Shown: piece after piece, positions 1 to 64,000 of the stretch
How positions within the stretch are numbered: the stretch's first letter is position 1
How the letters are laid out: each line of letters opens with the position of its first letter
NCBI GenBank assembly: GCA_910584385.1
Contig: CAJUAK010000006.1
Location: 41,546 to 105,545 of the forward strand
DNA from: an uncultured Alphaproteobacteria bacterium
GTDB lineage: Bacteria > Pseudomonadota > Alphaproteobacteria > RF32 > CAG-239
Length of the DNA: 64,000 nt
Direction of reading: 5' to 3'
Notes under the pieces: generated by a model
What the model saw: the letters and a program-made list of their open reading frames with translations, nothing else
The model's database searches: none
Told to the model about the DNA's origin: nothing
Made by a program: the position numbers and the translations under genes

Positions 1-236
1 GTTTCCGCACCATCATCCGTTACAAAAACTTCGCCATGCTGATAAGGGCTCATTGTGCCCGGATCCACATTTAAATAAGGATCCAGCTTGCGCATGCGCA
101 CTTTAAATCCTCTTGCCTGCAAAATGGACGCCAAGGACGCCGATGCCAGCCCTTTTCCCAAAGATGAAACGACGCCGCCGGTAATGAAAATAAAACGGGC
201 TTTTTTCTTAAGAATATCTTCTAATAAATCAGACAT
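1..236 (-). CDS. pyrG: CTP synthase, N-terminal 78 aa only; the gene continues beyond the window start
   Basis: Reverse-strand translation from the ATG at 234-236 gives [78 protein letters not shown]. This is the conserved PyrG amidoligase N-terminus ([25 protein letters not shown]). pyrG-secG-tpiA is a common gene order. Confidence 0.85.
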
Positions 237-330
237 TTAGTTTTTTCCTTATTACTTATCAACAGGTTATTTTAAAGTGTCAAAGGCGCCTTGAAAAAGA
301 CGCCTTTGATTATGTTTTTTTGATTTGCCA

Positions 331-648
331 TTATTTTCCGGCCGCCGGGACATCCGGAATTTCAGGAAGCTGTGTTTCAACCGGCGCTTGTTCCAAAATG
401 GAGCCTTTGCGCTGTCCATGGCCTTTATAATATAAAGACAAGGCAATAGATGTGCAAATAAACAATGTTGCAAGAATGGCCGTTGTTCTGGTTAACAGGT
501 TTCCTGTTCCCCGCGCGCTTAAAAAGCTGGAAGCGCCGCTGCCGCCGCCCAAACCATCCAATGCACCGCCTTCAGAACGCTGCATAAGGATTATGGCGAC
601 TAAAAAAATTGCAATCAACAAATGAACGACCAATAAAACTGTTCCCAT
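331..648 (-). CDS. secG: preprotein translocase subunit SecG
   Basis: 105 aa with two TM helices and a Gly-rich linker (LDGLGGGSGASSFLSARG). Sits between pyrG and tpiA. Confidence 0.85.
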   Translation of the reverse strand: MGTVLLVVHLLIAIFLVAIILMQRSEGGALDGLGGGSGASSFLSARGTGNLLTRTTAILATLFICTSIALSLYYKGHGQRKGSILEQAPVETQLPEIPDVPAAGK

Positions 649-664
649 GTTTTTATTCCTTATC

Positions 665-1429
665 CTATTTTACACAAGCCTTTGAGGCAATGCCCATAAA
701 GTCTTCAACCTTAAGGCTTGCGCCGCCGATTAAAGCTCCGTCCACGTCAGGAAGGGCCAAGAGTTCTTTTGCATTTCCCGGTTTTACCGATCCGCCATAT
801 AAAATGCGCATTTTATTGGCATTTCCTTTGCCTAGCTTTTTGGCAACAACCTTACGGATTGCAGCATGAACATCTTCAACATCTGCGGCTGTCGGGGTTT
901 TGCCCGTGCCGATTGCCCAAACAGGCTCATAAGCGATGACCGTATTGGCTGCTGTTGCATTTTCAGGAACAGAACCAAGAATTTGTTTGGTGCAGACATC
1001 AATCGTTTTGCCGGCGTCGCGTTCTTCAAGCGTTTCGCCAATGCAGATAACGGCTTTCAAACCATTTTCAATTGCCGCCTGAGCTTTTTTGCAAACCAAT
1101 TCATTGCTTTCTTTATGGTCTGCACGGCGTTCAGAGTGCCCGACAATAACATAAGTGCAACCCAAATCTTTTAACATGAGCGGGCTGATATCGCCGGTAT
1201 GTGCCCCTTTAAGGTTAAAATGCACATCTTGCGCGCCTAAGGCGACTTTTGCGCCGCGCAAAGCTTTTTTTACCTGGCTCAGCAATGTAAAGGGCGGGCA
1301 TACCAAAAATTCACATTCAGGCTTGCCCAGCTTTTTAACTTCCGTTGCAACGCCTTTTGCCAAAGCTGTGCCATCTGCGCTCAGCATATTCATTTTCCAG
1401 TTTCCGGCGATAAGGGGTTTTCTTGCCAT
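665..1429 (-). CDS. tpiA: triosephosphate isomerase
   Basis: 254 aa with the TIM signatures AGNWKMN, IVGHSERR and AYEPVWAIGTGKTPT. Confidence 0.9.
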   Translation of the reverse strand: MARKPLIAGNWKMNMLSADGTALAKGVATEVKKLGKPECEFLVCPPFTLLSQVKKALRGAKVALGAQDVHFNLKGAHTGDISPLMLKDLGCTYVIVGHSERRADHKESNELVCKKAQAAIENGLKAVICIGETLEERDAGKTIDVCTKQILGSVPENATAANTVIAYEPVWAIGTGKTPTAADVEDVHAAIRKVVAKKLGKGNANKMRILYGGSVKPGNAKELLALPDVDGALIGGASLKVEDFMGIASKACVK

Positions 1430-1533
1430 TATTCTTTCCTTTTTCCGAGTTAAAATTCATATTGCTTCCGTTCTAGCACAAAGTTTTTTAAAATGCCAGT
1501 TAAAAAAACTTTTCAACACGAATATTTATAAGA

Positions 1534-1562
1534 TTGTATAAATAATTAATTTTGCATATAAT
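1534..1562 (+). promoter_or_regulatory. sigma70-like promoter TTGTAT-N17-TATAAT
   Basis: -35 TTGTAT at 1534-1539, a 17-nt spacer, and -10 TATAAT at 1557-1562. It lies about 35 nt upstream of the ppiD-like start codon. Confidence 0.4.
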
Positions 1563-1596
1563 CCCGAAAAAGCTTTTTTATTAACAGGATGGTACA

Positions 1597-3483
1597 ATGA
1601 TTGAAAAGATTAGAAGTTTCCAAGATTCATGGATTGTTAAAGGAATTTTAGGCTTGACGGCCCTCAGTTTTATGTCTTTGTTCGGGATTACCGGCTACCT
1701 TGGCTCTGCCGGCAAGAATAAGCCTGTTATCCAGGTGGGCAGCACGGCTGTTTTTCAGGAAGAGATTTCCCGCCTCTACCAAAGAGATATGCAAATGCTC
1801 AGCCGGCTGACCGGAGAGGATGGCGAAAACAATGAAGCGTTGCGCAACAGCCTGCTTCAGGGAATCGTGCAAAAAGAGCTTTCAAAAGCGATTATAAATG
1901 AAACAGCCGATGATTATAATGTTAAGGTAGGCGATGACCTTATCCGCCAGATTATCTTTTCGCAGGCCGAATTTATCAATCCGGACGGGCGTTTTAACAT
2001 GGACAAATTCCGCAGGCTTTTGCAAACGTCCAACATGAGCGAAAAAGAATATATTGAGCTCTTGCGCCAGGATATATTAAAACAGCATTTGGTGCAGACT
2101 CCCGTTGAAGAGCTAAATACCCCGAAAACGGCTGAAAGCCTTCTTAATAAAATAGCAAACCAGCGCAAAACATTTAAATATATCCTGATTAACCCGGACA
2201 TGTTAAATGTTGACCGCAAAATATCAGACGAAGAGCTGGAACAATATTATGAAGATTTTTCAGTGCAGTTTATCGAACCTGAAAAACGCGACGTTTCTTT
2301 TTTGGTTATCTCGTCTGACAGCCTGGCAAAAAAAATTATGCCTTCTGATGCGGAAATCAAGGCTTATTATCAGGAAAATATCGACCAATTCGTTATTCCG
2401 GAACAGCGCCAAGTCCTGCAAATGGCTTTTGACGATGAGGAAACAGCCAATAAAGCTGCCGAAAGCTTAAAATCCGGCAAAGATTTTTACGCTGTTGCGA
2501 AAGAGTTTGCAGGGCAAGACAAAGCCGCCACCGAGCTGGGACTGGTTTCTAAAGACATGCTGATTGCCGACATGGCAGACGAAGTCTTTTCCGCAAAAAT
2601 TAATGAAGTTGTCGGCCCCTTCCAGTCTGACATGGGATGGCACATTATGAAGGCGGTTAAAATTGTTCCTGTCAAAGAAACAAAATTAGAAGCGGCAAAA
2701 AATAAAATCATTGATGCCTTGCGCCAAGAACAAGCCTATGAGCAGGCAATGGATGCGAGCCGCGAAATTGAAGATGAAATCGGCTCAGGAAAAGGGTTGG
2801 ATGAAATTGCTTCCGAGTATCAGGCAAAAATCTATAATGCCAAAGGCTTGAGCGAAGACGGCAATTTTGTTACGGCGCCCGGAAAATATTCCGATTTGAT
2901 TAAATCTGCTGATTTTATCGATACGGCATTCTCCTATAACCAAGGCGAAATCAGCCAGATTTTGGAAACGGAAGACGGTTTTGCCTTACTTCGGGTTGAT
3001 AACATCACAGATGCGCATAATAAAGAAATATCCGAAGTTAAAGATGAAATCGCACAAATGTGGGAAGAAAACGAAAAAAGCGCCATTATGCAAGAAATTG
3101 TCAACGATGTTTTGCATGATATGGAAAGCGGAGACAAAATTGAAGAAGTTGCCGCACGTTTCAAATTATCATTAAACAGCTCCGCCCCAATAACGCGCGA
3201 AGGCTCTTTCGCCGGCTTAAACAAAGCGCAGATTGCCGAAATTTTCCATGAAAAAGTCGGGTCTGCCAAAGTCTTGGATTTGGATGGCAAAAAAATGATT
3301 GTTACAACGACTAAAATCATAAACGATCAGAGAAAGCCGTCTAAAGAAGCCGCTGATGTTACGAAATTTAAATTTCAAAGCGACCTTTCAAGACAAGCTG
3401 CGGATACGCTTATAAAAGCCTATGGCAAAAATTATAAAACCAAGGTTAAATATAAGAATATCGGCCTATTGGAAGACGAATAG
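1597..3483 (+). CDS. PpiD/SurA-like periplasmic chaperone with a parvulin-type peptidyl-prolyl isomerase domain
   Basis: 628 aa with an N-terminal signal-anchor helix, SurA-N-like region and a parvulin motif (GPFQSDMGWHIMK). A PPIase downstream of tpiA is the usual alphaproteobacterial arrangement. Confidence 0.75.
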   Translation: MIEKIRSFQDSWIVKGILGLTALSFMSLFGITGYLGSAGKNKPVIQVGSTAVFQEEISRLYQRDMQMLSRLTGEDGENNEALRNSLLQGIVQKELSKAIINETADDYNVKVGDDLIRQIIFSQAEFINPDGRFNMDKFRRLLQTSNMSEKEYIELLRQDILKQHLVQTPVEELNTPKTAESLLNKIANQRKTFKYILINPDMLNVDRKISDEELEQYYEDFSVQFIEPEKRDVSFLVISSDSLAKKIMPSDAEIKAYYQENIDQFVIPEQRQVLQMAFDDEETANKAAESLKSGKDFYAVAKEFAGQDKAATELGLVSKDMLIADMADEVFSAKINEVVGPFQSDMGWHIMKAVKIVPVKETKLEAAKNKIIDALRQEQAYEQAMDASREIEDEIGSGKGLDEIASEYQAKIYNAKGLSEDGNFVTAPGKYSDLIKSADFIDTAFSYNQGEISQILETEDGFALLRVDNITDAHNKEISEVKDEIAQMWEENEKSAIMQEIVNDVLHDMESGDKIEEVAARFKLSLNSSAPITREGSFAGLNKAQIAEIFHEKVGSAKVLDLDGKKMIVTTTKIINDQRKPSKEAADVTKFKFQSDLSRQAADTLIKAYGKNYKTKVKYKNIGLLEDE

Positions 3484-3488
3484 CCGCA

Positions 3489-3513
3489 AGCCCCGGAACT
3501 TCGGGGCTTTTTT
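3489..3513 (+). terminator. rho-independent terminator
   Basis: AGCCCCG-GAACTT-CGGGGCT hairpin followed by TTTTTT, immediately after the stop codon at 3483. Confidence 0.7.
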
Positions 3514-3572
3514 GAGCTTATCAGACAACGCCTGAAAGAAAAATCAGGCTTTTCTGTTTTATACGGTTAAGA

Positions 3573-3601
3573 TTGACGAGCTTTCAAAAAAGTGGTATAC
3601 T
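3573..3601 (+). promoter_or_regulatory. near-consensus sigma70 promoter TTGACG-N17-TATACT
   Basis: TTGACG at 3573-3578, an exact 17-nt spacer, and TATACT at 3596-3601. It lies about 100 nt upstream of the ATG at 3700. Confidence 0.5.
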
Positions 3602-3699
3602 AGCTTTTGTTATTAACGTTTATGTTCAATTATTAATCACGAGGAATAAGGCTTGGAACCCACGCGCCTCATAAAATAAAGACGAAAGCAAAATAAATT

Positions 3700-5445
3700 A
3701 TGTTAACTTACCTCTTGTTTGCCCTCATGCTCGGCCTTCTGGCTCTCCTCTTCCCCTTCCTTATCGATAAGGAAGACAGAGAAGAAGCTTGGATCCCTGC
3801 AATTATCGTGGGGATTTGCAGCTTTCTGTTCTGGGGAGCCCTTAACTGGCTGTTGCTGCCTGTCATCTCGCCGGATACGCCGGCGATGTGGATAGAACTA
3901 GCCCTAAGCCTCTGCTTCTACGGATGCCTGTCGTCTCTTCTTGACTATTCAAAAGCAGGAAAGAAGATTATCATCGGCTTGGCGGCTGCCGGAGCACTCG
4001 GCTTGGCTTTTGTAGGCCTCTATTCCTGGGATATCTTTCACAGCAGCAAAAAGTACAATCTTTTGCAGGTGGAAGAAACACAGGACAGCATTGAAAATAC
4101 CATTTCGCCCATTCCCGTGGAAAAGATGGCCATTATCAATGAAAACGTCGCCAGAGCTCTGGTGAACCAGAAAATGAACGACCTTGGCAATCGCTGTGAA
4201 ATCGGCACCTTTACCAAGCAGAGCTTTACCGGGAAATTCACAGCTAAAGAATTCAACGGCAATGTGGTCAATATCGATTACCAAAACCAAATCGTTTATG
4301 TCGCTCCGCTTGAGCACACAAGCTTCTGGAAATGGAAAAAATATCGCCACACCGAAGGATATGCATTAGTCAATGCCAGCGATCCTTCCGAGTATTACCT
4401 CATTTGCGAGGTGAACGGAGAACCTCTCAAGCTGAAATATCTTGAAAGCGCCCACTTTGGCGATAATATTGAAAGATATGTGCGTACGCACGGCTTTCAA
4501 AACAAGCGCCTTAGCGACTTTGGCATTGAGCTTGACGAAAACGGACGCCCGTTTAACGTGATTTCCGTTTTGGAAAACCAAATCATGTGGGGAACGCCGC
4601 TGGCAACAGGTTCTGTCATTGTTGACGTCCAGACGGGAGATATTAAGGAATATGACATTGAACATACTCCAAGCTTTGTTAATCTGGTTCAACCGCGAAA
4701 CGTTGTGGAAGACCTGATTTACTACTGGGGAGAATATGTTCACGGTTATGTCGATTTCTCAGACAAGGACAGAAAACGCGCAACCCCCGGCATGGATATC
4801 GTCCATGACGGAAAAGACGGCTGCTGCTATTATGTCGGCATTCAAAGCAAGGCAAATGCTGATTCAGACGCTGTGGCAACCATCGGGTTCTTAAAAATTA
4901 ATACCATCACCGGAAAGGCTACTTTCTTTAAGCGTGAAGGCATTAACGAACCTGCTGCAAAAAAAGCCATGGCCGCAGACATTTCCGTTGCAAAAGACAT
5001 CCAGCTTGGCACTGTCGAACTGGATGACGCTGTCTTCTATAACATTGAAGGCATCCCGACTTATTTTGCAACATTTATAAGCACAAAGGACAATATGCCT
5101 AAATATTACGGCTTTTGCTCCGCTTATAATAAAGAAGTCGTCGGGGTTGGCACTTCTCTGCAGAGTGCAAAGGCAGCCTATTTGAAATCCCGCGCCGAAT
5201 ATGAACAGCGCCAAGGATTGAAATCATCGGCTGCAGACGTTTCTTCCGTTACCCGCAAGGTTACGGTTGCAGAGAAAGTACAGGAAGGAAACTGCTATTA
5301 TTTCCGTTTCAATGAAACCGGAGATACGGTATTTTATGCATTTTCCGAATTGCTTCCCGAGGTACGTTGGCATAATGAAAAACCGACGATTACCTACCGC
5401 AAAAGCAATGAAACTTCTATTGCTTTGAGCGATTATTCGAAGTAA
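3700..5445 (+). CDS. hypothetical polytopic membrane protein: four N-terminal TM helices plus a ~450-aa soluble domain
   Basis: 581-aa ORF with coding-like composition. I recognise no family motif. It has its own promoter and terminator. Confidence 0.6.
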   Translation: MLTYLLFALMLGLLALLFPFLIDKEDREEAWIPAIIVGICSFLFWGALNWLLLPVISPDTPAMWIELALSLCFYGCLSSLLDYSKAGKKIIIGLAAAGALGLAFVGLYSWDIFHSSKKYNLLQVEETQDSIENTISPIPVEKMAIINENVARALVNQKMNDLGNRCEIGTFTKQSFTGKFTAKEFNGNVVNIDYQNQIVYVAPLEHTSFWKWKKYRHTEGYALVNASDPSEYYLICEVNGEPLKLKYLESAHFGDNIERYVRTHGFQNKRLSDFGIELDENGRPFNVISVLENQIMWGTPLATGSVIVDVQTGDIKEYDIEHTPSFVNLVQPRNVVEDLIYYWGEYVHGYVDFSDKDRKRATPGMDIVHDGKDGCCYYVGIQSKANADSDAVATIGFLKINTITGKATFFKREGINEPAAKKAMAADISVAKDIQLGTVELDDAVFYNIEGIPTYFATFISTKDNMPKYYGFCSAYNKEVVGVGTSLQSAKAAYLKSRAEYEQRQGLKSSAADVSSVTRKVTVAEKVQEGNCYYFRFNETGDTVFYAFSELLPEVRWHNEKPTITYRKSNETSIALSDYSK

Positions 5446-5465
5446 TGCCGGAATCCTCCAATAAG

Positions 5466-5497
5466 AAAACGCGCCCTTAAACAGGACGCGTTTTTTC
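5466..5497 (+). terminator. rho-independent terminator
   Basis: AAACGCG...CGCGTTT stem followed by a TTTTTT run, after the stop at 5445. It overlaps the 3' end of the convergent ppx-like ORF. Confidence 0.5.
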
Positions 5498-6922
5498 TTG
5501 CATTTTCGGAGCCGGGCGGCTGTCGTTTGCCTTTGGGCGCTGTGGCTTTCTGAGTTCCTGCTGCTTCATTTCCGTATAGGAAATAAGCTTTTTATCTATG
5601 TTCATTTTTGTTAAATCCGGCATATTTAAGACCGTTATTCCAAGGCTCGTCGCCGCAAGCACCATATTTATCTGCAATTTTTGAGATTTGATCCCTGCCA
5701 TATCTATCTTTTTTACATTTGCATTGGTTTGGCGCTCTTTAAGCATGTCATACACCATCTGATAATCGGCATTTTCCACTTTGATTTTTGTTTCTTCCTC
5801 ATATTGGACTTTGCCTTTTTCGCTCTTAATAATGAGCGATTTGTCTTTCTGGGGGATTATTTCAATTTTTTTCTCATGGCTTGCGGCACTTTTTTTATAA
5901 AAACCGGCAATCGGCTTATGCCAATCCTGCATTTTACCTTTACCGGTTTCAATCACCTCTCCTTCAATGCAAGAAACAGCTTCTTTTGTTTTTGCTTTCC
6001 TGTATTTTTGCATTAAAAGCCCATCGCCTGGTTTAAATATTTGCGGTTTGACGGTTCCCTTTTCAAGCTTTAGCCCGTCAAGCACCTTGTTGAACACCTC
6101 CATTGCCGGCATAAATTGCAAAAGTGTTGCTCCGGAGGCATATTGTTCCTGCAAAACCTCTTGTGATGGCATTTTGGCAATCTGTTCTGAAACTTTTCTA
6201 TATTCGCCAATATCGGCTTTGGCTGTAAAAGCCGTGATGGCAGCATTATAGCGATATGTTCCCTCACCTTTGTAATTCATTTTACTTACGATACGGGAGA
6301 CGGCGTTTGAATTTGTAATAACCATGGAAATGTTGCTTTTAATTTCATCCCATTCGCAGTTTTTTTGAAACAGCTTTATATATTTTGCTATAATTTTATT
6401 TCTTTCTTCTTCCGAATATTTTTTCCATACTTTTGACCCCAGAGGAATGGACGTTTTGCTTAAGATATCTATTTTGCCGTTTTTTTGCTTATTTGCCAGA
6501 ATAAGTTCCGTACTGGCGCCGCCGCTGTCAACAACCAGGGCATATCCCTTAAAGCGCACCCTTTCGCAAGCCGCTGCAGCAGTTAAGCGCGCCTCTTCCA
6601 AAGGATGAATAATCCGGGCATAGATATTGCATTTTTTGCTAATTTCATTAAGGACTTCTTCGCTATTCTCGGCAATTCGGAAACCGCCGGTAGCAATAAT
6701 TTCAATATTTTCAGGATGAACTTTTCTGGCAGAAGCCTCTAAAACAAAACCCCAAATTTTTTCTGCCAAATCTTTGCCGGCAATATGCTTTTCATCCACC
6801 ATTTCAACAGGCAGCGGCTTATATGAAAAAAATGAGTAATCATCATTTTTTATTGACATTTTAAGGCCGTTAGAACCTATTTCAACAACAGCAACGCCAG
6901 GCATAACCATACATCTCCGCAC
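5477..6922 (-). CDS. Ppx/GppA-family phosphatase with an atypical Lys-rich C-terminal region
   Basis: N-terminal half shows ASKHA/Ppx-GppA motifs (VVEIGSNGLKMSI, LVVDSGGASTELIL). The C-terminal ~180 aa are K/E-rich, with no recognisable HD domain. The true start is probably the internal Met of MVMPGV. Confidence 0.7.
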   Translation of the reverse strand: MRRCMVMPGVAVVEIGSNGLKMSIKNDDYSFFSYKPLPVEMVDEKHIAGKDLAEKIWGFVLEASARKVHPENIEIIATGGFRIAENSEEVLNEISKKCNIYARIIHPLEEARLTAAAACERVRFKGYALVVDSGGASTELILANKQKNGKIDILSKTSIPLGSKVWKKYSEEERNKIIAKYIKLFQKNCEWDEIKSNISMVITNSNAVSRIVSKMNYKGEGTYRYNAAITAFTAKADIGEYRKVSEQIAKMPSQEVLQEQYASGATLLQFMPAMEVFNKVLDGLKLEKGTVKPQIFKPGDGLLMQKYRKAKTKEAVSCIEGEVIETGKGKMQDWHKPIAGFYKKSAASHEKKIEIIPQKDKSLIIKSEKGKVQYEEETKIKVENADYQMVYDMLKERQTNANVKKIDMAGIKSQKLQINMVLAATSLGITVLNMPDLTKMNIDKKLISYTEMKQQELRKPQRPKANDSRPAPKMQEKTRPV

Positions 6923-7061
6923 ATTATTTGCTTTAGCATACTACATCCCGCGTTTTTTGTCAATGAATTCGCTGCAAACCAAATTAAAACAAAGCTTTAA
7001 TTCAACGCGTTCACTTTTGTCCACTTGTTTTCATATGTCTTAAGCAATTTGTGGGACGAAT

Positions 7062-7097
7062 AAAAAAGCCGCATAATTAACTATGCGGCTTTTTTTT
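7062..7097. terminator. bidirectional rho-independent terminator
   Basis: AGCCGCATA-ATTAAC-TATGCGGCT hairpin flanked by an A-run and a T-run, downstream of the minus-strand hydrolase gene. Confidence 0.6.
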
Positions 7098-7111
7098 AAG
7101 TTGTTTAACGA

Positions 7112-7918
7112 TTATTCCTCATCATCATCTTCATCGGCAAAATCATCTGCCTCATCATCAAGATAATCATCATTCAAATCATCGTTTAATTCCTCGTGTC
7201 CATCCTCCAAAAGCAATGTCTCGTCAGTTTCGAGTTCGCTCTTTTTGCGGCGCCCGCGGCGTTTTTTCTGAGGTGTTTTTTTCTTGCAGGCTTCAATGAT
7301 ATAATTGCCGACAACTTTATATAAATCGACCAAATGGTTGTTATACATATGGTCTGCATCTTCCAGAAGGGCAAAGTCGACCTCAACATTACGCTGCGTG
7401 TTTAACCTTCTGGCAAGGGAAGCCACGCTCGCCGGCAGTGCAATTTCATCAATGCCGCCCTGCGTAATCAAACCGGAAGTCGGACATGGCGCCAGGAATG
7501 AAAAATCTTTTTCGTTCGCCGGCGGGGAAACAGCAATAAAATTATTAATATCCGGGCGGCGCATTAACAGCTGCAAGCCGATCCATGCTCCAAAAGAATA
7601 CCCTGCAATCCAGCATTGGCGCGCTTCAGGATTAACCGACTGGAGCCAGTCTAAGGCAACCGTCGCATCGGATAATTCTCCCGGACCGTCTTCAAATTCT
7701 CCCTGAGAACGCCCCACGCTGCGGAAATTAAAACGCAGCACCGAAAAGCCCAAATTCTGAAAGCAGCTGAACAAGGTATAAACAACCTTATTATTCATCG
7801 TTCCGCCATATTGGGGATGGGGGTGCAAAATAAGCGCAATCGGAGCATTAGGATTTTCACTTTGATGATAGCGCCCTTCCAAGCGGCCGGCATGGCCATT
7901 AAACAATACTTCTGTCAT
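7112..7918 (-). CDS. alpha/beta-fold hydrolase with a basic-then-acidic C-terminal tail
   Basis: 268 aa. The core resembles alpha/beta hydrolases, with the nucleophile elbow GYSFG. The C-terminus reads KKKTPQKKRRGRRKK followed by a ~45-aa D/E-rich tail. Confidence 0.7.
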   Translation of the reverse strand: MTEVLFNGHAGRLEGRYHQSENPNAPIALILHPHPQYGGTMNNKVVYTLFSCFQNLGFSVLRFNFRSVGRSQGEFEDGPGELSDATVALDWLQSVNPEARQCWIAGYSFGAWIGLQLLMRRPDINNFIAVSPPANEKDFSFLAPCPTSGLITQGGIDEIALPASVASLARRLNTQRNVEVDFALLEDADHMYNNHLVDLYKVVGNYIIEACKKKTPQKKRRGRRKKSELETDETLLLEDGHEELNDDLNDDYLDDEADDFADEDDDEE

Positions 7919-8005
7919 ATCTTTTAACCTAAATTTAGCAACTTATATATTATAGTTTGAAAAACATATATAAAAAGTTAATATTGCAAAGGAATTTATC
8001 ACAAA

Positions 8006-8662
8006 ATGCTTTTTAATTTCAAGCCAATTCTTCAAGACATCGATGCCGTCCTGGCGCGAGACCCCGCCACCAAAAGCCGCACCGAAGCCCTGCTCTGCTC
8101 TTCAGGCCTGCACGCCATCCTTTTTTACCGTCTGACCCACAAGCTTTGGAAAGCCAATTTTCATCTTACGGCACGCGTTATTTCTCAATTTGCCCGCTTT
8201 TTAACTGGAATCGAAATTCATCCCGGCGCGCGAATCGGAAGAGGATTTTTTATTGACCATGGCGCGGGGGTCGTTATTGGCGAAACGGCAGAAGTCGGAA
8301 ACGATGTTACCTTGTATCATGGCGTTACGTTAGGCGGCGTATCCGTTTTTAACGCGCGGGGAAAAGTAACATCCAAACGCCACCCCACGGTCGGCAACAA
8401 TGTCGTTATTGGTGCCGGCGCCATGGTTTTAGGCCCCATAAACATTGGAAACGACAGCAAAATCGGCTCGAATGCCGTTGTTTTGAAAGATGTCGAACAA
8501 GGCACAACCGTTGTCGGGGTTCCCGCCCATGCGGTTTTGCGCAGCAAGCCTTCCGGCTTTACGGCTTATGCCGCGGTTAACAAAGACCCCGTTGAAGAAA
8601 AACTGCTCAAAATGGAAAAAGAAATCGCTCTTTTAAAGAAGGAGCTTAAGGACAGAAAGTAA
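8006..8662 (+). CDS. cysE: serine O-acetyltransferase
   Basis: 218 aa with the left-handed beta-helix hexapeptide repeats and a SAT N-terminal domain ([25 protein letters not shown]). A short coiled-coil extension follows at the C-terminus. Confidence 0.85.
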
Positions 8663-8739
8663 AATATCATAATATTGTAACTTTTATTTTAACTATTTTT
8701 ATAGTATTATGAATTATATATAGTTATAAGGAGGGCGAC

Positions 8740-9339
8740 ATGAAAAAATCTATTTTCTCTTTGGCTTTGTCTGGATGCATCTTATGCGCCGGAGCCTCTT
8801 ACGCCCAGCTTCCCGCAAATCCCTGGGACATCAGCCCTAATGACGGCTATTTCGGAGATAATGTTGCAGAATCTTCTCCGGCGGAAGCCCCTGATGCACC
8901 GGTTTACAGAAATAATTCCAGCAATGGCGAAATTCTTCCCGTTGACCCCTGGGCACGCGCAAGGGACAAAACCAATACCCAGACCTGGCGCGGCAGCGGT
9001 CAGCACGGAAAGTTAAACTATGTCGGCGAAGCCACAACCTTCGGAGATGCCATGGGACAAGAAATGATTGCCCCGGAAGTTAACCGCCATAACATGTTGG
9101 TTATGACTCAGCATTTGAGAAACATGGGGTATAAAATCCCGGCCGGCTATGACCAGAAAATTAAAGATATGCCGCAAACTTATAAAAGATATCTCCGCGA
9201 AGCATATAATTCTTTAGACCCGTCCGACAACCCCATGGAAGAAATGTTTGTCGGCATGTTAGGATTTTTTGAAAACCAAACAGGGTTGGATGTTGAGAAT
9301 ATCTTGTTTAACACAATGGATATCTTAGGAACTGATTAA
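8740..9339 (+). CDS. hypothetical secreted protein or lipoprotein
   Basis: 199 aa with a signal peptide MKKSIFSLALSGC that includes a lipobox-like LSGC. No family recognised. Its stop codon overlaps the start of the next gene. Confidence 0.55.
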   Translation: MKKSIFSLALSGCILCAGASYAQLPANPWDISPNDGYFGDNVAESSPAEAPDAPVYRNNSSNGEILPVDPWARARDKTNTQTWRGSGQHGKLNYVGEATTFGDAMGQEMIAPEVNRHNMLVMTQHLRNMGYKIPAGYDQKIKDMPQTYKRYLREAYNSLDPSDNPMEEMFVGMLGFFENQTGLDVENILFNTMDILGTD

Positions 9340-9746
9340 TGAAAAAAGCTTTTCTTGCCTTCTTTTTATTCTGCATGCCCTCTTTATTGCAAGCACAAGA
9401 AACGGCAGCTCCGGTTATTGAAGAATCGTATGAGCCGTCTATTACGCCCGAACGGCGCTGGGAGCAAGAAAAGGCCTGGCGAAAAAATATTGATTATAAG
9501 GCCAGAAACAGGCGTCCCGAACAACTTAAAGAAATGATTCGCGCTTCTGAGGCAATCCGTAAAAGGAAGGCTTATAAAAATATTGCATCCGGAGAATCTG
9601 ACAATTCTGCTTTTCAACAAAAGAGCGTGAATGTCGATAATCCTGAAGATGTAAAAAATTACATGAATGAAGCCTTTAAAAAAGATATGGACGATACAAT
9701 TGCCACAAACAACATTTTAACCAAAGAAAGAATAGATGTCCAATAA
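9339..9746 (+). CDS. hypothetical secreted protein, charged and coiled-coil-like
   Basis: 135 aa with a signal peptide MKKAFLAFFLFCMPSLLQAQ. Its start overlaps the upstream stop (TAATG) and its 3' end overlaps the trmJ start. Confidence 0.5.
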   Translation: MKKAFLAFFLFCMPSLLQAQETAAPVIEESYEPSITPERRWEQEKAWRKNIDYKARNRRPEQLKEMIRASEAIRKRKAYKNIASGESDNSAFQQKSVNVDNPEDVKNYMNEAFKKDMDDTIATNNILTKERIDVQ

Positions 9747-10458
9747 TCCTTCTATTATACTTGTTCATCCCCAATTAGCGGAAAACATCGGCATGGCGGC
9801 CAGAGCTATGATGAATTGCGGGCTGAGCGACATGCGGCTGATCATGCCGAGGGAAGACCACCTCTCAGCCAAGGCGGTTTCGGCATCTTCAAACGCAGAA
9901 GAAATTTTATATAACGCTAAAGTTTATCCCTCCACCGAGGACGCCATCGCCGACCTGCAGTTTGTCTTAGCGACAACCGCCCGGCACAGAGACCAGACCA
10001 AAATGGTTTATAACGCAGACAAAGCTGCAGCGCTTTGCGCGGAAAAATCCCTCTCCGGGATAAGATGCGGCATATTATTCGGCCCGGAACGCACCGGGCT
10101 TCATAATGAGGATGTTTGTAAGGCCGATGCCGTTATTAATATTCCCCTTAACCCCAAACATTGCTCGCTTAATTTGTCGCAAGCCGTTTTGCTGGTTGGC
10201 TATGAGTTTTATAAAACCCAAATCGACGCCAAAGCGGAAGAATTTGTTACCAACCACACCCACCCCGCCAACAAGGAAAAAGTATTCGGCTTTTTGGCAT
10301 TTTTAGAAAAAGAGCTTGCCGAATGCGGCAATTACAAAGAAGGCGAAAAAAGGGAAAAAACACTCATCAACTTAAGAAATATTTTTACGCGAAACCCGTT
10401 AACCGAACAGGAAATAAATACGCTTTACGGTGTCGTAAATTATATTAAGCGCTCTTAA
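9736..10458 (+). CDS. trmJ: tRNA (cytidine/uridine-2'-O)-methyltransferase, SPOUT class
   Basis: 240 aa with clear similarity to TrmJ (IILVHPQLAENIGMAARAM, ILFGPERTGL, SLNLSQAV). Confidence 0.75.
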   Translation: MSNNPSIILVHPQLAENIGMAARAMMNCGLSDMRLIMPREDHLSAKAVSASSNAEEILYNAKVYPSTEDAIADLQFVLATTARHRDQTKMVYNADKAAALCAEKSLSGIRCGILFGPERTGLHNEDVCKADAVINIPLNPKHCSLNLSQAVLLVGYEFYKTQIDAKAEEFVTNHTHPANKEKVFGFLAFLEKELAECGNYKEGEKREKTLINLRNIFTRNPLTEQEINTLYGVVNYIKRS

Positions 10459-10493
10459 ATATTATATTAATTTCAACCGAAAAGGACATCATA

Positions 10494-11789
10494 ATGCTCT
10501 TAGCCTCTTTGATTTTAATAATCTGCTATTTGATTTTATTCACGGAAAAACTTAACCGGGCTGTTGTTGTCCTGGTTGGCGCCTGCATTATGATTTTTGC
10601 CGGCGTCATGACGCAGAAGCAGGCTTTTGACGGCATTGACTTTAACACGCTTGCCTTGCTTATCGGCATGATGATTATCGTCGGAATTGCTGAAAAATCC
10701 GGCATGTTTCAATATGCTGCCGTCAAAACGGCAAAAACAGTTAAGGCAAATCCCCGGCTTTTGCTTATGTCTTTGGCTGTTGTAACGGCTGTTTTCTCTG
10801 CACTTTTAGATAATGTTACCACGGTTTTATTAATTGTTCCGGTTACGTTTCAAATTGCAAAAAAATTAAAAATACAGCCCTATCCTTATCTTTTGGCCGA
10901 AATTTTTGCTTCCAACATCGGCGGAACGGCAACATTAATCGGCGACCCGCCGAACATTCTTATCGGCTCGGCACTTGAATTGTCTTTCATGGACTTTGTA
11001 TACGAGCTGACCCCGGTTGTTTCGCTTACAATGTTAACCCTTATTTTTGTTTTTGATTTTGCCTACGGGAAAAGGCTTTTTGCCAACCCCGAAGACAAGG
11101 CTTCAATCTTGCAAATGGATGAAAAAACATGCATCACAGATAAAAATCTGCTTATAAAATCCTTGACTGTTTTAACCTTGGTTATTGCCGGTTTTATTGC
11201 TGCAGAACATTTGCACATCGCTAATGGTACAATCGCCATATTTGGCGCAGCGGTTATGATGTGGCTTTATAGTTTCAATAATCCGCACCAAGAACGGGAA
11301 CATAAGGTTGAGCAGGCTTTTTCCCTCGTAGACTGGACGACAATATTCTTTTTTGCCGGGCTTTTTGCCTTGGTTTACGGATTGGAAATTTCCGGCGTTT
11401 TAGAAATGCTTGGGCATAAATTTGCCGAATATAGCGCGGGTTCTATTGAAAAAGCGGCAATGTCCGTTTTATGGATTTCTGCGATTATATCGACAGCCAT
11501 CGATAACATCCCTTTTGTGGCAACAATGATTCCCATGCTAAAATCTATGGAACCGGCAATGGGCGGGCGAGAAGCCATGATGCCCGTCTGGTGGGCACTT
11601 TCCCTTGGCGCCTGCTTTGGCGGAAACGGTTCTTTAATCGCAGCTTCGGCCAATGTTATTGTTGCCGGCATCGCCCAAAAAGAAAACCATCCGATAAGTT
11701 TTGTAAAGTTTCTAGCATGGTCGCTGCCGGTTATGCTCGGCTCGGTGGCAATTGCTGCAATTTATCTGCATTTTCGTTACTTTAATTAA
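10494..11789 (+). CDS. ArsB/NhaD-superfamily anion permease (YbiR/CitMHS-like), paralog 1
   Basis: 431 aa with ~11 TM helices and family motifs LLDNVTTVLLIVPV and ASNIGGTATLIGDPPNILI. Confidence 0.75.
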   Translation: MLLASLILIICYLILFTEKLNRAVVVLVGACIMIFAGVMTQKQAFDGIDFNTLALLIGMMIIVGIAEKSGMFQYAAVKTAKTVKANPRLLLMSLAVVTAVFSALLDNVTTVLLIVPVTFQIAKKLKIQPYPYLLAEIFASNIGGTATLIGDPPNILIGSALELSFMDFVYELTPVVSLTMLTLIFVFDFAYGKRLFANPEDKASILQMDEKTCITDKNLLIKSLTVLTLVIAGFIAAEHLHIANGTIAIFGAAVMMWLYSFNNPHQEREHKVEQAFSLVDWTTIFFFAGLFALVYGLEISGVLEMLGHKFAEYSAGSIEKAAMSVLWISAIISTAIDNIPFVATMIPMLKSMEPAMGGREAMMPVWWALSLGACFGGNGSLIAASANVIVAGIAQKENHPISFVKFLAWSLPVMLGSVAIAAIYLHFRYFN

Positions 11790-11847
11790 GAGTTTATTAG
11801 CCTTTATTGTTATATTTTTGCATTGAACTTAACAATTAAGGTGAAAT

Positions 11848-13149
11848 ATGAATCCACAAATTTTAGCGACAGCAATTGTTTTAATTGCTTATCTGGTCTT
11901 ATTTACCGAGAAAATGAATCGTGCCGTGGTTGCGCTTCTTGCTGCTGCGGTTATGATTTTTGCAGGTATATTTGATCAAAAAACGGCCTTTATGGGCATT
12001 GATTTTAACACCCTTGCTTTGCTTATCGGCATGATGACGATTGTGGGCATCTGTGAGAAGTCCGGCATGTTCCAGTTTGTTGCCATCTGGTCAGCAAAAA
12101 AAGTAAAAGCAAATCCTCGGGGCATTTTGATTATTTTGGCATTAGTTACCGCCGTCTTTTCTGCTTTTCTGGACAATGTTACGACAGTTTTGTTAATTGT
12201 TCCCGTTACTTTCCAGATTACAGAAAGGTTAAAGATTAACCCCTACCCTTATTTGCTGGCGGAAATTTTTGCCTCGAACATCGGCGGAACAGCCACGCTG
12301 ATTGGCGATCCTCCAAACATTCTTATCGGATCTGCCTTGAATTTATCTTTCACGGATTTTCTCTTTGAGTTAACACCAATTGTTTCGATCATTATGGTTG
12401 TTTTGATTATTACCTTTGACTTTTTCTGGGGACGCCATTTGCAGGCTGACCTTAACGGGAAAAAGCAGGTTATCCGCATGCGTGAAAAGAATTGCATCAA
12501 AGACAAGGTCTTGTTGGCTAAATGCTTGGGCGTTCTTGGCGCTGTTATTATCGGTTTTGTCTGCGCAGAGCATCTGCATATTGCCAACGGCACAATCGCC
12601 ATGTTTGGCGCGGCTGTTTTGCTCCTGCTTTATACTTTTGGCGATAAGCACAGCGAACGCGACCAAAAAGTCGAGGCGATTTTGGGGCATGTCGACTGGA
12701 CAACGATTTTCTTCTTCTCCGGTTTGTTTGTTATTGTGTACGGATTGGAAGAAACCGGCGTTTTAAGCATGCTGGCCGGCAAAATGGTTGAAATGACGGA
12801 AGGGTCAATTGAAAAAACAGCATTGCTCGTTATGTGGAGTTCTGCACTTTTCTCCTCTGCCATCGATAACATTCCTTTTGTTGCCACGATGATTCCGATG
12901 ATTAAATCAATGGAAGAAGCGATGGGCGGCAGAGAAGTTATGATGCCTGTTTGGTGGGCACTTTCTCTTGGCGCCTGCCTCGGCGGCAACGGAACATTGA
13001 TTGGCGCTTCGGCCAACGTTATTGTTGCCGGAATGGCACAAAGGGAAGGACATCCGATTAGTTTCGGCGGCTTCCTGCTTTGGTCCATTCCTGTTATGCT
13101 GGTATCTGTTTTAATTGCAACGGCATTTTTGTACGTTCAATATTTCTAA
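11848..13149 (+). CDS. ArsB/NhaD-superfamily anion permease, paralog 2 (tandem duplicate)
   Basis: 433 aa, collinear with paralog 1 and roughly two-thirds identical to it. Same motifs. Confidence 0.75.
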   Translation: MNPQILATAIVLIAYLVLFTEKMNRAVVALLAAAVMIFAGIFDQKTAFMGIDFNTLALLIGMMTIVGICEKSGMFQFVAIWSAKKVKANPRGILIILALVTAVFSAFLDNVTTVLLIVPVTFQITERLKINPYPYLLAEIFASNIGGTATLIGDPPNILIGSALNLSFTDFLFELTPIVSIIMVVLIITFDFFWGRHLQADLNGKKQVIRMREKNCIKDKVLLAKCLGVLGAVIIGFVCAEHLHIANGTIAMFGAAVLLLLYTFGDKHSERDQKVEAILGHVDWTTIFFFSGLFVIVYGLEETGVLSMLAGKMVEMTEGSIEKTALLVMWSSALFSSAIDNIPFVATMIPMIKSMEEAMGGREVMMPVWWALSLGACLGGNGTLIGASANVIVAGMAQREGHPISFGGFLLWSIPVMLVSVLIATAFLYVQYF

Positions 13150-13161
13150 TACCTAAAGCTT

Positions 13162-13196
13162 AAAACATCCCCGGCGCTTCCGGGGATGTTTTTTTT
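13162..13196 (+). terminator. rho-independent terminator
   Basis: ACATCCCCGG-CGCTT-CCGGGGATGT hairpin followed by TTTTTTT. Confidence 0.7.
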
Positions 13197-13234
13197 ATGG
13201 CTTGGTTAAAATACCCGGTTATTTTTATTTATGC

Positions 13235-13263
13235 TTGACAGCGAATTAAAAATATCGTTATAT
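13235..13263 (+). promoter_or_regulatory. sigma70-like promoter TTGACA-N17-TTATAT
   Basis: TTGACA at 13235-13240 and -10 TTATAT at 13258-13263, upstream of the RcnR-family gene. Confidence 0.45.
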
Positions 13264-13286
13264 AGGGTATAGGGGTATATACTATA
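13259..13286 (+). promoter_or_regulatory. candidate RcnR/DmeR-type operator (G-tract flanked by AT-rich inverted repeats)
   Basis: TATATAGGGTATAGGGGTATATACTATA contains ATAG-GGGTATATA-CTAT and a direct TATAGGG repeat. It overlaps the -10 and the likely transcription start. This resembles the E. coli RcnR site, TACT-G6-N-AGTA. Confidence 0.3.
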
Positions 13287-13296
13287 AGGAGGGAAG

Positions 13297-13575
13297 ATGA
13301 GTTTTTGCTGTTCGGAAGAAAATAAAAAACGTTTGGAAACACGCCTAAACCGCATTGAGGGGCAAGTGCGCGGCATACATAAAATGATTAGCGATGAAAG
13401 AGAATGTATTGAAATCCTTAACCAGATTGTCTCGACTCAGGCCGCATTAAAGGGCGTTTGGAAAGAAGTTGTCCGCGGACACCTCACCCACTGCATTTCC
13501 CATGCAATGGAAGCCCATAAAAATAGTGATGAATTGATTGACGAGTTAGTAGAACATATTGAAAAATTAAAATAA
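13297..13575 (+). CDS. CsoR/RcnR/FrmR-family metal-sensing transcriptional repressor (DmeR-like)
   Basis: 92 aa with the family signature LNRIEGQVRGIHKMI and conserved Cys/His ligand positions (ECIEIL, HLTHCISH). Confidence 0.8.
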   Translation: MSFCCSEENKKRLETRLNRIEGQVRGIHKMISDERECIEILNQIVSTQAALKGVWKEVVRGHLTHCISHAMEAHKNSDELIDELVEHIEKLK

Positions 13576-13585
13576 GGAAGAAATT

Positions 13586-14218
13586 ATGGATAATAATATT
13601 TTGAAATTTAAAACAGGATTGGTCATTATCGTTACGCTGATTACAATGGCCGCGGAAATTATTTTCGGATTGTTAACACACTCCATGGCTCTTACGGCAG
13701 ACGGATTTCACATGGGCACACATGCGGTTGCTTTATCAATCACTTATGCTGTTTGCGTGGTTATTTCCAGATTTCAGGATAAAGAAGAAAAACTTAACGC
13801 CCTTGGCGGTTATACCAGCGCCATCCTTTTAGGGTTAACAGCGATTGGCATTATTTGGGAATCTGTCGAAAGCTTCATTAATCCCAAAAGCATTTCATTT
13901 AATGAGGCGATTTTGGTTACTGTTCTTGGCTTAATTGTTAACCTTGTCTGCCTGCTCATTATGAAAGATAACCACTGCCATGATTTATGCCATCAGCATA
14001 AGCATGAACATCATCACGAAAATCTGAATTTTAAGGCGGCTTACATGCATATTCTGGCTGATGCCCTAACCTCGATTATGGCAATCGCGGCTTTGCTGAT
14101 GGGCAAATATTTCGGCCTTGTCTTTTTTGATCCGCTTATCGGCGTGGTTGGCGGCTTGATTATTTTGAATTGGGCCGGAAACTTAATTAAATCGTCATTT
14201 AATATTTTACTCAAATAA
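13586..14218 (+). CDS. cation diffusion facilitator (CDF) metal efflux protein lacking the cytoplasmic C-terminal domain (DmeF-like)
   Basis: 210 aa with six TM helices, the CDF TM2 motif SMALTADGFHMGTHA, and a His-rich loop HCHDLCHQHKHEHHHEN. The ORF stops directly before a terminator, so no C-terminal domain is encoded. Confidence 0.7.
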   Translation: MDNNILKFKTGLVIIVTLITMAAEIIFGLLTHSMALTADGFHMGTHAVALSITYAVCVVISRFQDKEEKLNALGGYTSAILLGLTAIGIIWESVESFINPKSISFNEAILVTVLGLIVNLVCLLIMKDNHCHDLCHQHKHEHHHENLNFKAAYMHILADALTSIMAIAALLMGKYFGLVFFDPLIGVVGGLIILNWAGNLIKSSFNILLK

Positions 14219-14223
14219 ACTTA

Positions 14224-14251
14224 GCCCCGCCTTAAAAAAGGCGGGGTTTTT
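14224..14251 (+). terminator. rho-independent terminator
   Basis: CCCCGCC-TTAAAAAA-GGCGGGG hairpin followed by TTTTTGTTTT. Confidence 0.7.
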
Positions 14252-14336
14252 GTTTTATCTTATCAATAAAATAAATATTGACTTAGAGTATGCTCGAAGG
14301 TGTATTATTAATAAAAGGGATGCAAAGGAGGCAAGC

Positions 14337-14828
14337 ATGAAAAAGGAACATGTTTTTTATTATAAGTTTAAAAAACTCAATGGCTGGCTCTGTTTTAACG
14401 CCATTTTTGGCGTTTTGCTCGTTTATGCCTGCTTTTGCTGTCCATATATGATTTTTTGGCGGCAGATGCATGTTTTATGGGGCTGTTTTCTTTTTTCATC
14501 GGCACTCTGGTGTTACAAGCACTTTTGCAAACAGCGCCTCGCCGTCATTACGGATGAATTTATCAAAATTGACCACTGTGCACCGCTTTATTGGAATGAT
14601 ATTGTCAAAGCCGAAGAAAGGAACGTGCGCTGCTGCTTTAAAAAATTAAGGGTTATTGTGCTGTTATCCCGCCAGCCATTTGATGATTACCCTTTTAATT
14701 TTCTTCAAAAGCATAATGGCGAATTCACACCTTTTTCCATCCCGCTTTATGACATTGTTTCCGATGCGGATATCAAAAAGATTAGACGCCTTATCTCCAA
14801 GCATGTCAAAATAGATAAAGCCTCATAA
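14337..14828 (+). CDS. hypothetical small membrane protein
   Basis: The ORF from 14250 overlaps the terminator. The ATG at 14337 is preceded by the RBS AAAGGAGG and is the likely start. About 163 aa with two TM helices near the N-terminus and many Cys and Trp residues. No family recognised. Confidence 0.45.
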   Translation: MKKEHVFYYKFKKLNGWLCFNAIFGVLLVYACFCCPYMIFWRQMHVLWGCFLFSSALWCYKHFCKQRLAVITDEFIKIDHCAPLYWNDIVKAEERNVRCCFKKLRVIVLLSRQPFDDYPFNFLQKHNGEFTPFSIPLYDIVSDADIKKIRRLISKHVKIDKAS

Positions 14829-14905
14829 AAACCAATTGCTTTTTTCAGAGAGATTTGCTAGTGTTTGAAGTAATCTTCAATTAGTATGTCTCAATATAAT
14901 TTTAT

Positions 14906-15313
14906 ATGGAAAAAGAAAAACTTTTAAAACAAGCCCATGCCTATTTTATGGCCTTGGAAGGGAAAATCCCTGAGGAAAACGGTTATCCCGCTTTTTGTGT
15001 TAGCGGCTTTGCAGAGATTACCTTTGCAGTTGACAACAATACCTTGGAAGCGTTTAAGCTTTATAGGAAAAAAGACGAACAAAAGGATTATGCAATACTG
15101 CTGTTGTTAGGCGCAATATTACTTGCTTCCGGCTTTTTCCTTTTTCAGGACGAGATTCGCAACAGCTTCCGCGCCCTTTTTATCGGTATCTTGCCGGTTT
15201 TGGCTTGCATATGTTTTTATGCTTACCAAAAACATAAATTAAAAAAGCTGTTTAAGGGCAAGATTATCCGTTTCCGCTGCTGGGATTCAACTATAGAGTG
15301 CCGCAGGTTCTAA
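14906..15313 (+). CDS. hypothetical small membrane protein
   Basis: 135 aa with central TM helices. No family recognised. Confidence 0.45.
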   Translation: MEKEKLLKQAHAYFMALEGKIPEENGYPAFCVSGFAEITFAVDNNTLEAFKLYRKKDEQKDYAILLLLGAILLASGFFLFQDEIRNSFRALFIGILPVLACICFYAYQKHKLKKLFKGKIIRFRCWDSTIECRRF

Positions 15314-15329
15314 CGGATGTTTTTCTAAC

Positions 15330-15365
15330 AAAAAGCCTTGTATCTTTCGATACAAGGCTTTTTGT
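15330..15365. terminator. bidirectional terminator
   Basis: AAAGCCTTGTATC-TTTC-GATACAAGGCTTT hairpin flanked by A and T runs, between convergent genes. Confidence 0.6.
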
Positions 15366-15384
15366 TAAAGGTTGGAATCTTCTC

Positions 15385-15876
15385 TTACTTACGGTATGTG
15401 ATTTTACCGGTGTATGAGTTCGGTTTGATTTTGGCGCCGTTATGTTTCGGATCGCCGAAGAAAACGAACTCGCAGAATTTTCCTTTTTTTGTTTGTCCCT
15501 GCAACCATACAGTTTGTTCGCCATCAGAAACGATGCGAACCTTCCCGGCAGAATTTTTCCATAAAGAGAAACCGGCGGGGAGCGTGTAGACGAAGCTGTC
15601 TCCGTTGGGATAGCTGAAAGCTACCTCGATGGGCTTGGCAGAGGAATTTTTTTCGTCATATGTTACGACGACTTTTGAAGCGGCGGCAGCTGTCGGGGCA
15701 TTGTAGTAGTTGTATTTGCGCAACTCTTTGGCCTCGAGAGCCTTGGTCTGGTGCTGCGGCAGGTAAACCTCTTCTACTGGTGTGTTCTCGGCGGGAGCTG
15801 CGGGAGCTTCTTCCTGTTTGTTTGCGCATGCGGTAAAAAGACCGGCAATCGCGCAGAGTAAAATAATTTTTTTCAT
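15385..15876 (-). CDS. hypothetical lipoprotein
   Basis: 163 aa with a signal peptide and lipobox (LFTAC), followed by a Pro/Ala-rich linker. Confidence 0.6.
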   Translation of the reverse strand: MKKIILLCAIAGLFTACANKQEEAPAAPAENTPVEEVYLPQHQTKALEAKELRKYNYYNAPTAAAASKVVVTYDEKNSSAKPIEVAFSYPNGDSFVYTLPAGFSLWKNSAGKVRIVSDGEQTVWLQGQTKKGKFCEFVFFGDPKHNGAKIKPNSYTGKITYRK

Positions 15877-15964
15877 GATTTTGAAAATTTAAAATAAGAA
15901 AATAGTGTAATAGGTGTATGCATTACTTTTTAATAAAAAATTATTTATTTGTCAAGCTTTTTCG

Positions 15965-16459
15965 CTAAAAAAATGGATTATATGCCCATTGCAATAATGC
16001 CTGGCGCTGCCTTTTCCGACAATCCATGTCAAGCATGGCACAATTTTGTTCTATTTGTGCCTTATGCCTTTTAAATGCTCTCCAGCGCTTTATTTGTATT
16101 TCATCTATCTTGGGAAGGCGGCGTCCCATATAATAACGGCAATACCATTGAAACCAGCCGCGTACATCCGGCCCGTAAATCCACCCTTTCTGCCGCCAGA
16201 CTTTTAACGGCTGCCGCGACTTTATCTGAAAACAATTACAATAAATATCCGGCGCATCTGCCGATAACTTTGCATTTTCAAACCATTCTTTGGGATATTC
16301 GCCCTGGCAATCGTTTAAATAATGCCCTTCAAAAACGCCTAGTTCAAGCATTTCTTTTGGCGTTAATTCCGGTTCAAAGCCATCATAAAACACATCCCCT
16401 ATTGCTGCGGAATATTCGTAGAGATATCCCTTTTGCATTTTGTCATTTACATAAATCAT
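15965..16459 (-). CDS. hypothetical cytoplasmic protein, rich in Trp, Tyr, Arg and Cys
   Basis: 164-aa ORF with the motif GWFQWYCRYYMGRR. No family recognised. Confidence 0.5.
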   Translation of the reverse strand: MIYVNDKMQKGYLYEYSAAIGDVFYDGFEPELTPKEMLELGVFEGHYLNDCQGEYPKEWFENAKLSADAPDIYCNCFQIKSRQPLKVWRQKGWIYGPDVRGWFQWYCRYYMGRRLPKIDEIQIKRWRAFKRHKAQIEQNCAMLDMDCRKRQRQALLQWAYNPFF

Positions 16460-16593
16460 CTTTTTTCCTTATTGCTTTATAAATAGATAAGATGATTTTT
16501 TTCTTTATCAATTGGGGCTAAATAACTGCGCCTTTTGCGGTAAAAACAACCGTTACTTCGGTTGTTTTTATCCTCAAGCCTCCTCCTTCTTAC

Positions 16594-16627
16594 AGAAGCC
16601 GGAGCTTCAAATCCTGTCCCGCTGACA
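16594..16627 (+). other. degenerate inverted copy of the 3' half of tRNA-Pro (pseudo-tRNA fragment)
   Basis: AGAAGCCGGAGCTTCAAATCCTGTCCCGCTGACA aligns with the tRNA-Pro T-arm and acceptor 3' end, AGAAGTCGGAGGTTCAAATCCTCTCGTCCCGACCA. It is in the opposite orientation, 36 nt downstream of the tRNA's 3' end. Confidence 0.5.
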
Positions 16628-16630
16628 ATA

Positions 16631-16660
16631 AAAAAAGAGTGGATCTACCACTCTTTTTTT
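16631..16660. terminator. hairpin terminator downstream of tRNA-Pro
   Basis: AAAAAAGAGTGG-ATCTA-CCACTCTTTTTTT. A second hairpin, AACAACCG-TTACTT-CGGTTGTT followed by a T-run, lies at 16540-16570. Confidence 0.6.
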
Positions 16661-16662
16661 AT

Positions 16663-16739
16663 TGGTCGGGACGAGAGGATTTGAACCTCCGACTTCTTGC
16701 ACCCCATGCAAGCGCTCTACCAGACTGAACTACGTCCCG
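16663..16739 (-). tRNA. tRNA-Pro (anticodon GGG)
   Basis: Reverse complement is CGGGACGTAGTTCAGTCTGGTAGAGCGCTTGCATGGGGTGCAAGAAGTCGGAGGTTCAAATCCTCTCGTCCCGACCA. It folds as a cloverleaf with a 7-nt anticodon loop AUGGGGU and an encoded CCA. Confidence 0.9.
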
Positions 16740-16798
16740 TCAGAAATCTGCCTTTATCGACCACAGTTCTAACATAATAATTTTGAGAGTCAATAGTT

Positions 16799-17203
16799 TT
16801 ATCCAACCTTTTTTATAACAGCTTCCAAATTTTCCTTCAAAATTTTTAATTCGCCTTGAATAGAATTAAGAATCCTGCGGCCGGCTTCATCAACCTCTTC
16901 CGGTATGGTTTCTTCAAAAAAATCTTTTTGAATCTCCTCGCCCAGAATCGACTTAAGCCCTTTTTCCTTAAACAGTTTCTGAACGCCTTCTATCGTTAAG
17001 CGCTTTTCATAGAGCAATTCTTTTATTTTTTTGATAATTTCAACATCATCCGGGCGATAATAACGGCGGCCGCCATTCCTTTTCATCGGTTTAATTTGAG
17101 AAAATTTTGTTTCCCAAAAACGTAAAACATGGGTTGCAACGCCGATTTCATCGGCGAGTTCTGCAATCGTGCGAAACGCTGCTTTGCTCTTGTTGACAAC
17201 CAT
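16799..17203 (-). CDS. MerR-family transcriptional regulator
   Basis: 134 aa with an N-terminal MerR helix-turn-helix ([24 protein letters not shown]) and a coiled-coil C-terminus. Sits in the conserved ihfA-merR-tRNAPro position. Confidence 0.8.
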
Positions 17204-17215
17204 GTTTAACGCCTA

Positions 17216-17500
17216 TTAAAGATTTATGCCTTTGCGCATTGTTTGAGAGGGTTTAAAAGAAATAACGCGGCGGGAAGAAATGACAGCCTCTACGCCTGTT
17301 TTAGGATTGCGCCCTGTCCTCGCCTTCTTATCACGCAAGGAGAAAGTGCCAAATGAAGATAATTTAACATCATTCCCTTTGCTCAACTCTTGCACGATTT
17401 CATCTAAAATCATATCCAGAATATCATTGGAATCCTTTCTGGAAAGTCCGATTTCTCTATAAATAAATTCAGCAACATCTGCGCGGGTTATTGTTTTCAT
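17216..17500 (-). CDS. ihfA: integration host factor alpha subunit
   Basis: 94 aa with a DNABII fold signature (GRNPKTGVEAVISSRRVISFKPS). Confidence 0.9.
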   Translation of the reverse strand: MKTITRADVAEFIYREIGLSRKDSNDILDMILDEIVQELSKGNDVKLSSFGTFSLRDKKARTGRNPKTGVEAVISSRRVISFKPSQTMRKGINL

Positions 17501-17600
17501 TTCTCTACCTTATTCAAAAATTATTTTTCAGTCCATGCTTGCAGAGATATATCAAATACTATGCCCTGACAAGTTCCTTTAATTAATTTTCACAGTTTTT

Positions 17601-18578
17601 TTAAACTCTGATAACAGCGCCGCCCCAAGTAAAGCCGGCACCCATCGCGGTCAAGACAACCAAATCGCCTTTTTTAATCTTTCCGCTGCACATATTCTCT
17701 GAAAAAGCCAAAGGAATAGATGCGGCAGACGTATTGCCATGGTTATTTACCGTTACAATAACCTTTTCCTCAGGCAAATCTAATTTTTGTCCGACTCCGT
17801 TAATAATACGGATATTTGCCTGGTGCGGAATCAGCCAGTCTATATTTTCTGATTTTATGTTTGCCATTTCCATAACGGTTTCAGCAGCTTCATGCAGTGA
17901 GTTTATTGCATATTTAAATACTTCTTTGCCGTCCATTTGGATGAATCCCGGATTTTGCGTAGAAGATACGCCGCCTGTTGTTTTCAGGGAATCGTAATGC
18001 GAACCGTCAGAATAAATTTTTGTTGCCAAAACACCCGTATCTGACGCATCTCCACGCCCTTCCCCGGCACGCAAAACAATCGCGCCGGCACCGTCTCCGA
18101 ATAAGACACAAGTATTGCGGTCTGTCCAGTCCACAATTTTAGACAAGCTTTCAGCCCCGATAACCAAAGCCGTTTTTACCTGTCCCAGGCGAATCATATT
18201 ATCGGCCATTGTCAAAGCATATACAAAACCGGAACATGCCGCAGCTATATCAAATGCCGGAGCTCCGGCTTTAATGCCTAACCGCCCGCCAAGCCTCATC
18301 GCAACAGCCGGCGTTGTGTTATCCGGCGTTACGCTGGCAACAATGATTAATTCAATTTCTGAAGCAGAAAGTCCCGCTGTTTTCAAAGCGTTTTGCGCGG
18401 CGGCAAATGCCATATCGGATGTTAGTTCGTTTTCCACAATATGGCGCTGCTTAATCCCAGTACGGGTGCTGATCCATTCATCATTTGTTTCAACCATCTT
18501 TGCCAAATCATCATTGGTAAGGACTTTGGCCGGCAGATAATGCCCATAGCCGATAACTTCAGATCTAATAAGAGTCAT
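17601..18578 (-). CDS. fabH: 3-oxoacyl-ACP synthase III
   Basis: 325 aa with the active-site Cys context AACSGFVYAL and HQANIRI. Confidence 0.9.
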   Translation of the reverse strand: MTLIRSEVIGYGHYLPAKVLTNDDLAKMVETNDEWISTRTGIKQRHIVENELTSDMAFAAAQNALKTAGLSASEIELIIVASVTPDNTTPAVAMRLGGRLGIKAGAPAFDIAAACSGFVYALTMADNMIRLGQVKTALVIGAESLSKIVDWTDRNTCVLFGDGAGAIVLRAGEGRGDASDTGVLATKIYSDGSHYDSLKTTGGVSSTQNPGFIQMDGKEVFKYAINSLHEAAETVMEMANIKSENIDWLIPHQANIRIINGVGQKLDLPEEKVIVTVNNHGNTSAASIPLAFSENMCSGKIKKGDLVVLTAMGAGFTWGGAVIRV

Positions 18579-19626
18579 AAATTATTTCCTGAGATAATTC
18601 ATCTAAATCAATTTTTTCCACTTCGCTGCGGATGCTGTTTACAAAATTCTGACGAACCAAACGCGCAGCATTATTTACGGCAACCGAATAGCCCAAAGCA
18701 TCCGTTCCGCCGTGGCTTTTAACCGACAAGCCGTTTAATCCGACAAACATCGCCCCGTTATAAAGCCTCGGATCCATTGTTTTTTTAACACGCAGCAGGA
18801 CACCCAGCATAAAAGGCATGCCAAGCTTGGCCAAGAAAGATTTTTTTACGGCATCTTTCAGCATGCGGACAACGAGCTTTGCCGTGCCTTCAATGGATTT
18901 TAATGCGATGTTTCCGGTAAAGCCGTCAGAAACGATAACGTCAGCTTTTCCTTCGGCAATTTCATGAGGCTCAATATAGCCGATGAAATTCATATTCATT
19001 TTGGAATTGCGAATCATCTGAGCGGCCTGGCGAATCTCTTCGCGGCCTTTCATTTCCTCAGCGCCGATATTTAACAAGGCAACCCTCGGCTTTTCCAGAT
19101 TCAGCGCATGGCGCGCCAGAATCTCGCCCATCAAGGCAAATTCTGCCAAATTAAGAGAATCGCATTCCGTGTTTGCCCCCAAATCCAGCATAACATATTT
19201 ACCGTTGCGATGCGGCATAATGCTTACAATCGCCGGACGGTGGATTTTCTGAATAGTTTTTAAAACCAGTTTGGATATCGCCATTAAAGCGCCGGTGTTT
19301 CCCGCAGAAACAACAGCCTGGGCTTCTCCTTTGCGAACCGCGTCTATCGCCATATACATGCTGGTGTTGCGGTTTCTAATAACATGGGAAGGCTTGTCTT
19401 CGTTAGAAACGACTTCCGGAGAATTGCGCACTTCACAAACTTTGGAAAGTTCCGGATATTCTTTAAGAATAGAGTTGACTCTGTTTTCATCGCCAAAAAG
19501 CAAAAATCTGATATCAGGATTTTTCTTGGCCGCCAAAACGAGCCCCTCAATAACGACTCTGGGGGAATTATCTCCCCCCATCGCGTCTATAGATATGACC
19601 AGATTATCTGACAAAACCTGCTCCAT
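18565..19626 (-). CDS. plsX: phosphate acyltransferase PlsX
   Basis: 353 aa with the PlsX N-terminus (ISIDAMGGDNSP). Overlaps fabH by 14 nt. Confidence 0.9.
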   Translation of the reverse strand: MEQVLSDNLVISIDAMGGDNSPRVVIEGLVLAAKKNPDIRFLLFGDENRVNSILKEYPELSKVCEVRNSPEVVSNEDKPSHVIRNRNTSMYMAIDAVRKGEAQAVVSAGNTGALMAISKLVLKTIQKIHRPAIVSIMPHRNGKYVMLDLGANTECDSLNLAEFALMGEILARHALNLEKPRVALLNIGAEEMKGREEIRQAAQMIRNSKMNMNFIGYIEPHEIAEGKADVIVSDGFTGNIALKSIEGTAKLVVRMLKDAVKKSFLAKLGMPFMLGVLLRVKKTMDPRLYNGAMFVGLNGLSVKSHGGTDALGYSVAVNNAARLVRQNFVNSIRSEVEKIDLDELSQEIIYDSY

Positions 19627-19645
19627 ATAATGTACTGTTTATAAT

Positions 19646-19834
19646 TTATTCAGCTGTTGTTTTTTTAGCAACAACTTCACGCTTGTCATATTGTCCGCAA
19701 GACGGGCATACATTATGCGGTCTTTTCAATTCACCGCAATTCGGGCATTCATGATAGGCATTGGGCTGCAATGCATCATGAGAGCGGCGCATGTTGCGGC
19801 GGGACATAGAAGTTTTCTTTTTAGGTGTAGCCAT
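19646..19834 (-). CDS. rpmF: 50S ribosomal protein L32
   Basis: 62 aa. Begins [19 protein letters not shown] and carries a CxxC...CxxC zinc ribbon. Confidence 0.9.
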
Positions 19835-19995
19835 TTTCTTATACTCTTTATAAAATTAATTACACATCATATTATTGTCGGGTTACCCGCATTAATAAAC
19901 CATTTAGTTTTTAAAATCAATAACTAAATTGCAGTTCCGAGGTTTCTGCTGTGCTTTTACTCAAAATTATCAATAAAAGCAAGTGTTTTTTGTTT

Positions 19996-20520
19996 TTATT
20001 TTGCAATTTTTTGCAAAACGGAAAAAGGATTTTGCGCTTTGGTCGTCTCTTCATCAAATTCAGAAACAAATTCAAAGACTTCTCCTTCTTGGCGCGGATT
20101 GTAATCCATAACCAAAGCCAATTGTTCAATAACGACATCTGCCAAATCCAATACGCCTCCTTTAACCGGTTCCGGAGCGTCCTCGCGCCAGTCTAATTCG
20201 ACTTCTCTGCCTTCAGAAACCTTTTCGTTCTCCTGCGTTGTGTATGTTTCTGAAAAGTCGCTTTGGTAGCTTTTGTCAAACTTCTCAAGCGATATAACGC
20301 TCATCTGCGCCATTTCCGCCTCCACATGTCCGGAAACATCGGCTATTCCCGATTTTTTATTATATTGCAGCCTTATTTCGGCCTTTAAGGAATGGACATC
20401 TTCAACTTGCAGGATTTCTGCAACTTCTTTGCATTGTTCCTTGTTGGCGTTAATCTTGTATTTTTTCTCTGTAGCGCTTAAATCATCCAGATGTATGGGA
20501 TAAGTAAAAAGATTTTGCAT
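19996..20520 (-). CDS. yceD: YceD/DUF177 family protein (large-subunit biogenesis)
   Basis: 174 aa, acidic, in the conserved yceD-rpmF-plsX-fabH arrangement. Confidence 0.8.
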   Translation of the reverse strand: MQNLFTYPIHLDDLSATEKKYKINANKEQCKEVAEILQVEDVHSLKAEIRLQYNKKSGIADVSGHVEAEMAQMSVISLEKFDKSYQSDFSETYTTQENEKVSEGREVELDWREDAPEPVKGGVLDLADVVIEQLALVMDYNPRQEGEVFEFVSEFDEETTKAQNPFSVLQKIAK

Positions 20521-20584
20521 AAATTTTTTCTCTGTGTTATAAGGTTAAAAAAATTAAGTCAGATATAAACGCAAGGATACCGAG

Positions 20585-21049
20585 ATGTCAATAAACAAAT
20601 TTTCTTTAGTTTTAGGCGCCGCTTTGTTTTTAACAACTGCTTGCAGCAGCGATACATTCATCAGCCATAACGGAAACATGCCCTCAGATGAAAGAATCTC
20701 CGCTGTCCGCCCCGGGGCAACCCAGAATGAAGTATTATCCCTTTTAGGCGCGCCGTCTTCTGTGGTATCTTTAGATAAAAACACTTGGATTTATATGTCT
20801 TATGACGTAAAAAAAGTTGCTTTTTTTAAACCCGAAGAAGTCAACAGGGATGTGTTAAAAATTACCTTTAACGACCAAGGGAAAGTTATTTCGGTTAACC
20901 GTTTGGATAAGGAAAACGGCGAAGAAGTCGTTATTTGCGAGGATAAGACCGAAACGCTCGGACAAGAACCCGGACTTTTGCAAAAAACATTCGGCACGCT
21001 TGGAACATACAGCCCGTTTATGAGTGGCCCCGGAGGTTCTAACCTTTAA
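20585..21049 (+). CDS. bamE: outer-membrane protein assembly factor BamE (SmpA/OmlA lipoprotein)
   Basis: 154 aa with the lipobox LTTAC and the BamE motif QNEVLSLLGAPS. Confidence 0.75.
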   Translation: MSINKFSLVLGAALFLTTACSSDTFISHNGNMPSDERISAVRPGATQNEVLSLLGAPSSVVSLDKNTWIYMSYDVKKVAFFKPEEVNRDVLKITFNDQGKVISVNRLDKENGEEVVICEDKTETLGQEPGLLQKTFGTLGTYSPFMSGPGGSNL

Positions 21050-21096
21050 TTTTTGCAAAGGCAAATTATATTCCTTCTAACAAGGAGGAATATAAA

Positions 21097-21759
21097 GTGT
21101 TTGAGCGTCATAATTTTTCATTTAAGATTTCTTCAATCTGGGATTTTTTAACCAGCAAGACCGGCGCGTTTATCATCGGCGTGTCGGCAATTGCCATTGG
21201 CAGCTATCAGTTTTATATTAATAAGCCGATTATGGAATATCAGGCGGAAACTGTTAATTTTATATCATCGGAAAATGACAATGATTATAAAGTCAGCGTC
21301 CATGGCAAAGAGGTTAAAGACCTCTATCAAACCCAAATTACGCTTACGAACAAGGGCGAACAGGCTTTATCCGGCAGAGATGTCTCCAAAATCGGGCATG
21401 ATCCGTTCCGGATTGTTATTCCCGATGAGGCAAAACTCGTTCATTACACCATTGACAACCGGCTTACGTCAGAATCGATTACGCCAAGCCTTATTAAAAA
21501 TGACGAAGGCATCGTCTTGACTTTTGACTTTATTAATCCCGACAATCAGATTGTTGTAAACCTGCTGCATGAAACAGCCGAACCGAATTTTGAAATGAAA
21601 GGCAGCGCGCTAAACGTCAATTCCATTCAAAAGGCCTGGGATGAAAAAGAAATCCGCTTCTGGGGCTTAAGCAGCCTTGGCGTTTTATATGTCATTTTGC
21701 TGATTGTTTACATATACCGCCATACAATCGTCAGAAAAAGAAGAAAAAAGCTTGATTAA
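21097..21759 (+). CDS. hypothetical bitopic membrane protein (TM helices at both termini, basic C-terminal tail)
   Basis: 220-aa ORF. No family recognised. Confidence 0.45.
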   Translation: MFERHNFSFKISSIWDFLTSKTGAFIIGVSAIAIGSYQFYINKPIMEYQAETVNFISSENDNDYKVSVHGKEVKDLYQTQITLTNKGEQALSGRDVSKIGHDPFRIVIPDEAKLVHYTIDNRLTSESITPSLIKNDEGIVLTFDFINPDNQIVVNLLHETAEPNFEMKGSALNVNSIQKAWDEKEIRFWGLSSLGVLYVILLIVYIYRHTIVRKRRKKLD

Positions 21760-21814
21760 AACAAAACCGCGTGCAATAGTAAAAGCAGTTTATTAATCAT
21801 TAAAACATTATTTT

Positions 21815-22288
21815 ATGAACGGAATTATTTTTTGCTTAGAAGAACTTCATTATGGAGGTATTGTCAAAGGCATAGTGTCCAGCAATTATGTCAGCCGTGT
21901 TGACCTTGACAAATTGTATGAGCGCACTTTGAAAAAAATTGCCGAGACCTACCAGCCCTTTATTGGACAAGACGCGAGCTCTTATTCCTGCATCGACCCG
22001 AATGTCTCGTGCTTGCCTGCCCTTTTCAAGGCTTATTGCCCTGATAAAAGTTTTTCAAACTATGCGGCAAATGCCGAACGCGGCGAACTGGTTTACGAAC
22101 GCTACGCGGCCATCCTCGAACAGATGGAAAAGCTTTTTGCCCAAAAGGCCGCCTTGCGCAAAAAAGGCTTCTTCCGAACTTTCAAAAAAAGGCTGAAGAT
22201 TAACTATCAAATCAGGGTCTTGTGGAGTACGGAATATCGTTTAATCGATGTGCTTGACCTTAATATGTATTTGCAAAAGAAGACTTAA
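21815..22288 (+). CDS. hypothetical protein
   Basis: 157-aa ORF followed directly by a strong terminator. No family recognised. Confidence 0.45.
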   Translation: MNGIIFCLEELHYGGIVKGIVSSNYVSRVDLDKLYERTLKKIAETYQPFIGQDASSYSCIDPNVSCLPALFKAYCPDKSFSNYAANAERGELVYERYAAILEQMEKLFAQKAALRKKGFFRTFKKRLKINYQIRVLWSTEYRLIDVLDLNMYLQKKT

Positions 22289-22324
22289 AACATAGCGGAA
22301 TCTTTTGATTCCGCTATGTTTTTA
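22287..22324. terminator. bidirectional rho-independent terminator
   Basis: ACATAGCGGAATC-TTTT-GATTCCGCTATGT hairpin flanked by A and T runs, between convergent genes. Confidence 0.65.
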
Positions 22325-22990
22325 TATCATAACTTCCGGCTCCAGCCCTTTCTCCCTTAAAATTTGGAGCATTTCCGCCAGATAAATCTTTTCGCTGTAG
22401 TGAATCTGCCCGTCAGACAAACAAATTTTTACGCTTTCATTGGCAAGCTTTGTCGCTTCTTCCGGCGTTTTGCGTTCCAGGAGGTTAAGCGCTGCATAAA
22501 ATTCTTCTACGCTCGGATTTATGCTATTTAAAAAACTTTGCATATATTGGCGGCTTAAATTTGCGGTTCTTGGCTCGCAGCTTTGGATATAATTGCAGAT
22601 GGCTTGCATTTTTATATTGCCGAATTCGGCATATCTCCTGGCAAAGAAAACCAAAATCGTAATATCCATGCCGATTTTTTCCATCAGCTTATTATCTTGC
22701 AGCGGACGGTTATATTTATCGTTTTCCAGACTCTCCTTATCGACATAAAAGTAATCTTCCAGAAAGCTTTCCACATTGCTGTAAAATTTTTCCGTATTTA
22801 AATCCAGAATATCTTTGATAAACGCGCCGTCTATCACAATAGACTTTTTAGTCCGGTAAAAATAAAGGTTAAACAAATCATTGGCATCATTGCGCCAGAC
22901 GTTTTTAACAGCCAAATTCTCTTCTACGATTTTATTGTGGTCTATCAAATGCACCAAGAGGTTATAAAATTTCAGATTAGAGGCCATCAA
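22322..22990 (-). CDS. hypothetical protein co-transcribed with mfd; C-terminal region is TerB-like
   Basis: 222 aa. Its start overlaps the mfd stop (ATGA). The C-terminus reads VKICLSDGQIHYSEKIYLAEMLQIL, which is reminiscent of the TerB fold. This is a low-confidence call. Confidence 0.5.
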   Translation of the reverse strand: MMASNLKFYNLLVHLIDHNKIVEENLAVKNVWRNDANDLFNLYFYRTKKSIVIDGAFIKDILDLNTEKFYSNVESFLEDYFYVDKESLENDKYNRPLQDNKLMEKIGMDITILVFFARRYAEFGNIKMQAICNYIQSCEPRTANLSRQYMQSFLNSINPSVEEFYAALNLLERKTPEEATKLANESVKICLSDGQIHYSEKIYLAEMLQILREKGLEPEVMI

Positions 22991-25900
22991 TCATCTTTCA
23001 AAAGCTGCAAAAGTTTTTTTACATAATTTTTTATAGTTTCCACACGCTGGGCGTAAGAGTCAAGATTTTTTTCTATAAACAGTTTTTGGTCGGGACGAAC
23101 CTTTACAATTCCAAATTGTGCAGCGATGAAATCGATAAGCTTCTCCGGCCGGGCAAAAACATTATTATGAAACATTATTAATATGCCTTTGGCACCGGCA
23201 TCGATTTTCTCAATATTTGCGGCGCGGCACATAATTTTTATTTCAACGGTTTTGAGGAGGTTGTCAACTTCTTCGGGAAGCTTTCCGAAACGGTCGGTTA
23301 ATTCCTCTCGCATATCTGCGACTTGTTCCTGGCTTTGCAGTTCGCCAATACGCTTATAAAGCCCCAAACGCACGCCAAGGTCGCGGACATAGGTTTCAGG
23401 AATCATAATCGGAATTCCTGTCGTAATCTGCGGCGCCCAATCCTGCCCTGCCTGTTCCGTTCCTTTCTCATAATCTCCGGCTTTCAGCCGCATGATTTCT
23501 TCTTCAAGCATATGCTGATAAAGAGAAATGCCGACTTCTTTAATATGTCCGGATTGCTCCTCGCCCAAAATATTTCCGGAACCGCGGATATCCATATCAT
23601 GGCTGGCCAGAGAAAAACCTGCGCCAAGGCTGTCCAGCGCCTGCAAAATATTCAAACGGCGCTCAGCAACCGGATTTAGTTTTTTCCTCTGGGGAACAGT
23701 GAAATAACAATAGCCCCTGATTTTAGAACGCCCGACACGCCCTTTGAGCTGATAGAGCTGCGCCAAGCCGAACATGTCCGAACGGTAAACAATCATCGTG
23801 TTCACGCTTGGCATATCAATGCCGGATTCAATAATCGTGGTCGACAGCAAAACATCCGCTTTACCGTCTGCAAAATCATTCATGACATCTTCCAGCTGTT
23901 TAACAGGCATCTGTCCATGCGCGACAACAATTTTAACATCCGGCGCCAAAGATTTTAATTCCTTTTCCACCCCTGCCAAATCCGACACGCGCGGACAGAC
24001 AAAGAAAGTTTGTCCGCCACGGTATTTTTCGCGGTAGAGCGCTTCTTTAACCATGACTTTGTCAAAAGGCATAACAAAGGTTCTGGCGGCGAGCCTGTCT
24101 ACCGGCGGCGTTGCAATAATGCTCAATTGCTTCACGCCGGTCAAAGAAAGCTGCAGCGTTCTGGGAATGGGAGTCGCCGTCATTGTCAGGACATGGACAT
24201 CAGATTTGAAGTTCTTTAACTTTTCTTTATGCGCAACGCCGAAATGCTGCTCCTCGTCAATAATAAGCAGCCCCAGATTGCAAAATTTTATATCTTGTGC
24301 CAAAAGTGCATGCGTGCCGATTACGATTTCAACAGAGCCGTCCGCCAAACCGGCTTTGGTTTCCCTTGCCTCTTTGGGCGTTACCAATCTCGAAAGCATT
24401 TTTACCCTAACAGGGAAGCCTTTCATCCTTTCGCAAAAATTATGGTAATGCTGCCGTGCCAAAAGTGTTGTGGGCACAATCAAAGCCACTTGCGCACCGG
24501 ATGACGCCACGGCAAAAGCGGCTCTTAAGGCAACTTCCGTTTTGCCAAAGCCGACATCGCCGCAAACAAGCCTGTCCATTGGAACTGATGTATTCAAATC
24601 GCACAAAACATCATGAATTGCATTGAGCTGGTCATCTGTTTCCGCAAAGGGGAAGCGCGAACAAAACTCATCATAAAGCCCTTGCGGCGGCATAAAACTG
24701 TCTGCCTTTTTAAGCTGGCGCTCCGCGGCAATATGTATCAGTTTTTCCGCAATGTCGCGAATTTTTGCCTTAACCTTCGCTTTTTTAGCCTGCCAGGCCG
24801 TGCCGCCAAGCGTGTCAAGCTGGATATTTTCATCTTCTATGCCATAGCGGGAAATAACATCAATATTTTCAACAGGCACAAAAAGCTTCGCATCATTGGC
24901 GTATAAAATCTTAAGGCAATCATGCGGCGCACCGCCCGCCGTAATGTTCTCCAACCCTTGAAAACGCCCAATGCCATGTTCAATATGAACAACAAGCTCT
25001 CCGACATTTAAGGCGGAAACATCGGCAATCATGTCTTTGGCCGTTACCTTTCTGGCCTTGCGGTTTTGGCGCTCGCCCAAAATATCCTGTTCGGAAATCA
25101 GGCACCATCCCTGCCCTCTGAAACCATGTGCCAAAGGCATAACCGCCATAACTGTTTTGGATGCGGACTTTGTTAAAGCTTCATCCCAATTTTCGGCAAA
25201 TGAAACATTTTTTATGCCATATTCGCCCATCAGCGTAAACAACCGTTCACGAGAGCCTTCAGAATAGCAAGCGATTATCCTCTTTAATCTTTTATATTCT
25301 TGCAGATAATCTTTAAGTTCTGCATAAACTTCGCCGGGATTAACATGCTTTGCCGCAGAAAAATTCCGCCCCGGGGTAATTTCAGCAGTTAAAACGCCCG
25401 TTGTCTCAGGCATGCTTAATTTTGTAAAGCGGACAGCCCCGCGCTTGTCGCATATTTTCTTAAACTCAGCCTGATTATAATAAAGCAGCTCGGGTTTTAC
25501 CGGACGGTATTCCTCAACCTCCGCAGCCGATTTTACGCTCAGAGCCTCAAGGCGCGCCTGATAATAGTCAATAATGCTTTCTTCTTTTGCCGCCACGGCA
25601 TCGTCAACATCCGAGCCCAAGACAAGTGCCGCTCCCGGGAGGTAATCAAATATTCCGGGCAGAGAATCTGCATAGAAAAACGGCAGCCAATTTTCAAGCC
25701 CCAGATATTTCTTTCCGGAACTTACCGCCTCATAAATCTCGTCTTTTACGGCTTCCGCCCCGAAAGCCTCCCGATATTTAGACCGGAAAGTCCGGATTGT
25801 GTTATCGTCTAAAACAACTTCATCCATAACCTCAAAAGTATAAGATTTCAGTTCGCCGGTCGTGCGCTGGGTCATCGCATCAAATTTACGGATGCGCTCT

Positions 25901-26463
25901 ACTTCTTCATCAAACAAATCTATGCGCAACGGCTCTTCGGTTCCAACCGGATAAATATCCAGAATATCGCCGCGCACGGCATATTCTCCGGGTTCCATAA
26001 CCTGTTCAACCCGCGTATAGCCGTTGACAGAAGCATAATGTAAAAAATCTTTAAAATTCAACACGCCGCCAACTTTAACTTCGCGCAAAGCATTAATAAA
26101 TATCTTTGCAGGCGGGAGCTTTTGCAATACGGCAGAAACTGAAGTCAGAATAATCCGCGGCTTTTTAGCGGACGGATTTTTGCATAGTTCGGAAAGCGTA
26201 TTAATCCGCTGGGACAGAATGTGAATGTTCGGAGAAACCCGGTCATAAGGAACCGTATCCCAAGCGGGAAATTTTAAAACTTCAACTTTGGGAGCAATAA
26301 ATTGCAACAAGCCGGCAATGTGTTCCATTTCTTTTCCGCCGCCGGCAACAAAAAGAATATCCCGGTTGTTTTTTTCTGCCAGGCTTGCAAGCAAAAAAGC
26401 ATCGTATCCTTCCGGAACCGATGATATTATTTTTCCTGAAATCTCATTAAAATTATTCTGCAT
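22987..26463 (-). CDS. mfd: transcription-repair coupling factor
   Basis: 1158 aa with a UvrB-homology N-terminus, an RNAP-interaction domain and a superfamily-2 helicase core (GDVGFGKTEVA, DEEQHFGV). Confidence 0.95.
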   Translation of the reverse strand: MQNNFNEISGKIISSVPEGYDAFLLASLAEKNNRDILFVAGGGKEMEHIAGLLQFIAPKVEVLKFPAWDTVPYDRVSPNIHILSQRINTLSELCKNPSAKKPRIILTSVSAVLQKLPPAKIFINALREVKVGGVLNFKDFLHYASVNGYTRVEQVMEPGEYAVRGDILDIYPVGTEEPLRIDLFDEEVERIRKFDAMTQRTTGELKSYTFEVMDEVVLDDNTIRTFRSKYREAFGAEAVKDEIYEAVSSGKKYLGLENWLPFFYADSLPGIFDYLPGAALVLGSDVDDAVAAKEESIIDYYQARLEALSVKSAAEVEEYRPVKPELLYYNQAEFKKICDKRGAVRFTKLSMPETTGVLTAEITPGRNFSAAKHVNPGEVYAELKDYLQEYKRLKRIIACYSEGSRERLFTLMGEYGIKNVSFAENWDEALTKSASKTVMAVMPLAHGFRGQGWCLISEQDILGERQNRKARKVTAKDMIADVSALNVGELVVHIEHGIGRFQGLENITAGGAPHDCLKILYANDAKLFVPVENIDVISRYGIEDENIQLDTLGGTAWQAKKAKVKAKIRDIAEKLIHIAAERQLKKADSFMPPQGLYDEFCSRFPFAETDDQLNAIHDVLCDLNTSVPMDRLVCGDVGFGKTEVALRAAFAVASSGAQVALIVPTTLLARQHYHNFCERMKGFPVRVKMLSRLVTPKEARETKAGLADGSVEIVIGTHALLAQDIKFCNLGLLIIDEEQHFGVAHKEKLKNFKSDVHVLTMTATPIPRTLQLSLTGVKQLSIIATPPVDRLAARTFVMPFDKVMVKEALYREKYRGGQTFFVCPRVSDLAGVEKELKSLAPDVKIVVAHGQMPVKQLEDVMNDFADGKADVLLSTTIIESGIDMPSVNTMIVYRSDMFGLAQLYQLKGRVGRSKIRGYCYFTVPQRKKLNPVAERRLNILQALDSLGAGFSLASHDMDIRGSGNILGEEQSGHIKEVGISLYQHMLEEEIMRLKAGDYEKGTEQAGQDWAPQITTGIPIMIPETYVRDLGVRLGLYKRIGELQSQEQVADMREELTDRFGKLPEEVDNLLKTVEIKIMCRAANIEKIDAGAKGILIMFHNNVFARPEKLIDFIAAQFGIVKVRPDQKLFIEKNLDSYAQRVETIKNYVKKLLQLLKDD

Positions 26464-26548
26464 GGTGCTATCTGTTATTTACATCTTGAGTTTGTTTATA
26501 TACAATAAGCTTAGTTTTATCAATATAAATTTATGAGAAAAGGCACCT

Positions 26549-28633
26549 TTGATGCGCCCGGAAATCCTTTTTCCATATTTTGCAAATATTTCCCAACTGG
26601 CCGGCGTGGGCGAACGCACGCACAAGCTTTTGCAAAATCTGCTCCGCGGAGATAAAATTGCAGATTTGCTCTGGCATTTTCCCAGCGGAATGGTTAACCG
26701 CAATTACAGCCCCAAGCTGATTAATGCCATTCCGGGAAACATTTGCACCCTTACCGTCCGGATTGTTGAGCACATCGCCCCTGTTAAAAAATCGCAGCCA
26801 TATAAAATTATTGCTGAGGATGAAACCGCGCAGATTATGCTGGTTTTCTTCAAAGCCTATCCCGAAACGCTTAAGCGGAACCTGCCCGCCGGCGCAACCC
26901 GCATTATCAGCGGCAAGATTGAAAAATTTAACAACCTTTTGCAAATGAGCCACCCTGATTATATCTTAAGGCCAGAAGATGCCGATAAAATGCCTAAAAT
27001 TGAAACGGTTTATCCGCTCACGGCAGGCATTACCAACAAGATGCTGAACAAATGCCTGCAGCAAGCCCTGCCCAAACTGCCTCAGCTTCCGGAATGGCTT
27101 GATGCAAATTTTTTAAAACAGCAACAATATCCGCCTTTTAACCAGGCTTTGGCCAAGATACACCAACCGCGCTATGAGTCAGATTTGCAGCCCTATAGCA
27201 AAGAACGCTGCCGGCTGGCTTATGATGAACTGCTCGCAAACCAGCTTTCTTTGGGAATTGCCCGGGAAAAATTAAAAAAACAATGCGGACGGGAAATCAA
27301 GGGCAACGGCATTTTGCGCAAAAAAACTTTAGATGCTCTTCCGTTTAAGCTTACGAGCGCCCAGGAAAATGTCTTGAAAGAAATCTTTGCAGACCAAGCC
27401 TCCCCCAACCGTATGCTGCGGCTATTGCAGGGCGATGTGGGAAGCGGCAAAACGATTGTTGCCTTTTTGACAATGCTTAACGCAATCGAATGCGGCACCC
27501 AAGCCGCCATTATGGCGCCAACGGAAATTCTTGCCAAACAGCATTTGGAAACTATTTTTCCCCTATGCGAAAGCCTTGGCCTGCGCGCAGAACTTTTGAC
27601 AGGAAAGGTCAAAGGCGTTAAAAGGAAAAAAATCTTAGAAGAACTGGCGGCAGGGCAAATCAATATCCTTATCGGCACGCATGCCCTTTTTGTCGAAGAT
27701 GTCGAATTTGCAGACCTGGCCTGCGTTGTCATTGACGAACAGCACCGTTTCGGCGTACACCAGAGGCTCAGCCTTTCACAAAAAGGCAAAGCGGCAGATA
27801 TTCTGGTTATGACCGCCACACCCATCCCCCGAACCTTGCTGCTGACATCTTACGGCGATATGGAATATTCAAAAATCGATCAGGTGCCGGAGGGAAGAAA
27901 ACCTGTTAATACGCTGGTTATGCCATTGGCGAAAATTTCAGAAGTCGCCGCGGCCTTGCAACGCAAAATTCAGGAAGGCGTCCGCGGTTACTGGGTTTGC
28001 CCGCTTGTAGAAGAATCTGAAAAAATAGACCTGGCCGCCGCGGAAGAACGTTTTGCCGCTCTGCAAAAAATATTTGGCAAGGATGTCGGGCTTATTCACG
28101 GCAAAATGAAAGAGAAAGAAAAAGACGCGGTTATGGAAGATTTCAAGACGGGAAAAATTAAACTTCTGGTCGCGACAACGGTTATTGAAGTCGGAGTTAA
28201 CGTCCCCGAAGCAACAATTATGATTATCGAGCATGCGGAACGCTTCGGCCTGGCTCAGCTTCACCAGCTGCGCGGGCGGATTAAACGGGGTTTTCAGGCC
28301 TCTACCTGCATTTTGCTTTATAACTATCCGTTAAGCGAAAATTCACGGGCCCGGCTGGATATCATGAAACATAGCGAGGACGGTTTTGAAATTGCGGAAA
28401 AAGATTTGGAGCTCCGCGGCGGGGGTGAAATTCTCGGCACAAGGCAAAGCGGATTTTGCGAATTTCGCCTGGCGGATATGGAATATCATAAAAACCTGCT
28501 GCTTGCCGCCCACCGCGATGCCCAGCTTATTTTGAGCACGGATCCTGAACTTAAGACTGCCCGCGGACAAGCTTTGCGCATTTTGCTTTACCTTTTTGAA
28601 CGAGACCAGGCCATTCAGCGCCTGAAAGCATAA
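26549..28633 (+). CDS. recG: ATP-dependent DNA helicase RecG
   Basis: 694 aa with a wedge domain and an SF2 helicase core (GDVGSGKT, DEQHRFGV). Divergent from mfd. Confidence 0.95.
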   Translation: MMRPEILFPYFANISQLAGVGERTHKLLQNLLRGDKIADLLWHFPSGMVNRNYSPKLINAIPGNICTLTVRIVEHIAPVKKSQPYKIIAEDETAQIMLVFFKAYPETLKRNLPAGATRIISGKIEKFNNLLQMSHPDYILRPEDADKMPKIETVYPLTAGITNKMLNKCLQQALPKLPQLPEWLDANFLKQQQYPPFNQALAKIHQPRYESDLQPYSKERCRLAYDELLANQLSLGIAREKLKKQCGREIKGNGILRKKTLDALPFKLTSAQENVLKEIFADQASPNRMLRLLQGDVGSGKTIVAFLTMLNAIECGTQAAIMAPTEILAKQHLETIFPLCESLGLRAELLTGKVKGVKRKKILEELAAGQINILIGTHALFVEDVEFADLACVVIDEQHRFGVHQRLSLSQKGKAADILVMTATPIPRTLLLTSYGDMEYSKIDQVPEGRKPVNTLVMPLAKISEVAAALQRKIQEGVRGYWVCPLVEESEKIDLAAAEERFAALQKIFGKDVGLIHGKMKEKEKDAVMEDFKTGKIKLLVATTVIEVGVNVPEATIMIIEHAERFGLAQLHQLRGRIKRGFQASTCILLYNYPLSENSRARLDIMKHSEDGFEIAEKDLELRGGGEILGTRQSGFCEFRLADMEYHKNLLLAAHRDAQLILSTDPELKTARGQALRILLYLFERDQAIQRLKA

Positions 28634-28638
28634 AAAAA

Positions 28639-28665
28639 GCATTTGCCGCAATAAGCGGCAAATGC
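28639..28665 (-). terminator. rho-independent terminator for the minus-strand gene
   Basis: GCATTTGCCGC-AATAA-GCGGCAAATGC hairpin followed by a U7 run on the minus strand. Confidence 0.6.
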
Positions 28666-29040
28666 TCAGATACCGACAGCTTCAAACTGCAGTGCGAGAA
28701 CATGGCGGATTTTGATGACTGTGCAGCGGCAAAAGCCATCCATAATACATTCGCCTTCTTTCAGGGGAAGATATTCCATCTTGTCATCATAGGCAAAATG
28801 TTTGGAATGTTCCGGCATAAATACGCCCCAGCCTCCGCGAGAAATCCGGCAGGCCCATATCGGTCCGAATGCTGCTCCGCATGGCGTGTATGCGATGTAA
28901 GGGCGGGCATCTTCATGTTCTTGGGATTGAAGTTCGGGGATCCTTGCTTCCATAAGGGAAGTAATATCATCAGCCCGCTGGATTACCACCTTTTCTTCAA
29001 CCTGCACCTTAGATTTAGGGTAAAAAATAACTTTTTCCAT
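28666..29040 (-). CDS. hypothetical small Cys/Trp-containing protein
   Basis: 124-aa ORF with its own terminator. No family recognised. Confidence 0.45.
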   Translation of the reverse strand: MEKVIFYPKSKVQVEEKVVIQRADDITSLMEARIPELQSQEHEDARPYIAYTPCGAAFGPIWACRISRGGWGVFMPEHSKHFAYDDKMEYLPLKEGECIMDGFCRCTVIKIRHVLALQFEAVGI

Positions 29041-29197
29041 AAGTGGATTTTTTAATTAATAATATGTTTATTATAAGTTTGTGCGGTAATTCTAGTTTGG
29101 TTTTGCCAAATGTCAATAACAATCGTCCCGGGTATTTAAATTTTGCAAAATATGCATATATCATCCGCATCGTCCACAATGGTTTAAGGATTATCAG

Positions 29198-30433
29198 ATG
29201 TCCAGAACATTTATTTTGCTTACTGCAGCTTCGCTGCTTCTTAATCTTCCGGCAACAGAAGCTTTGGCGCAAATGACGCCCCTGCCCCAACACAACACCA
29301 AAAGCGCGCAAGAAAGGTCAAATGCCAACAGAATCAGGCGCAACCACAGTTTTACGAATTTTGGGCAGGCTTATACGGATTTTAAAAACATGCTTAATAA
29401 GGAATACGGCATTGACTATTCCGTGGATGTGTCTTTCATGCCCCAATGGGGCGCTCCGAACGGGAAGCATAACGCAAATCAGACGATTATCTATCCTTCT
29501 TTGACCTGGACAGCCTTTAGCAATGAATATGGAACAGGGACATTAAACGCTGCTTATAATATTACGACTTACGGCAATTTTAACGGCAACCAGTTAGGCA
29601 GCAACATCAATACGGCAACCGGCATTAATGATTATGGTTCAAGCTCGAATTCTTTTGACGAATTATATTTTTCTTATCAGCTTGGCGGCAGTTGGAATTG
29701 GCTGACAATAGCAATCGGGCAGTTTCCCCTTTATAATTTTGACGGTTCCGCTTACGATGCCAACCAGCAGGAAAATTTTATCAACTACGCCCTTTCACAA
29801 AATGCTTCCTCTACTTATCCTACTGCCGGGCTCGGCACTTATGTCCAGATTACGCCGAATTCTGAATGGAGCTTTGCCATCGGTGCACAGGATGCGACGA
29901 ATATTTCCGCCAAAGGGATTAACACCGGGCATTTAGATGAAAAACACTATACGACATTCGGATATGCGGCTTATACACCGACGATTTCCGGATTAGGCGC
30001 CGGGCAATACAGCATTTTGGTTTATAATCAGCCGGCTGTTGAAGCCCAACCCGAAACGACAAACGGTTGGTCATTAAACCTCAGCCAGAATATTGGCGAA
30101 AAATGGAATATTTTTGCCCGAATTAACGGCGTGAGCGGAAATACGGCAGAAATCAGCCAGTCTTATGTTTTGGGCACCGCTTATAATAACCCCTTGGATA
30201 GGAATCCGTTAGATCAAATCGGGTTTGCCGCGGCTTATAATAAGATTGACGAAACCGCTGTCGGAGAACCTTTAAACCACAGCCATGAAACTGTCTTAGA
30301 GGCCTATTGGGCATGGGGCATTTCAAAATGGATGACAATTACGCCGGATATTCAGCTTTATCTTAACCCGGCACTCTCGCCAAAATCTGATACGGCAACA
30401 GTTATGTCGCTTCGTGCAACATTATTCTTCTAA
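29198..30433 (+). CDS. OprB-family carbohydrate-selective outer-membrane porin
   Basis: 411 aa with a signal peptide (LPATEALAQ), an N/G/Y/S/T-rich beta-barrel composition, the C-terminal family motif ITPDIQLYLNPA and a terminal Phe. Confidence 0.7.
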   Translation: MSRTFILLTAASLLLNLPATEALAQMTPLPQHNTKSAQERSNANRIRRNHSFTNFGQAYTDFKNMLNKEYGIDYSVDVSFMPQWGAPNGKHNANQTIIYPSLTWTAFSNEYGTGTLNAAYNITTYGNFNGNQLGSNINTATGINDYGSSSNSFDELYFSYQLGGSWNWLTIAIGQFPLYNFDGSAYDANQQENFINYALSQNASSTYPTAGLGTYVQITPNSEWSFAIGAQDATNISAKGINTGHLDEKHYTTFGYAAYTPTISGLGAGQYSILVYNQPAVEAQPETTNGWSLNLSQNIGEKWNIFARINGVSGNTAEISQSYVLGTAYNNPLDRNPLDQIGFAAAYNKIDETAVGEPLNHSHETVLEAYWAWGISKWMTITPDIQLYLNPALSPKSDTATVMSLRATLFF

Positions 30434-30467
30434 AAAAAATCCGGAACAAAAGTTCCGGATTTTTTTA
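30432..30467. terminator. bidirectional terminator
   Basis: TCCGGAAC-AAAA-GTTCCGGA hairpin flanked by an A8 and a T7 run. Confidence 0.7.
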
Positions 30468-31688
30468 TCCCATATCTTTGCCTGACATTTTTTTATTAAA
30501 GGCGAGCAAACTCCTCACCCGCTGTTTTGTCGGCGTATCTGCGGCTGCCATTTCGCGCCCTATATCCTTTTTTATCACATGCTCAAAAAGCTTGTCCATA
30601 TCTTCTTTTTCTTTTTTGCCTTTTTCCGCATCAACCATTGCAATGACCGGAACTTGGTTTATCTCATCAAGTTTGTTCAGCCTTTTAACAGCTTCGTTGA
30701 AAATATCCATTCCTTCGCCCATTGTGCTGTACATATAGCGGATAATATCTTCTTTGGCGATGCCTTCTGTTTCCATCTGCTGCATTTTGGCAACCAGGCG
30801 GTCCTTATACATCTCGTTTAATTTTACAATTTTTGCATGGCGTCCCCATTTTTTCAAATGGCCGTTGTAATAAGACACATTCTTTTTAACCGCAGGGTTG
30901 TTATTGGCTGAATAGAGATGGTTGCCATTTGCATCACGCCCTACATACATAATCGTGTGATATTTCATTTTGTTTCGCGGAACTAAAATAAAATCGCCGG
31001 GCTGAATGTTGTTTTCCTCGATCGCGCGTTCAAGGGCGTCGGTTCCCGGCGCTACAGATACGGTATATTTCCGAACCTCTTTATCCTCAAGAAAAGCATT
31101 TCCGTAAGTTGCGCCTTTTTTAGGAACAATTTCCGTTCCATCATCTTCTAACGCGGCAAATGCCGTAAACACCGAATAAGAACAGGTTGCAATACAGCTT
31201 GGGGCAAACTTGCTTTGGCCGGTTACTTCCTTAAATATGTGCCGGACCAAATTTGTTTTTTGCCGCGGATTTGTCTTCCAAACCTTCGCAGAACGTTCGG
31301 CTTGAACATTCATTGTATCGACAACGGCCTTGAAAACAAATGCCGTTCTGTCCCAAGCTACATCTTCGAATGTCGTCTCATTAATTGCATTGCAGATTTG
31401 CATATAGCTAAACTTAGGCGCCATAAGGTTGGCATAACTGTCTCTACAGCTCTCCAGCTTTGCCCTTAAAGGGCTGTCCTTTTGCGCCCAAGCCGGTACT
31501 GATGACGCGCTTACCAATAAAGCAGACAAGACAACTTTTTTTACGATTTTTTCTACGAGTTCCGGTTTGATTTTTTCTTTTGCCTTAGCGGCGGGACTTT
31601 TTTCCTTGGGTTTGCGTGCAATGCGTTTTTTTTCATTGTCCGTTTTTTTGTCTTCTTTATCTTCGCTGACCTTTTCCCATGTCTTCAT
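30465..31688 (-). CDS. membrane-anchored NlpC/P60-like cysteine peptidase with a Lys-rich N-terminal cytoplasmic tail
   Basis: Likely start is the ATG at 31686-88, preceded by the RBS AGAGGAGGG (the ORF extends to 31736). A K-rich ~45-aa tail is followed by one TM helix and a periplasmic domain with the Cys motif TCSYSV and the His motif GDFILVPRNKMKYHTIMYVGRDANGNH. Confidence 0.5.
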   Translation of the reverse strand: MKTWEKVSEDKEDKKTDNEKKRIARKPKEKSPAAKAKEKIKPELVEKIVKKVVLSALLVSASSVPAWAQKDSPLRAKLESCRDSYANLMAPKFSYMQICNAINETTFEDVAWDRTAFVFKAVVDTMNVQAERSAKVWKTNPRQKTNLVRHIFKEVTGQSKFAPSCIATCSYSVFTAFAALEDDGTEIVPKKGATYGNAFLEDKEVRKYTVSVAPGTDALERAIEENNIQPGDFILVPRNKMKYHTIMYVGRDANGNHLYSANNNPAVKKNVSYYNGHLKKWGRHAKIVKLNEMYKDRLVAKMQQMETEGIAKEDIIRYMYSTMGEGMDIFNEAVKRLNKLDEINQVPVIAMVDAEKGKKEKEDMDKLFEHVIKKDIGREMAAADTPTKQRVRSLLAFNKKMSGKDMG

Positions 31689-31820
31689 AAGTGCCCTCCT
31701 CTCTTTAATTTTCGTTTGTTTATAGTATAGCGCCATTTTCTGAAATTTCCACTATTTTTTTTATTTTTTTAGTCTTTACATTTTCTTTTTTTTGAGGATT
31801 AATATTCCTAGTCAAACTTA

Positions 31821-32366
31821 TTGAATAAAATGGATATTATGAAAAAAATTTTGAAAAACATTACGGCTTGCTGTTCGCTTTTTCTTTTGGCCGCTTGCCA
31901 TCCTCAGACACCACCCCAGACAGAGCCTTTGCCGCAAGTCAACCCTATTCCCTCGCATGCATTAGGAATTATCGGACAGGTTGAGCCTGTTTACTTTCTG
32001 CCAATGAAATCGCCTTTTCCTTCGCGCATTGACACCGGGGCTGAAACATCTTCGTTAGATGCCTACAACATTCGCACTTTTGAAAGAGACGGCGAAAAAT
32101 GGGTGTCTTTTGCGATGAAAAACCGCGAAACAGGCGAAGTGCACAAATTTGAAAAAGAACTCGTCCGCAAAACAACGATTAAACGTTCCCACAAAGATGA
32201 GAAAAGAAAAGTCGTTTTAATGAACATTAAAATCGGCGGTCAGACTTTGAATGCCGAGTTTACTTTGGCCAACCGCAGCGATTTTGAATATCAGGGCCTG
32301 ATTGGGCGCAATATTTTAACGGGGCGCGCCATCGTTGATACCGCCCTGACCAATACCCTCCATTAA
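31821..32366 (+). CDS. retropepsin-like aspartyl protease (RimK-associated 'ATP-dependent zinc protease' family, DUF785-like)
   Basis: 181 aa with a lipoprotein-like signal (LLAAC) and the aspartyl protease motif RIDTGAETSSLDA. Confidence 0.75.
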   Translation: MNKMDIMKKILKNITACCSLFLLAACHPQTPPQTEPLPQVNPIPSHALGIIGQVEPVYFLPMKSPFPSRIDTGAETSSLDAYNIRTFERDGEKWVSFAMKNRETGEVHKFEKELVRKTTIKRSHKDEKRKVVLMNIKIGGQTLNAEFTLANRSDFEYQGLIGRNILTGRAIVDTALTNTLH

Positions 32367-32381
32367 TCTCGGAGATTTAAC

Positions 32382-33923
32382 ATGCTAAAAAAATTGTTTT
32401 CCGTTCGCAAAATTTTGTCTTACGGCCTTATATTGTCAACCATTTATGCCTGTTACGGCATTTATGTAAAAGTCCACTACTGGGGATTTAATTTTGCGCC
32501 TAAACAAAACGCAAATGTCTGGACAATCGAGGCTCATATAAATTTTGAACCCAACGGCGAGCCTATTAAGGTGTCTCTTGCAACCCCTTCTACCGCAAAA
32601 GAATTTAAAGTTTTGGAAGAGGATGTCATCGCCCCAGACTATAAAGTAAAAAAAATCACGCAAGACGGGGTTAAGCGCTATCTTTTGACCAGCCCTGCGC
32701 AAAAAGAACTGCAAAACATCTATTACAGGGTTTTGCTTTTTGACAATATCAACGGCAAAGGCAAAGAAACGGCTCCTCAGCCCAAAGCTCCCGAAAAGCC
32801 TTATATGGACGAACAAATGGCTGCCGTTGCCCAGGAATTGCTGGAGCTCGCCAAACCTTTGGAAGGCGATTATCCGCAAAAGCTTATCCGCCTGTTTAAC
32901 CAAAATCCGCCGAATCCGACTGTTGTGAGTTTTCTGCCGCTTAAAAAAAGCCAAAAGGATACTGTTGAAGCTATTCGCAACCTGTTGGCCTTAAAAAATA
33001 TTCCAACCCGCACGGCAAGAGGAATAAAGCTGGCAGAAAGCAAAAAAGCATTTTCTCCCGACTTAATGCTGGAAGCCTATATCGACAAACGCTGGAAGCT
33101 TTATAACATCCAAACGGCGCAAATCGGGCTGCCGGAAGATTTTGTTATTTTTCAACGGGGCGGAGAATCGCTTATGGATGTTGAAGGCGGAGAAAATTCA
33201 AGCGTTCAGTTTTCAGTATTAAAATCTATCCATTCTTCTTTTAACTTAGCCGGAAAAAGGGCAGAACTTGCCAAACAAAAAAGCAGCTTTGAATATTCTA
33301 TTTATAATCTGCCGCTTAAAGAACAAAACACGATTAAATGGCTGTCTATTTTTCCGCTTGCCATTTTAGTCATCGTTTTAATGCGCAATGTTGTCGGCAT
33401 TCAAACCATGGGGACATTTACGCCGATGCTGCTTTCCATGTCTTTGGTCAAAACGGGATTTTGGCAGGGGCTGCTGTGTTTTGCCGTTATTGTCGGCCTC
33501 GGGCTTATTATCCGCACCCTGCTTTCCCGGTTAAACCTCCTGCTCGTCCCGAGGATTTCCGCCGTTGTTATCTTTGTTATCCTGATTATGGAAAGCTTAA
33601 CCGTGTTTGGATATAAGATGGATTGGGACATCGCCTTATCTGCGGTATTTTTCCCGATTATCATCATGGCGTGGATTATAGAGCGCGCTTCCATCACCTG
33701 GGAAGAGGACGGTCCGGTCAATGCCGGCAAGGAGGTTCTGTGGAGCCTTGTTGTTGCCATTATTACTTATTTTGTAATCTGCAATGAATATATCCGCCAT
33801 ATTATGTTTGCTTTTAACGAATTAAACCTTGTCATCTTGTTTATCGTTATGCTTCTTGGCACTTATACCGGTTACAGATTAACAGAGTTGCGGCGCTTCG
33901 CCCCTTTGGTCAAAGGAAAATAA
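32382..33923 (+). CDS. inactive transglutaminase-like domain fused to a C-terminal 7TM module
   Basis: 513 aa with one N-terminal TM helix, a ~300-aa extracytoplasmic domain and ~7 C-terminal TM helices. This is the architecture repeatedly linked with RimK-like ligases. Confidence 0.65.
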   Translation: MLKKLFSVRKILSYGLILSTIYACYGIYVKVHYWGFNFAPKQNANVWTIEAHINFEPNGEPIKVSLATPSTAKEFKVLEEDVIAPDYKVKKITQDGVKRYLLTSPAQKELQNIYYRVLLFDNINGKGKETAPQPKAPEKPYMDEQMAAVAQELLELAKPLEGDYPQKLIRLFNQNPPNPTVVSFLPLKKSQKDTVEAIRNLLALKNIPTRTARGIKLAESKKAFSPDLMLEAYIDKRWKLYNIQTAQIGLPEDFVIFQRGGESLMDVEGGENSSVQFSVLKSIHSSFNLAGKRAELAKQKSSFEYSIYNLPLKEQNTIKWLSIFPLAILVIVLMRNVVGIQTMGTFTPMLLSMSLVKTGFWQGLLCFAVIVGLGLIIRTLLSRLNLLLVPRISAVVIFVILIMESLTVFGYKMDWDIALSAVFFPIIIMAWIIERASITWEEDGPVNAGKEVLWSLVVAIITYFVICNEYIRHIMFAFNELNLVILFIVMLLGTYTGYRLTELRRFAPLVKGK

Positions 33924-33924
33924 C

Positions 33925-34881
33925 ATGCTGATTTCCTGGTTAAAATCATTTACCTGTCCGTCTAAGCTTCAGGAAAAAGGCATTTTAGGCATGAATGCCA
34001 GAAATTATAAAGTAATTTCCAAATGCAACAAACGCTGCCTTTACCCTCTGGTTGACAATAAAGTGCAAACAAAGCTTTTGGCTCAAAAAGCAGGCATTAA
34101 CACGCCGAATATGATTGGCGTCATTGAATATCAGTGGCAGGTAAAAGACTTTACAAAACTGGTCGAAAACAAATCAGAATTTGTTATAAAACCGGCTCAC
34201 GGAAGCGGCGGCAAAGGCGTGTTGGTTATTAAAGAACATAAAGGCGAAGATTTTATCGGGCCTTCCGGCAAGAAGTTTTCTTATAACGAAGTCTACCAGC
34301 ATATTTCCAATATTTTAAGCGGGCTTTACAGTCTGGGCGGAAAATATGATGTTGCGCTGATTGAAGATATGGTTCATTTTAGCGATGTTTTTCAAAATTT
34401 CAGCTATCAGGGCGTGCCTGATGTCCGGGTTATCGTTTATAAAGGCTATCCGGTTATGTCAATGATGCGCCTTTCAACAGCGGCTTCCGGCGGGCGGGCC
34501 AATTTGCACCAAGGCGCCGTTGGCGTGGGAATCGACATTCATACCGGCAAAGCGCTTAATGCCGTGCAATATAACCGTCCGCTTTATCATCATCCCGATA
34601 CCGGCGCAGACCTTAGCACGATTCAAGTTCCTTTTTGGCGGGAGCATCTGTTGCTGGCTACAAAAGGTTTTGAAATGACCGGACTTGGCTATATGGGTGC
34701 GGATATCGTCCTTGATAAAGAAAGAGGGCCTATGATGCTTGAACTTAATGCCCGCCCCGGCTTGGCAATTCAAATCGCAAACGGTTCGGGGTTAGTCTCA
34801 AAACTTAAGCAAGTGGATAAATGCTATCCTAAAAATTATACGGCAGAAGAACGGGTCGATTTTATTTTAAATCAACAATAA
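33925..34881 (+). CDS. alpha-L-glutamate ligase-like ATP-grasp enzyme (RimK-related)
   Basis: 318 aa with the ATP-grasp motifs FVIKPAHGSGGKGV and MLELNARPG. Separated from the upstream gene by 1 nt. Confidence 0.8.
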   Translation: MLISWLKSFTCPSKLQEKGILGMNARNYKVISKCNKRCLYPLVDNKVQTKLLAQKAGINTPNMIGVIEYQWQVKDFTKLVENKSEFVIKPAHGSGGKGVLVIKEHKGEDFIGPSGKKFSYNEVYQHISNILSGLYSLGGKYDVALIEDMVHFSDVFQNFSYQGVPDVRVIVYKGYPVMSMMRLSTAASGGRANLHQGAVGVGIDIHTGKALNAVQYNRPLYHHPDTGADLSTIQVPFWREHLLLATKGFEMTGLGYMGADIVLDKERGPMMLELNARPGLAIQIANGSGLVSKLKQVDKCYPKNYTAEERVDFILNQQ

Positions 34882-34945
34882 TCTGGCAATGGCTTTTAAA
34901 AGTAACTATATCTAAAGCAGTTGTAATTCTTAAAGGAAAAATAAA

Positions 34946-35560
34946 ATGGCTGAAGTCAAAAAACTTATCAAATCATCAGAAACAAAAAAAATAAAATCAA
35001 GCGATACAAAGGGCTTAAAAGGCTCTGAAACAAAAAAGCTGACCATGAGCGAAACCCGGGCAAAAAAAATTAAACACGCCTATCCGGCAAAAGATGCAGA
35101 AAATACGCTGCTGCTCAAATTAAAAGACGGCGATGTTGTTATTGAAATGTATCCGGAAGATGCGCCTAACCATGTTGCCCGAATTAAAGAACTGGTTCGC
35201 AGCGGTTTTTATAACGGGCTAAAATTTCATCGCGTTATTGACGGATTTATGGCGCAGACCGGCTGCCCTCTTGGAAACGGCACCGGCGGCAGCGGCAAAA
35301 AGCTCAAGGCAGAGTTTAACCGCCGCCCGCACAAACGCGGCACGGTTTCGATGGCGCGTGCTATGGATGTTGATTCTGCAGACAGCCAATTCTTTATTTG
35401 CTTTGCCGATTGCGATTGGCTCAACGGGCAATATACGGTTTGGGGCGAAGTTACTTCCGGCATGGAACATGTGGATGCTATCAAACGCGGCACCGGCATG
35501 AATGGTTCCGTCTCCCAGCCAGATGAAATCATCAGCCTCAGCGTTTTGGCCGATATGTAA
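34946..35560 (+). CDS. cyclophilin-type peptidyl-prolyl cis-trans isomerase with an N-terminal Lys-rich repeat extension
   Basis: 204 aa with the cyclophilin core (FHRVIDGFMAQTGCP, SMARAMDVDSADSQFFI). The N-terminal ~40 aa carry KSSETKK-like repeats. Confidence 0.85.
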   Translation: MAEVKKLIKSSETKKIKSSDTKGLKGSETKKLTMSETRAKKIKHAYPAKDAENTLLLKLKDGDVVIEMYPEDAPNHVARIKELVRSGFYNGLKFHRVIDGFMAQTGCPLGNGTGGSGKKLKAEFNRRPHKRGTVSMARAMDVDSADSQFFICFADCDWLNGQYTVWGEVTSGMEHVDAIKRGTGMNGSVSQPDEIISLSVLADM

Positions 35561-35563
35561 CTC

Positions 35564-35709
35564 ATAGATATCCCCCTGTAAACAGGGGGTTCTATAGTAG
35601 CTACAAACCTAACGGTTTGATTACGCGCGTTGGCGTGGAGCAGTGTTGTTCCAACACCTTGGCATTCAGCCCCGAATAAACTCGGGGTTTTCTGTAAGGC
35701 ATTAATAAA
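35564..35709 (+). ncRNA. 146-bp structured repeat element, copy A (candidate multicopy sRNA or MITE)
   Basis: About 93% identical to 61345-61490. It contains four hairpins (CCCCCTG/CAGGGGG, ACGC../GCGT, GTGTTG/CAACAC, CCCCGA/TCGGGG), the last followed by TTTTCTG, which is terminator-like. Confidence 0.6.
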
Positions 35710-35720
35710 GCTTTGCATAC

Positions 35721-35755
35721 AAAAACAGCCGGATTTTTAATCCGGCTGTTTTCTT
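35721..35755. terminator. bidirectional terminator
   Basis: CAGCCGGAT-TTTTA-ATCCGGCTG hairpin flanked by A and T runs, between ppiase (+) and fabZ (-). Confidence 0.65.
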
Positions 35756-35768
35756 TGCGTTAAAGCCT

Positions 35769-36218
35769 TTAATCGGCAATCATTGCCGTAAATTCAGCTT
35801 CGCTGACAACCTGTCCGTCCACTCTTGTTTCCCCTTTGAAAACAAAAACATTGCGGCGGGCTTTAATTTTTTCGACATGCATTCTTAATTGATCGCCGGG
35901 TTTTACAGGCTTGCGGAACTTTACGCCGTCAATTGACATAAAGTAAACGCCCTTTTTGTTATCTTTATAGTTTTCGAAAGAAGAAATAACCAAAGCGCCA
36001 GCCGTTTGCGCCATTGCTTCAATCTGCAAAACGCCCGGCATAACTGGATTTCCCGGAAAATGCCCTTGAAAAAATTCTTCATTCATGGTTACATTTTTCA
36101 AGCCTGTCCCTTTTTCTCCGGGAACTTCAACTTCCAGCCTGTCCACCAGCAAAAACGGGTAGCGGTGCGGAAGCATATCCATGATTTCTTCAATATGGTA
36201 AATTTTGTTTTCAGACAT
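35769..36218 (-). CDS. fabZ: 3-hydroxyacyl-ACP dehydratase
   Basis: 149 aa with the hotdog-fold motifs HFPGNPVMPGVLQIEAMAQ. Confidence 0.9.
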   Translation of the reverse strand: MSENKIYHIEEIMDMLPHRYPFLLVDRLEVEVPGEKGTGLKNVTMNEEFFQGHFPGNPVMPGVLQIEAMAQTAGALVISSFENYKDNKKGVYFMSIDGVKFRKPVKPGDQLRMHVEKIKARRNVFVFKGETRVDGQVVSEAEFTAMIAD

Positions 36219-36236
36219 ATCTTTTCCTCTTATCTG

Positions 36237-37283
36237 TTATTTTTTAGGATTGGCATTCTTTTGAATAAAAGAGACTTGCCTCATAAAATCTTTAATCGGA
36301 ACAGCCGGCGTTCCCATAACGATTGCTCCGGGTTCAACATCCCGCATCAATCCTGACTGGGCACCGATTTGCGCGCCGCTGCCAATATTTAAATGGTCGG
36401 CAAAACCTGTTTGCCCGCCGCAAACGACATAATCGCCAAAAGTACAGCTTCCGGCAATGCCTGTTTGGGAAACGACAACGCATCCTCTGCCCAATTTATC
36501 GTTATGGGCAATTTGAACCAGATTATCAATACGGCAGCCATCGCCAATTACCGTATTATCCAATGCGCCGCGATCCACGCAGGTATTGGCGCCGATTTCA
36601 ACATCATTGCCAATAATTACCAAACCGACCTGCGGAATGCGCTGGTGGCGCCCGTCAATCATCATAAAGCCAAAGCCGTCGTAGCCGATGCGCGCCCCGG
36701 TGTAAATATAACAATTGCTGCCCATGCGGCAATGGGACACCGAAGCCCCTACGCCAATCCGGCAATTGCTGCCGATTTCGCATCCGCGTTCAATAACAGC
36801 ATTATGCTCAATGATGCAATTATCGCCAATAACGACATTATCAGCAATAACCACGTTCTCACCAATATAACAGTTATTGCCGATTTTCGCAGAAGATGAA
36901 ATTTTAGCGCTGGCGGCAATTGACTTTTCCGCTTGGGGTTCATCATAAAAGGCCTGGTTTAATTTTAAGAAACCCAGCTTAGGGTTCGCACAAATCAAAA
37001 TGGAAACGCCCTTGCCCACAAAAGGCGCCAGCTCGGCAGTCGTTACACAAGCCGTTGCCTTAATTCCGGAAGCCTTATCTTTTGACTTTTTGTCATAGAA
37101 AAAGCAAATTTCCTTCTCACCAGCCTTTTCCATAGAGGCAATATTAAATATCCGGGCAGATTTATCAGCACCGGCCGTAATTTCTGCGCCGATAATTTCT
37201 GCAATATCGCCCAGGCTAAACGGCCCCTTGTTGATATAAAAAGCTGTGTCAACCATTGGCCTCTCCTTATAATCTGGTACCAA
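36237..37283 (-). CDS. lpxD: UDP-3-O-acylglucosamine N-acyltransferase
   Basis: 348 aa with a hexapeptide-repeat beta-helix and an LpxD N-terminal domain. Confidence 0.9.
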
Positions 37284-39528
37284 AATTCAAACGGAAATTT
37301 TCGATTTCGTCGTAGTCTTCCTTAACAATCGGGAAGGCAATATCCACATCAATCTGCCCCATCGGAGACAGCCACTGGAAGCCAAAACCGGCCGCGACGC
37401 GAGGGCTGTCAGAGTAATTGACATAACGTTCATCTATGCCGTCCGGCTTGCCCAACATACCGGCATCAACGAAAGTCCTTCCCCGAATGCCCAATTCATC
37501 CAAGCCTATCGGGAAGCTCATTTCCGCTCCGGTATATAACATCCAGTTACCGCCTAAAGCATCACCGGTGTATTTATCTCTGGCGCCGATACCTGCCGTA
37601 TCAAAACCGCGCATTGTCGACCCGCCAAGATAGTAACGGTTAGACAATCTTACGTTTTCGCCGCCGTAACCGACAATATAGCCGGCATTTGCAAAGAATT
37701 TGAATGTGTAGTAGTCGGCAAGCGTATAATATCTGTATGCCTTTCCATCAAACTTGAAGAATTTTTCATCTCCGCCCAAACCTGCAACATCATTGCCAAA
37801 GGAGAGATAATATCCGTCTCTTGGCGTGATTGCGCTGTCTCTCTTGTCATAAACAGTGGTTTGGCCGATAATGGAACCTGTTGTCTTTCCGGCTTCGTCT
37901 TTAATATACATGGAAGCATCGTCTGCAACATTTTTAATTTCATCCTGGCGAAGCGTATAACGCATTTGCTGAGACAAATCATCCGTGTAATTCCATCCCA
38001 AACGCATTCTGCCGCCCAAGGTATCGCTGTCATATGAAGCTTCATCCTGATAATCGGTTGATGTCGAGAACAAATCAAAACCGGCTCTTAAACGGCGATC
38101 AAGGAAATAAGGCTCCGTGAAGCTGATGTCATATTCGCTGGCACGCTCGGACAAAGACAAATCAACGCCAAGCTGCTGCCCTAAGCCCCTAAAGTTATTT
38201 TCGGTAACGCCAGCCCGGACCAACGCGCCGTTTACGGTTGAATAACCAATGCCGACATTGAAATAGCCTGTTGATTTTTCTTCGACATCGACATTAATAT
38301 CCGCCTTGTTTTCATCGGTGGGTACTGTTTCAATGTTTACCTTGCTGAAATAATTCAAATTTTCAACATTCTTGCGCGAAGCCCGGATTTTTGAAGCGTT
38401 AAAGGCATCGCCTTCTTCAATGCGGAACTCGCGGCGGATTACTTCGTCATGAGTTCTGGTGTTGCCGGTAATGTTAATCCGGTCTACGAAGATGCGGGCG
38501 CCTTCTTTAATGTGGAAGGTTAAATCCAGTTCTCCCGTTTTTGTGTTTTTAACCAATTCCGGTTCCACATCAACAAAAGCATAACCTTTTTTGCCCAATT
38601 CCTCGGTCAGGTTATTTACGCTCTTTTCCACCAAATCTGCATTATACCAATCGCCGTTTTCAATATCGACTTCATCCATCATGGCGCTTGTATCGACATC
38701 AGAAATATCTGAAACGATTTTGATATCTTTAACTTTATAGCGGCTGCCCTCGTCCAAAATATAATTCAAGACGAAAGATTTTTTATCCGGGCTTAATTCG
38801 CCAACCGCAGAAACGACTCGAAAATCGGCATAACCGCGCTTGAGGTAAAAGCGGCGCAAAAGTTCTTTATCATAATTCGTCTTTTCAGGATCATAATTTT
38901 CTGAAGAGGAAAAAATTCTATACCAGCGGGATTCCTTGCTCATGATTTCATTTTGCAAATCGCTGTCCGTGTAATGGTTGTTGCCCATAAAGTTGATTTT
39001 GTTGATGCTGGCAATCGGGCCTTCATCTATTTCATAAACCAAATCGATGCGGTTTTGGTCGCGTTTGATGATTTTGGGTTCGACCACGGCCGCATAACGC
39101 CCGCTTCTTTTATATACATCCAAAATACGCTGCACGTCTTCTTGGACTTTTACCTTGGAATAAATAGAGCGCGGCGCAAGCTGGACTTCCGTTTCCAATA
39201 AAGAATCGTCTATCTTTTCATTTCCGTCAAAAACCCTTTTATTAATCACCGGATTTTCGACAACCTCAACATTCAGCTGGCCATTATTGCTAAAATCAAA
39301 AACAACGTCCGTGAACAAACCTGTTGCATAAAGCTGCTTTAACGAAGCATCCAGTTCATCTTGCGAAACAGCTTTGCCGCTTTCGATATTCAGGTAAGAC
39401 TTCACGGTTTCCGGTTCAACCCGTTCCAAGCCGTTTATTTTAATATCGCGGACGTAAACAGAAGAGGCCTGCAGGCTGGTTGAAAGCATAAGCCCTGACA
39501 TAAATGTAACTAGTCCAAGTTTTTTCAT
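37267..39528 (-). CDS. bamA: outer membrane protein assembly factor BamA
   Basis: 753 aa with a signal peptide, POTRA repeats, a C-terminal beta-barrel and a terminal Phe/Leu. Confidence 0.95.
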
Positions 39529-39555
39529 ATTTCTTATCCTTTATAAAACCGGGTT

Positions 39556-40698
39556 CTATGCAAACCAGCGGCGAATCAAACGTGCAAAATCGTTATATGT
39601 GGCAAAAACCATCAAAGCAATAATTAAAAACAGCCCTATTTTGAAAAGCAGGTTTTTAACATTTGCATTCATTTCCCTTCCGGTTATTATTTCAAGCACA
39701 TAAATAACAACATGTCCACCATCTAATACAGGGATTGGGAATAAGTTTATCAGCCCCAGGTTTACAGACAACAACGCCATAAAAATAATGAAGTCGACAA
39801 ACCCGCTTTTTTTCGAGATATCCCCGGACATTTCAGCAATGCGGATAATGCCGCCGACATCTTCTGCGCCGCGCTGCCCGCTAATCATCTGCCCGACACC
39901 GCGAATCGTCATCTCCGTTAAGCGCCAGCTTTCATAGGCACCATCTTTGAGCGCCTGAAGCAGCCCGATATTTTTATACATGACTTCCGTTGTTGTAACC
40001 GAGCGAATTCCGAGCATCGGACGCGGCTGATTGTCAAAGCCGTTTTGTTCTCCCGGAATTTCATAAAGGTCAAAGCTAAACTTCTGTTCTTTTCCGTCCC
40101 TTTCAAGAAGCAATTGAATATGCCTGTCCGGCGTTAAAGCGGCCTCTTTGGCGATGTCGTCAAAAGACGATATTTTCTGCCCGTTAATTTCCAGAATGCG
40201 GTCGCCAGCCTTTAACCCGGCTTTTTCCGCTGCGCCTCCGGCAATCACTTCGCCAACGACAGGCGGAAAATCAACCCTGCCGATAAAATAAAAAACTGAA
40301 GAAAAAACCAAAATGGCAAAAAGATAATTTGCGCCGGGCCCGGCCAGGGCAATCAAAAGCTTTTTCCACGGCTTTTGAAAATCAAAAGCATATTTTTTAT
40401 CTTCTTCGCTTAATTTATCTGCGCTTCCCGTCGTGCTGGAAGCATCTTCATCCCCTAAAAACTGGCAGTAGCCGCCTAAGGGAATCGCTGAAATTTTCCA
40501 GTTTGTGCCGTGAGAATCCGTAAAACCAAACAGCTTTTTGCCAAAGCCGATTGAAAAAGCTTCAACTTTCACGCCGCAAAATCTTGCAACAATAAAATGC
40601 CCAAGCTCATGCACAAAAACCAATATTCCCAGTAAAATTAAAAAAGGGATAACATAATATACGAGATTAACCAACCATTCCATTTTTACATAATCCAC
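39556..40698 (-). CDS. rseP: RIP metalloprotease RseP (site-2 protease)
   Basis: 380 aa with the HELGH zinc motif in TM1 and a PDZ domain. Confidence 0.9.
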   Translation of the reverse strand: MDYVKMEWLVNLVYYVIPFLILLGILVFVHELGHFIVARFCGVKVEAFSIGFGKKLFGFTDSHGTNWKISAIPLGGYCQFLGDEDASSTTGSADKLSEEDKKYAFDFQKPWKKLLIALAGPGANYLFAILVFSSVFYFIGRVDFPPVVGEVIAGGAAEKAGLKAGDRILEINGQKISSFDDIAKEAALTPDRHIQLLLERDGKEQKFSFDLYEIPGEQNGFDNQPRPMLGIRSVTTTEVMYKNIGLLQALKDGAYESWRLTEMTIRGVGQMISGQRGAEDVGGIIRIAEMSGDISKKSGFVDFIIFMALLSVNLGLINLFPIPVLDGGHVVIYVLEIITGREMNANVKNLLFKIGLFLIIALMVFATYNDFARLIRRWFA

Positions 40699-41474
40699 AA
40701 AAAATATCTGAAAATAAAATAGAAAAAAGGCGCTGCAAAAATTAAACCGTCCACTCTGTCAAAAACGCCGCCGTGCCCGGGAATCAGATTGCTTGAGTCT
40801 TTAATTCCCAAACTGCGCTTAATGTGAGATTCAACCAAATCGCCTATTTGGGCAATAAGGGCAAACATCGCCGCCAAAATGCCATAGAAATAAACGCCGT
40901 CCATTACGCCAAAGGCATAACAAAAAGCCGTGCTGGCGATAACGGAAAAAAGCATTCCGCCGATTAACCCCGACCAGGTTTTGTTCGGGCTGACTTTAGG
41001 CGCAAGCTTCGGCCCTTTCAAAGTGCAGCCGACAATATAGCCGCCAATATCCACAAACCAGACAACCAATAAAAACCAAAAAGCGATTTCGGCGCCAAGA
41101 ACCTGATAAATCCACGCAACGGAACCCAAGCCGACAGCAATATAAGGAACGCCCAAGACCAAAAGGTTGCGGCGCAATTCCCCCCTGGCCTGATAGATGG
41201 CAACCGCCGTTCCGCCCAAAACCATCAGCCCTACGGCCAGAGGCGAATCAAGCAGAACCGCCGAAGCAAAGACAATCGTGTACAAAATGCCATAAACTTC
41301 AGGCTTGCGGTTCGGAACCATATGCGCCCATTCCCAGCAAAGCATTGCCCCGAAAACTAAAATCAGCATCTGAACCCACGGATAACCGTAATAAATGGCT
41401 CCTAAAACAATGGGCAGCAAGACCAAAGCCGTCAGGCTGCGTTTCATAAAGGCTTGCATTTTAGACTTTTCCAT
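40686..41474 (-). CDS. cdsA: phosphatidate cytidylyltransferase
   Basis: 262-aa polytopic protein with the C-terminal CTP-transferase signature (SHIKRSLGIKDSSNLIPGHGGVFDRVD). Confidence 0.85.
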   Translation of the reverse strand: MEKSKMQAFMKRSLTALVLLPIVLGAIYYGYPWVQMLILVFGAMLCWEWAHMVPNRKPEVYGILYTIVFASAVLLDSPLAVGLMVLGGTAVAIYQARGELRRNLLVLGVPYIAVGLGSVAWIYQVLGAEIAFWFLLVVWFVDIGGYIVGCTLKGPKLAPKVSPNKTWSGLIGGMLFSVIASTAFCYAFGVMDGVYFYGILAAMFALIAQIGDLVESHIKRSLGIKDSSNLIPGHGGVFDRVDGLIFAAPFFYFIFRYFLWIM

Positions 41475-42171
41475 AGCGTCTCTCCCTCAGGCTGTAGTTT
41501 TGCAATATTTCATTAAATTCTTCTTTGCCAAAATCCGGCCACAAAACATTCGTAAAAGCGAGCTCCGCATAAGCAATCTGCCAAAGCAGATAATTGCTGA
41601 TACGCTGCTCGCCGCTCGTACGTATCAATAAATCCGGATCAGGAATGGTACTGGTATAGAGCATATCTGAAAACATTTTAATATCAATATCTTCAGGCGC
41701 AATATCCCCTCTTTTTGCCAATGCCGCGATTTTCTTTGCAGCAGAAACAATTTCTTGCCGGGAGCCGTAGCTTAAGGCGATGCAAAGCGTTATCTTATCA
41801 TTGTCTGCCGTTTCTTTTTCAAGGCTGTTCATAGCCTGGATGATGTCTTTGTCCAGCATATCGCGTTCGCCGATAAACAGGATGCGCACGCCTTTTTCCT
41901 GCAATTCCCTGAGCTGGCTTTTCAGGTATTGGCGCAGCAAATCCATCAGCGTTTTCACTTCATCTTCCGGACGGTTCCAGTTTTCGGTCGAAAAGGCATA
42001 AAGCGTTAAAAACTTCACGCCGGCTTCGCCTGCCGCCTCAACAATTTTCTTTACGGCCTCTGCCCCTTTTTTATGTCCCATGGAGCGGGGCAGCCCCTTC
42101 TTTTGCGCCCAGCGCCCATTGCCATCCATAATAATGGCCACATGCCGCGGCGGATTTTTTACCTCAGTCAA
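41461..42171 (-). CDS. uppS: undecaprenyl-diphosphate synthase
   Basis: 236 aa with HVAIIMDGNGRWA and the ERR motif. Confidence 0.9.
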   Translation of the reverse strand: MTEVKNPPRHVAIIMDGNGRWAQKKGLPRSMGHKKGAEAVKKIVEAAGEAGVKFLTLYAFSTENWNRPEDEVKTLMDLLRQYLKSQLRELQEKGVRILFIGERDMLDKDIIQAMNSLEKETADNDKITLCIALSYGSRQEIVSAAKKIAALAKRGDIAPEDIDIKMFSDMLYTSTIPDPDLLIRTSGEQRISNYLLWQIAYAELAFTNVLWPDFGKEEFNEILQNYSLRERRYGKV

Positions 42172-42190
42172 AATCTCAGCCCTCTGATAC

Positions 42191-42754
42191 TTATACCTGC
42201 ATGATATCTTTTTCTTTTAAGGCATATTGCTCATCAACTTTTTTGATGGCCTCATCCGTTAATTTCTGGACTTCATTTTCAAAACGCTTTTCTTCATCTT
42301 CGGAAATCAGGTTGTCTTTTTTCAGCTTTTTAATGCCGTCAAGCGCATCACGGCGAATATTCCTTACGGCAACCTTGCTTTGCTCGCTGTACTTGCCGGC
42401 AACTTTGACCAATTCTTTGCGGCGTTCTTCGCTCAACGGGGGAATCGGTATACGGATAAGCTGCCCGTCTGAAACAGGATTTAAGCCTAAATCAGACTCT
42501 CTGATAGATTTTTCTACGGCTTTTGCCAAAGACTTGTCCCATACGCTGACTGACAATGTGCGCGCATCAGGAACGGAAATTGTGGCGACCTGCGCCAAAG
42601 GCGACATGCTGCCATAAGCGTCAACCATAATGGAATCCAACAAGCTTGCGTGGGCACGGCCGGCGCGCAATCCGCCAAAATCGTTTTTCAGCGCTTCTAC
42701 CGTTTTTTCCATCCTTTGTTTGGTGTCATTTCTAATCGTGTCAAAATCAGACAT
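42191..42754 (-). CDS. frr: ribosome recycling factor
   Basis: Start is set at the internal Met (MSDFDTIRNDTKQRMEKTVEALK...); the longer ORF is probably not translated. Adjacent to pyrH. Confidence 0.9.
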   Translation of the reverse strand: MSDFDTIRNDTKQRMEKTVEALKNDFGGLRAGRAHASLLDSIMVDAYGSMSPLAQVATISVPDARTLSVSVWDKSLAKAVEKSIRESDLGLNPVSDGQLIRIPIPPLSEERRKELVKVAGKYSEQSKVAVRNIRRDALDGIKKLKKDNLISEDEEKRFENEVQKLTDEAIKKVDEQYALKEKDIMQV

Positions 42755-42755
42755 T

Positions 42756-43481
42756 TTATTTTTCCTTTTTATTATCAATAATCGTAAATTTTCCTTCTCC
42801 GGAAACAACCTTTGCCAGGGCATCCGGTTCTGCCTGGCTAAACACGACAACCGGAAGGTTGTTTTCCGCCGCCAAGGATATTGCCGTGGCATCCATAACT
42901 TTCAGATGCTTTTCCAAGACTTCATCATAAGAAACATGCTCATATCTTTTTGCGTTCGGATTGGTTTTCGGGTCAGAATCATAAACACCGTCAACCTGCG
43001 TGGACTTAAGCAGCACATCGCACTGCATTTCCGATGCACGCAGCGCGGCGCCGGTATCCGTCGTGAAATAAGGGTTTCCCGTTCCGCCCGCAAAAATAAT
43101 CACGCGCCCTTTTTCCAGATGGCGCAAAGCCCGGCGATACATATAGCTTTCGCAAACGGCCGGAATGCTTATCCCGGAAAGAACCCTCGCCCCAACGCCG
43201 ATTTTTTCCAAAGCATTTTGCAGATAGAGGGCGTTCATGACCGTTGCCAGCATGCCGACCTGGTCGGCAACTGTCCGGTTCATCCCTTTTGAGGCTTCCT
43301 TTGCGCCGCGGAATATATTTCCTCCGCCGACAACGAGGCAAATTTCGACGCCTTGTTCATGAACGGCTTTAATTTCTTCTGCCAAGCGGCTGATAACCTC
43401 GGCGGACATTCCGTAAGGCTTGTCGCCCATCAGCCCTTCGCCGGAAAGCTTGAGCAGAATGCGCTTATATATCGGTCTCAT
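42756..43481 (-). CDS. pyrH: UMP kinase
   Basis: 241 aa with [10 protein letters not shown] and GGGNIFRG. Confidence 0.9.
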
Positions 43482-43654
43482 TTGTTGAATCCTTGTTATT
43501 TTTTTGTAATATTAACGTTTTTAATGAGTTTGTCATCATATTTTTCCAGTTTTGCCTATAAAATTTTAAAATGGCATATCTTATAAAAAGCGGTTGTTAT
43601 TTATGCGGGGTAAGTTTATCAATAAATTATGTTAAATTCTCAGGAGGCTTTATT

Positions 43655-44296
43655 ATGACAACAACATTAACTTTTACCTTATGCGCGCTCGGCGGCTATT
43701 TGCTCGGTTCTATCCCTTTTGGATTGGTCTTAACAAGAATGGCCGGGCTTGGGGATTTGCGCAAAATCGGCTCCGGCAACATCGGCGCAACCAATGTTTT
43801 GCGTACCGGACACAAGTGGCTTGCCTTGCTGACCGTGCTTCTTGACGCCTCCAAAGCCGGTTTGGCAGCGCTTATCGCCTTAAAAACCGTTACGCCCGAA
43901 CCTTATGTCTTTTTAAATTTAATGACGAACACCGCCGCCATGGCCTCGCTTATTGCCGGCACGATGGGCGTTATCGGGCATAACTTCCCGGTTTGGCTCA
44001 AATTCAAGGGCGGAAAAGGCGTGGCTTCGGCTTTTGGTTTTATCGTCTTTACTAATCCGCAGCTTGGGCTTATTGCTTTGTTTATCTGGCTGGTTATGGC
44101 TTTTACTTTTAAATATTCTTCTTTATCCGCCCTTACCGCCGCAGCACTGGTTCCGTTTTTTGCCTATTTTATGAATGACCCCGTTTCCAGCATTTTTTAC
44201 ACCTTTACCGCGATATTGGTCATTCTTCGGCATCACGCCAACATTATGCGGCTGATTAAAGGCGAAGAAAGCAAAATCAAACTCAAAAAGAATTAG
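43655..44296 (+). CDS. plsY: glycerol-3-phosphate acyltransferase PlsY
   Basis: Start at the ATG at 43655, preceded by AGGAGG. GSIPFGL and GSGNIGATN motifs. About 213 aa. Confidence 0.85.
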   Translation: MTTTLTFTLCALGGYLLGSIPFGLVLTRMAGLGDLRKIGSGNIGATNVLRTGHKWLALLTVLLDASKAGLAALIALKTVTPEPYVFLNLMTNTAAMASLIAGTMGVIGHNFPVWLKFKGGKGVASAFGFIVFTNPQLGLIALFIWLVMAFTFKYSSLSALTAAALVPFFAYFMNDPVSSIFYTFTAILVILRHHANIMRLIKGEESKIKLKKN

Positions 44297-44298
44297 GA

Positions 44299-45408
44299 AT
44301 GGCTAAAGATAAAGAAATTATAGACATCCTGCAGCTGATTAATTCGGACAATGTCGGGCCGGTTACCTTTCAAAAACTGGTGGAAGCTTACGGAGCGCCG
44401 GCTCTGGCATTAGAAAATATTCACCGGCATAAAAAAATCCGCCTGTTTCCGAGAAAAGCCGCTGAAGCGGAAGCCGCAAAAGCGAAGGCTTTGGGCATCA
44501 GCCTTGTAACTTATGGCGATGACGATTATCCGGACATGCTCCGCAATATTGCCGATGCTCCGCCGCTGCTTTATGCTTTAGGCGACACAAAGCTTTTGAA
44601 TTATCCGGCGACGCTTTCCGTGGTGGGCGCCAGAAATGCTTCTGTCAACGGGCGCAAAACCGCCAGCCGCATGGCTTTTGAATTAACAAACAGCGATGTT
44701 TTAATTATTTCGGGCATGGCTGCCGGCATTGACAGTGCCGCCCATAAAGGCGCCATGTATGCCAAAGGGCAAAAAGGCCCGACAACCGCCGTTCTCGGAA
44801 CGGGAATAGATGTTGTCTATCCGGCGCAAAACCAAGAATTATACAATCAAATTGCCCGGCAAGGCGTTATTATATCCGAATTTCCGCTTGGCACACAGCC
44901 GCAATCCAATAATTTTCCCCGGCGCAACAGAATCGTCGCCGCCCTCGGGCTGGGGACACTGGTCGTTGAAGCCACGCTCCATTCAGGCTCGCTCATTACC
45001 GCGCGTTTGGCTTTGGAACAGGGAAAAGACATCTTTGCCATTCCTGGTTCGCCGAATGAAGCCCGTTCCATGGGGCCAAACAAATTAATTAAAAACGGAG
45101 CCGTCCTGGTTGATGATGCCGACGATATTCTCGGGCACCTGGCGCTTAACAACCAAAAAACTATCAACAGGCTTTCCCGTTGCAAGGCAATGCCAGAGAC
45201 TTCTTTTGTTGCGCCAATAAAGGCACCGCAAATTGATTCCTCTCAAATTTCTATTCTTGACTATCTTAACCATGACGGTGTATATGTGGACGAAGTTATC
45301 AGAGAAAGCGGATTAAGCGCCGCGGAAGTTGCAGCAAAATTGTTAGACCTTGAACTTGAGGGAAGAATCGAATATATGAGCGGCAACAAAGTCGCGCTAA
45401 CCAAATAA
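44299..45408 (+). CDS. dprA: DNA processing protein DprA (Smf)
   Basis: 369 aa with a Rossmann-like DprA core (VVGARNAS, IISGMAAGIDSAAH). Confidence 0.85.
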   Translation: MAKDKEIIDILQLINSDNVGPVTFQKLVEAYGAPALALENIHRHKKIRLFPRKAAEAEAAKAKALGISLVTYGDDDYPDMLRNIADAPPLLYALGDTKLLNYPATLSVVGARNASVNGRKTASRMAFELTNSDVLIISGMAAGIDSAAHKGAMYAKGQKGPTTAVLGTGIDVVYPAQNQELYNQIARQGVIISEFPLGTQPQSNNFPRRNRIVAALGLGTLVVEATLHSGSLITARLALEQGKDIFAIPGSPNEARSMGPNKLIKNGAVLVDDADDILGHLALNNQKTINRLSRCKAMPETSFVAPIKAPQIDSSQISILDYLNHDGVYVDEVIRESGLSAAEVAAKLLDLELEGRIEYMSGNKVALTK

Positions 45409-45422
45409 ATAAGGGTATGGAA

Positions 45423-47873
45423 ATGAAATTAGTCATTGTGGAATCTCCTGCAAAAGCCAAAACAATTAATAAGTATCTGGGAACAGATTACAAAGTTTTA
45501 GCAAGCTTTGGGCATATTCGCGATTTGCCGAGCAAAGACGGTTCCGTTTTGCCGGATGAAGATTTTGCCATGAGCTGGGACTTGAGCGCCGGTGGCAAGA
45601 AACGCCTCAATGACATTATCTCCGCCCTTAAAGAATGTGATACGATTGTCCTCGCCTCCGACCCGGATAGAGAAGGAGAAGCAATCGCCTGGCACATACT
45701 TGAAGAACTTACCGCCCGCAAAAAAATTAAAGATAAAAAAATCGAGCGCGTGGTTTTTCATGAAATTACAAAATCCGCAGTTACAGAGGCTATTAAAAAC
45801 CCCCGCGAAATCGACCAGAATCTGGTTTCGGCCTATCTGGCGCGCCGGGCCTTGGATTATTTGGTGGGATTTACCCTCTCTCCCGTATTATGGCGCAAAC
45901 TTCCAGGCTCAAAATCTGCAGGGCGCGTCCAATCTGTTGCACTCCGCCTGATTTGCGAAAGGGAAACCGAAATCGAAAAATTCAAAGCGGAAGAATATTG
46001 GACAATAGACGTCGACCTTTTAACGAGCACCTCCGCCGTCATTAAATCAAGGTTGGTTAACCTGGATGGCAAAAAGCTTGAAAAATTTGATTTGAACAGC
46101 GAAGAAAAAGCCTTGGAAGCCAAAGCAAAAATTGAGGCTCAGGATTTCCATATCGCTTCAATCGAGCGCAAAAAAGCCAACCGTTACCCCGCGCCGCCTT
46201 TTACGACATCGACTTTGCAGCAGGAAGCTGCCCGCAAGCTCCGCTTTTCTGCAAAGAAAACCATGCAGATTGCTCAAAAGCTTTATGAAGACGGGCTTAT
46301 CACTTATATGCGTACCGATGCGGTTAACCTTTCCAAAGAAGCTATTGCCGCCTGCCGGGATGCCATTTTGAAATATTTTGGAGAATCATACCTTCCCAAA
46401 ACAGCCAAAGAATACAAGACAAAGTCTAAAAATGCCCAAGAAGCGCACGAAGCCATCCGTCCGTCAGACGTAATGAACACGCCTAAAAAAATGGAAACAA
46501 AACTCGATGCCGATGCGCATAAGCTTTATGAACTTATCTGGAAACGCACAGTCGCTTGCCAGATGAATCCTGCCGTTTTGGACAAGGTGGTTATTGATTC
46601 GCTTTCAAAAGACGAGAAAATCTTATTGCGCGCCAACGGACAAGTTATTGAATTTGACGGGTTCTTAAAACTTTACCAGGAAAGCCGCGACGACAGCGAC
46701 GAAGATGATGAAAACCGCATTCTGCCCAATGTCAACGAAGGCGAAAACGTTAATAAAGGCGACATTACCCCAGACCAGCATTTCACAACGCCGCCGCCGC
46801 GGTTTACCGAAGCGAGCCTGGTTAAGAAGCTTGAAGAGCTTGGCATTGGGCGCCCGTCTACTTATGCGACGATTATTGCCGTTTTGCAGGAAAGAAAATA
46901 TGTAAAAGTCGAGAAACTGCGTTTTATTCCGGAAGACCGCGGGCGCATTGTTACCGTCTTTTTAGAAAATTATTTCCGCAAATATGTGGAATATGACTTT
47001 ACGGCGCAGTTGGAGGAATTTCTGGATGATGTTTCCGCCGGCGAAATGGAATGGAAGCGCTTGCTCAAAGGATTTTGGGACAAATTCATCAAGAATGTCG
47101 ACGCCGTCCAGCCTTTGCAGATTTCGGAAGTAATTGACAAGATTGACGAAGCGCTTGCTTACCACCTCTTTCCGCCCAGAGAGGATGGAACGGATCCCCG
47201 CTCCTGCCCTGTCTGCGGAAAAGGCAAATTAAGCGTTAAGCTTGGGAAATTCGGCGCATTTTTGGGATGTTCGGAATATCCGGAATGCAAATACACTAAA
47301 CCTTTGATGGATGTAAACGCCGAAGAAGCCAATGACAAGCCTAAAGCGCCTAACGGCGAAGATAAGGTTTTGGGCGAGATGAACGGCCTGAAAATCTACT
47401 TAAAAAAAGGCCCTTATGGTTATTATGTACAGCTTGGCGAAGATGCGACCGCCACAACGGAAAAGCCTAAACGCTCCGCACTGCCCAAGCCGCTCACGCC
47501 CGAAGACATTACGCTGGAACAGGCACAGCGCCTGCTTAGCCTGCCTTTGGATTTGGGCAACGGCATTGTTGTCAATGTCGGAAAATTCGGCCCTTATATT
47601 AAACAAGGCGCAAAATCACGCTCCTTGCGCGGCAATGATACAATTTTTAACATTACGGTTGAACGCGCCGCAGAACTTTTGCAGAATGTTGCGGAAAAAG
47701 CGCCGACTGTCGTGCTTGCCCAAAAAGACAAACAGGACATTATTTTGGCGCAGGGGCGCTACGGCCCTTATCTGAAATGGGGAAAAGCAAACTTTGCCAT
47801 TCCAAAAGAATTGCGCGGCAAAGAACTGACTGCTGAAGAAGCGTTAAAGATTGTTTCCGCACCCAATAAATAA
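45423..47873 (+). CDS. topA: DNA topoisomerase I
   Basis: TOPRIM domain (LVIVESPAKAKTINKYLG) and C-terminal zinc-ribbon repeats. The second ATG is chosen as the start because of RBS spacing (AAGGG sits 7 nt upstream). Confidence 0.95.
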   Translation: MKLVIVESPAKAKTINKYLGTDYKVLASFGHIRDLPSKDGSVLPDEDFAMSWDLSAGGKKRLNDIISALKECDTIVLASDPDREGEAIAWHILEELTARKKIKDKKIERVVFHEITKSAVTEAIKNPREIDQNLVSAYLARRALDYLVGFTLSPVLWRKLPGSKSAGRVQSVALRLICERETEIEKFKAEEYWTIDVDLLTSTSAVIKSRLVNLDGKKLEKFDLNSEEKALEAKAKIEAQDFHIASIERKKANRYPAPPFTTSTLQQEAARKLRFSAKKTMQIAQKLYEDGLITYMRTDAVNLSKEAIAACRDAILKYFGESYLPKTAKEYKTKSKNAQEAHEAIRPSDVMNTPKKMETKLDADAHKLYELIWKRTVACQMNPAVLDKVVIDSLSKDEKILLRANGQVIEFDGFLKLYQESRDDSDEDDENRILPNVNEGENVNKGDITPDQHFTTPPPRFTEASLVKKLEELGIGRPSTYATIIAVLQERKYVKVEKLRFIPEDRGRIVTVFLENYFRKYVEYDFTAQLEEFLDDVSAGEMEWKRLLKGFWDKFIKNVDAVQPLQISEVIDKIDEALAYHLFPPREDGTDPRSCPVCGKGKLSVKLGKFGAFLGCSEYPECKYTKPLMDVNAEEANDKPKAPNGEDKVLGEMNGLKIYLKKGPYGYYVQLGEDATATTEKPKRSALPKPLTPEDITLEQAQRLLSLPLDLGNGIVVNVGKFGPYIKQGAKSRSLRGNDTIFNITVERAAELLQNVAEKAPTVVLAQKDKQDIILAQGRYGPYLKWGKANFAIPKELRGKELTAEEALKIVSAPNK

Positions 47874-47905
47874 AAAATCCCATACTTCGGACAGAGATTT
47901 TATAA

Positions 47906-47933
47906 AAAACCCCGGATAACTCCGGGGTTTTTC
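47906..47933. terminator. bidirectional terminator between topA and clpX
   Basis: CCCCGGA-TAAC-TCCGGGG hairpin flanked by an A6 and a T5 run. Confidence 0.7.
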
Positions 47934-49202
47934 TTATGCTGATTTTTTATCTTTTTTCTTATAGACGAACTTGGGCGCTTTTTTATCGTTAATGACCTTC
48001 TCATCAATGATAATTTCCGCCAAGCCTTTATTGTCAGGCACATCATACATAAGTTCCAAAAGGTTGTCCTCCATAATCGCGCGCAAACCGCGTGCGCCGG
48101 TTTTGCGTTCAATCGCTTTCTTGGCAATTGCACGCAAAGCGCCTTCTGTAATGGTCAGTTTGATATCTTCCATTTCGAACAGGGTCGTATATTGCTTAAC
48201 CAAAGCATTTTTGGGCTCTGTCAAAACCTTCATTAAAGCTTCTTCATTTAAATCGCCCAACGTTGCGATAATCGGCAAGCGCCCGACAAATTCCGGAATT
48301 AAACCGAATTTCAGCAAATCTTCCGGCTGAACATCCTTAATAATTTCGCCAATGCCCTTTTCTTCCGGAGAAGCGACTTTTGCACCAAAGCCGATTGAGG
48401 TTTCTTTGCCGCGGCGTCCGACTATTTTTTCAAGACCGGCAAAAGCGCCGCCGCAGATAAACAAAATATTTGTCGTATCTACATGCAAAAACTCCTGTTG
48501 CGGATGTTTTCTTCCCCCTTGCGGCGGAACATTCGCTACCGTGCCTTCGATAATTTTTAACAGCGCCTGCTGTACGCCTTCGCCCGAGACGTCTCTGGTA
48601 ATGGAAGGGCCGTCGGTTTTGCGGGTTATTTTATCAATCTCATCAATATAAACAATGCCGCGCTGGGCTTTTTCAATATCATAATTTGCCGCCTGAACCA
48701 GTTTTAAGATGATATTTTCAACATCTTCACCGACATATCCGGCTTCCGTCAATGTTGTCGCATCGGCGATTGCAAAAGGCACATCCAAAATTTTCGCAAG
48801 GGTTTGCGCCAACAGGGTTTTTCCGCTTCCGGTCGAACCAATCAGGATAACATTTGATTTTGAAATATCGACATCTTTATGGCTCGCCAGGCAGTTTAGG
48901 CGTTTATAGTGGTTATAGACCGCTACGGAGAGAACTTTCTTTGCCTGGTCCTGCCCGATAACGTACTGGTCCAAAAATTCTTTTATTTTGGATGGTGTCG
49001 GCAAATTGCCTTCACTCTCAAACCCTTGTTCCTGTTTTTTCTGTTCGGCCATTTCATCGGCAACAATATTTATGCAAACTTCTATACATTCGTCGCAGAT
49101 GTAAACGCCGCGCCCGGCGATCAGCTTTTTTACTTCATTTTGGCTTTTGCCGCAGAAGGAGCAGTGCAGCAGTTCGCCGTTATTCGTCTTATCTTCGGCC
49201 AT
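47934..49202 (-). CDS. clpX: ATP-dependent Clp protease ATP-binding subunit ClpX
   Basis: 422 aa with a Zn-binding N-terminus (CSFCGK...CDECI), Walker A GSTGSGKT and an IGF loop. Confidence 0.95.
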
Positions 49203-49211
49203 TTAACCCTC

Positions 49212-49835
49212 CTATTTCATTTCTTCGCGGGAAGCGACAATATGGTCAATCAGGCCAAAGGCCTTCGCTTCTTCAGGAGACATAAAATTATCCCTTTCCA
49301 TTGCTTTTTCAACCACGGATAATTTCTGTCCCGTATGGTGTACATATATTTGGTTTAAACGTTTTTTCAATTTCAGAATCTCATTCGCCTGGATTTCAAT
49401 ATCCGTTGCCTGCCCTTTGACACCGCCTGAAGGCTGGTGAATCATAATCCGAGAATTTGGCAGGGAAAAGCGTTTGCCTTTCGTACCGCCTGCAAGCAAA
49501 AGGGAACCCATTGAGCAGGCCTGGCCGATGCAAAGCGTGTTTACGTCGCAGGAAATGTATTGCATTGTATCATACATCGCCATTCCGGATGTTACAATTC
49601 CCCCCGGCGAATTGATATAAAGGTAAATATCTTTTTTGGGATTTTCAGATTCCAAAAACAGCAGCTGTGCGCAAACGAGGGAAGAAACCTCATCATTCAC
49701 TTCCCCGGTCAAGAAAATAATCCTTTCTTTGAGCAAGCGGGAAAAAATATCAAAAGAGCGTTCACCGCGCGATGTTTGTTCAATAACCATCGGCACCAGG
49801 GAATTTTTTATAGCGTCCATTTTTCCTCCAGACAT
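49212..49835 (-). CDS. clpP: ATP-dependent Clp protease proteolytic subunit
   Basis: 207 aa with the catalytic triad context ([14 protein letters not shown]). Confidence 0.95.
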
Positions 49836-49949
49836 ATTTTATTCTTTTTCAACAACTAACAATTACTGTGGATAAAGATAACATAATTTATTCAACAAAT
49901 TATTAATAGTTTAAACTTTTTTTAAGTTGCCCCATAGAAGGATTTTACC

Positions 49950-51500
49950 ATGAAAACAGCTATAATTATCGGAGCCGGACCAGCCGGGTTAGCCGCGGCT
50001 ATGGAGCTGTTGGACAAGACGGATATCAAACCTGTTATCGTAGAGGCAGAAGATTTTGTCGGGGGCATTGCCTGCACTATTGATTACAAAGGCAATAAAA
50101 TGGATATGGGCGGCCACCGCTTTTTTACAAAATCAGAAAGAGTTAACACATGGTGGCGCAGCCTTTTGCCGCCTCAAAGCGCACCGGCCGCCGACGATAT
50201 TTTGCTTGGGCGCCCCGTTCCCGGCCTGTCTTCCGGCGGCGCCGATCCTGAAGCTGATGATGAGGTTATGCTTTCCAGGCCAAGAATTTCCAGAATTTAT
50301 TATCTGAAGCGCTTCTTCGATTACCCGGTAAAACTAAACATGAAAACAATCCGGGGCCTTGGGACATGGAAAATTTGCGAGATAGGGCTTTCTTATTTAA
50401 AAACCTTATTTTTTAAAAGGAAAGAAAAATCTTTGGAAGATTTTTTTATCAACCGTTTTGGCAATGAGTTATATTTAACGTTTTTCAAAGATTACACCGA
50501 AAAATTATGGGGCATTCCCTGCTGCCGGATTGCCGCGGACTGGGGTGCCCAGCGCGTCAAGGGCATTTCCATCTGGGAAATTATAAAAGACATTGGCAAG
50601 AAAACTTTTCACATTAAATCTTCGCATACCGAAACAAGCCTGATAGAAAATTTTTCATACCCAAAATTCGGCCCCGGGCAATTATGGAATTGCGCGGCGC
50701 AAAAAATCATTCAATCCGGCGGACAGATTAACCTTGGTGAAAAAGTTACCAAAATATGCAAAAATGATAATCTCATCACGGCAATCGAAACCCAAAACGC
50801 AAAAGGCGAAAGAAAAACCTACAAAGCAGACTATTTTTTCTCTTCCATGCCAGTCAAAGATTTGATTAACATAACCAATGATGTTCCGCCTCAGGTTAAA
50901 GAAACTGCCGATGGTCTGGTTTACAGAGATTTTATTGTTGCCGGGGTTTTGCTTGACGAGCTCGCCGTAAAAGATAAAAACAATGAAAAATTAAACATGC
51001 TCATCAAAGATACCTGGATTTATGTGCAGGAACCGGATGTCCAATTGGGGCGCGTTCAAATATTTAACAACTGGAGCCCTTACCTGCCCCGGGATTTTAA
51101 GAAACAAGTCTGGATCGGATTGGAATATTTTTGCAATGAACAAGACAGCTTGTGGAACTTGTCAGAAAAGGATTTCTGCAGCTTTGCAATTGCCGAAGCT
51201 GAAAAAATCGGACTAATAAAAAGCGCTTCCGTTATTGACTGCTGCCGGCATAAAGTGAAAAAAGCCTACCCTGCATATTTTGGCACTTACAAAAATTTTG
51301 ACACGGTTAAAGATTATGTAAATAGAATTGAAAACCTGTTTCTTATCGGGCGCAACGGCATGCACCGCTATAATAATATGGACCATTCCGTTTTGTCTGC
51401 CTTCACGGCTGTTGACAACATTGTTAGCGGAAGAAAAGATAAAAATAATATTTGGGCTGTCAACACGGAACAGGAATACCATGAAAAAAGAAACGCTTGA
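49950..51500 (+). CDS. UDP-galactopyranose mutase-family flavoprotein, long form with a low-complexity insertion
   Basis: 516 aa with the FAD Rossmann motif IIGAGPAGL. It aligns motif by motif with Glf: FVGGIACT matches [23 protein letters not shown] matches LYQALIKGYTEKQWG, and [12 protein letters not shown] matches GRLAEYKYYDMH. Confidence 0.7.
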
Positions 51501-52896
51501 TGACTTTTTAAGGTTTTATATACCCGCCGCCCTGGCTTTGTCCCTGCTCCTCTTCATGCTGGCGCAAATTTATTTGAGGCTGTATATTGATGAAGTTGAA
51601 CATATTCATTCCTCTTGGCTTATTACACAGGGGCTTGTTCCTTACCGAGATTTTTTCCAGCACCACCACCCTTTGCTGTGGTATCTGCTTTTGCCTTTGG
51701 TCAAATTTATCAACAGCGACGTTACCTTGCATTTGGCAGGCCGGTGGCTTATGTTTGCCGGTTCTTGCTGTACCTTGTTTTTTACCAAAAAAATCGCGGA
51801 ACTTTTCATAAAGCAAAAAGTTATTGTCCGGACTGCGCTTCTTTTTACATTGGCAAACCCGGTATTCATTCTGAAATCAGATATCCGGCCGGATGTTTTT
51901 ATGACCGCGTTCTTTTATGCCGGGCTTTATAACACTTTGTTGTATCTTGCAGATTTTCAAAGGAAACATTTAACAAGGGCTTTCTTTTTATTTGCCATTG
52001 CCTTCTTATTTCTGCAAAAAGTTTTAATTCCCTGCTTTGCCGTCGGGCTTGTCTTGTTATATTTCCTGTTTTCTAAAAAGGCTTTATGGAAGGATGTGTT
52101 TATAGCCTTTATCCCCGCCGGAATATTGCTCCTGCTGTTTTTTACATATTTTATTTTTAACGGAGCCTGGAACGCGTATTTTCAGCTTAACTGGACATTA
52201 AACCTTTTATGGCCAAGAAGCAAAGATATGGACTTGTTATCGTTTTTGGCCATTGCCTATTTTTCTTTTGCGATTATTTCATCCCTTTTCATGATTAAAA
52301 AAGAAACGGTTTCGGGAAAAATAACCGCGTTTTTATTTCTTGCCATTTTCACATTAATCCAAATAACCTGCACAGAATATTTACAATATTATTTATATGT
52401 TATACCGCTTTCCGCAATTTGCGCTGCACAGGGAATGTTTTACAATAAATATGCAAAAATTACCGGCATTTTATGGCTGAACCTGATGATATTTACAATT
52501 ATTGAAGCCGCGCTTAATCCTAATTTTTCCCTGGCCGGCGAAAAAAGCCACGACCTTTTGAGGGCGATTGAAAAACAGACAGCGCATGATGATGTTATTT
52601 TTTGCGGTTCATCAAACTTCTGCAATATGAGGCATAAAGATATCGATTATTATTGGTTTTCGCTGCACAGAGGGGCAATCCATGCTCAAAAATATATCTC
52701 CCGCCCTTATCCTGACCTGGAAAAAGCCATAAAAACAAAAATGCCTAAAATTATTTATTATAAAGAGCCTTTGTTTGATGTTGACAAGCTCATTTATGAA
52801 GACAAAACGGAATATCTTCTGCGTTTGGATAAGGATTGGCTAAAAAAATATTATGAGCCTTTGGGCTTTGAGGATTTTTGGGTTAGGAAAAAATAA
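51481..52896 (+). CDS. GT-C-fold membrane glycosyltransferase (ArnT/PMT-like)
   Basis: Start at the ATG at 51481 (MKKETLDD). About 12 TM helices with a DEVEH (DE) motif in the first extracytoplasmic loop and a ~120-aa C-terminal soluble domain. Overlaps the upstream gene by 20 nt. Confidence 0.6.
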
Positions 52897-52899
52897 GCA

Positions 52900-52930
52900 T
52901 AAAAAAACCGCCTTAAAGGCGGTTTTTTTA
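52900..52930. terminator. bidirectional terminator between the GT-C gene and tig
   Basis: ACCGCC-TTAAA-GGCGGT hairpin flanked by an A7 and a T6 run. Confidence 0.7.
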
Positions 52931-52943
52931 TGTATCGGAATGA

Positions 52944-54323
52944 TTAAGCAGATTTCTTGGCTGCTTTTTTGGCTGCAGGCTTCTTCTCGGCCTTTTCAGC
53001 TTTTCCTTCATCAAAATTATACAATTCCTCAACAGAGATAACCTTATCTGCCACTTTAGAATTGCTAATGATGTGGTCAATGATTTTTTCTTCAAAAACC
53101 GGCGCTTTCAAATTTTCAACAGCCTGTTTGTTTTTGATATAAAAATCAAATACGGCTTTTTCTTGTCCGGGATATTTCTTTGCTTCATTGGCAATTGCTT
53201 TATTAATATCCTCAGGCGTAATTGTTACTTTTGCCTGCTGTCCGATTTCAGAAAGAAGCAAGCCGAGTTTTACGCGGCGAACGGCAATATTTTTATATTC
53301 GGCCAGCAAGTCTTCTTCTTTCTTGTTTTTTTCACTTTCATCAAGCTGGTTATATTTCTTTGCCTGTTCATATTGGTCAACAATAGATTTATATTCAGCA
53401 TCGACCAAAGACTGGGGAACTTCAAAGCTGTATTCTTTATCCAAAGCATCCAGCAACTGGCGTTTCAGTTTCATGCGGGAAGCATTTTCATAATCTTCAT
53501 GAATGCGGTTTTTAATAACTTCTTTTAAGGAAGCCAAATCTTTTTCGCCGAGGGATTTGGCAAATTCGTCATCCAAAACAGTTTCTTTTGTTTCACGCAG
53601 TTCTTTAATTTCAACAGCGAAAACGGCTGCTTTTCCGGCCAAATCTTTTGCATGGTAATTTTCAGGGAATGTTACGTTTACATCCACTTTATCCCCTGCC
53701 TTTTTGCCAATCAGCTGGTCTTCAAAACCCGGGATAAAAGAACCCGAACCGAGTTCCAGAGGATAAGCATTGCCTTTGCCGCCCTGGAATTCAACGCCGT
53801 CAACAGAACCGACAAAGTCGATTACAACCGTGTCGCCTTTTTTCGCGGCGCGAGCTTCTTCAACCTTAGCAGTTTCCCTGCGGGACTGGGCTAAGTACTT
53901 CAAAGCTTTTTCAACTTCTTCCGCAGGAACTTCAGCCATATATTTTTCCAAAGAAAGCCCGGAGAAATCATTTACCTTGATTTCCGGAAGGTTATCTAAG
54001 GAAACCTCAAATTCAACATCTTTGCCGTCGGCAAAAGAAGTAATTTTAACTTCAGGCTGCATTGCGGGGCGCAGTTTTTTGTCTTTTACCAAATCTGCCG
54101 TAGCGGCACTTACAACTTCTTCCAAAACTTCGCCCATAACAGAATCTTTATATTTAGCCTTTAACATTGAAAAAGGCGCCTTGCCGGCACGGAAGCCGGG
54201 AAGCTTAACAGATTTTGAAATTTTGGTAATTTTTTCATCAACTTTTTTTGCAAAATCTTCTGCAGAAACAGTGATTTTATATGATTTTTTAAGTCCTTCA
54301 GACTTTAATTCGGTAACGTTCAT
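52944..54323 (-). CDS. tig: trigger factor
   Basis: 459 aa with a ribosome-binding N-domain (GFRAGKAP), an FKBP domain and a C-domain. Ends in a Lys/Ala-rich tail. Confidence 0.9.
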   Translation of the reverse strand: MNVTELKSEGLKKSYKITVSAEDFAKKVDEKITKISKSVKLPGFRAGKAPFSMLKAKYKDSVMGEVLEEVVSAATADLVKDKKLRPAMQPEVKITSFADGKDVEFEVSLDNLPEIKVNDFSGLSLEKYMAEVPAEEVEKALKYLAQSRRETAKVEEARAAKKGDTVVIDFVGSVDGVEFQGGKGNAYPLELGSGSFIPGFEDQLIGKKAGDKVDVNVTFPENYHAKDLAGKAAVFAVEIKELRETKETVLDDEFAKSLGEKDLASLKEVIKNRIHEDYENASRMKLKRQLLDALDKEYSFEVPQSLVDAEYKSIVDQYEQAKKYNQLDESEKNKKEEDLLAEYKNIAVRRVKLGLLLSEIGQQAKVTITPEDINKAIANEAKKYPGQEKAVFDFYIKNKQAVENLKAPVFEEKIIDHIISNSKVADKVISVEELYNFDEGKAEKAEKKPAAKKAAKKSA

Positions 54324-54370
54324 TCAACTACTCTTTGAAATTAGGGTTATTACAATTTTCAAAAGAAACA

Positions 54371-54455
54371 TGGTGCGGGCGAAGAGACTCGAACTCTTAA
54401 GCCTCGCGGCACCAGATCCTAAGTCTGGCGTGTCTACCAATTTCACCACGCCCGC
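54371..54455 (-). tRNA. tRNA-Leu (anticodon UAG)
   Basis: Reverse complement is GCGGGCGTGGTGAAATTGGTAGACACGCCAGACTTAGGATCTGGTGCCGCGAGGCTTAAGAGTTCGAGTCTCTTCGCCCGCACCA. It has a long variable arm and an encoded CCA. Confidence 0.9.
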
Positions 54456-54593
54456 TATTCTTCTATTTTGCTTGCATACTAACTATTTTTTCGTAGAAAT
54501 CAAGTCAAAATTCACAATGCAAACAAAATTATTGTATTATTTTCTAATATTTTATAAGATGGGGCAATAAAAGAAATATTAAGGAGTACCCCG

Positions 54594-55856
54594 GTGGTTT
54601 CATATAAGCCTTTATGCAGCATTTTATTCCCTGTTGCGGCCGCTTCCCTGCTCTGCGGCTGCAGTGTTTTTGATTCACCTGCCTCAAAAGCAAAAAGCGA
54701 TACACGCTACTTTTGGCAGGATGACGGTTCCGGCGAAGCCAATTTGGCTACGGTCGCCTATTCACAGGGAGATTTTGACGCTGCCGAGACACATGTCATC
54801 AAGGCTTTGCAAATTGACCCGCGCCAACGCCAGGCTCTCATGGTCGGCGGATTGCTGTATGAACAGCTCGGCCGCCCTAACCGCGCACGCCAGTATTATG
54901 AAGATATCATCATTTACGGCGGCGATGCGACAACAATTTTAGGAACCAGCAGCGGAACGCCTGAAAAGATGACCGATGTCGCTAAAAAACGCCTGCGCTT
55001 GATAAATGTCCACCAGACAAAACTTATTGTGGAAGATGAAAACGGCGAAAAAGTTTTTAACATCAGCGAAGAAGGCGGGCAAAAGCAGCGCCGTTCTGCT
55101 ATTGAACAGGCTCTCTTCCGCCAAAATAAAAAACAGCAGGCTGACCAACGCGTTCCCAGCAGCGCCGAACAGCTGGAAGCCGTCGAGGTCCTTTTCACGC
55201 CCAATGAACAAAATATCATCTCCCGCTTCCTTATATTAAAAGAGCTGGCTGAAAAAGACTTAATCACCAAGGAAGAGTTTTTGACGCGGCGCATGGCGAA
55301 TATCGGCGGGCTATTGCCCTTGACAAACCTTCCGCCCGCAACAGCGGCGGACAAATCCGTTCCTTCGCCTGATTTGATTATTGAGAGAATCGGCGTATTA
55401 AAAGATGCCGTCGAGGCCAGAGCCATTACCCCTCAGGAATTTTCTGCCGAAAGAGATACGATTATCGAGGCTCTCCTTCCTCCAAACCCGCGCAACAGGC
55501 TTAAAAGGAAATCCCCGCCTTCTGACATTTTGGAAGCGGCAAAGGATTTGCGCAAGCTTGAAATGCTACAGGAACTCGGGCTGATTACCGAAAAAGAAAA
55601 AATAAAAGAAAAGAAAGAAATTGAAAAACATATTGGCATTAACCAAAAGGCGCCGGCAGAAAAGCTTCCTGAAAAAAAGATGGAAGTGGCCGAAACAAAA
55701 ATCGAGCTTCAGGCCCCTTCTGAAAGTGATAATTCCGATACCGTAAAAACGATTGTTATTGAAGAAGTCAAGGAAGAAGCCGCCTCTTCTTTTGCCCCTT
55801 CTAAAAATGCAATTATGCCGGAACCATTAATTCCTAACGTTTCCAGCCCTTTTTAA
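54594..55856 (+). CDS. lipoprotein with an N-terminal TPR-like region and three SHOCT-like repeats
   Basis: 420 aa with the lipobox LLCGC. TPR-like segment AYSQGDFDAAETHVIKALQIDP. Repeated L..L.elGlIT.eEF motifs (ILKELAEKDLITKEEF, ITPQEFSAERDTIIEALL, LQELGLITEKEKIKEKKEIEKHIG). Confidence 0.55.
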   Translation: MVSYKPLCSILFPVAAASLLCGCSVFDSPASKAKSDTRYFWQDDGSGEANLATVAYSQGDFDAAETHVIKALQIDPRQRQALMVGGLLYEQLGRPNRARQYYEDIIIYGGDATTILGTSSGTPEKMTDVAKKRLRLINVHQTKLIVEDENGEKVFNISEEGGQKQRRSAIEQALFRQNKKQQADQRVPSSAEQLEAVEVLFTPNEQNIISRFLILKELAEKDLITKEEFLTRRMANIGGLLPLTNLPPATAADKSVPSPDLIIERIGVLKDAVEARAITPQEFSAERDTIIEALLPPNPRNRLKRKSPPSDILEAAKDLRKLEMLQELGLITEKEKIKEKKEIEKHIGINQKAPAEKLPEKKMEVAETKIELQAPSESDNSDTVKTIVIEEVKEEAASSFAPSKNAIMPEPLIPNVSSPF

Positions 55857-55875
55857 GCGATAGAAAGATAACAGA

Positions 55876-57459
55876 ATGAATAATGATAATTTGCGCAAAA
55901 CATTTGCCATTATCTCGCACCCTGATGCGGGTAAAACGACCCTGACTGAAAAATTGCTGCTTTTCGGCGGCGCCATCCAACAGGCCGGTGCCGTCAAAGC
56001 CCGCGGCGAAAACCGGCGTGCCCATTCCGACTGGATGAAGGTTGAACAGGAACGCGGCATTTCAGTTGCCTCTTCCGTGATGACTTTTGATTATCAGAAC
56101 ATTACTTTTAACCTGCTTGACACTCCCGGACACGAAGACTTTTCCGAAGACACCTACAGGGTTTTGACAGCTGTCGACTCTGCCGTTATGGTGCTTGATT
56201 CTGCCAAAGGTATCGAAACGCAGACAAAAAAGCTTTTTGAAGTCTGCCGCTTAAGAGACGTGCCGATTATCACTTTTATCAATAAGCTCGACCGTGAGGG
56301 GCTTGACCCTTTCTGCCTTTTGGATGACATTGAAAAAACTTTGGCTATGGAAGTTACCCCTGCAAGCTGGCCTATCGGCATGGGAAAAGATTTCCTCGGC
56401 TGTTATGATTTATTAAACGACCGCCTTATCCTGATGAATAAGGAAGGTTCAAAGTCGCAGATAAATGATGTTATTGAAACCTGCAACGGTTTGGATGATG
56501 AAAAATTGGACAAGCTTTTGCCGGCGCATGCCGTTGAAAAACTTCGCGAAGACGTGATGATGATTAAAGAGCTTTGCCCGCCTTTTGACTTGCAATCATA
56601 TTTGGACGGCGTCCAAACGCCGGTCTTTTTCGGAAGCGCCGTCAATAATTTTGGCGTCAGGGAAGTATTGGGCGGATTGCACCAATTTGCTCCGGCTCCC
56701 CGCCCTCATCCGGCATCTGAACGCCTTGTTCAGCCAGATGAGAAAAAAGTCAGCGGCTTTGTTTTTAAAATCCAGGCAAATATGGATCCCAAACACCGGG
56801 ACCGCATTGCCTTTATGCGTTTATGTTCCGGACATTTTAAACGCGGCATGACATTAACGCAGGTTCGCACCAACAAGGGCATTAAAGTTCCAACACCGGT
56901 TATGTTTTTAGCCCAGGAAAGAGAACTGGCCGAGGATGCTTTTCCCGGCGATATTATCGGCATTCCCAACCACGGCCAATTGCGAATCGGCGATACGCTG
57001 ACCGAAGGCGAAAAGCTTCACTTTACGGGAATTCCGACTTTTGCGCCAGAGCTTCTAAAATCTGTCCGCGCTTTAGACCCGCTTAAATCAAAACATCTGG
57101 GCAATGCCTTGCAGCAAATTGCAGAAGAAGGCGGCGCCAGCATTTTTAAGCCGATTGTCGGTTCAGAATGGATTGTCGGGGTTGTCGGCGCTTTGCAGTT
57201 TGAGGTTATGGCCGACCGTATCCGCACGGAATTTGGCATTCCGGTTTTGTTTGAGCCGACACAGTATTACACGGCACGCTGGATTAGCTGCGATGATAAA
57301 AAAGAATTGGAAAAGTTTAATAACAGTATGCAGGCGAATCTTGCCGAGGACCATAATAAAGATATTGTCTTTTTGGCAAGGAACGCCTGGCATCTGAATA
57401 AAGCTCAGGAAGACTTTCCAAAGGTCAAATTTAATAAGACGATAGAAAGCAACAACTAG
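55876..57459 (+). CDS. prfC: peptide chain release factor 3
   Basis: 527 aa with the translational GTPase motifs AIISHPDAGKTT, DTPGHEDF and NKLD, and RF3 C-terminal domains. Confidence 0.9.
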   Translation: MNNDNLRKTFAIISHPDAGKTTLTEKLLLFGGAIQQAGAVKARGENRRAHSDWMKVEQERGISVASSVMTFDYQNITFNLLDTPGHEDFSEDTYRVLTAVDSAVMVLDSAKGIETQTKKLFEVCRLRDVPIITFINKLDREGLDPFCLLDDIEKTLAMEVTPASWPIGMGKDFLGCYDLLNDRLILMNKEGSKSQINDVIETCNGLDDEKLDKLLPAHAVEKLREDVMMIKELCPPFDLQSYLDGVQTPVFFGSAVNNFGVREVLGGLHQFAPAPRPHPASERLVQPDEKKVSGFVFKIQANMDPKHRDRIAFMRLCSGHFKRGMTLTQVRTNKGIKVPTPVMFLAQERELAEDAFPGDIIGIPNHGQLRIGDTLTEGEKLHFTGIPTFAPELLKSVRALDPLKSKHLGNALQQIAEEGGASIFKPIVGSEWIVGVVGALQFEVMADRIRTEFGIPVLFEPTQYYTARWISCDDKKELEKFNNSMQANLAEDHNKDIVFLARNAWHLNKAQEDFPKVKFNKTIESNN

Positions 57460-57460
57460 C

Positions 57461-57799
57461 CTATCCCATCAACCTTCCGCCAATGGAAAGGGTGGAAGCA
57501 GGCATATCAATAAATTCTATGTTGACCAGCTGCTTTTCAACGCCCAGTTCTGCAGTTATGAAATCTGTCAGCCTACCGGCCAGAGAAGAAACATCGTTAA
57601 AGCCGATTGAGCGCATTTCAACCAAGGCGCCGTTTCGGTCTGCGCTGCCGGCAAAAGACATTGCCCCGTTTACATCCAGTTCTACAATAACGTAGCTTAC
57701 CGGCTTGTGTAATTCAGCAGCTACAAAAGCCGCTGCTTTTTCAACAAAGCTTTGTTTGTCTGCAGAAGTTTTATTGGTATGGATTGTTAAAAACGGCAT
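57461..57799 (-). CDS. MIF/tautomerase-superfamily protein
   Basis: 112 aa starting MPFLTIHTN. The Pro-1 catalytic N-terminus is typical of MIF-like tautomerases. Confidence 0.6.
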   Translation of the reverse strand: MPFLTIHTNKTSADKQSFVEKAAAFVAAELHKPVSYVIVELDVNGAMSFAGSADRNGALVEMRSIGFNDVSSLAGRLTDFITAELGVEKQLVNIEFIDMPASTLSIGGRLMG

Positions 57800-57884
57800 T
57801 TTTTTCTCCTTTATATTTTTTCTTAAGTTTATGGCAGAAAATTATTTTTGCAATAAAAAAAACAGAGCATCAAGCTCTGTTTGC

Positions 57885-58250
57885 TTAAGACATATTCACT
57901 TCAATGACGCCTTTGTCATTCAGACGGTATTGGGCATCGCCAATCTGCGTCATCTGACCATTCAAAGGGGCAAAACTGCAGATGCTGGGAACATCGATAA
58001 AGCTTCCGTCCCAGATTCCTAAGAATCCGATATTGTGGACTTTTCCTTTTTCGACGCAGCTCCCTTTCCAAACAAACATAACGCTATATTTGTTTCCGCA
58101 CATCATCGGAAGGATTAAGATTCCGGGAGTAACGGATATATGCTCTACATTGTGATGCGCCTTTAAAGCTTTTTCTGCGTATCTGCGGGTTAACCATTTG
58201 GCTTCAACCGTAACAGTTTCGCCATTGAAATCACAAATCTTCTTTTCCAT
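57885..58250 (-). CDS. hypothetical small protein
   Basis: 121-aa ORF. No family recognised. Confidence 0.4.
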   Translation of the reverse strand: MEKKICDFNGETVTVEAKWLTRRYAEKALKAHHNVEHISVTPGILILPMMCGNKYSVMFVWKGSCVEKGKVHNIGFLGIWDGSFIDVPSICSFAPLNGQMTQIGDAQYRLNDKGVIEVNMS

Positions 58251-58368
58251 AATTATTTATACATGATTTATTTTGCCAGCAAATTATCATGGATAAACAT
58301 ATTGTCAATAGCCTTTATAAAAAAATCCCGGCATTCCATATAATGCCGGGATTTTTCACAATTGCCTT

Positions 58369-61176
58369 TTAGGCGTCTTGTTCATCAACAACAGGTTCTG
58401 AAACAGGAGCTTCAGCATTATCGTCATCGGCAACGCTTTCGCCTAAGACTTCGCTTCCGGTTTCCTCTTCCAATTCCTCATCATCGCCTTCATCGGCATC
58501 CAACCAGGTTACGGAAACAACCTTTTCATTTTCTGCCGTGCGGAACAATATGACACCCTGGGTTTTTCTTCCGGCTATGCGGATATCGTCTACCGGCATG
58601 CGGATAAGCTTTCCGGCATCGGTTACCATCATAATCTGTTTTCCGGCTTCAATCGGGAAAGAGCTTGCAATCTCTTTGTTGCGCGCCGACATTTCCATAT
58701 TGGCGATGCCTTGTCCGCCGCGCCCCGTAACGCGATATTCATAAGAAGATGAACGCTTGCCGTAACCGGTTGTCGTTACAGATAAAATAAATTGTTCATT
58801 CTCTGCCATTTTCAAATATTCGTCAGCCGTCAAGGTTGAAAGCAGCCCTGTTTCTTCCGGCGTTACTTTTTCGCCGCAGCGTTCTGCCTCCATACGCTTA
58901 ATTGCAGAAGAAATTTTAGAATATTCGTCGCGCTGTTCGGAAGTTGCATCGCTGTGTTTTAAGACAGACATAGAAATAACTTCGTCATTCTCAGACAGTT
59001 TAATGCCTCGGACGCCGGTTGAATTTCTGCCGACAAATACGCGGACTTCCGTTACCGGGAAGCGGATGCATTTTCCGGATTTGGCCGCCAGCATTATATC
59101 ATTGTCTTCGTGGCAAATACGGACATTGACCAATTTGTCTCCGTCATCCAATTTCATGGCGATTTTACCGTTAGACTGGACGTTTACGAAATCCATCAGA
59201 GAATTGCGGCGGACATTTCCCTGCGCCGTGGCAAACATAATGGACATATCTTTGCATTCTGCTTCATTTTCCGGCAATTTCATAATCGTGGTAATATTTT
59301 CGCCTTCATCCAAGGGCAGCAGGTTAACAAAAGGCTTGCCTTTTGAAGTGGGCGACCCGAGAGGCAGCTTATAGACTTTCATCTTATAAACTAAACCTTT
59401 GGAAGAGAAGAACAAAACCGGCGTATGCGTACTGGCGACAAAGAGTCTGGTCACGAAATCTTCCTCTTTGGTTGCCATGCCGGATTTGCCTTTTCCGCCG
59501 CGTTTTTGAGCTTTATATGCGTTTAACGGAACACGTTTAATGTAACCGGCATCCGTTACCGTTACCACCATTTCTTCACGCTGAATCAGAGATTCGATAT
59601 CTTGGTCAAATTCGATATCTTCAATCTTGGTCAAGCGCGGCGTGGCATAATTGTCTTTTATGCGGACCAACTCATCGCGCATAATGCCGTAAAGCTTCTC
59701 GCGGCTTCCTAAAATGGACAGGCATTCTTTAATTTCTTCGCCAATCGTAATTAGTTCTTCGTGGATTTTATCACGTTCCAAACCGGTCAACCGCTGCAGT
59801 TTCAAGTCCAAGATAGCCTTGGCCTGAGCTTCGGATAAGCGGTAGGTTCCATTTTCAACCGCACGTCCCGGTTCATCAATCAATTTAACCAAAGCTTCCA
59901 CATCTCCTGCCGGCCAAGCCTTGCGCAGCAACGCATCTTTAGCATCCTGCGGCGTGGGGGATGTGCGGATTAATTCAATGACGGGATCAAGATTTTCTAC
60001 CGCGATTGCCAAACCAACCAAAGTATGTGCCCGGTCTCTGGCTTTATTTAATTCAAAAATTGTCCGGCGGCGGATAATTTCTTCACGAAACTCAATAAAG
60101 GCCTGGATAATTTCTTTTAAATTCATCATCATCGGGCGGCCATGGTTAATTGCCAGCATATTCATGCCAAAACTGGTTTGCAGCGGCGTATATTTATAAA
60201 GCTGGTTTAACACGACATCCGCCTGAAAATCGCGTTTGACCTCGATCACGACGCGGACGCCCTGACGGTCTGATTCATCGCGGATATCAGAAATGCCTTC
60301 CAGTTTCTTTTCTTTAACCAGTTCGGCAATCCGTTGAACCAACGAAGCTTTGTTAACCTGATAGGGAATTTCGTGGACAATGATGGCTTCTTTATCCTTA
60401 TGCAATTCTTCAATCGTGCATTTGGCGCGCATCATAACCGAACCGCGCCCGGTCAGATATGCTGATTTTGCACCGCCATAACCGAGAATCTGCCCGCCGG
60501 TCGGGAAATCAGGCCCCGGAACAATTGTAATGAGGTCTTCTATTGTGATATCAGGATTATCAATATAAGCACAGCAGGCATCGACAACTTCGCCCAAGTT
60601 ATGCGGCGGAATATTGGTTGCCATACCGACAGCGATACCATTTGCCCCATTTACAAGCAGGTTAGGATAGCTTGCCGGCAAAACAACCGGCTCTTGCAAG
60701 CTTTCATCATAGTTGGGCATGAAGTCAACGGTATCTTTATCAATATCGTCAATCAGCGAGTGGGCAACTTTGGCAAGCCTGGCTTCCGTATAACGCATTG
60801 CCGCGGCGCTGTCGCCATCCATGGAACCGAAGTTCCCCTGCCCGTCAACCAAAGTAACGCGCATGGAGAAAGGCTGCGCCATACGAACCATTGCCTCATA
60901 AACAGAGCTGTCGCCATGCGGGTGGTATTTACCGAGAACATCACCGACGATACGCGCCGATTTACGGAAAGGACGGTTGTAATCATAGCCATTTTCAAAC
61001 ATAGAATAAATAATGCGGCGATGCACGGGCTTCAAGCCGTCTCTTACATCCGGCAACGCGCGCGCCACGATAACGCTCATGGCATAATCCAGATAAGAAC
61101 GGCGCATTTCCTCGGTAATGGAAACCGGAGAAATGTCTTCTTTTTTATCTGTTACTTGTGTAAAATCTTCACTCAC
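58369..61176 (-). CDS. gyrA: DNA gyrase subunit A
   Basis: 935 aa with the active-site Tyr context [10 protein letters not shown], a QRDR-like region, C-terminal beta-pinwheel repeats and an acidic tail. Confidence 0.95.
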
Positions 61177-61344
61177 TATTTTTTCCTCTTACTCATTCAA
61201 ACTGGCAAAAGAATAGCAGAATTCAAATTTTAAATCAGAGTTTTTTTGCATTTATGCCCAGATTAAAATGCCAATTTCCTCTCTACGGGCAAAAAAACGC
61301 CCTTAAAATCGATTTATTCAATTTTTAAGGCGCAAATCGTTAAC

Positions 61345-61490
61345 ATAGATATCCCCCAGTAAACAGGGGGTTCTATAGTCGCTACAAACCTAACGGTTTG
61401 ACCACGCTCGTTGGCGTGGAACGGTGTTGTTTCAACACCTTGGCATTCAGCCCCGAGTAAACTCGGGGTTTTCTGTAAGGCATTAATAAA
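61345..61490 (+). ncRNA. 146-bp structured repeat element, copy B
   Basis: About 93% identical to 35564-35709 and in the same orientation. Ends with the CCCCGAG-TAAA-CTCGGGG hairpin followed by a T-run. Sits in the gyrA-ssb intergenic region. Confidence 0.6.
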
Positions 61491-61493
61491 AAT

Positions 61494-61523
61494 GAAAAAA
61501 GCCCGTTTTAACGGGCTTTTTTT
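61494..61523. terminator. bidirectional terminator downstream of ssb
   Basis: GCCCGTT-TT-AACGGGC hairpin flanked by an A6 and a T7 run. Confidence 0.65.
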
Positions 61524-61537
61524 GAGATATCTTAAAA

Positions 61538-62005
61538 CTAGAACGGAATATCATCATCCAAATCCGCCGGAGCCGCCGCCGGAGAAGCATCCCATCCGGA
61601 ATTTGAAGCAGAACCGGAGAACACATCATTCCCGCCTGCGGGAACGCCGTCTCCACGGCCATCCAACATAACCAGATTTCCTGAGAAGTTTTGCAAAACA
61701 ACTTCCGTCGTATATTTTTCAGCGCCGGTATTATCCTCCCATTTGCGGGTTTGGAGCTGCCCTTCCAAATATACTTTTGAACCTTTGCGCAGATATTTTT
61801 CTGCAACTTCCGCCAATTGCGGATTAAAAATAACGACCCGGTGCCATTCGGTTCTTTCTTTGCGTTCGCCGCTGAGCTTGTCTTTCCAGTTATCTGTCGT
61901 TGCAACGCTTAAATTTACGATTTTAGCGCCGTTTGCCGTGTTGCTGACCCGGGGATCAGCGCCAAGATTGCCAACCAAAATGACTTTGTTAATGCTTCCT
62001 GCCAT
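61538..62005 (-). CDS. ssb: single-stranded DNA-binding protein
   Basis: Start at the Met of [17 protein letters not shown] fold, Gly-rich tail and C-terminal DDDIPF. Confidence 0.9.
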
Positions 62006-62080
62006 AGTAAAAATTACCTTCAATAAATGTTAAAACTGCGGATGATTATATCGGATTTATTGTAAAGATGGAAATGAAAA

Positions 62081-63202
62081 TTAATAGACCTGTGTATATT
62101 CTCCGTCTTTCATAATACGATAAATGCCATAATTCAAATTCTGCTCATTTTCCCTCGGATAATGGACCATTTCGCCCCAAAGCGTGCTATAATAGTCATT
62201 TTCCAGGGATTTTGACAATTTGTTGTATTGAAAAGATTTGTTTCTGACAGCAATATCCTGCCACAGTTTAACCGCAGAATAGCTGTAAACGCCCAGGCCT
62301 TCCGGCTCTTTGCCAAGCAGGCGTATTTTAACCAGGGTTTCGGTAAAGGCCGGGTTGTCTTTTAAGGACGGCAAAGCCACAAAATAATTCCCTTCCGCCA
62401 GGCTTCCTAAATTTTCTGCATAATCAGGGCCGGCCAAATAGCGGTTGGTCAGAATAACAAAATTACGATTTTTGCGTTTTAAACGTCTGGATAATGCTTC
62501 AATATCTTCAGCATTGCCCAAAATATAGGCAATGCCGGCATCCATTCCGATTATTTCATCTGCCATTTCGCCGTATTCGCCATCATAATCGGCAAAGTTA
62601 AAAGTGCCCAGATTTTTAGACAATCCCCGGCTGCGAAATTCATTTTGCAAAGCCGCGGCAATGTCCACAACGTCCCTCATGCCACTGTCATACACCAATG
62701 CAAGGCGTTCATCCGCAAAATTTTGTTCATAAAAAGCAAAAACATCCTGGCTCTGGCGCTCCTGCCCGCCAACAAGCATAACCAGCCCCTTGTTTTTATT
62801 TAGCGCATTTTCCGAGTTTACGGCTGTCGGAATAATCTGAAAAACTTTTGCGTTGGCATATATATCGGAAACAGCGCCGAAAGAATTATGGCAGAAAGGG
62901 CCGATAACAACATTTATCTTATCTTCCAAAGAAGAATTAACCGCCATCATTTGCGCCGTGGAAACCGCCAGCAAATCATCACACTGGTCATCAACAACAA
63001 CCAGATTAATCCTTTCGCCGTTTACGCCGCCTTGAGAATTAACCTCGTCCACGGCTATTTTTGCCCCCTGCACCAATTCATCGCCGAAGGGTTTCAGTTC
63101 TCCGGCGCGCGGCGCAATAACGGCCATATTCATATCGGCAGCCGCCGATTGAATATTAAAGCCAACAACAAATAAAGTTATGTAGTATAATATTTTATGC
63201 AT
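62081..63202 (-). CDS. periplasmic substrate-binding protein, type I PBP (LivJ/LivK-like, branched-chain amino acid type)
   Basis: 373 aa with a signal peptide and overall similarity to the Leu/Ile/Val-binding protein family (GPFCHNS..., GLVMLVGG). No adjacent permease or ATPase genes. Confidence 0.7.
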   Translation of the reverse strand: MHKILYYITLFVVGFNIQSAAADMNMAVIAPRAGELKPFGDELVQGAKIAVDEVNSQGGVNGERINLVVVDDQCDDLLAVSTAQMMAVNSSLEDKINVVIGPFCHNSFGAVSDIYANAKVFQIIPTAVNSENALNKNKGLVMLVGGQERQSQDVFAFYEQNFADERLALVYDSGMRDVVDIAAALQNEFRSRGLSKNLGTFNFADYDGEYGEMADEIIGMDAGIAYILGNAEDIEALSRRLKRKNRNFVILTNRYLAGPDYAENLGSLAEGNYFVALPSLKDNPAFTETLVKIRLLGKEPEGLGVYSYSAVKLWQDIAVRNKSFQYNKLSKSLENDYYSTLWGEMVHYPRENEQNLNYGIYRIMKDGEYTQVY

Positions 63203-63328
63203 TTTATTTATTTTAGAATTTAACTGGTTGTTAATAGCATAAATTTTTATTTTTGCAAGTTTTTTATATTGACAAAAAAATGTTTTTTTGGCAATCTGCT
63301 CTCCATGCTTAAATTAAATTAGTTTATT

Positions 63329-63841
63329 ATGATACTCAAAACAAAAACGGCCTATCCATATAATAATGAAGGCCAGGTAAAAAATTGCGTTGCTCAAATG
63401 CTCGGGATTTCTCCCGAAGAATGCCAAGCACAGCTTGTAACTTCCATCGGCTGGAACGGAGAAAATTTTATTTCTTCAACCGATTGGAAGATTCAAACTC
63501 CTGACGGCATTTACGCCCTTCCTCCGGCGATGGTCCCCCAATATGAGACTTATGTCGCCCTGTATGGAGGCATGAATATTAAAATTAACTCTGAGACAAA
63601 GAAATGGCGGATTGGTTATGACAATAAAGAAGCCATCGTCCATATGCTGGACTCTTCTCTCACTTTTAATTTTTTGCCCGGTGAAAGAATAGAAATGCCA
63701 TATGCCGCAGACGCTTCTAAAATTTTGCTTTCCGATTGTCTGGTTACGCTCGTGGAAACTAAGTGGACAAGGAATTTTTTCATTGAAGAAGATGAAGCTG
63801 TTTACGGCGAATTTCTGAACGGAACCTTTTGGCCCGTCTGA
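63329..63841 (+). CDS. hypothetical protein
   Basis: 170-aa ORF. No family recognised. Confidence 0.4.
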   Translation: MILKTKTAYPYNNEGQVKNCVAQMLGISPEECQAQLVTSIGWNGENFISSTDWKIQTPDGIYALPPAMVPQYETYVALYGGMNIKINSETKKWRIGYDNKEAIVHMLDSSLTFNFLPGERIEMPYAADASKILLSDCLVTLVETKWTRNFFIEEDEAVYGEFLNGTFWPV

Positions 63842-64000
63842 ACCAATCTTTTTACCTTAAAATTATTACCATAACACGAAAAACACCCAAAAAAGGCCAT
63901 ATGCGAAATATGGTCTTTTTTTTGTTGCTATTTTGTTCTGCTGTTACTATATTATCCCTCTGAAAGGCAGGAAGAAATGAGCGAACATAAATTTATTGAA

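Follow-up and report, generated by a model that had tools for sequence, protein, structure and literature searches.

An rloABC operon copy in an uncultured gut alphaproteobacterium and its Lys-tailed cyclophilin neighbour

What system do three tightly packed genes for a protease, a membrane protein and a ligase belong to, and what might their products do together? The question is raised by a locus in a 64-kb stretch of DNA, analysed as a whole and called the window here, from an uncultured gut alphaproteobacterium of the CAG:495 / 'Azospirillum sp. 51_20' / Ca. Scatocola group, for which metagenome-assembled genomes are the sole source. The triad of protease, 7TM protein and ligase was reportedly first predicted from comparative genomics by Iyer et al. 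in 2009. The initial annotation had placed it at 31821-34881, and its coordinates and both gap lengths match the ORF listing exactly (15 nt between rloA and rloB, 1 nt between rloB and rloC, all three genes co-directional). The features of the locus are as follows.

31821..32366, + strand: rloA ORF, 181 aa from TTG; retropepsin-like aspartic peptidase, predicted lipoprotein
32382..33923, + strand: rloB ORF, 513 aa; inner-membrane protein with an inactive transglutaminase-like domain and a 7TM part
within rloB, residues 8-34: N-terminal TM helix
within rloB, nt 32484-33281 (about residues 35-300): periplasmic inactive transglutaminase-like domain
within rloB, nt 33315-33896 (about residues 312-505): 7TM bundle
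33925..34881, + strand: rloC ORF, 318 aa; cytoplasmic RimK-related ATP-grasp ligase
34946..35560, + strand: cyclophilin-type PPIase gene (PF00160, 2.9e-43)
35722..35752, + strand: strong hairpin terminator, a 14-bp stem and then a T-rich tail (terminator scan)

The triad and its conserved order

Profile searches against Pfam and NCBIfam bore out the three family assignments made at the outset (PF05618 for the protease, PF14400 and PF14402 for the membrane protein, TIGR02291 for the ligase), and the remark that such a triad is a known comparative-genomics pattern also holds, the pattern being rloABC of P. aeruginosa (PMC12239564). The further statement that its role is essentially uncharacterised is out of date, because rloABC has been named and partly characterised in P. 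aeruginosa PA14 (Lormand et al., mBio 2025, PMC12239564; rloB = PA14_41710, rloC = PA14_41730), with structures, poly-Glu cleavage and phenotypes all published. Crystal structures of RloA were solved and the protease cut poly-Glu in vitro; it requires 8 or more Glu in a row, its channel is long and basic, and mutation of the poly-Glu-coordinating residues abolishes both poly-Glu cleavage and complementation (PMC12239564). Cells that lack every RloA protease die in low-salt medium, the triple-protease mutant is fully rescued when rloB or rloC is deleted, and the hypo-osmotic, beta-lactam, biofilm and cell-shape phenotypes are likewise suppressed by deletion of either gene (PMC12239564). Rlo in P. 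aeruginosa governs low-osmolarity survival, beta-lactam tolerance, biofilm formation and cell shape. We found no literature after 2025 that names the RloC product.

The initial annotation had proposed a check of gene-neighbourhood conservation, and the triad proved to be conserved as a unit across related genomes and metagenome loci. The A-B-C order was held in the genomes of related species (n = 80) at 79/79 for rloA and 79/79 for rloC, and in the distant metagenome loci (63 loci) at 53/53 and 54/54, respectively; these counts include only loci where the contig reaches far enough, from 80 species genomes and 80 metagenome loci (160 altogether). Because the same order and orientation are found across all the related genomes and metagenome loci examined, contig permitting, the triad stands far above chance. 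Hence the window triad is orthologous to rloABC and a further member of a system already named in Pseudomonas. Searching all six-frame ORFs with phmmer gave no paralogs of RloA, RloB, RloC or the cyclophilin elsewhere in the 64-kb window. Clustering of flanking ORFs revealed no conserved fourth gene beside the distant rlo operons, no family being present in more than 6 of the 63 loci. The nearest relatives of the clade's operon outside the clade are in Lentisphaerota/Victivallales. The operon is fixed across a large uncultured gut-associated alphaproteobacterial clade, which extends the reach of Rlo well past the Gammaproteobacteria stressed hitherto.

The three proteins

RloA of the window matches PF05618 at 7.7e-30 (Pfam profile search), and its DTGAETS motif is located at residues 71-77 (nt 32031-32051), the DTGA being invariant in 80/80 clade homologs. 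In public gene calls rloA begins at the ATG at 31830 (178 aa), and a start at the ATG at 31839 would yield a textbook 20-residue lipoprotein signal, MKKILKNITACCSLFLLAAC; the true start is probably one of these two. Judged by eye and by a simple rule, MKKILKNITACCSLFLLAAC-H looks like a signal peptide that ends in a lipobox Cys (Cys26, codon 31896-31898), and an equivalent lipoprotein Cys was found in 79 of the 80 clade homologs, in keeping with the first description of a secreted or lipoprotein protease. RloA is thus predicted from its sequence to be a lipoprotein-anchored, periplasm-facing peptidase with an intact DTGA site. Its PDB matches are 2pma, 9g59 and 9g58, at E values of about 1e-12 and with the whole catalytic domain aligned. 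In the alignment with 9g58, R69, R116, R129 and R152 correspond to the poly-Glu-binding residues K46, R92, R114 and R137 of P. aeruginosa RloA, and among 78 RloA homologs R69, R129 and R152 are invariant while position 116 is K or R in 94%. The NCBIfam models RloA3, RloA2, RimB and RloA1 score 62-97 bits against the window protein, all under their own narrow cutoffs (RloA3, 96.6 bits against 210); the RloA1/2/3 models, like that for RloB, are of the 'exception' or equivalog type and were tuned to proteins closely related to those of Pseudomonas.

Once mature, the window RloA contains no Cys, so that the Pseudomonas disulfide is absent, and no Cys follows the lipoprotein Cys in 71 of the 79 clade homologs in which the latter was recognised. 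Of the distant operon-linked RloA homologs, 31/46 are also Cys-free past the DTG motif, which indicates that the disulfide marks a Pseudomonas-type subgroup and not the whole family. We considered whether the lipoprotein anchor and the lost disulfide define a new RloA variant and rejected this, because the distant operon-linked proteins already vary, with lipoprotein, Sec-type, long-extension and Cys-free forms among them.

RloB matches PF14400 (1.2e-26) and PF14402 (4.7e-84) in Pfam, and the narrow NCBIfam RloB model aligns over its full length (30-511 of 513) at 280 bits against a cutoff of 900. AF2 models gave a pLDDT of 74 for the whole protein and 84 for the 7TM part alone, and in them a single helix at the N terminus is followed by a beta-rich domain and seven helices; the membrane topology proposed earlier was correct. 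The periplasmic domain resembles the transglutaminase-like structure 3isr (E 8.7e-8), and since residues 35-300 contain no Cys, the catalytic thiol is absent. Residues that are invariant family-wide (R335, TMGTF 342-346, R378, R391, E434, R435, E441, E442, Y498, E502 and R505) all fall in the 7TM part, and conservation is lowest in the periplasmic domain. We infer that these residues are at the cytoplasmic face of the 7TM part, where RloC could dock.

RloC scores 441 bits against TIGR02291 (cutoff 314) and matches PF14397 at 3.6e-92. Across 54 diverse homologs its catalytic residues are invariant (K89, the Gly-rich loop 93-98, R182, NLHQG 193-197, D260 and E273-x-N275), the RimK-like NLHxG and E-x-N motifs being kept among them. 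The only solved relatives are Pseudomonas RimK 7qyr and 7qys (E 0.002-0.009), Ddl-family models match weakly, and neither a signal nor a TM segment is present. By its sequence, RloC is a RimK-related ATP-grasp ligase of the cytoplasm whose predicted catalytic set is complete. The shortlist of truly invariant RloB and RloC residues offers natural targets for mutagenesis and for tests of an RloB-RloC interface.

The Lys-tailed cyclophilin and other neighbours

The cyclophilin carries a Lys-rich N-terminal tail of ~57 residues (nt 34946-35116) with xETKK repeats and a TRAKKIKH motif, and it has no signal peptide. Its gene lies downstream of rloC on the same strand in 78/78 clade genomes with room for it, and in 68 of those 78 the gap is 14-138 nt, with a terminator-like hairpin inside the gap in just 2/68. 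All clade genomes with the linked gene conserve the tail, with 13-22 K+R, and flanking genes other than the cyclophilin vary among them. At distant rlo loci a Lys-tailed cyclophilin was found in 0/42. The linkage is therefore a clade-specific association outside the general Rlo system. In the window, the strong hairpin terminator follows the cyclophilin gene and precedes the convergent fabZ, and the same scan found none comparable in the 64-nt spacer between rloC and the cyclophilin gene; the latter is probably co-transcribed with rloABC, and the hairpin is likely to be the end of an rloABC-cyp transcription unit. At the other end of the unit, a consensus promoter scan found no + strand site upstream of rloA, its overall yield (13 matches against 10.3±3.4) being at chance level, and a TTTACA/TAATAT pair seen there by eye was dropped because of its 19-nt spacer.

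In this gut alphaproteobacterial clade the cyclophilin could have been acquired as a fourth working part of Rlo, its polycationic tail binding the polyanionic RloC product or RloC/RloB themselves, which we regard as decidedly unlikely. If this were true, the cyclophilin might act as a buffer or carrier for nascent poly-Glu, or it might gate RloB via its invariant prolines. The tailed protein is a cheap and testable lead to a poly-anionic product.

Both immediate neighbours had initially been described as Lys-rich and possibly linked to the ligase. For the cyclophilin the neighbour itself (PF00160, 2.9e-43, with the Lys-rich tail at its N terminus) and its linkage stood up within the clade, at 78/78 against 0/42 of the distant loci; for the upstream NlpC/P60-like gene the linkage did not, as the gene is absent in 79/80 related species. 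Its match to the Pfam model is below threshold (E 0.0048, 17 bits against a cutoff of 23), and no NCBIfam or PDB relative was found. We rejected it as a part of the module on these grounds of match and distribution; it is a species-specific insertion. The OprB porin neighbour was confirmed (PF04966, 8.9e-20).

Proposed mechanism and comparison with known systems

With a probability of roughly 0.6, the best explanation of the locus is that it is an rloABC ortholog in which RloC and RloB would make and export an acidic product that RloA cuts. The steps are transferred from the genetics and biochemistry of P. aeruginosa. RloC would spend ATP to build an acidic chain in the cytoplasm, most likely poly-alpha-glutamate; RloB, with RloC at the inner membrane, would export or display this product periplasmically, and periplasmic RloA would trim it. 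When RloA is missing, the product of RloB and RloC would build up and harm envelope homeostasis, giving the hypo-osmotic lethality and the cell-shape and beta-lactam phenotypes. Since deletion of either rloB or rloC rescues the protease-null mutant, RloB is placed with RloC in production and not in sensing, and by this analogy it would act genetically alongside RloC in making what RloA must remove.

The same enzymes could instead serve reversible tagging of envelope proteins, as an envelope counterpart of RimK/RimB, of which RimK modifies ribosomal protein S6. RloC would then poly-glutamylate a protein or lipoprotein precursor, RloB would aid its passage to the periplasm, and RloA would remove or shorten the tag. 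This would suit the homology of RloC to RimK and of RloA to RimB, RloA cuts poly-glutamylated RpsF and internal 8E/10E stretches of fusion proteins in vitro, and Lormand et al. left the option open (PMC12239564). However, no acidic-tailed periplasmic protein was found in P. aeruginosa, where the lone candidate CprS was uncleaved (PMC12239564), a folded tagged protein would require a dedicated route across the membrane, and a conserved fourth gene that might encode the substrate is absent from the 63 distant loci; we consider tagging unlikely. Alternatively, RloC might add one or more amino acids to a peptidoglycan or lipid-linked precursor, with RloB handling the intermediate and RloA trimming the peptide, which would tune peptidoglycan synthesis or cross-linking. 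P. aeruginosa mutants are misshapen, sensitive to cell-wall antibiotics and subject to hypo-osmotic lysis, which is consistent with this, as is the induction of the V. cholerae orthologs by the cell-wall-damage regulator VxrAB (PMC12239564); other ATP-grasp ligases (Ddl) work on wall precursors and match here weakly, and the operon adjoins an envelope-biogenesis cluster, fabZ-lpxD-bamA-rseP-cdsA-uppS, in the window. But FabZ and LpxD are absent downstream in all 80 related genomes, so that this neighbourhood is specific to the species. Moreover, the requirement of RloA for at least 8 consecutive Glu and its long basic channel misfit short stem peptides, and RloC is closest to RimK-type alpha-Glu ligases and not to Ddl or Mur ligases, which makes a role in the cell wall very improbable.

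The initial annotation had also suggested that the 7TM protein senses a peptide after its maturation or modification; it would then signal inward. A 7TM part with a large extracytoplasmic, ligand-binding-like domain is superficially receptor-like, but sensing is unsupported here and hardly credible: RloB has no kinase, cyclase, HAMP or other output domain in Pfam, no conserved regulator gene was found beside the triad at the 63 distant loci, and conservation in the protein is highest in the 7TM part and lowest in the periplasmic domain. In P. aeruginosa, loss of RloB phenocopies loss of RloC as a suppressor (PMC12239564).

The window findings leave the picture of what the Rlo system is unchanged, and the only unusual feature of this copy is the conserved adjoining Lys-tailed cyclophilin. 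Compared with rloABC of P. aeruginosa, the window operon has the same three families in the same A-B-C order and with tight spacing, and the predicted compartments (periplasm, inner membrane and cytoplasm) are alike. RloA keeps the DTGA site and the four basic positions that coordinate poly-Glu, the transglutaminase domain likewise lacks the catalytic Cys, and RloC is in TIGR02291. The differences are that the host is alphaproteobacterial, whereas the operon was described as widely conserved in Gammaproteobacteria (PMC12239564), that RloA is lipoprotein-anchored without the disulfide pair reported for periplasmic orthologs, that RloA and RloB score under the narrow NCBIfam cutoffs, and that the window has the appended downstream cyclophilin and no RloA paralogs within 64 kb. 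Among solved structures, those closest to the window RloA come from Legionella pneumophila (2pma) and Pseudomonas (RloA and RloA2; 9g58, 9g59) and differ from it in that identity is only moderate over the stretches aligned by HMMER and the flap is shorter, and the disulfide Cys of 9g58 is Ile in the window protein.

The RimK/RimB (± RimA) system of S6 poly-glutamylation likewise combines an ATP-grasp alpha-L-glutamate ligase and a retropepsin-like peptidase able to cut poly-Glu, and RimB shares the PF05618 fold with RloA. However, RimB is cytoplasmic without a signal peptide and Rim has no membrane component, whereas the window protease has a secretion signal. For the window ligase, TIGR00768 gives 49.5 bits (cutoff 143) and the S6-Glu ligase model NF007764 gives 18 (cutoff 331), the window protease scores 68 bits against the RimB model (cutoff 200), and deletion of rimB has no genetic interaction with rloA mutants (PMC12239564). 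HM2192 of Shewanella vesiculosa shares the RloB architecture of an inactive transglutaminase fused to a 7TM part. It is gammaproteobacterial and was studied as the B component only, with no biochemical function assigned; transposon insertions in this RloB homolog led to hypervesiculation and altered outer-membrane vesicle production, a further phenotype at the envelope (PMC12096838).

The triad and the rlo operon of Pseudomonas

The six-frame ORF list of the window gave three co-directional genes:

31821-32366, + strand: rloA, 181 aa
32382-33923, + strand: rloB, 513 aa
33925-34881, + strand: rloC, 318 aa

These coordinates, and the gaps of 15 nt (rloA-rloB) and 1 nt (rloB-rloC), agree exactly with the initial annotation, and its assignment of the products to a protease, a 7TM protein and a RimK-like ligase was borne out by profile searches (Pfam, NCBIfam) that placed all three proteins. 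On identical contigs, public annotation places the rloA start at the ATG at 31830 (178 aa), and the following ATG, at 31839, would give MKKILKNITACCSLFLLAAC, a typical lipoprotein signal. RloA matched PF05618 (7.7e-30) and, more weakly, the NCBIfam models RloA3, RloA2, RimB and RloA1; RloB matched PF14400 (1.2e-26) and PF14402 (4.7e-84), with the NCBIfam RloB model aligned over its full length (280 bits); RloC matched PF14397 (3.6e-92) and TIGR02291, the latter with 441 bits against a curated cutoff of 314.

The NCBIfam model names led us to Lormand et al. (mBio 2025, PMC12239564), who described the same triad in P. aeruginosa PA14 as the rlo operon. There, the rloA product is a retropepsin-like aspartic peptidase that is secreted, RloB joins an inactive transglutaminase domain to seven TM helices, and RloC is a cytoplasmic ATP-grasp protein with 24% identity to RimK. 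In their crystal structures two RloA orthologs form C2 dimers whose substrate channel is basic, and in vitro RloA cuts Glu runs that are 8 or more residues long. Deletion of all three RloA paralogs is lethal without salt in the medium and is fully rescued by deletion of rloB or rloC; moreover, loss of the paralogs impairs biofilm formation and the tolerance of beta-lactams and leads to defects of cell shape (PMC12239564). A Shewanella RloB homolog affects membrane-vesicle production (PMC12096838). We put the probability that the window triad is an rloABC ortholog at about 0.9. The initial annotation took the substrate and physiological role of the triad to be essentially uncharacterised, a view that the 2025 work has overtaken; a search for later papers found none that identifies the physiological substrate.

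Conservation of the unit and its neighbours

Several metagenome-assembled genomes at NCBI, GCA_948554095.1 among them, have an identical RloB protein on their contigs. Scanning one genome per species with two conserved motifs gave 304 genomes with an RloB relative, and the best 80 of these 304, at 61-72% identity, were all gut or rumen Alphaproteobacteria MAGs, with names such as 'Proteobacteria bacterium CAG:495', 'Azospirillum sp. 51_20' and Candidatus Scatocola. In tblastn searches with the window proteins, the rloA-rloB-rloC order and strand were kept in every locus of these 80 genomes; one locus without rloA and one without rloC were both interrupted by contig ends. For distant relatives we aligned representatives of 50%-identity clusters (1,641 clusters at E<=1e-3), and a scan of metagenome contigs found 549 relatives, the best 80 of which were kept and their ORFs searched with profiles. 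Seventeen of these 80 loci belonged to the same gut clade and 63 were distant, from marine, sediment, soil, freshwater and gut samples; where the contig left room, the distant loci carried RloA upstream in 53/53 cases and RloC downstream in 54/54. No extra gene family recurred beside the 63 distant triads, the most frequent being found at 6/63 loci. Because order is strict and no neighbour recurs, the triad is a self-contained, strictly conserved unit. Neither of the outcomes that the initial annotation named as refuting it, failed assignment of the three families or a triad not kept together in related genomes, was thus observed.

The nearest named RloB relatives outside the clade were from Lentisphaerota/Victivallales (entries P0122-P0125, 42-45% identity), labelled by NCBI 'UUP1 family membrane protein' or 'inactive transglutaminase family protein', and not from Gammaproteobacteria, which suggests transfer of the operon among phyla associated with the gut. 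One copy with 57% identity is labelled 'Lactobacillales bacterium', probably through a binning error.

Around the triad the following features were found:

28666-29040, - strand: 124-aa ORF, called as a gene in public annotations
29198-30433, + strand: OprB-family porin (best NCBIfam match AaxA, an arginine/agmatine porin of chlamydiae, with 302 bits against a cutoff of 600)
30465-31736, - strand: gene of 423 aa lying between oprB and rloA; its product has a single hydrophobic segment and is rich in Lys/Glu near the N-terminus
34946-35560, + strand: Lys-tailed cyclophilin gene cyp (PF00160, 2.9e-43), 64 nt downstream of rloC
35722-35752: hairpin terminator between convergent cyp and fabZ, with a perfect 14-bp stem (AAAACAGCCGGATT/AATCCGGCTGTTTT) and a 3-nt loop

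The cyp product has an N-terminal tail of 57 residues (~50-60 in the clade) made of Lys-rich KSSETKK-type/xETKK repeats followed by TRAKKIKH, without a signal peptide, and the tail is retained with 13-22 Lys+Arg in all clade genomes carrying the gene. Among the best 80 of 304 genomes, cyp lay downstream of rloC in all 78 with enough contig; the spacer was 14-138 nt in 68 of these 78, with a terminator-like hairpin in only 2/68, and the other 10 had an insertion of 0.45-2.8 kb. In the metagenome set cyp was present in 15/16 clade loci versus 0/42 distant loci, thus the rloC-cyp linkage is tight but clade-specific. In the terminator scan of the window the hairpin at 35722-35752, likely bidirectional, was the first strong terminator and lies past cyp; hence the transcription unit is probably rloA-rloB-rloC-cyp.

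The porin was upstream of rloA in 58/80 clade genomes (best 80 of 304), usually on the same strand. The 423-aa gene had been labelled NlpC/P60-like, the one observed detail that was not confirmed: the only hit was sub-threshold (E 0.0048, 17 bits) and searches of NCBIfam and PDB found no relative. Among 80 related genomes it was confined to the species of the window, with one weak match (27%) in the related genome L008, and it looks like a lineage-specific insertion. The 124-aa ORF (no Pfam or NCBIfam match) was likewise limited to the window's species in this set, and fabZ and lpxD lay downstream only in this species. Thus the proposed 'envelope block' is largely an accident of the window genome, and of the Lys-rich neighbours on both sides only the cyclophilin is meaningfully associated.

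Catalytic sites and conserved residues

The catalytic sites of RloA and RloC are intact. The DTGAETS motif occupies residues 71-77 of RloA, DTGA is invariant in 80/80 clade homologs, and 79/80 share a lipoprotein Cys at the position of C26, the lone exception having masked sequence. Four pseudo-symmetric residues bind poly-Glu in P. aeruginosa RloA, namely K46, R92, R114 and R137 (PMC12239564). We transferred them through a HMMER alignment of window RloA to chain 9g58_A (published number = chain position + 20), which is permissible because the spacing of basic residues in this chain reproduces the published numbering at +20. They correspond to R69, R116, R129 and R152, of which R69, R129 and R152 were invariant and R116 was 94% K/R among 78 homologs. 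As the mature domain contains zero Cys, it cannot form the disulfide that periplasmic orthologs from Pseudomonas have (PMC12239564). Other clades show this as well: the RloA proteins of distant operons are a mixed set, some with a Sec-type signal and two Cys, some lipoproteins and some extended at the N-terminus by a long stretch, and 31/46 had no Cys after the DTG motif.

Six distant operons (L102, L111, L115, L129, L143 and L156) encode an RloA without the catalytic Asp-Thr-Gly (substituted, for example, by ...RINTNVANS...) that retains the rest of the domain, an apparent pseudo-protease in an otherwise intact rloABC unit. In metagenome loci L112 (DTGT) and L149 (DTGR) Asp-Thr-Gly is intact, and the change is confined to the Ala after it. 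At metagenome locus L147 a single 414-aa lipoprotein ORF (3468-4709, + strand) carries two tandem RloA domains (residues 113-239 and 254-406, hmmsearch), each with DTGA; it reads as a covalently fused pseudo-dimer of the retropepsin-like protease, resembling the route by which pepsins arose.

Window RloC has neither a signal nor a TM segment. Its ATP-grasp set (K89, Gly-rich loop 93-98, R182, N193-L-H-Q-G197, D260, E273-x-N275 and R277) was invariant in 54 diverse homologs, and its NLHQG and E-x-N motifs align with RSNLHRGG and EVNSSPGL of RimK; the only solved relatives were Pseudomonas RimK chains at marginal E-values. The AF2 model of RloB (pLDDT 74; 7TM part alone 84) comprises an N-terminal helix (8-34), a beta-rich domain (~35-300), seven helices (~324-496) and a short basic C-terminal helix. 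The beta-rich domain matched 3isr, a transglutaminase-like putative cysteine protease (Foldseek, E 8.7e-8), and cannot have transglutaminase or peptidase activity because it contains no Cys whatever. Across sequences of 25-45% identity, almost all invariant residues lay in the 7TM half (R335, T342-G344-T345-F346, P348, R378, R391, P425, E434, R435, E441, E442, Y498, E502 and R505), and the periplasmic domain retained few (W47, P69 and Y115). From a helix count that starts at the basic N-terminus and follows the positive-inside rule, rather than from a prediction tool, we infer that the 7TM motifs sit on the cytoplasmic side, in its three loops and at the C-terminus.

Proposed function and comparison with known systems

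On the cytoplasmic side of RloB, RloC would make a chain that is acidic and probably consists of poly-alpha-Glu, and RloB would export or display it; the periplasmic, membrane-tethered RloA would then trim the product, and untrimmed product would upset envelope or osmotic homeostasis. In P. aeruginosa, RloB and RloC are required for the toxicity of protease loss (PMC12239564). This synthesis-export-trimming pipeline is offered tentatively, at somewhat under even odds; orthology and pipeline combined we rate as fairly probable. Reversible poly-glutamylation of an exported protein is an unlikely alternative, and modification of a cell-wall precursor a still less probable one. The idea in the initial annotation that the 7TM protein senses a peptide as a receptor fares worst and is very improbable: RloB has no output domain, no regulator gene is linked, and the P. 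aeruginosa genetics speak against it. With low probability, the polycationic cyp tail could be a functional partner of a polyanionic product.

We rejected the RimK/RimB system as the identity of the window locus because the locus scores below the model cutoffs, its protease is secreted and it includes a membrane component. With the rlo operon the locus agrees in every point of architecture, although it falls below the NCBIfam cutoffs for RloA and RloB, which are narrow, and its RloA lacks the Pseudomonas-type disulfide, none of which is family-defining. Thus the locus is a further rlo operon, a known system, distinguished by its alphaproteobacterial gut host, its lipoprotein RloA and the appended Lys-tailed cyclophilin.

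Follow-up and report, generated by a model that had tools for sequence, protein, structure and literature searches.

The intergenic segment 35564-35709 of the window (the whole 64,000-nt stretch of DNA that was analysed) raises the question of whether it is a gene or an insertion. The first-pass annotation had noted that it recurs at 61345-61490 with about ten substitutions, and had proposed either a multicopy small RNA (sRNA) gene or a miniature mobile element ending in a terminator. Alignment of the two copies, named here A and B and both read on the + strand, bore out the recurrence: they are 94% identical, differing by 9 substitutions, and indels are absent. The similarity breaks off sharply at both element boundaries, beyond which the flanks are unrelated.

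The two copies in the window and the dispersed family

As had been proposed, both copies are intergenic and lie in the same orientation, which the ORFs and the alignment confirmed. Copy A is located between a gene for a PPIase (+ strand, stop at 35560) and fabZ (- strand, stop at 35769), and copy B between gyrA (- strand, start at 61176, 169 nt past the right end of the element) and ssb (- strand, stop at 61538). The earlier observation of a separate gene terminator a few nucleotides past each copy was also upheld by a terminator scan, in which a hairpin adjoins copy A at 35722-35752 and copy B at 61495-61522. The former is a native bidirectional terminator common to fabZ (- strand) and the PPIase gene (+ strand); it lies outside the element as the insertion context of copy A, and its sequence is locus-specific and unrelated to the flank of copy B. 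The latter is the native terminator of ssb (- strand), assigned from the scan and the ORFs, and forms the insertion context of copy B. When 35-mers from either end of the repeat were compared with the window, only copies A and B matched at up to 3 mismatches, and none of 100 dinucleotide-preserving shuffles of the sequence matched either end. The element itself, at 141 nt, is too short to encode a transposase, the ORFs that run across it being spurious long frames on other strands, and no tnpA gene occurs within the 64-kb window.

The window belongs to a lineage of uncultured alphaproteobacterial MAGs that is common in metagenome assemblies; a FabZ of identical sequence is present in GCA_948554095.1 as well as in 129 blocks of the collection. 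Neither copy A nor copy B yielded an orthologous empty site, and none of 80 FabZ loci in a metagenome scan held the element. The close relatives show a different gene order after fabZ (fabZ-terminator-lpxA), without the convergent PPIase gene. The copy A flank GCAAAGCTTTAT resembles TGCAAGCTTTGC and could be a remnant of a left end, the short-word blastn matches being at chance level.

Outside the window, the repeat proved to be a dispersed family. One scan of species-representative genomes with an exact 21-mer placed it at 112 loci, distributed over 35 species-level MAG assemblies, a single MAG containing as many as 15 of them; these numbers are biased and represent lower bounds, because an exact match was required to a 21-mer taken from the hairpin at the 3' end of the + strand, and the apparent invariance of that hairpin is biased in the same way. 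All 35 assemblies are MAGs of uncultured Alphaproteobacteria or of a "proteobacterium". Rather than two copies only, blastn with copy A as the query (family boundaries at query positions 25-170) gave about 78 full-length copies of 78-94% identity, whose ends coincide with positions 35564 and 35709 of the window. About 20 further copies are truncated by contig ends, as is characteristic of a repeat at which short-read assemblies break. Recent spread is indicated by eighteen copies of identical sequence that occupy different loci in 11 assemblies, and at least one insertion is common to two species (L035 and L019). Core-deleted versions of about 49 nt were also detected at two loci (L061 and L113), in which nothing but the ends is kept and the two hairpins have merged into a single one.

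Ends, target site and autonomous relatives

Following the convention for insertion sequences, the element runs on the - strand of the window, and the 3' end of the + strand is its left end (LE) and the 5' end its right end (RE). The element proper of copy A occupies 35564-35704 (- strand, LE at 35704, RE at 35564), with ends defined from the ~78 copies, an empty site and tnpA-carrying elements, and that of copy B, oriented as copy A, occupies 61345-61485. Four pairs of filled and empty sites were available (L105 and a paralogous site in L105, L015/L044, L060/L014 and L093/L039), two of the empty sites being paralogous and not orthologous. In the first pair, the filled site becomes identical to the empty paralogous one once 141 nt (ATAGAT...CTA) are taken out, and the three other pairs are in agreement with this. 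Comparison of filled with empty sites showed no target-site duplication, with a 3-nt ATA ambiguity at the junction, which settles the check on duplications for these sites. Since every empty site (L105, L044, L014 and L039) keeps ATAAA, the pentanucleotides at 35705-35709 and 61486-61490 (ATAAA on the + strand, TTTAT on the - strand) are pre-existing host DNA serving as the target, directly 5' of LE on the top strand; that of copy B is located 4 nt past the T-run of the ssb terminator. The boundaries given by the first-pass annotation were therefore correct as to the sharp ends, which recur in the ~78 copies, and too wide by the last 5 nt, which are target and not insert. TTTAT precedes LE in nearly all copies of the repeat and in all autonomous copies of the P0003 type described below; the autonomous copies in L021 and L024 have TGTAT and CTTAT instead.

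The two ends of the element are not inverted repeats of each other, the 10 nt that open the element proper (ATAGATATCC) agreeing with its reverse-complemented final 10 nt (TAATGCCTTA) at 2 of 10 positions. Each end carries instead a subterminal hairpin, AGAAAA-CCCCGAG-TTTAC-TCGGGG at LE and ATAGAA-CCCCCAG-TTTAC-TGGGGG at RE on the top strand, and these two hairpins, which are in direct orientation, resemble each other at about 80%. The distance from hairpin to end is longer at LE (17 nt, or 22 nt counting TTTAT) than at RE (8 nt). In copy A, the LE hairpin (35669-35688, - strand) has the stem CCCCGA/TCGGGG at 35670-35675 and 35682-35687 with the loop ATAAAC, as placed by folding and by the copy in L024. 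On the + strand this hairpin is followed by TTTTCTG, and it is the structure that had been read as the terminator of the repeat. The RE hairpin (35564-35595, - strand), also from folding, pairs CCCCCTG/CAGGGGG at 35572-35578 and 35583-35589, and is enclosed by an outer stem of ATAGA/TCTAT. A putative RE cleavage motif, TCTAT, lies at 35564-35568 (- strand), and the RE is identical in tnpA-carrying elements. Between the two ends, a central segment (35604-35657) folds into three short hairpins at 35604-35619, approximately 35621-35638 and 35643-35657. In copy B, the corresponding hairpins are located at 61353-61370 (RE, - strand, carrying an A-A mismatch) and 61450-61469 (LE, - strand).

The bases 5' of the hairpin feet complement the first three bases of the cleavage motifs, AAAA with TTTAT at LE and AGAA with TCTAT at RE. 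By analogy with IS608, AAAA could act as a guide pairing with TTTA at LE, and AGAA with TCTA at RE. Such putative guides 5' of each hairpin foot follow the principle established for IS608 and ISDra2 (PMC3333891, PMC7290912), recognised here from the sequence only. The LE guide lies inside the 21-mer used for collection and is invariant there. At the RE of a single divergent copy (L029), AGG occurs with CCTAT in place of AGA with TCTAT, which hints at compensation between guide and motif in that one case.

The same ends are found around transposase genes. At L021 (3507-4073), the 5' end ATAGATATCCCCCAGTAAACTGGGGGTTCTATAG and the 3' end ...GTCTGTAAGGCATTAATAC (also given as ...GGGGTAGTCTGTAAGGCATTAATAC) enclose an ORF of 142 aa on the opposite strand, which matches Pfam Y1_Tnp (E 1.9e-31) and solved IS200/IS605 transposases, including the TnpA proteins of IS608 and ISDra2. 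This ORF scores 123 bits on the NCBIfam model transpos_IS200 (cut-off 55) and 29 bits on REP_Tyr_transpos (cut-off 80). A copy of the repeat and the autonomous element occur within this one 8-kb locus. A second autonomous copy (L024) is truncated by a contig end, and its LE hairpin is identical to that of the repeat. A TnpA that is 92% identical (P0003) was recovered from at least five distinct contexts (L196-L205). Every one of them is preceded by TTTAT, carries the same right end (...GAACCCCCAGTTTACTGGGGGATATCTAT) and has a left end that is related; the autonomous element of this type measures 70 + 429 + 60 = 559 bp. The ends of the repeat are thus common to Y1 tnpA-carrying elements in L021, L024 and L196-L205, and the autonomous partners, as far as seen, carry tnpA only, with no tnpB or iscB. 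A blastn comparison of copy A with the L021 element gave a match at the two ends only, and in the alignment the central ~70 nt of the repeat are absent from all autonomous elements found, the direct parent not being found among them.

Taken together, the repeat is best explained as a non-autonomous, gene-less derivative of the IS200 group (IS200/IS605 family), of the PATE type, with a probability of about 0.93. The features that define the IS200/IS605 family (PMC7290912, PMC3333891) and PATEs (PMC3119063) have been described previously. Mobilisation by TnpA is predicted from the shared ends. Each copy would keep only the two subterminal hairpins bound by the Y1 (HUH) TnpA on single-stranded DNA, together with a structured filler of some 70 nt that is unrelated. 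Excision of the top strand (the - strand of the window) would be carried out by TnpA that the 559-bp autonomous relative provides in trans, cleaving after the flanking TTTAT at LE and after TCTAT at RE, and the element would be reinserted 3' of another TTTAT without target duplication. The occupied sites are overwhelmingly TTTAT directly after a terminator hairpin and its T-run. The empty alleles predicted under this scheme, again without duplication, would read ...TAACTC joined to ATAAAGCTTTG... for copy A and ...CGTTAAC joined to ATAAAAATGAAAAAAGCCC... for copy B. The proposal of a miniature mobile element was consequently right as to the kind of sequence, given the IS200-type ends, and wrong as to a classical MITE, since there are neither terminal inverted repeats nor a target duplication. 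The supposed terminator at the end of the repeat is the LE hairpin viewed from the antisense strand, and the terminator next to it is target context and not part of a transcription unit.

PATEs, which are derivatives of the IS200/IS605 family, are known in Haloquadratum (PMC3119063) and Geobacillus (PMC10055086). They show an asymmetry of the distance between end and hairpin, longer at the target-adjacent end, and a core deletion, mediated by repeats, that leaves terminal-only versions (PMC3119063). The repeat resembles them in the lack of terminal inverted repeats and target duplication, in its similar near-terminal hairpins in direct orientation, in the longer gap at the target-adjacent end and in having a target of 4-5 nt beside that end. 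Further likenesses are a length too short for a protein, ends as in a transposase-carrying element, and core-deleted versions of about 50 nt. It differs in its host, which is an uncultured gut alphaproteobacterium, and in its partner, which is of the IS200 group with tnpA only and not of the IS605/IS1341 type with tnpB. In addition, unlike PATEs, the repeat is strikingly tied to terminators, and none of the partners found is the source of its central 70 nt. With IS200 of Salmonella and IS1541 of Yersinia, the autonomous relative shares the single Y1 tnpA and the terminator-like left-end hairpin (PMC4513863), whereas it is shorter than IS200 (559 bp against 707 bp), and the window holds only its 141-nt gene-less derivative. 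Its TnpA is homologous to the solved transposases of IS608 and ISDra2, and insertion 3' of TTTAT agrees with the known target motif of ISGst2 (PMC10055086); however, IS608, ISDra2 and ISGst2 also carry tnpB. The repeat adds a new and so far unannotated member to a class that is well understood, and the current understanding of the family is unchanged. Among uncultured Alphaproteobacteria, apparently of the gut, it marks an insertion and not an sRNA gene in no fewer than 35 species-level MAGs, and it accounts for many of the contig breaks in those assemblies.

Insertion next to terminators

At the occupied sites, a hairpin ends within 10 nt 5' of TTTAT in 67 of 78 cases (86%). The comparison rates were 3 of 77 on the other flank, 9% for all other TTTAT in the same loci and 14.5% for free intergenic TTTAT. 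The autonomous element is likewise adjacent to a hairpin in four of five contexts. Occupied TTTAT sites lie predominantly next to hairpins, which explains the terminator found beside each copy in the window. Some enrichment of hairpins is expected, since the T-run of a terminator supplies the TTT of the target, and the contrast between 86% and 14.5% would fit either an active preference for hairpin-adjacent sites or purifying selection against insertions elsewhere. Genes were assigned by greedily selecting ORFs that do not overlap; of the 68 cases that could be assigned, 59 have an LE-side gene converging on the element, so that the element sits just past the terminator of a gene running in its own direction. 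The co-directional gene with a terminator is fabZ for copy A and ssb for copy B. On the other side, the terminal ATAG of the element provides the TAG at which the convergent gene stops in about 15 of 78 copies, as in the L093/L039 pair.

Of 75 copies, 56 have the top strand of the element on whichever strand is locally richer in G (p = 2e-5), a rule to which both copies in the window conform. This bias, which is confounded with gene orientation, fits insertion into the lagging-strand template and lends indirect support to the predicted strand-specific excision and integration by TnpA on single-stranded DNA; an orientation bias consistent with the lagging-strand template is also a point of likeness to IS608 and ISDra2. 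Terminator-like sequences upstream of insertion sequences were reported in a 2026 survey, most strongly for the IS200/IS605 family (PMC13548323), and the terminator-like sequence directly upstream of the repeat follows what is a family-wide trend, also seen in the IS200 group. It is possible, if somewhat doubtful, that this IS200 lineage actively homes to intrinsic terminators, in which case its complex of TnpA and left end would favour a TTTAT located right after an extruded hairpin and T-run on single-stranded DNA over TTTAT in general. The element seems to be built to be near-neutral at such sites, as its RE (...CTAT, complementary to ATAG) gives the convergent gene a stop codon again and its LE hairpin with the T-run restores a terminator. 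With about 80 repeats, several autonomous copies, a TTTAT target and empty sites, the family provides a natural dataset on why IS200/IS605 elements adjoin terminators. The points of interest in themselves are modest and comprise the clean association with terminators, the end that regenerates a stop codon, the wide recent spread and the 559-bp autonomous relative.

The position of the copies at gene ends also bears on whether a mobile element has been co-opted by the host as a 3'-UTR or terminator module, acting as a back-up terminator, as a stabilising structure or, for gyrA next to copy B, as promoter insulation. The ~15 of 78 copies that supply the TAG stop of the RE-side gene would be in line with such a role, as would the LE hairpin and T-run facing that gene, the insertion common to two species (L035, L019) and the conserved central hairpins; the left-end hairpin of IS200 is, moreover, a documented bidirectional terminator (PMC4513863). 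Nevertheless, a strong native terminator lies a few nucleotides away at each site, which would make an added hairpin redundant, and the orientation of the element tracks the terminator of the co-directional gene and not a consistent functional partner. Identical copies at many loci point to recent spread as opposed to long retention. The LE hairpin, for its part, fails the criteria of the consensus terminator scan, so that of the earlier description of a terminator at the end of the repeat only the GC-rich last hairpin followed by TTTTCTG stands. Co-option is accordingly considered improbable, and transposition of an IS200-type derivative into terminator-adjacent TTTAT remains the preferred explanation.

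Conservation of structure and readings based on RNA

Both copies are strongly structured, with folding z-scores on the + strand of -4.7 (copy A) and -5.9 (copy B). The - strand of copy A folds almost equally well (z -4.45 as RNA and -4.2 as DNA). Four consecutive hairpins had been counted in the repeat; folding gives five local ones, the nested outer stem being counted with the first. A consensus computed with RNAalifold contained an implausible long-range pairing in the middle of the element and was rejected in favour of the five local hairpins from single-sequence folds. Over 50 distinct copies, this five-hairpin structure has 96.6% of its cells paired and compensatory double changes at 8 pairs, values that were not attained in any of 500 shuffles and that lie far above slid controls. 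Covariation among the copies, one of the checks suggested at the outset, is hence present and concentrated in the RE hairpin, where most of the double changes fall (four base pairs), giving the variants CCCCCAG/CTGGGGG, CCCCGGG/CCCGGGG, CCCTGGG/CCCAGGG and CCTCGGG/CCCGAGG. One of the RE pairs is A-T in the family master, A-A in copy B and T-A in copy A, so that the copies in the window illustrate a path of compensatory change at this pair. The LE hairpin shows no variation as a result of its ascertainment by the 21-mer. The three central hairpins are paired in 96-99% of cells across the 50 copies, with few double changes, a conservation that is not obviously required by transposition alone. 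The wobble-type mismatches in stems are balanced (28 G-T and 29 A-C) and so give no sign of a strand-specific RNA constraint.

These data bear most directly on an sRNA gene family, in which each copy would be its own unit producing a + strand RNA of ~130-150 nt that ends at the GC-rich hairpin and UUUUCUG. The strong folding and the hairpin followed by a T-run at the 3' end of the + strand speak for it, and an analogue is conceivable, as IS200 of Salmonella makes an antisense RNA, art200, opposite its left end and beside a bidirectional terminator hairpin (PMC4513863). However, a promoter scan found no sigma-70-like site in or before either copy, and Rfam gave no match to copy A with its flanks at E<=10. 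The almost equal folding of the - strand, the absence of strand bias among the wobble mismatches (28 against 29) and the concentration of double changes in the transposase-binding RE hairpin are further arguments against a functional + strand RNA. Following the analogy itself, art200 overlaps the 5' end of tnpA (PMC4513863), and an antisense promoter would thus be expected near the start of tnpA, a region that the repeat lacks. Transposition, moreover, accounts for the sharp ends, the TTTAT target and the transposon-like ends. Rfam searches of the whole window (gathering thresholds), of copy A with its flanks (E<=10) and of the autonomous element (E<=1) returned only tRNAs and generic matches driven by terminators, and no similarity to the IS200 RNA families was detected in copy A or the autonomous element. 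With no Rfam family matching the element, no sigma-70-like promoter and no strand bias in the wobble mismatches, the multicopy sRNA gene put forward at first is very unlikely. Read-through transcripts from neighbouring genes surely cover some of the copies.

Conserved central hairpins without an evident role in transposition could also suggest a PATE that encodes an omega RNA scaffold for a TnpB or IscB encoded elsewhere, with the central hairpins as the scaffold and the flank beyond RE as the guide. PATEs have been said often to encode omega RNAs (PMC10055086). Against this, the autonomous partners found have tnpA only, neither strand matches an Rfam family and no promoter-like site was found, and the proposal is very unlikely.

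REP/REPIN-type repeats spread by a domesticated RAYT are likewise short intergenic hairpins handled by a Y1 transposase, often near gene ends (PMC3333891, PMC3337134). The transposase associated with the repeat, however, scores far higher on the IS200 model (123 bits) than on REP_Tyr_transpos (29 bits, cut-off 80), and its gene is multi-copy, in varied contexts and bounded by the same ends. The hairpins are direct and not inverted, and the unit, 141 nt long, has ends and a target that are both defined, all of which renders a REP-type origin highly improbable. Segmental duplication within the genome, with which the presence of only two copies in the window would agree, can be dismissed, as the similarity stops at the element boundaries, the flanks are unrelated and the element occurs at 112 further loci in 35 assemblies. 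A group IIC intron was also rejected, the element being far too small and having no reverse transcriptase.

Compared with the IS200-type derivative preferred here, other families of small repeats show a general resemblance. Classical MITEs and the Correia, ERIC, RUP and bcr1 (Bacillus cereus group) repeats are also multicopy, intergenic and strongly folded sequences of about 100-150 bp. The terminal inverted repeats of classical MITEs and their target duplications made by DDE transposases are both absent from the repeat, and a classical MITE derived from a DDE element was rejected for this reason. The mobility of bcr1 has also been linked to a TTTAT motif (PMC6542083), a likeness by description.

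The autonomous partner and core-deleted versions

The autonomous element of the IS200 group that carries the same ends as the repeat is just 559 bp long (positions 883-1441 of L196, one of the genomic loci compared, and also in L197-L205), and consists of a left end of 70 nt, a tnpA gene of 429 nt, and a right end of 60 nt. Another copy of the autonomous IS200-group element with these ends is located at 3507-4073 of L021. The repeat itself was also found in versions of approximately 49 nt that retain the two ends and have lost the core by deletion, at about 6500-6548 of L061 and about 1134-1182 of L113. In both of them a single hairpin has formed by fusion of the two terminal ones, which in L113 is the hybrid CCCCCAG...CTCGGGG, and terminators adjoin these short versions as they do the full copies.

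Identical and adjacent copies

Eighteen copies of the repeat, each occupying a locus of its own and together spanning 11 species-level assemblies, showed 100% identity over 147 nt (L105, L100, L094, L085, L074, L073, L071, L059, L058, L057, L042, L035, L021, L018, L011, L010, L008, and L004). The occurrence of identical copies in 11 assemblies suggests that the element was active very recently or has spread horizontally from one species to another.

Some copies are tandem or adjacent. In L008 (about 175-381), a second copy lacking its first ~7 nt directly follows a full copy, and short fragments containing only a hairpin are found just ahead of full copies in L069 (about 5560-5596) and L067 (about 5654-5690).

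Insertion sites and the flank of copy A

In L093 (4582-4588; the matching empty site is at about 2800-2815 of L039) and some 15 further copies, the gene on the right-end side of the element ends in the TAG that lies within the element's terminal ATAG. Because a TAA is present in the target ATAAA, insertion at a stop codon overlapping the target would regenerate an in-frame stop.

Between the target of copy A and the fabZ terminator, positions 35710-35721 of the window read GCTTTGCATAC, or ...GTATGCAAAGC followed by TTTAT on the - strand. This - strand sequence is similar to the 12 nt with which the left end of the element type encoding the TnpA P0003 begins (TGCAAGCTTTGC). The segment may have been left behind by a previous insertion at this terminator, or the likeness may be due to chance.

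Other features of the window

Upstream of the PPIase gene, a conserved three-gene set (about 31800-34881; genes seen in L001 at 11338-14389) encodes a RimB-like protein, a transglutaminase-like protein with a 7TM domain, and an ATP-grasp (ATPgrasp_ST) protein, and is unrelated to the repeat. Two neighbouring segments of ~1.36 kb at 10512-12819, assigned to repeat families D1 and D2 and sharing 66-68% identity, appear to be two paralogous genes arranged in tandem. Two tRNA genes, both on the - strand, were detected with the Rfam tRNA model at 16666-16739 (60.7 bits) and 54374-54455 (58.7 bits).

Follow-up and report, generated by a model that had tools for sequence, protein, structure and literature searches.

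The Cassette Between clpP and tig

The window analyzed here, by which we mean the whole 64-kb stretch of DNA (64,000 nucleotides), carries two plus-strand genes, ORF1 (49950..51500, 516 aa) and ORF2 (51481..52896, 471 aa), between clpP and tig, which lie on the opposite strand. The conserved flanks of the pair are clpP (49212..49835, minus strand; Pfam CLP_protease, E 2e-86; 81–87% identity in relatives) and the trigger factor gene tig (52944..54323, minus strand; Pfam Trigger_N, FKBP_C, and Trigger_C), and a tRNA-Leu(tag) gene (54371–54455) sits just upstream of tig. The first-pass annotation of this DNA had placed two overlapping genes here, and their outer limits are confirmed, with an overlap of 20 nt (51481..51500, plus strand, reading ...AGGAATACCATGAAAAAAGAAACGCTTGA) that is consistent with translational coupling; overlaps of comparable length (17–29 nt) occur in loci L004, L170, and L173. 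The likely start of ORF2 is the ATG at 51481, which has AGGA 5 nt upstream, rather than the TTG at 51328, in agreement with public gene calls, and both ORFs can be taken as real genes because homologues of each are numerous.

ORF2 and tig converge on a bidirectional intrinsic terminator (52898..52932), a perfect hairpin with T runs on both strands and a 16-bp stem (AAAAAAACCGCC-TTTAA-GGCGGTTTTTTT). Terminators had been proposed on both sides of the pair, and only this one, on the tig side, survives: none was detected between clpP and ORF1 (49836..49949), where the two genes instead share a divergent control region, AT-rich and 114 bp long. A consensus scan of this spacer found no sigma-70 promoter for either gene. 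Within it, a clpP-proximal element (49875–49906, minus strand) is conserved in all relatives, and the same element (TTAATAATTTGTTGAATA..TGTTATCTT) stands upstream of clpP with or without a cassette (alignment A7). As had also been remarked, lon is missing from beside clpX; topA and dprA come next there, on the other strand.

ORF1 Is a Flavoenzyme of the UDP-Galactopyranose Mutase Superfamily

ORF1, predicted to be a cytoplasmic FAD enzyme, belongs to the NCBIfam family NF005546 (PRK07208.1-2, "hypothetical protein"), whose model it matches with 783.3 bits (cut-off 418) over residues 2–514, corresponding to model positions 5–525 of 527. It had been read from the sequence as a Glf-like UDP-galactopyranose mutase (UGM) with strong motif matches, a description that holds for the fold and the substrate contacts and fails for the profiles: the Glf model TIGR00031 gives 36.5 bits where the cut-off is 303.75, and ORF1 has no match to Pfam GLF (PF03275) at E ≤ 1, a model that appears below threshold in 17 of 30 relatives (best E 0.024). 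With both thresholds missed, a canonical Glf identity was dropped, and ORF1 is a UGM-superfamily flavoenzyme, though not a canonical Glf. Its closest solved structures by sequence are the UGMs of T. cruzi and A. fumigatus (E 2e-15 with the single protein, 9e-20 with a profile). According to an AF2 model (pLDDT 78 overall), ORF1 has the three-domain UGM fold, with low confidence in the substrate-binding helical domain (pLDDT 43–65, residues 119–230). The best Foldseek match of this model is a UGM (E 7e-24, TM 0.67/0.74), and UGMs take up all of the first 34 places among solved structures (E 7e-24 to 2e-20, TM 0.62–0.74), with protoporphyrinogen oxidase as the next tier (6e-19).

Contact residues were mapped by HMM alignment of ORF1 to 3uka (the A. 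fumigatus enzyme, AfUGM) and 4dsg, with the roles of the AfUGM residues in contacting the UDP diphosphate, uracil, and flavin taken from PMC3624792 (Table 3 and text). All five diphosphate contacts are kept (AfUGM R182/Y317/R327/Y419/Y453, ORF1 R202/Y358/R368/Y440/Y474), as are both members of the uracil-stacking pair (Y104/F158, ORF1 Y125/F178), the equivalents of W167 (W187), R447 (R468), and N457 (N475/N476), and the two-glycine histidine loop (G61-G62-H63, ORF1 G54-G55-H56); each of these, together with the motif Y182-T183-x-K185-x-W187, is invariant in the ORF1 family. As far as it can be aligned, then, every UDP-Galp and flavin contact of ORF1 agrees with the eukaryotic-type UGMs (3uka, 3ukh, and 4dsg, from A. 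fumigatus and T. cruzi), which ORF1 also resembles in length (~500 aa). It differs from them in overall identity, which is only 18–21%, in having Thr at the position of N163, as bacterial UGMs do, and in a conserved segment of its own (residues ~70–112). This segment, described in the first-pass annotation as a Pro/Ala/Asp-rich insertion, is indeed additional to the solved UGMs and is confidently modeled; it is conserved family-wide, with D82, D83, L86, and P100 invariant, and is therefore not peculiar to ORF1. Two long ORF1 homologues (P0078 and P0156) that might have been fusions proved to be internal assembly duplications.

An improbable alternative would make ORF1 one of the ordinary redox flavoenzymes in the amine-oxidase/protoporphyrinogen-oxidase/phytoene-desaturase superfamily, engaged for example in polyprenyl saturation or desaturation or in the oxidation of envelope lipids or amines, and connected to the GT-C protein through a lipid carrier rather than a sugar. 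Its Pfam matches are to Amino_oxidase and NAD_binding_8 only, weak matches exist to CrtI- and HpnE-type models, NCBI and JGI call its relatives "NAD(P)/FAD-dependent oxidoreductase" or "protoporphyrinogen oxidase", and protoporphyrinogen oxidase forms the second structural tier. However, the Pfam matches are restricted to the N-terminal Rossmann segment, similarity to redox families is confined to residues 1–70, the full-length similarity is to UGM, and the Arg and Tyr residues with which UGM binds the diphosphate are invariant in the family. Our literature searches found no paper on the PRK07208 family and no member with a known function; relatives of this type number more than 8000 and are annotated as "hypothetical" or "FAD-dependent oxidoreductase".

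ORF2 Has the Fold of a GT-C Glycosyltransferase

ORF2 is predicted to be a polytopic, ArnT/PMT_2-like glycosyltransferase of the GT-C fold with a small C-terminal periplasmic domain (~residues 367–471). Profile searches with ORF2 itself gave no Pfam or NCBIfam match (E ≤ 0.01), leaving it below the PMT_2 (PF13231) and ArnT thresholds, and the assignment proposed earlier is borne out by its homologues, many of which (28–32% identity) contain PF13231 and are annotated as GT39 or ArnT; the homologue in locus L007 falls just short of the threshold (24 bits, cut-off 26.1). ORF2 has no PDB sequence match, and a sequence-profile search of solved structures with the ORF2 and C1 families returned nothing, the fold search alone being informative. 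With the AF2 model (pLDDT 90.6, pTM 0.92), the top Foldseek match is ArnT 5f15 (E 4.8e-6, TMq 0.61), followed by STT3, ALG9/12, AglB, EmbB, Pmt4, and AftA/B, with a probability of 1.00 throughout (including ArnT 5f15/5ezm, EmbA/B/C, and DPY19). On this modeled fold, ORF2 is a GT-C glycosyltransferase whose closest structural match is ArnT.

The DE motif noted in the initial reading is also confirmed. Directly after the first transmembrane helix (6–31) lies D37-E38-x-E40-H41 (DEVEH), in which neither D37 nor E40 varies among 65 homologues, as is expected of the acidic residues of the first extracytoplasmic loop of GT-C enzymes. Further family invariants are F58, H62, P64, P137, D138, Q179, K180, P422, and Y458. 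The fold, together with GtrA and GtrB neighbors in homologous loci, suggests that the donor of ORF2 is a polyprenyl-phosphate-linked sugar.

The Pairing of Flavoenzyme and GT-C Is Conserved

In five of seven independent look-ups that started from the GT-C protein (P0004, P0010, P0025, P0039, and P0045), a PRK07208-type flavoenzyme adjoins it, often with overlapping frames. They come from five distantly related bacterial groups, including cyanobacteria, Babeliales, Gammaproteobacteria, and Sedimentisphaerales, and other gut Alphaproteobacteria have the flavoenzyme and GT-C pair by itself between pgk and mlaC. The pairing of ORF1 with ORF2 is not accidental, as the first-pass annotation had supposed in linking the two genes functionally: the adjacency is conserved across phyla.

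The composition of these loci is variable. Among 75 metagenomic flavoenzyme loci, many on truncated contigs, a polytopic protein (at least 7 TM segments by a crude hydropathy scan) lies no more than two genes from the flavoenzyme in 36 and GtrA in 13, and an SDR, in some cases with a conserved C-terminal tail, is present in 6. Strict coupling of the flavoenzyme to the ORF2 subfamily was rejected, since a close ORF2-family member is downstream in only 2 of 80 metagenomic loci; the usual partner there is another polytopic protein. In cyanobacteria, the fusion of flavoenzyme and GtrA is conserved, with both domains found in 120 of the 120 best matches. Polyprenyl-phosphate GT2 candidates occur in individual loci: in Babeliales (L170), the order is flavoenzyme, GT-C, GtrB, the last a true GtrB (5ekp, E 1e-69) 3′ of the pair, and in L004 a DPMS/AglJ-like GT2 lies shortly downstream of the pair. 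L007 encodes GtrA, flavoenzyme, GT-C, and, 3′ of the pair, a GalE-like SDR. A GT2 of any kind within 8 kb of the flavoenzyme is found in only 5 of the 75 loci, and GT2 was therefore rejected as an obligatory neighbor. The genomic partners of the ORF1 family (GtrA and GT-C proteins) differ from those of UGM, which are cytoplasmic galactofuranosyltransferases. Within the 64-kb window, tblastn with the relatives' proteins detected no GtrA, GtrB-like, SDR, or other cassette gene, so that of the three-component set (polyprenyl-phosphate GT2, flippase, and GT-C) the window holds the GT-C alone.

A Possible Route for Lipid-Linked Furanose Transfer

On balance, we think it somewhat more likely than not that the region is an envelope-glycosylation module of two genes, probably coupled in translation, in which a UGM-type enzyme and a GT-C act together via a lipid-linked furanose and which occupies a hypervariable spacer. 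Under this reading, the cytoplasmic ORF1 most likely turns a UDP-hexopyranose, by default UDP-Galp, into its furanose form. The first-pass annotation had the furanose donor made and then transferred, which the reading retains; however, a GT-C cannot take UDP-furanose directly, and a polyprenyl-phosphate step, for which the window has no gene, is therefore needed. A GtrB/ArnC-type GT2 encoded elsewhere would load the furanose onto undecaprenyl phosphate, the lipid-linked sugar would be flipped across the membrane, for which a GtrA-type protein, also encoded outside the window, is the candidate, and ORF2 would then transfer the furanose in the periplasm to an acceptor in the envelope, for instance LPS, lipid A/core, another glycan, or a protein.

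The scheme has its nearest functional parallels in the three-component systems (GtrA/GtrB/GtrC, ArnC/ArnE-F/ArnT, CsbB/GtcA/YfhO, and S. mutans Pgf), with which it shares an ArnT-like GT-C and, in loci homologous to ORF1-ORF2, a GtrA flippase and a GT2 of the GtrB/ArnC/PgfS type; unlike them, the present window has only two components. In the pentofuranose systems, an SDR epimerase serves as the auxiliary enzyme that fixes the donor sugar (Kelly et al. 2024, PMC11127046), and the auxiliary cytoplasmic enzyme of the present pair would be a UGM-like flavoenzyme in place of the SDR. Literature searches yielded no description of hexofuranose delivery by a three-component route or of a periplasmic lipid-linked hexofuranose donor, and searches on GtrA with FAD-dependent oxidoreductases, on lipid-linked galactofuranose with GT-C, and on cyanobacterial GtrA with amine oxidase returned nothing on the ORF1 family. 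To our knowledge, all bacterial Galf transfer so far described uses cytoplasmic UDP-Galf-dependent enzymes, and papers that name Galf together with GT-C were set aside because they concern this cytoplasmic use.

One feature of the loci sits awkwardly with a UDP-furanose route: it requires a GT2, yet so few flavoenzyme loci have one. We weighed a second reading, which we consider unlikely, in which the flavoenzyme acts on a sugar already linked to polyprenyl phosphate, either isomerizing its ring on the carrier or performing a DprE1/DprE2-like oxidation followed by SDR reduction, with GtrA holding or flipping the lipid substrate and the GT-C consuming the product. The GtrA–flavoenzyme–polytopic operons that usually lack a GT2 and the cyanobacterial flavoenzyme–GtrA fusions speak for such a mechanism, and the Pfam name of PF04138 (GtrA/DPMS, transmembrane domain) ties GtrA to dolichol-phosphate-mannose synthase; in an archaeal dolichol-phosphate-mannose-type synthase, this domain forms the membrane part that binds the carrier. 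With the SDR that some loci add, L007 and several metagenomic loci have a set of small GtrA-type membrane protein, FAD enzyme, SDR, and GT-C that resembles the mycobacterial cluster for decaprenyl-phospho-arabinofuranose, made up of Rv3789 (GtrA-like), DprE1, DprE2, and the furanosyltransferase AftA. PMC11127046, which sets out what Rv3789 and DprE1/E2 do, also presents a GalE-like SDR whose substrate is most probably undecaprenyl-phosphate-ribofuranose. The parallel with the mycobacterial set fails at three points: the fold of ORF1 is that of UGM and not that of DprE1, the SDR is absent from the window and from all but 6 of the 75 loci, and the substrate of ORF1 is probably a UDP-sugar. DprE1 has a VAO-type fold. 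The uracil-stacking residues of UGM and the Y-T-x-K-x-W motif are invariant in the ORF1 family, and a bound uridine is therefore favored.

At the level of the family, PRK07208-type flavoenzymes could be the signature of a widespread, undescribed extracytoplasmic glycosylation in which a UGM-like enzyme coupled to GtrA, and fused with it in cyanobacteria, supplies lipid-linked hexofuranose to diverse GT-Cs, a proposal we regard as less likely than not; the pyranose-to-furanose conversion might even take place on the polyprenyl-phosphate carrier. If true, this route would do for hexoses what the recently described pentofuranose three-component systems do for pentoses and would involve the first lipid-linked Galf-type donor. 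The module of flavoenzyme and GT-C is conserved, and many lineages have GtrA alongside it or in a fusion; this suggests that furanoses are attached in the periplasm and would give a very large "hypothetical" protein family a testable function. Mammals lack furanose sugars, which makes these sugars immunogenic and their synthesis a target for drugs.

The tig–clpP Spacer Is a Hypervariable Slot for Glycan Cassettes

The first-pass annotation had also taken the pair to be inserted into the tig-clpP-clpX cluster as an accessory acquisition or local rearrangement. To place the pair in its clade, 80 related loci (67–78% identity) were retrieved with the tig protein, and both tig and clpP are in reach in 38 related species. 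The two genes are adjacent in 13 of these, so that extra DNA does occupy the spacer here, and the insertion is not a one-off: in the other 25, the spacer is filled by 1.8–6.9 kb of DNA encoding GtrA, GT2, methyltransferase, sulfatase-family, and polytopic proteins. Among the polytopic families in these spacers, two are remote ORF2-family homologues (hhalign probability 96.5 and 96.3). The gene types of the pair recur at the junction: L007 has both, inverted and with GtrA and an SDR, and L168 has the flavoenzyme beside clpP in the same divergent position as ORF1. All 24 contigs read with exact ORF1 show an identical context. At its boundaries the cassette adjoins the tig terminator on one side and the conserved clpP-upstream element on the other; an alignment of the junctions returned only these two, with no flanking repeats, and no integrase or transposase was seen on inspection of the recurrent gap genes and the junctions.

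Recent horizontal acquisition of a cassette that landed between tig and clpP by chance, at a site without special properties, is a further alternative, and one that we judge to have little chance of being right. In its favor are the adjacency of the two genes in 13 relatives, the fact that none of 1.84 billion cluster representatives includes an ORF2 homologue exceeding 33% identity, and the low GC of ORF2 (0.379), which lies under the mean of the window's other genes (0.449). Against it, a different glycan cassette occupies the site in most relatives, L007 and L168 carry related genes at the same spot, the context is constant on every contig read with exact ORF1, and no mobile-element genes or repeats were seen. 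Nor is the composition foreign, as a comparison with the flanks might have revealed: the GC, GC3, and codon-usage divergence of both ORFs lie inside the spread of the window's other 35 genes, with GC3 of 0.46 for ORF1 and 0.42 for ORF2 against 0.47 ± 0.04 for the window, and tig is lower still in GC3 (0.354) and similarly low in GC (0.399). The low GC of ORF2 fits a hydrophobic membrane protein.

Between the tig terminator and the clpP promoter, the spacer is instead a hypervariable slot throughout this clade of gut Alphaproteobacteria (relatives "Ca. Scatocola" and CAG:495) for alternative GT-C-based envelope-glycan cassettes, which may be swapped when the conserved housekeeping genes on either side recombine. 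Variable surface-glycan loci with housekeeping flanks are familiar from the enterobacterial O-antigen (galF-gnd) and pneumococcal cps (dexB-aliA) loci. Like these, the spacer has fixed flanks, glycan gene sets that differ from species to species and are non-homologous or highly diverged, native composition, and no mobile-element genes among the recurrent cassette genes as far as seen; unlike these, it holds small modification modules of 2–7 kb rather than full polysaccharide clusters and is empty in a third of species. The spacer thus looks like a marker of surface-glycan type in abundant uncultured gut Alphaproteobacteria, and therefore perhaps of phage and immune specificity, and its conserved flanks would make the locus easily typed from metagenomes.

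Gene Organization between clpP and tig

ORF1 (window 49950–51500, plus strand, 516 aa) and ORF2 (plus strand, 471 aa) are flanked by clpP (49212–49835, minus strand) and tig (52944–54323, minus strand). Although the longest reading frame of ORF2 opens at a TTG at 51328, the ATG at 51481 is backed by homologue alignments and public gene calls as its start; with AGGA ahead of it, this ATG gives ORF2 a 20-nt overlap with the end of ORF1. ORF2 and tig run toward each other, and a hairpin (52898–52932) with a perfect 16-bp stem and T runs on both strands separates them, whereas clpP and ORF1 diverge from a 114-bp AT-rich spacer in which no terminator was found, so that of the terminators that the first-pass annotation had placed on both sides of the cassette only the one on the tig side holds. 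The gene clpX lies before clpP, as expected, and lon, rightly described as missing here, does not follow clpX and clpP, topA and dprA being present instead. A 13.5-kb part of the window is 100% identical to a contig of the MAG GCA_948554095.1, and ‘Candidatus Scatocola’ and CAG:495 exemplify the gut Alphaproteobacteria to which it is related.

ORF1 Resembles Eukaryotic-Type UDP-Galactopyranose Mutases

Pfam recognizes only the N-terminal Rossmann segment of ORF1 (as Amino_oxidase and NAD_binding_8), while the NCBIfam model NF005546 (PRK07208.1-2), a curated family whose sole name is “hypothetical protein,” covers the whole protein and, at 783 bits, exceeds its cut-off of 418. This PRK07208-type family comprises more than 8000 proteins at E < 1e-10 (best non-self match to ORF1 62% identical), and our literature searches found no publication on it. 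With the TIGR00031 model for Glf, a UDP-galactopyranose mutase (UGM), ORF1 scores 36.5, far under the required 303.75, and is therefore not a canonical Glf. Judged by sequence and predicted fold, its resemblance to UGM is specific all the same: among solved structures, full-length sequence similarity is confined to the eukaryotic-type T. cruzi and A. fumigatus UGMs (E 2e-15 for ORF1 alone, 9e-20 for a family profile), and these are also the first matches of its AlphaFold model (pLDDT 78, with low confidence in a helical domain; E 7e-24, TM 0.67/0.74). Protoporphyrinogen oxidase matches the model five orders of magnitude more weakly than the UGMs do; a plain redox role for the flavoenzyme strikes us as quite improbable.

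Contact roles were taken from the table for A. fumigatus UGM (AfUGM) in PMC3624792 and mapped by profile alignment, with invariance assessed over 26–30 family members. All five AfUGM diphosphate contacts (R182, Y317, R327, Y419, and Y453), the uracil-stacking Y104 and F158, W167, the flavin contacts R447 and H63, and the Galp contact N457 are the same residue in ORF1 and invariant in its family, in which the H63 equivalent sits in the two-glycine loop that characterizes eukaryotic UGMs. The position of AfUGM N163 is occupied by Thr in ORF1, as it is in D. radiodurans UGM (T180; PMC3624792). The initial description of ORF1 as a Glf-like protein of the UGM family is thus borne out by sequence, fold, and contact residues as far as UGM is concerned, but not for canonical Glf. 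The reported “Pro/Ala/Asp-rich insertion” (residues ~70–112) is extra relative to UGMs but characteristic of the family, conserved throughout it and well modelled; the observation as a whole was real, this “insertion” and the second terminator excepted.

ORF2 Is a GT-C Glycosyltransferase by Fold

Searched by itself, ORF2 matches nothing in Pfam or NCBIfam, nor any sequence with a solved structure. Its homologues are 28–33% identical, many of them carrying PMT_2 and named GT39 or ArnT, and the 682 cluster representatives that an exhaustive search returned at E < 1e-10 are at most 33% identical. The confident model obtained with 65 homologues (pLDDT 90.6, pTM 0.92) matches GT-C enzymes only, with ArnT first (TMq 0.61), followed by STT3, ALG9/12, AglB, Emb, Pmt4, and AftA/B. 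D37 and E40 in a DEVEH motif just past the first transmembrane helix are invariant, and a second invariant stretch forms a block of 15 residues. Because of these fold matches and the invariant motif, the GT-C assignment made at first reading stands, by fold and not by a Pfam threshold.

The Flavoenzyme Is Coupled to GtrA and to GT-C-Like Partners

Seven ORF2-type GT-C homologues were looked up without regard to the flavoenzyme, and a PRK07208-type flavoenzyme lies beside five of them. The frames overlap in a metagenomic sequence (P0004), in Sedimentisphaerales (P0045), and in Babeliales (P0025), where a true GtrB follows (5ekp, E 1e-69); the flavoenzyme is one gene off in a gammaproteobacterium (P0039) and, in a cyanobacterium (P0010), three genes upstream and fused to a GtrA domain. 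There is none near P0002 and P0058. The cyanobacterial fusion (L169:464–2350, ~625 aa) joins the flavoenzyme to a C-terminal GtrA transmembrane domain, and both domains are present in 120/120 of its best matches, which range over Gloeobacter, Chroococcidiopsis, and Nostocales and are annotated only as “GtrA family protein,” “amine oxidase,” or “protoporphyrinogen oxidase/putative flippase GtrA.” Three loci from other gut Alphaproteobacteria (L165–L167) hold the bare flavoenzyme and GT-C pair between pgk and mlaC-leuS-lptE-holA; together with the five look-ups, this supports the functional pairing of the two genes that had been proposed. The pair in these loci adjoins genes whose products transport outer-membrane lipids and LPS.

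The reverse survey, starting from the flavoenzyme, covered 75 metagenomic loci. A polytopic protein with at least seven transmembrane segments, mostly outside the ORF2 subfamily, lies at most two genes away in 36 of these and GtrA at most two genes away in 13, while a GalE-like SDR occurs in six and a GT2 in only five. On this evidence, the flavoenzyme is the conserved, slowly evolving part (50–62% identity), coupled to GtrA and to fast-evolving or interchangeable GT-C-like partners (~30% identity). The GalE-like SDR accompanies it in several unrelated loci (L007:12985–14028, L096, L100, L102, L128, and L164), has as its nearest solved structure the UDP-glucose 4-epimerase 4zrm (E 1e-26), and ends in a conserved C-terminal tail (...MG(V/I)IR(V/L)LKWLS) that may be a membrane-association helix. 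Two long flavoenzyme homologues, P0078 (660 aa) and P0156 (724 aa), were considered as domain fusions and rejected, as their extra length is an internal tandem duplication of 140–250 residues, most likely an assembly artefact.

A Putative Route of Furanose Transfer

We hypothesize that ORF1 would make a UDP-furanose (UDP-Galf by default), that a GtrB/ArnC-type GT2 would load the furanose onto undecaprenyl phosphate, that a GtrA-type protein, as candidate flippase, would move it through the membrane, and that ORF2, acting in the periplasm, would attach it to an acceptor in the envelope. This four-step reading is the best supported, and we favor it by somewhat better than an even chance. Its weak points are that no GT2 or GtrA gene lies within the 64-kb window, that GT2 is rare near the flavoenzyme elsewhere, and that the helical domain of the ORF1 model is of low confidence. 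By analogy, the system is best read as of the three-component type, in which the mutase would be the donor-defining enzyme; in pentofuranose systems an SDR epimerase takes the analogous place (PMC11127046). The earlier reading of furanose donor synthesis and transfer was right in outline but needs sharpening as to flavoenzyme family, the missing lipid step, and the nature of the locus.

The main rival, that the flavoenzyme acts on the lipid-linked sugar itself, draws on the flavoenzyme–GtrA fusions and on the sets of GtrA, FAD enzyme, SDR, and GT-C genes, which recall the mycobacterial Rv3789, DprE1, DprE2, and AftA cluster; the invariance of the uridine-binding residues across the flavoenzyme family argues against it, and we consider it unlikely. 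The module would be a variant of known periplasmic glycosylation systems and is worth pursuing for the link that it exposes among a very large uncharacterized flavoenzyme family, GtrA, and GT-C enzymes.

The clpP–tig Spacer Is a Variable Glycan Slot

Eighty species-level relatives were fetched with the Tig protein and their neighboring genes mapped, tig and clpP both being in reach in 38. The two genes are ~200 bp apart in 13 of the 38, in keeping with the proposed insertion into tig-clpP-clpX, but the other 25 carry inserts of their own, with spacers of 1.8–6.9 kb. The contents are recurrent cassettes. In one type, GtrA is joined by one or two polytopic proteins of 550 aa, a methyltransferase, and two GT2s, one of them GtrB-like; another type combines at least one polytopic protein of 570 aa with a methyltransferase, a GtrB-like GT2, and a sulfatase-family protein. 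The two polytopic families are remotely homologous to the ORF2 family (hhalign probability 96.5 and 96.3, E 7e-10 and 2e-9, respectively). In the spacer of L007, a flavoenzyme (58% identical) and GT-C (31%) are reversed in orientation and accompanied by GtrA and the GalE-like SDR; in a related species (L168; ClpX 85% identical), a flavoenzyme (62%) and clpP diverge just as they do in the window, and quite different sugar genes follow the flavoenzyme. Cassette edges are tight, starting right behind the tig terminator and stopping some tens of bases short of a ~32-nt element upstream of clpP (TTAATAATTTGTTGAATAAATTATGTTATCTT; window 49875–49906, minus strand) that is conserved in every relative examined, cassette-bearing or not. 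This element is probably the clpP promoter; a sigma-70 consensus scan found no fit for it.

The GC, GC3, and codon usage of ORF1 and ORF2 fall inside the spread of the window's other 35 genes, at odds with the foreign composition for which a check had been suggested, and the arrangement is the same on all 24 contigs read with exact ORF1; the cassette is therefore constant on such contigs and looks native. These results, with the recurrent glycan cassettes of the relatives, speak against the lone accessory acquisition suggested earlier, and we give chance horizontal insertion little credence: the cassette is one among the alleles of a glycan slot that varies throughout the clade. Exchange may proceed by recombination through the conserved flanks, on the model of O-antigen and capsule loci.

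In four relatives (L023, L030, L045, and L046) tig is followed by no glycan genes but by rubrerythrin-type, flavodiiron-type, radical-SAM, and 4-alpha-glucanotransferase-like proteins, as read from sequence by eye only; clpP is absent within 8 kb, and tig and clpP have thus been parted there by rearrangement. A tRNA-Leu (anticodon tag; window 54371–54455, minus strand) lies directly upstream of tig and, since the variable slot is at the opposite end of that gene, is not the insertion site. Also adjoining tig is a 420-aa TPR protein (window 54594–55856, plus strand), missing from about a dozen relatives and otherwise kept but fast-evolving, with 45–59% identity versus 80–86% for full-length matches of its neighbor prfC.

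Follow-up and report, generated by a model that had tools for sequence, protein, structure and literature searches.

A 146-nt repeat beside intrinsic terminators in uncultured gut Alphaproteobacteria very probably derives from an IS200-group insertion sequence and carries no gene

Introduction

The window analysed here, a stretch of 64,000 nucleotides from an uncultured alphaproteobacterium known only from MAGs (G+C 43%), contains two similar intergenic sequences of 146 nt that fold into a row of hairpins. A first-pass annotation had noted that one substitution between them leaves an RNA stem paired through G-U wobbles and had read this as a sign of selection on RNA structure, raising the question of whether the repeat represents a structured RNA or has another origin. 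Comparison with its relatives in other genomes led us to regard the repeat as an ordinary mobile element and not as a new structured RNA, and to see in its clean association with intrinsic terminators its most interesting property.

Two copies of the repeat, each next to a terminator

A BLAST search of the window with copy B (61344–61490) gave a single other match, copy A at 35563–35709, located on the same strand at a coordinate offset of 25781 bp and identical at 138 of 147 positions without any indel (93.9% over 147 nt by BLAST and alignment). With a covariance model derived from 38 sequences of the family, only 61345–61490 (175.6 bits) and 35564–35709 (162.9 bits) were retrieved in the window, so that both methods confirm the second copy of the 146-bp element reported earlier and find exactly two. 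This model search of the window revealed no degenerate further copies beyond A and B, and a 15-bit match at 47902–48049 was discarded as an ordinary bidirectional terminator. The bidirectional terminator behind this weak match, at 47887–47935 and situated between the convergent genes 45417–47873 (plus strand) and 47934–49202 (minus strand), has a hairpin, CCCCGGATAACTCCGGGG, that resembles the element's own and is followed on the minus strand by TTTTTTAT; it constitutes an ideal-looking, unoccupied target.

Copy B lies between the start of gyrA (61176, minus strand) and the stop of ssb (61538, minus strand). The element proper, supported by the BLAST and covariance-model matches, comprises 141 nt (61345–61485, minus strand), its boundaries being set by ~70 aligned copies and two empty-site comparisons and its orientation being taken from relatives that carry a tnpA transposase gene. 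The top, transposase-sense strand corresponds to the minus strand of the window, with the right end at 61345 and the left end at 61485. Folding located a right-end subterminal hairpin at 61353–61370 (minus strand; CCCCCAGTAAACAGGGGG on the plus strand), a left-end subterminal hairpin at 61451–61468 (minus strand; CCCCGAGTAAACTCGGGG on the plus strand) and, between them, an unstranded internal module of three hairpins (61385–61439) consisting of 61385–61400, 61402–61419 with the CCACGC/GCGTGG stem, and 61423–61439. Viewed on the plus strand, the left-end hairpin and the TTTT following it have the look of an intrinsic terminator. The left end is abutted by the flank-derived target TTTAT (ATAAA on the plus strand; 61486–61490, minus strand), beyond which the terminator scan and the ssb open reading frame placed the bidirectional intrinsic terminator of ssb (61495–61522, minus strand), which consists of a hairpin and a T-run. 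Copy B is inserted just after this terminator.

Copy A is situated between the stop of a cyclophilin-type PPIase gene (35560, plus strand) and the stop of fabZ (35769, minus strand), and was delimited by BLAST, alignment and the covariance model to 35564–35704 (minus strand), with a right-end hairpin at 35572–35589, a left-end hairpin at 35670–35687 and a derived TTACGC/GCGTGG stem at 35621–35638. Its TTTAT target (ATAAA on the plus strand; 35705–35709, minus strand) likewise abuts the left end, and copy A sits on the minus strand just past the bidirectional terminator hairpin downstream of fabZ (35722–35752, minus strand; terminator scan and ORFs). Only 3 nt separate the PPIase stop codon (35558–35560) from the right tip of copy A. 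A few bases past each copy there is hence an unrelated G+C hairpin with A/T runs, the ssb and fabZ terminators, respectively. The two window copies, 6–7% off the family consensus and off each other, are old. The PPIase next to copy A carries an N-terminal extension of ~45 aa (window 34946–35080) with lysine-, serine- and threonine-rich repeats (SSETKKIKSSDTKGLKGSETKKLTMSETRAKK), and its BLAST alignments to relatives start at residue 23 only.

A family of about 100 copies

Scanning one genome per GTDB species with the exact pattern GGCATTCAG-N18-26-TTTTCTGTAAGG yielded 94 stretches, where ~2 are expected by chance. Two of them, in Bacteroidota MAGs, contained nothing element-like outside the pattern; the remaining ones derived from ~30 MAGs labelled as uncultured Alphaproteobacteria or proteobacterium, ‘Acetobacter sp. 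46_36’ or ‘Azospirillum sp. 51_20’. In the pattern-derived loci BLAST identified ~100 copies, most of them 93–95% identical to copy B and with flanks unrelated to one another. The copy number per MAG reached at least 13 and, as the scan demanded the exact pattern, such counts are lower bounds. Many copies lie at contig ends, as expected for a repeat that breaks assemblies. The aligned copies exhibit a sharp left boundary at ATAGATATCC, preceded by a variable base, and a right boundary reading ...GGCA(AC/T)TA, then ATAAA. These data document an abundant, previously unnamed family of repeats from a clade of gut Alphaproteobacteria that has received little study, and knowledge of it should aid annotation as well as MAG assembly, given the many copies at contig ends.

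Searching the JGI metagenome collection with a subfamily-specific 21-mer resulted in a single match, a decayed copy in another organism (L116, 683–815) with ~85% identity, which has lost its right-end hairpin and still lies upstream of a hairpin. The copy at L058 2749–2892 has a tRNA-Pro gene no more than ~130 nt away, which shares 92% identity with the tRNA-Pro of the window (L058 ~2600–2750 versus window 16661–16739). Several MAGs, one of them twice, furthermore contain a ~215-bp segment composed of the beginning of a gene, the region upstream of it and a terminator, a second repeated or paralogous unit at 78–84% identity (L014 ~3940–4300, L040 2173–2391, L066 2255–2465 and L045 1157–1367) and unrelated to the element.

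The ends of the repeat belong to an IS200-type insertion sequence

Within locus L019, the two ends of the repeat enclose a 142-aa open reading frame (3579–4007) in an element of 558 bp (3510–4067). The BLAST matches between this element and the repeat are confined to the ends (query 2–35 and 100–145), the first 34 and the last 46 nt of the repeat being held apart by ~480 bp, with the open reading frame on the opposite strand. The encoded protein matched Pfam Y1_Tnp (PF01797) over its whole length with 1.9e-31, and the NCBIfam transpos_IS200 equivalog (NF033573) with 122.9 bits at a cutoff of 55. It also matched the solved TnpA structures 2ec2, 2a6m and 2xm3 (Sulfolobus, IS608, ISDra2), with which its HUH motif and catalytic tyrosine align. 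It is at most ~62% identical to annotated plasmid-borne homologues. REP/BIME sequences with their RAYT (TnpA-REP) are comparable in being intergenic palindromic repeats related to IS200/IS605 ends and in involving a Y1 enzyme, but REPs are single hairpins of 20–40 nt, in contrast to 141 nt and five hairpins here. We rejected a REP/RAYT assignment, as the transposase reached only 29.1 bits on the REP-transposase model NF047646 (cutoff 80), compared to its score on the IS200 model.

A TnpA homologue with 92% identity (P0123) is encoded in elements of 557–559 bp whose right end is the same and whose left end is closely related, and more full-length tnpA copies were found in L104–L112 (L104 883–1441, L106 1431–1989, L108 279–837, L112 1299–1855). 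These tnpA-carrying relatives, 557–559 bp long, lack an internal left-end terminator and always lie behind a host terminator; the right-end hairpin of the repeat forms the right end of these full insertion sequences too. The central 64 nt of the repeat, with its three hairpins, have no counterpart in them. Since both ends are common with a TnpA-encoding element, the 146-nt repeat is, with high probability, a gene-less derivative of an insertion sequence of ~559 bp of the IS200 group (IS200/IS605 family), similar to a PATE; the central 64-nt module may have an added function. A tblastn search of the window and the 94 pattern loci detected a transposase gene in L019 only and none in the window. 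Current mobility in the window genome is thus unproven, as neither the window nor the other 93 pattern loci contain a transposase gene. Among the full-length elements, L108, L109 and L110 have a common flank upstream of the insertion sequence and three different ones downstream (at ~837, 816 and 1057), one of which is the flank found in L104. Either copies have recombined here, or the metagenome assembly has joined unrelated contigs through the repeat into chimeras.

PATEs, palindrome-associated transposable elements, are non-autonomous, gene-less members of the IS200/IS605 family described in Haloquadratum (PMC3119063) and Geobacillus stearothermophilus (PMC10055086). In common with these, the repeat has IS200/IS605-type ends with subterminal hairpins, no protein gene, a need for mobilisation in trans and a conserved adjoining pentanucleotide, TTTAT being also the transposon-adjacent motif of ISGst2 (PMC10055086). 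It differs from them by its 64-nt three-hairpin insert, its host among uncultured gut Alphaproteobacteria, the coupling of nearly all copies to host terminators and its parent, which is of the IS200 group and encodes tnpA only. As the parent insertion sequences carry neither tnpB nor iscB, the repeat has no evident omega-RNA role, and we set it aside as an omega-RNA source.

Insertion sites and a proposed transposition route

The terminal inverted identity of the repeat amounts to 1/12 and 4/20, i.e. there are no terminal inverted repeats. Aligning the two subterminal hairpins along with the adjacent 8–10 nt gave a score of 17 in direct as opposed to 10 in inverted orientation, showing that they are direct copies of each other, which is the architecture of IS200/IS605 (PMC3333891). 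Two filled/empty pairs were available, L060 with a copy and the orthologous L032 site without one, as well as L014 with a copy and L040, a paralogous segment of the same MAG, without one. Both comparisons indicated a clean insertion 3′ of TTTAT without target duplication and with the junction defined within 1 nt, this ambiguity stemming from sequences that are only 84–90% identical. With the element removed, both pairs read hairpin, T-run, (T)TTAT and then flank. A classical MITE with terminal inverted repeats, target-site duplication and a DDE-transposase parent was rejected based on the missing inverted repeats and target-site duplication.

The pentanucleotide at the left end is mostly TTTAT, with TTGAT, CTTAT, GTTAT or AATAT in some copies, and the next bases are constant, indicating that the pentanucleotide belongs to the flank, as the target, and not to the element. 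In the tandem arrays of L043 and L033 a younger, consensus-like copy lies beside the terminator and a decayed copy further off, an order that suggests that an insertion leaves the target intact for further use. Such tandem or nested arrangements, with a decayed or truncated copy on the side away from the terminator, are seen at L043 3560–3835, L033 3512–3717, L007 164–381 and L061 ~5560–5742.

The four bases that precede each hairpin foot on its 5′ side read, on the top strand, AAAA (left end) and AGAA (right end); in copy B they correspond to TTTT at 61469–61472 and TTCT at 61371–61374 on the plus strand. The right tip of the element is TCTAT (ATAGA on the plus strand; 61345–61349), the putative right cleavage motif. 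Aligning these presumed guides with TTTA(T) and TCTA(T) yields A:T, then A:T at the left or G:C at the right end, A:T, and A:A. This predicted pattern, three canonical pairs plus an A:A, resembles the one described for IS608. By analogy, we infer that the single difference between the cleavage motifs is matched by the single difference between the guides. In IS608, the cleavage site is paired by a guide located 5′ of the hairpin foot (PMC3333891).

The top strand coincides with the G-rich strand for 66 of 90 copies (p=1e-5), both window copies included. This bias is what the family's preference for lagging-strand templates would produce; orientation along the upstream genes (68/78) is a confounder, and the replication direction was derived from skew only. 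The element would resemble IS608 and ISDra2 in its top-strand-specific ends, in a guide 5′ of the hairpin foot that presumably matches the cleavage motif, in insertion 3′ of a 4–5-nt target without duplication and perhaps in the lagging-strand template bias (PMC3333891). In contrast, those two elements target TTAC and TTGAT instead of TTTAT and carry tnpB, and no terminator association was reported for them.

Extrapolating from IS608 and ISDra2, TnpA supplied in trans would bind both hairpins on the top strand (window minus), where the presumed guides, AAAA at the left and AGAA at the right end, would pair with TTTAT (flank) and TCTAT (right tip), the motifs to be cleaved. The element would then leave as a circle of single-stranded DNA and re-enter 3′ of a further TTTAT, in DNA that is single-stranded at a replication fork. 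The TTTAT chosen would almost always be the end of an intrinsic terminator T-tract, giving rise to the order gene, terminator, element, and the hairpins would be kept because the transposase reads DNA hairpins, not owing to an RNA function.

Hairpins are conserved at the family level

The wobble substitution itself is present as described, the stem CCACGC/GCGTGG of copy B (61402–61407/61414–61419) corresponding to TTACGC/GCGTGG in copy A (35621–35626/35633–35638), in which two U-G pairs are possible. Its interpretation as a sign of RNA-level selection did not hold, as copy A alone of the 38 distinct sequences carries the TT variant, and for this stem the alignment counts only 1 double change against 11 unpaired cells, besides 7 one-sided changes. 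On the minus strand, the one a transposase would act on, the TT change of copy A produces two C-A mismatches.

Between copies A and B, substitutions are spread essentially at random over paired and unpaired positions, the outcome that the first-pass annotation had given as refuting its reading: five of the nine differences fall into paired and four into unpaired columns, equalling the 56% share of paired columns, and of the five paired ones, one restores a pair (column 14), two give G-U and two give A-C mismatches. At the family level the structure is nonetheless conserved. Both copies fold into five hairpins, with both strands outperforming shuffled sequences (z −3.5 to −6.0). Scoring 38 distinct aligned copies against the five-hairpin structure, with shuffled and slid controls, we observed 95.3% of cells to be paired, compared to far lower values in the slid controls, and double changes at 7 pairs and in 24 cells, compared to 3.6 and 5.4 in the shuffles. 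The double changes locate mainly to the right-end hairpin, with variants CCCCCAG/CTGGGGG versus CCCCGGG/CCCGGGG and CCTCGGG/CCCGAGG, and to the fourth hairpin (61423–61439), which is the third of the internal module and the only one therein with compensatory change. The part of the earlier claim that concerned selection on structure therefore stands insofar as hairpins are kept by compensatory change across the family, whereas RNA as its cause is not supported.

A two-copy small structured RNA gene, or a cis-acting RNA element, under selection for RNA pairing might account for the plus strand folding into five hairpins with a z of about −6, the last of them terminator-like, and for some of the compensatory changes; it would also agree with the position of copy A, 3 nt past the PPIase stop, where transcription of that gene must include the copy in the 3′ UTR. 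The minus strand, though, folds about as well as the plus strand. One-sided stem changes across the family give 31 G-T and 38 A-C combinations on the plus strand; as A-C on the plus strand is G-T on the minus strand, these similar counts reveal no strand asymmetry, no strand-specific G-U excess that would mark a functional RNA strand was detected, and the changes look like neutral transitions. Rfam scans at gathering and permissive thresholds retrieved no family, only tRNAs and sub-threshold terminator-like matches, and scans around both copies detected neither promoter-like sites nor a conserved upstream sequence. Together with the ~100 copies in unrelated flanks and both ends being common to a transposase-carrying insertion sequence, this makes an RNA gene very improbable. 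Family-level hairpin conservation is better explained by the transposase reading DNA hairpins, and the wobble of copy A, a false lead now removed, by neutral decay in an old transposon copy and not by a new RNA.

Association with intrinsic terminators

A G+C hairpin lies within 12 nt on the left-end side of 82 of 95 copies (86%) and on the opposite side of 1 of 74. As a control, the same holds for 6.2% of all TTTAT sites in these loci and for 11.5% of the non-coding ones, i.e. those outside long ORFs. Likewise, the median folding energy of the adjacent 40 nt was −14.8 kcal/mol on the hairpin side versus −3.3 on the other. The neighbouring gene points to the element in 68 of 78 cases on the hairpin side and in 44 of 59 cases on the other side, indicating that the usual setting is a gene tail, often between convergent genes. 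For the full-length copies, a host hairpin with its T-run precedes each of the five independent sites (5/5). Measured from the insertion point, the first G/C pair of the hairpin is most often 9–10 nt away (mode), and 77 of 82 values fall within 5–12 nt; in the element itself, 8 nt separate the right-end hairpin from the right tip.

In a survey from 2026, terminator-like sequences were enriched immediately ahead of insertion sequences, IS200/IS605 showing the strongest effect (PMC13548323). IS200 of Salmonella and IS1541 of Yersinia share with the parent element the single Y1 transposase gene, the absence of inverted repeats and a hairpin near the left end. They also have in common a terminator directly ahead of tnpA, which in IS200 shields this gene from outside transcription (PMC4513863). 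Unlike the 557–559-bp elements here, where the upstream terminator is that of a host gene, IS200 measures 707 bp and has the terminator inside its left end. In light of the survey enrichment and of IS200's own left-end terminator, the pattern observed here is in line with the IS200/IS605 family. The genome-wide pattern has been reported recently and is mechanistically unexplained, and the ~100 insertions, 86% of them at terminators, provide an unusually clean natural data set on it.

Two explanations for the terminator adjacency were considered. The transposase complex could actively choose its sites by structure, recognising a hairpin, a T-rich stretch and TTTAT that together mimic its own right end. 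This would agree with the excess of hairpin-adjacent copies over non-coding TTTAT sites, the recurrence of a hairpin and T-run ahead of every full-length site, and the narrow spacing near the element's own 8 nt. Alternatively, T-tracts may happen to end in TTTAT, with harmful insertions being lost. T-tracts of 6–9 T followed by AT yield equal spacing without any hairpin recognition, and selection may simply remove insertions elsewhere. Moreover, the studied family members read their target solely by guide base pairing (PMC3333891), and many hairpin-adjacent TTTAT sites are empty (150 in the sampled loci; 47887–47935 in the window). An active, structure-guided choice is hence possible, albeit not the reading we would favour.

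The most far-reaching proposal, that this IS200-group lineage and its derivative home to terminators by DNA shape, namely a hairpin with TTTAT ~9–10 nt further on, borrow the host terminator against read-through into tnpA and, through copies at operon ends, aid operon-breaking recombination, is rather unlikely as a whole. If true, the borrowed host terminator could explain the reduction of the autonomous form to ~559 bp, target choice by a Y1 transposase would rest on shape plus a 4–5-nt guide match, and copies at operon ends would serve as recombination substrates, possibly in the fabZ/lpxA split of this genome. Shape homing would also constitute a DNA-transposon parallel to group IIC introns, which are found right after intrinsic terminator hairpins and are oriented like the gene ahead of them (PMC1702495). 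Those introns differ in being retroelements with a ribozyme and a reverse transcriptase, neither of which is present here; a group IIC intron was rejected, as Rfam scans of window and locus gave no group II intron match and the only ORF of the long form encodes a Y1 transposase.

Gene order around copies A and B

Copy A was found to mark a synteny break, as the first-pass annotation had proposed, cutting fabZ off from lpxA-lpxI-lpxB. In three related lineages (FabZ 89–92% identical) the order is fabZ, terminator, lpxA, lpxI, lpxB, whereas in the window copy A comes next after the fabZ terminator and is adjoined by the end of the convergent PPIase gene, itself without its usual neighbour. Among the relatives, two lineages have a terminator and a convergent SIMPL-domain gene downstream of the PPIase gene and one has other genes there, and no element is present at any of these sites. 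The PPIase stop lies 3 nt from the terminator T-run in those relatives and 3 nt from the right tip of the element in the window. The break fits, without this being proven, an inversion by recombination between two copies that had followed the SIMPL and the fabZ terminators, respectively. Of the genes expected around the reciprocal junction of such an inversion (SIMPL, terminator, element, lpxA), neither the window nor any fetched locus of the window species contained SIMPL, lpxA, lpxI or lpxB; the rearrangement may instead have come first and the element inserted later. Copy A thus lies at the exact split point of the conserved fabZ-lpxA-lpxI-lpxB lipid A cluster and is a candidate for repeat-mediated rearrangement.

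The common orientation of copies A and B, 25,781 bp apart, would also be compatible with attachment-site-like borders of a 25.8-kb island or with the scar of a recent segmental duplication. The interval, however, holds the core genes fabZ, lpxD, bamA, a gene for an rseP-type protease and gyrA in the order seen in relatives, the copies are just 94% identical, and the element occurs at ~100 unrelated loci. No strain missing exactly this interval with one repeat left was present among 24 contigs. Gene content and copy number led us to reject the island reading, to which we assign next to no probability.

At copy B the ssb-gyrA junction may be either ancestral or rearranged. In L033, whose GyrA is 87% identical, a 1091-aa open reading frame (3846–7121, minus strand) without any Pfam domain match occupies the position upstream of gyrA where the window has ssb, and the elements of this locus lie after the terminator of the 1091-aa gene.
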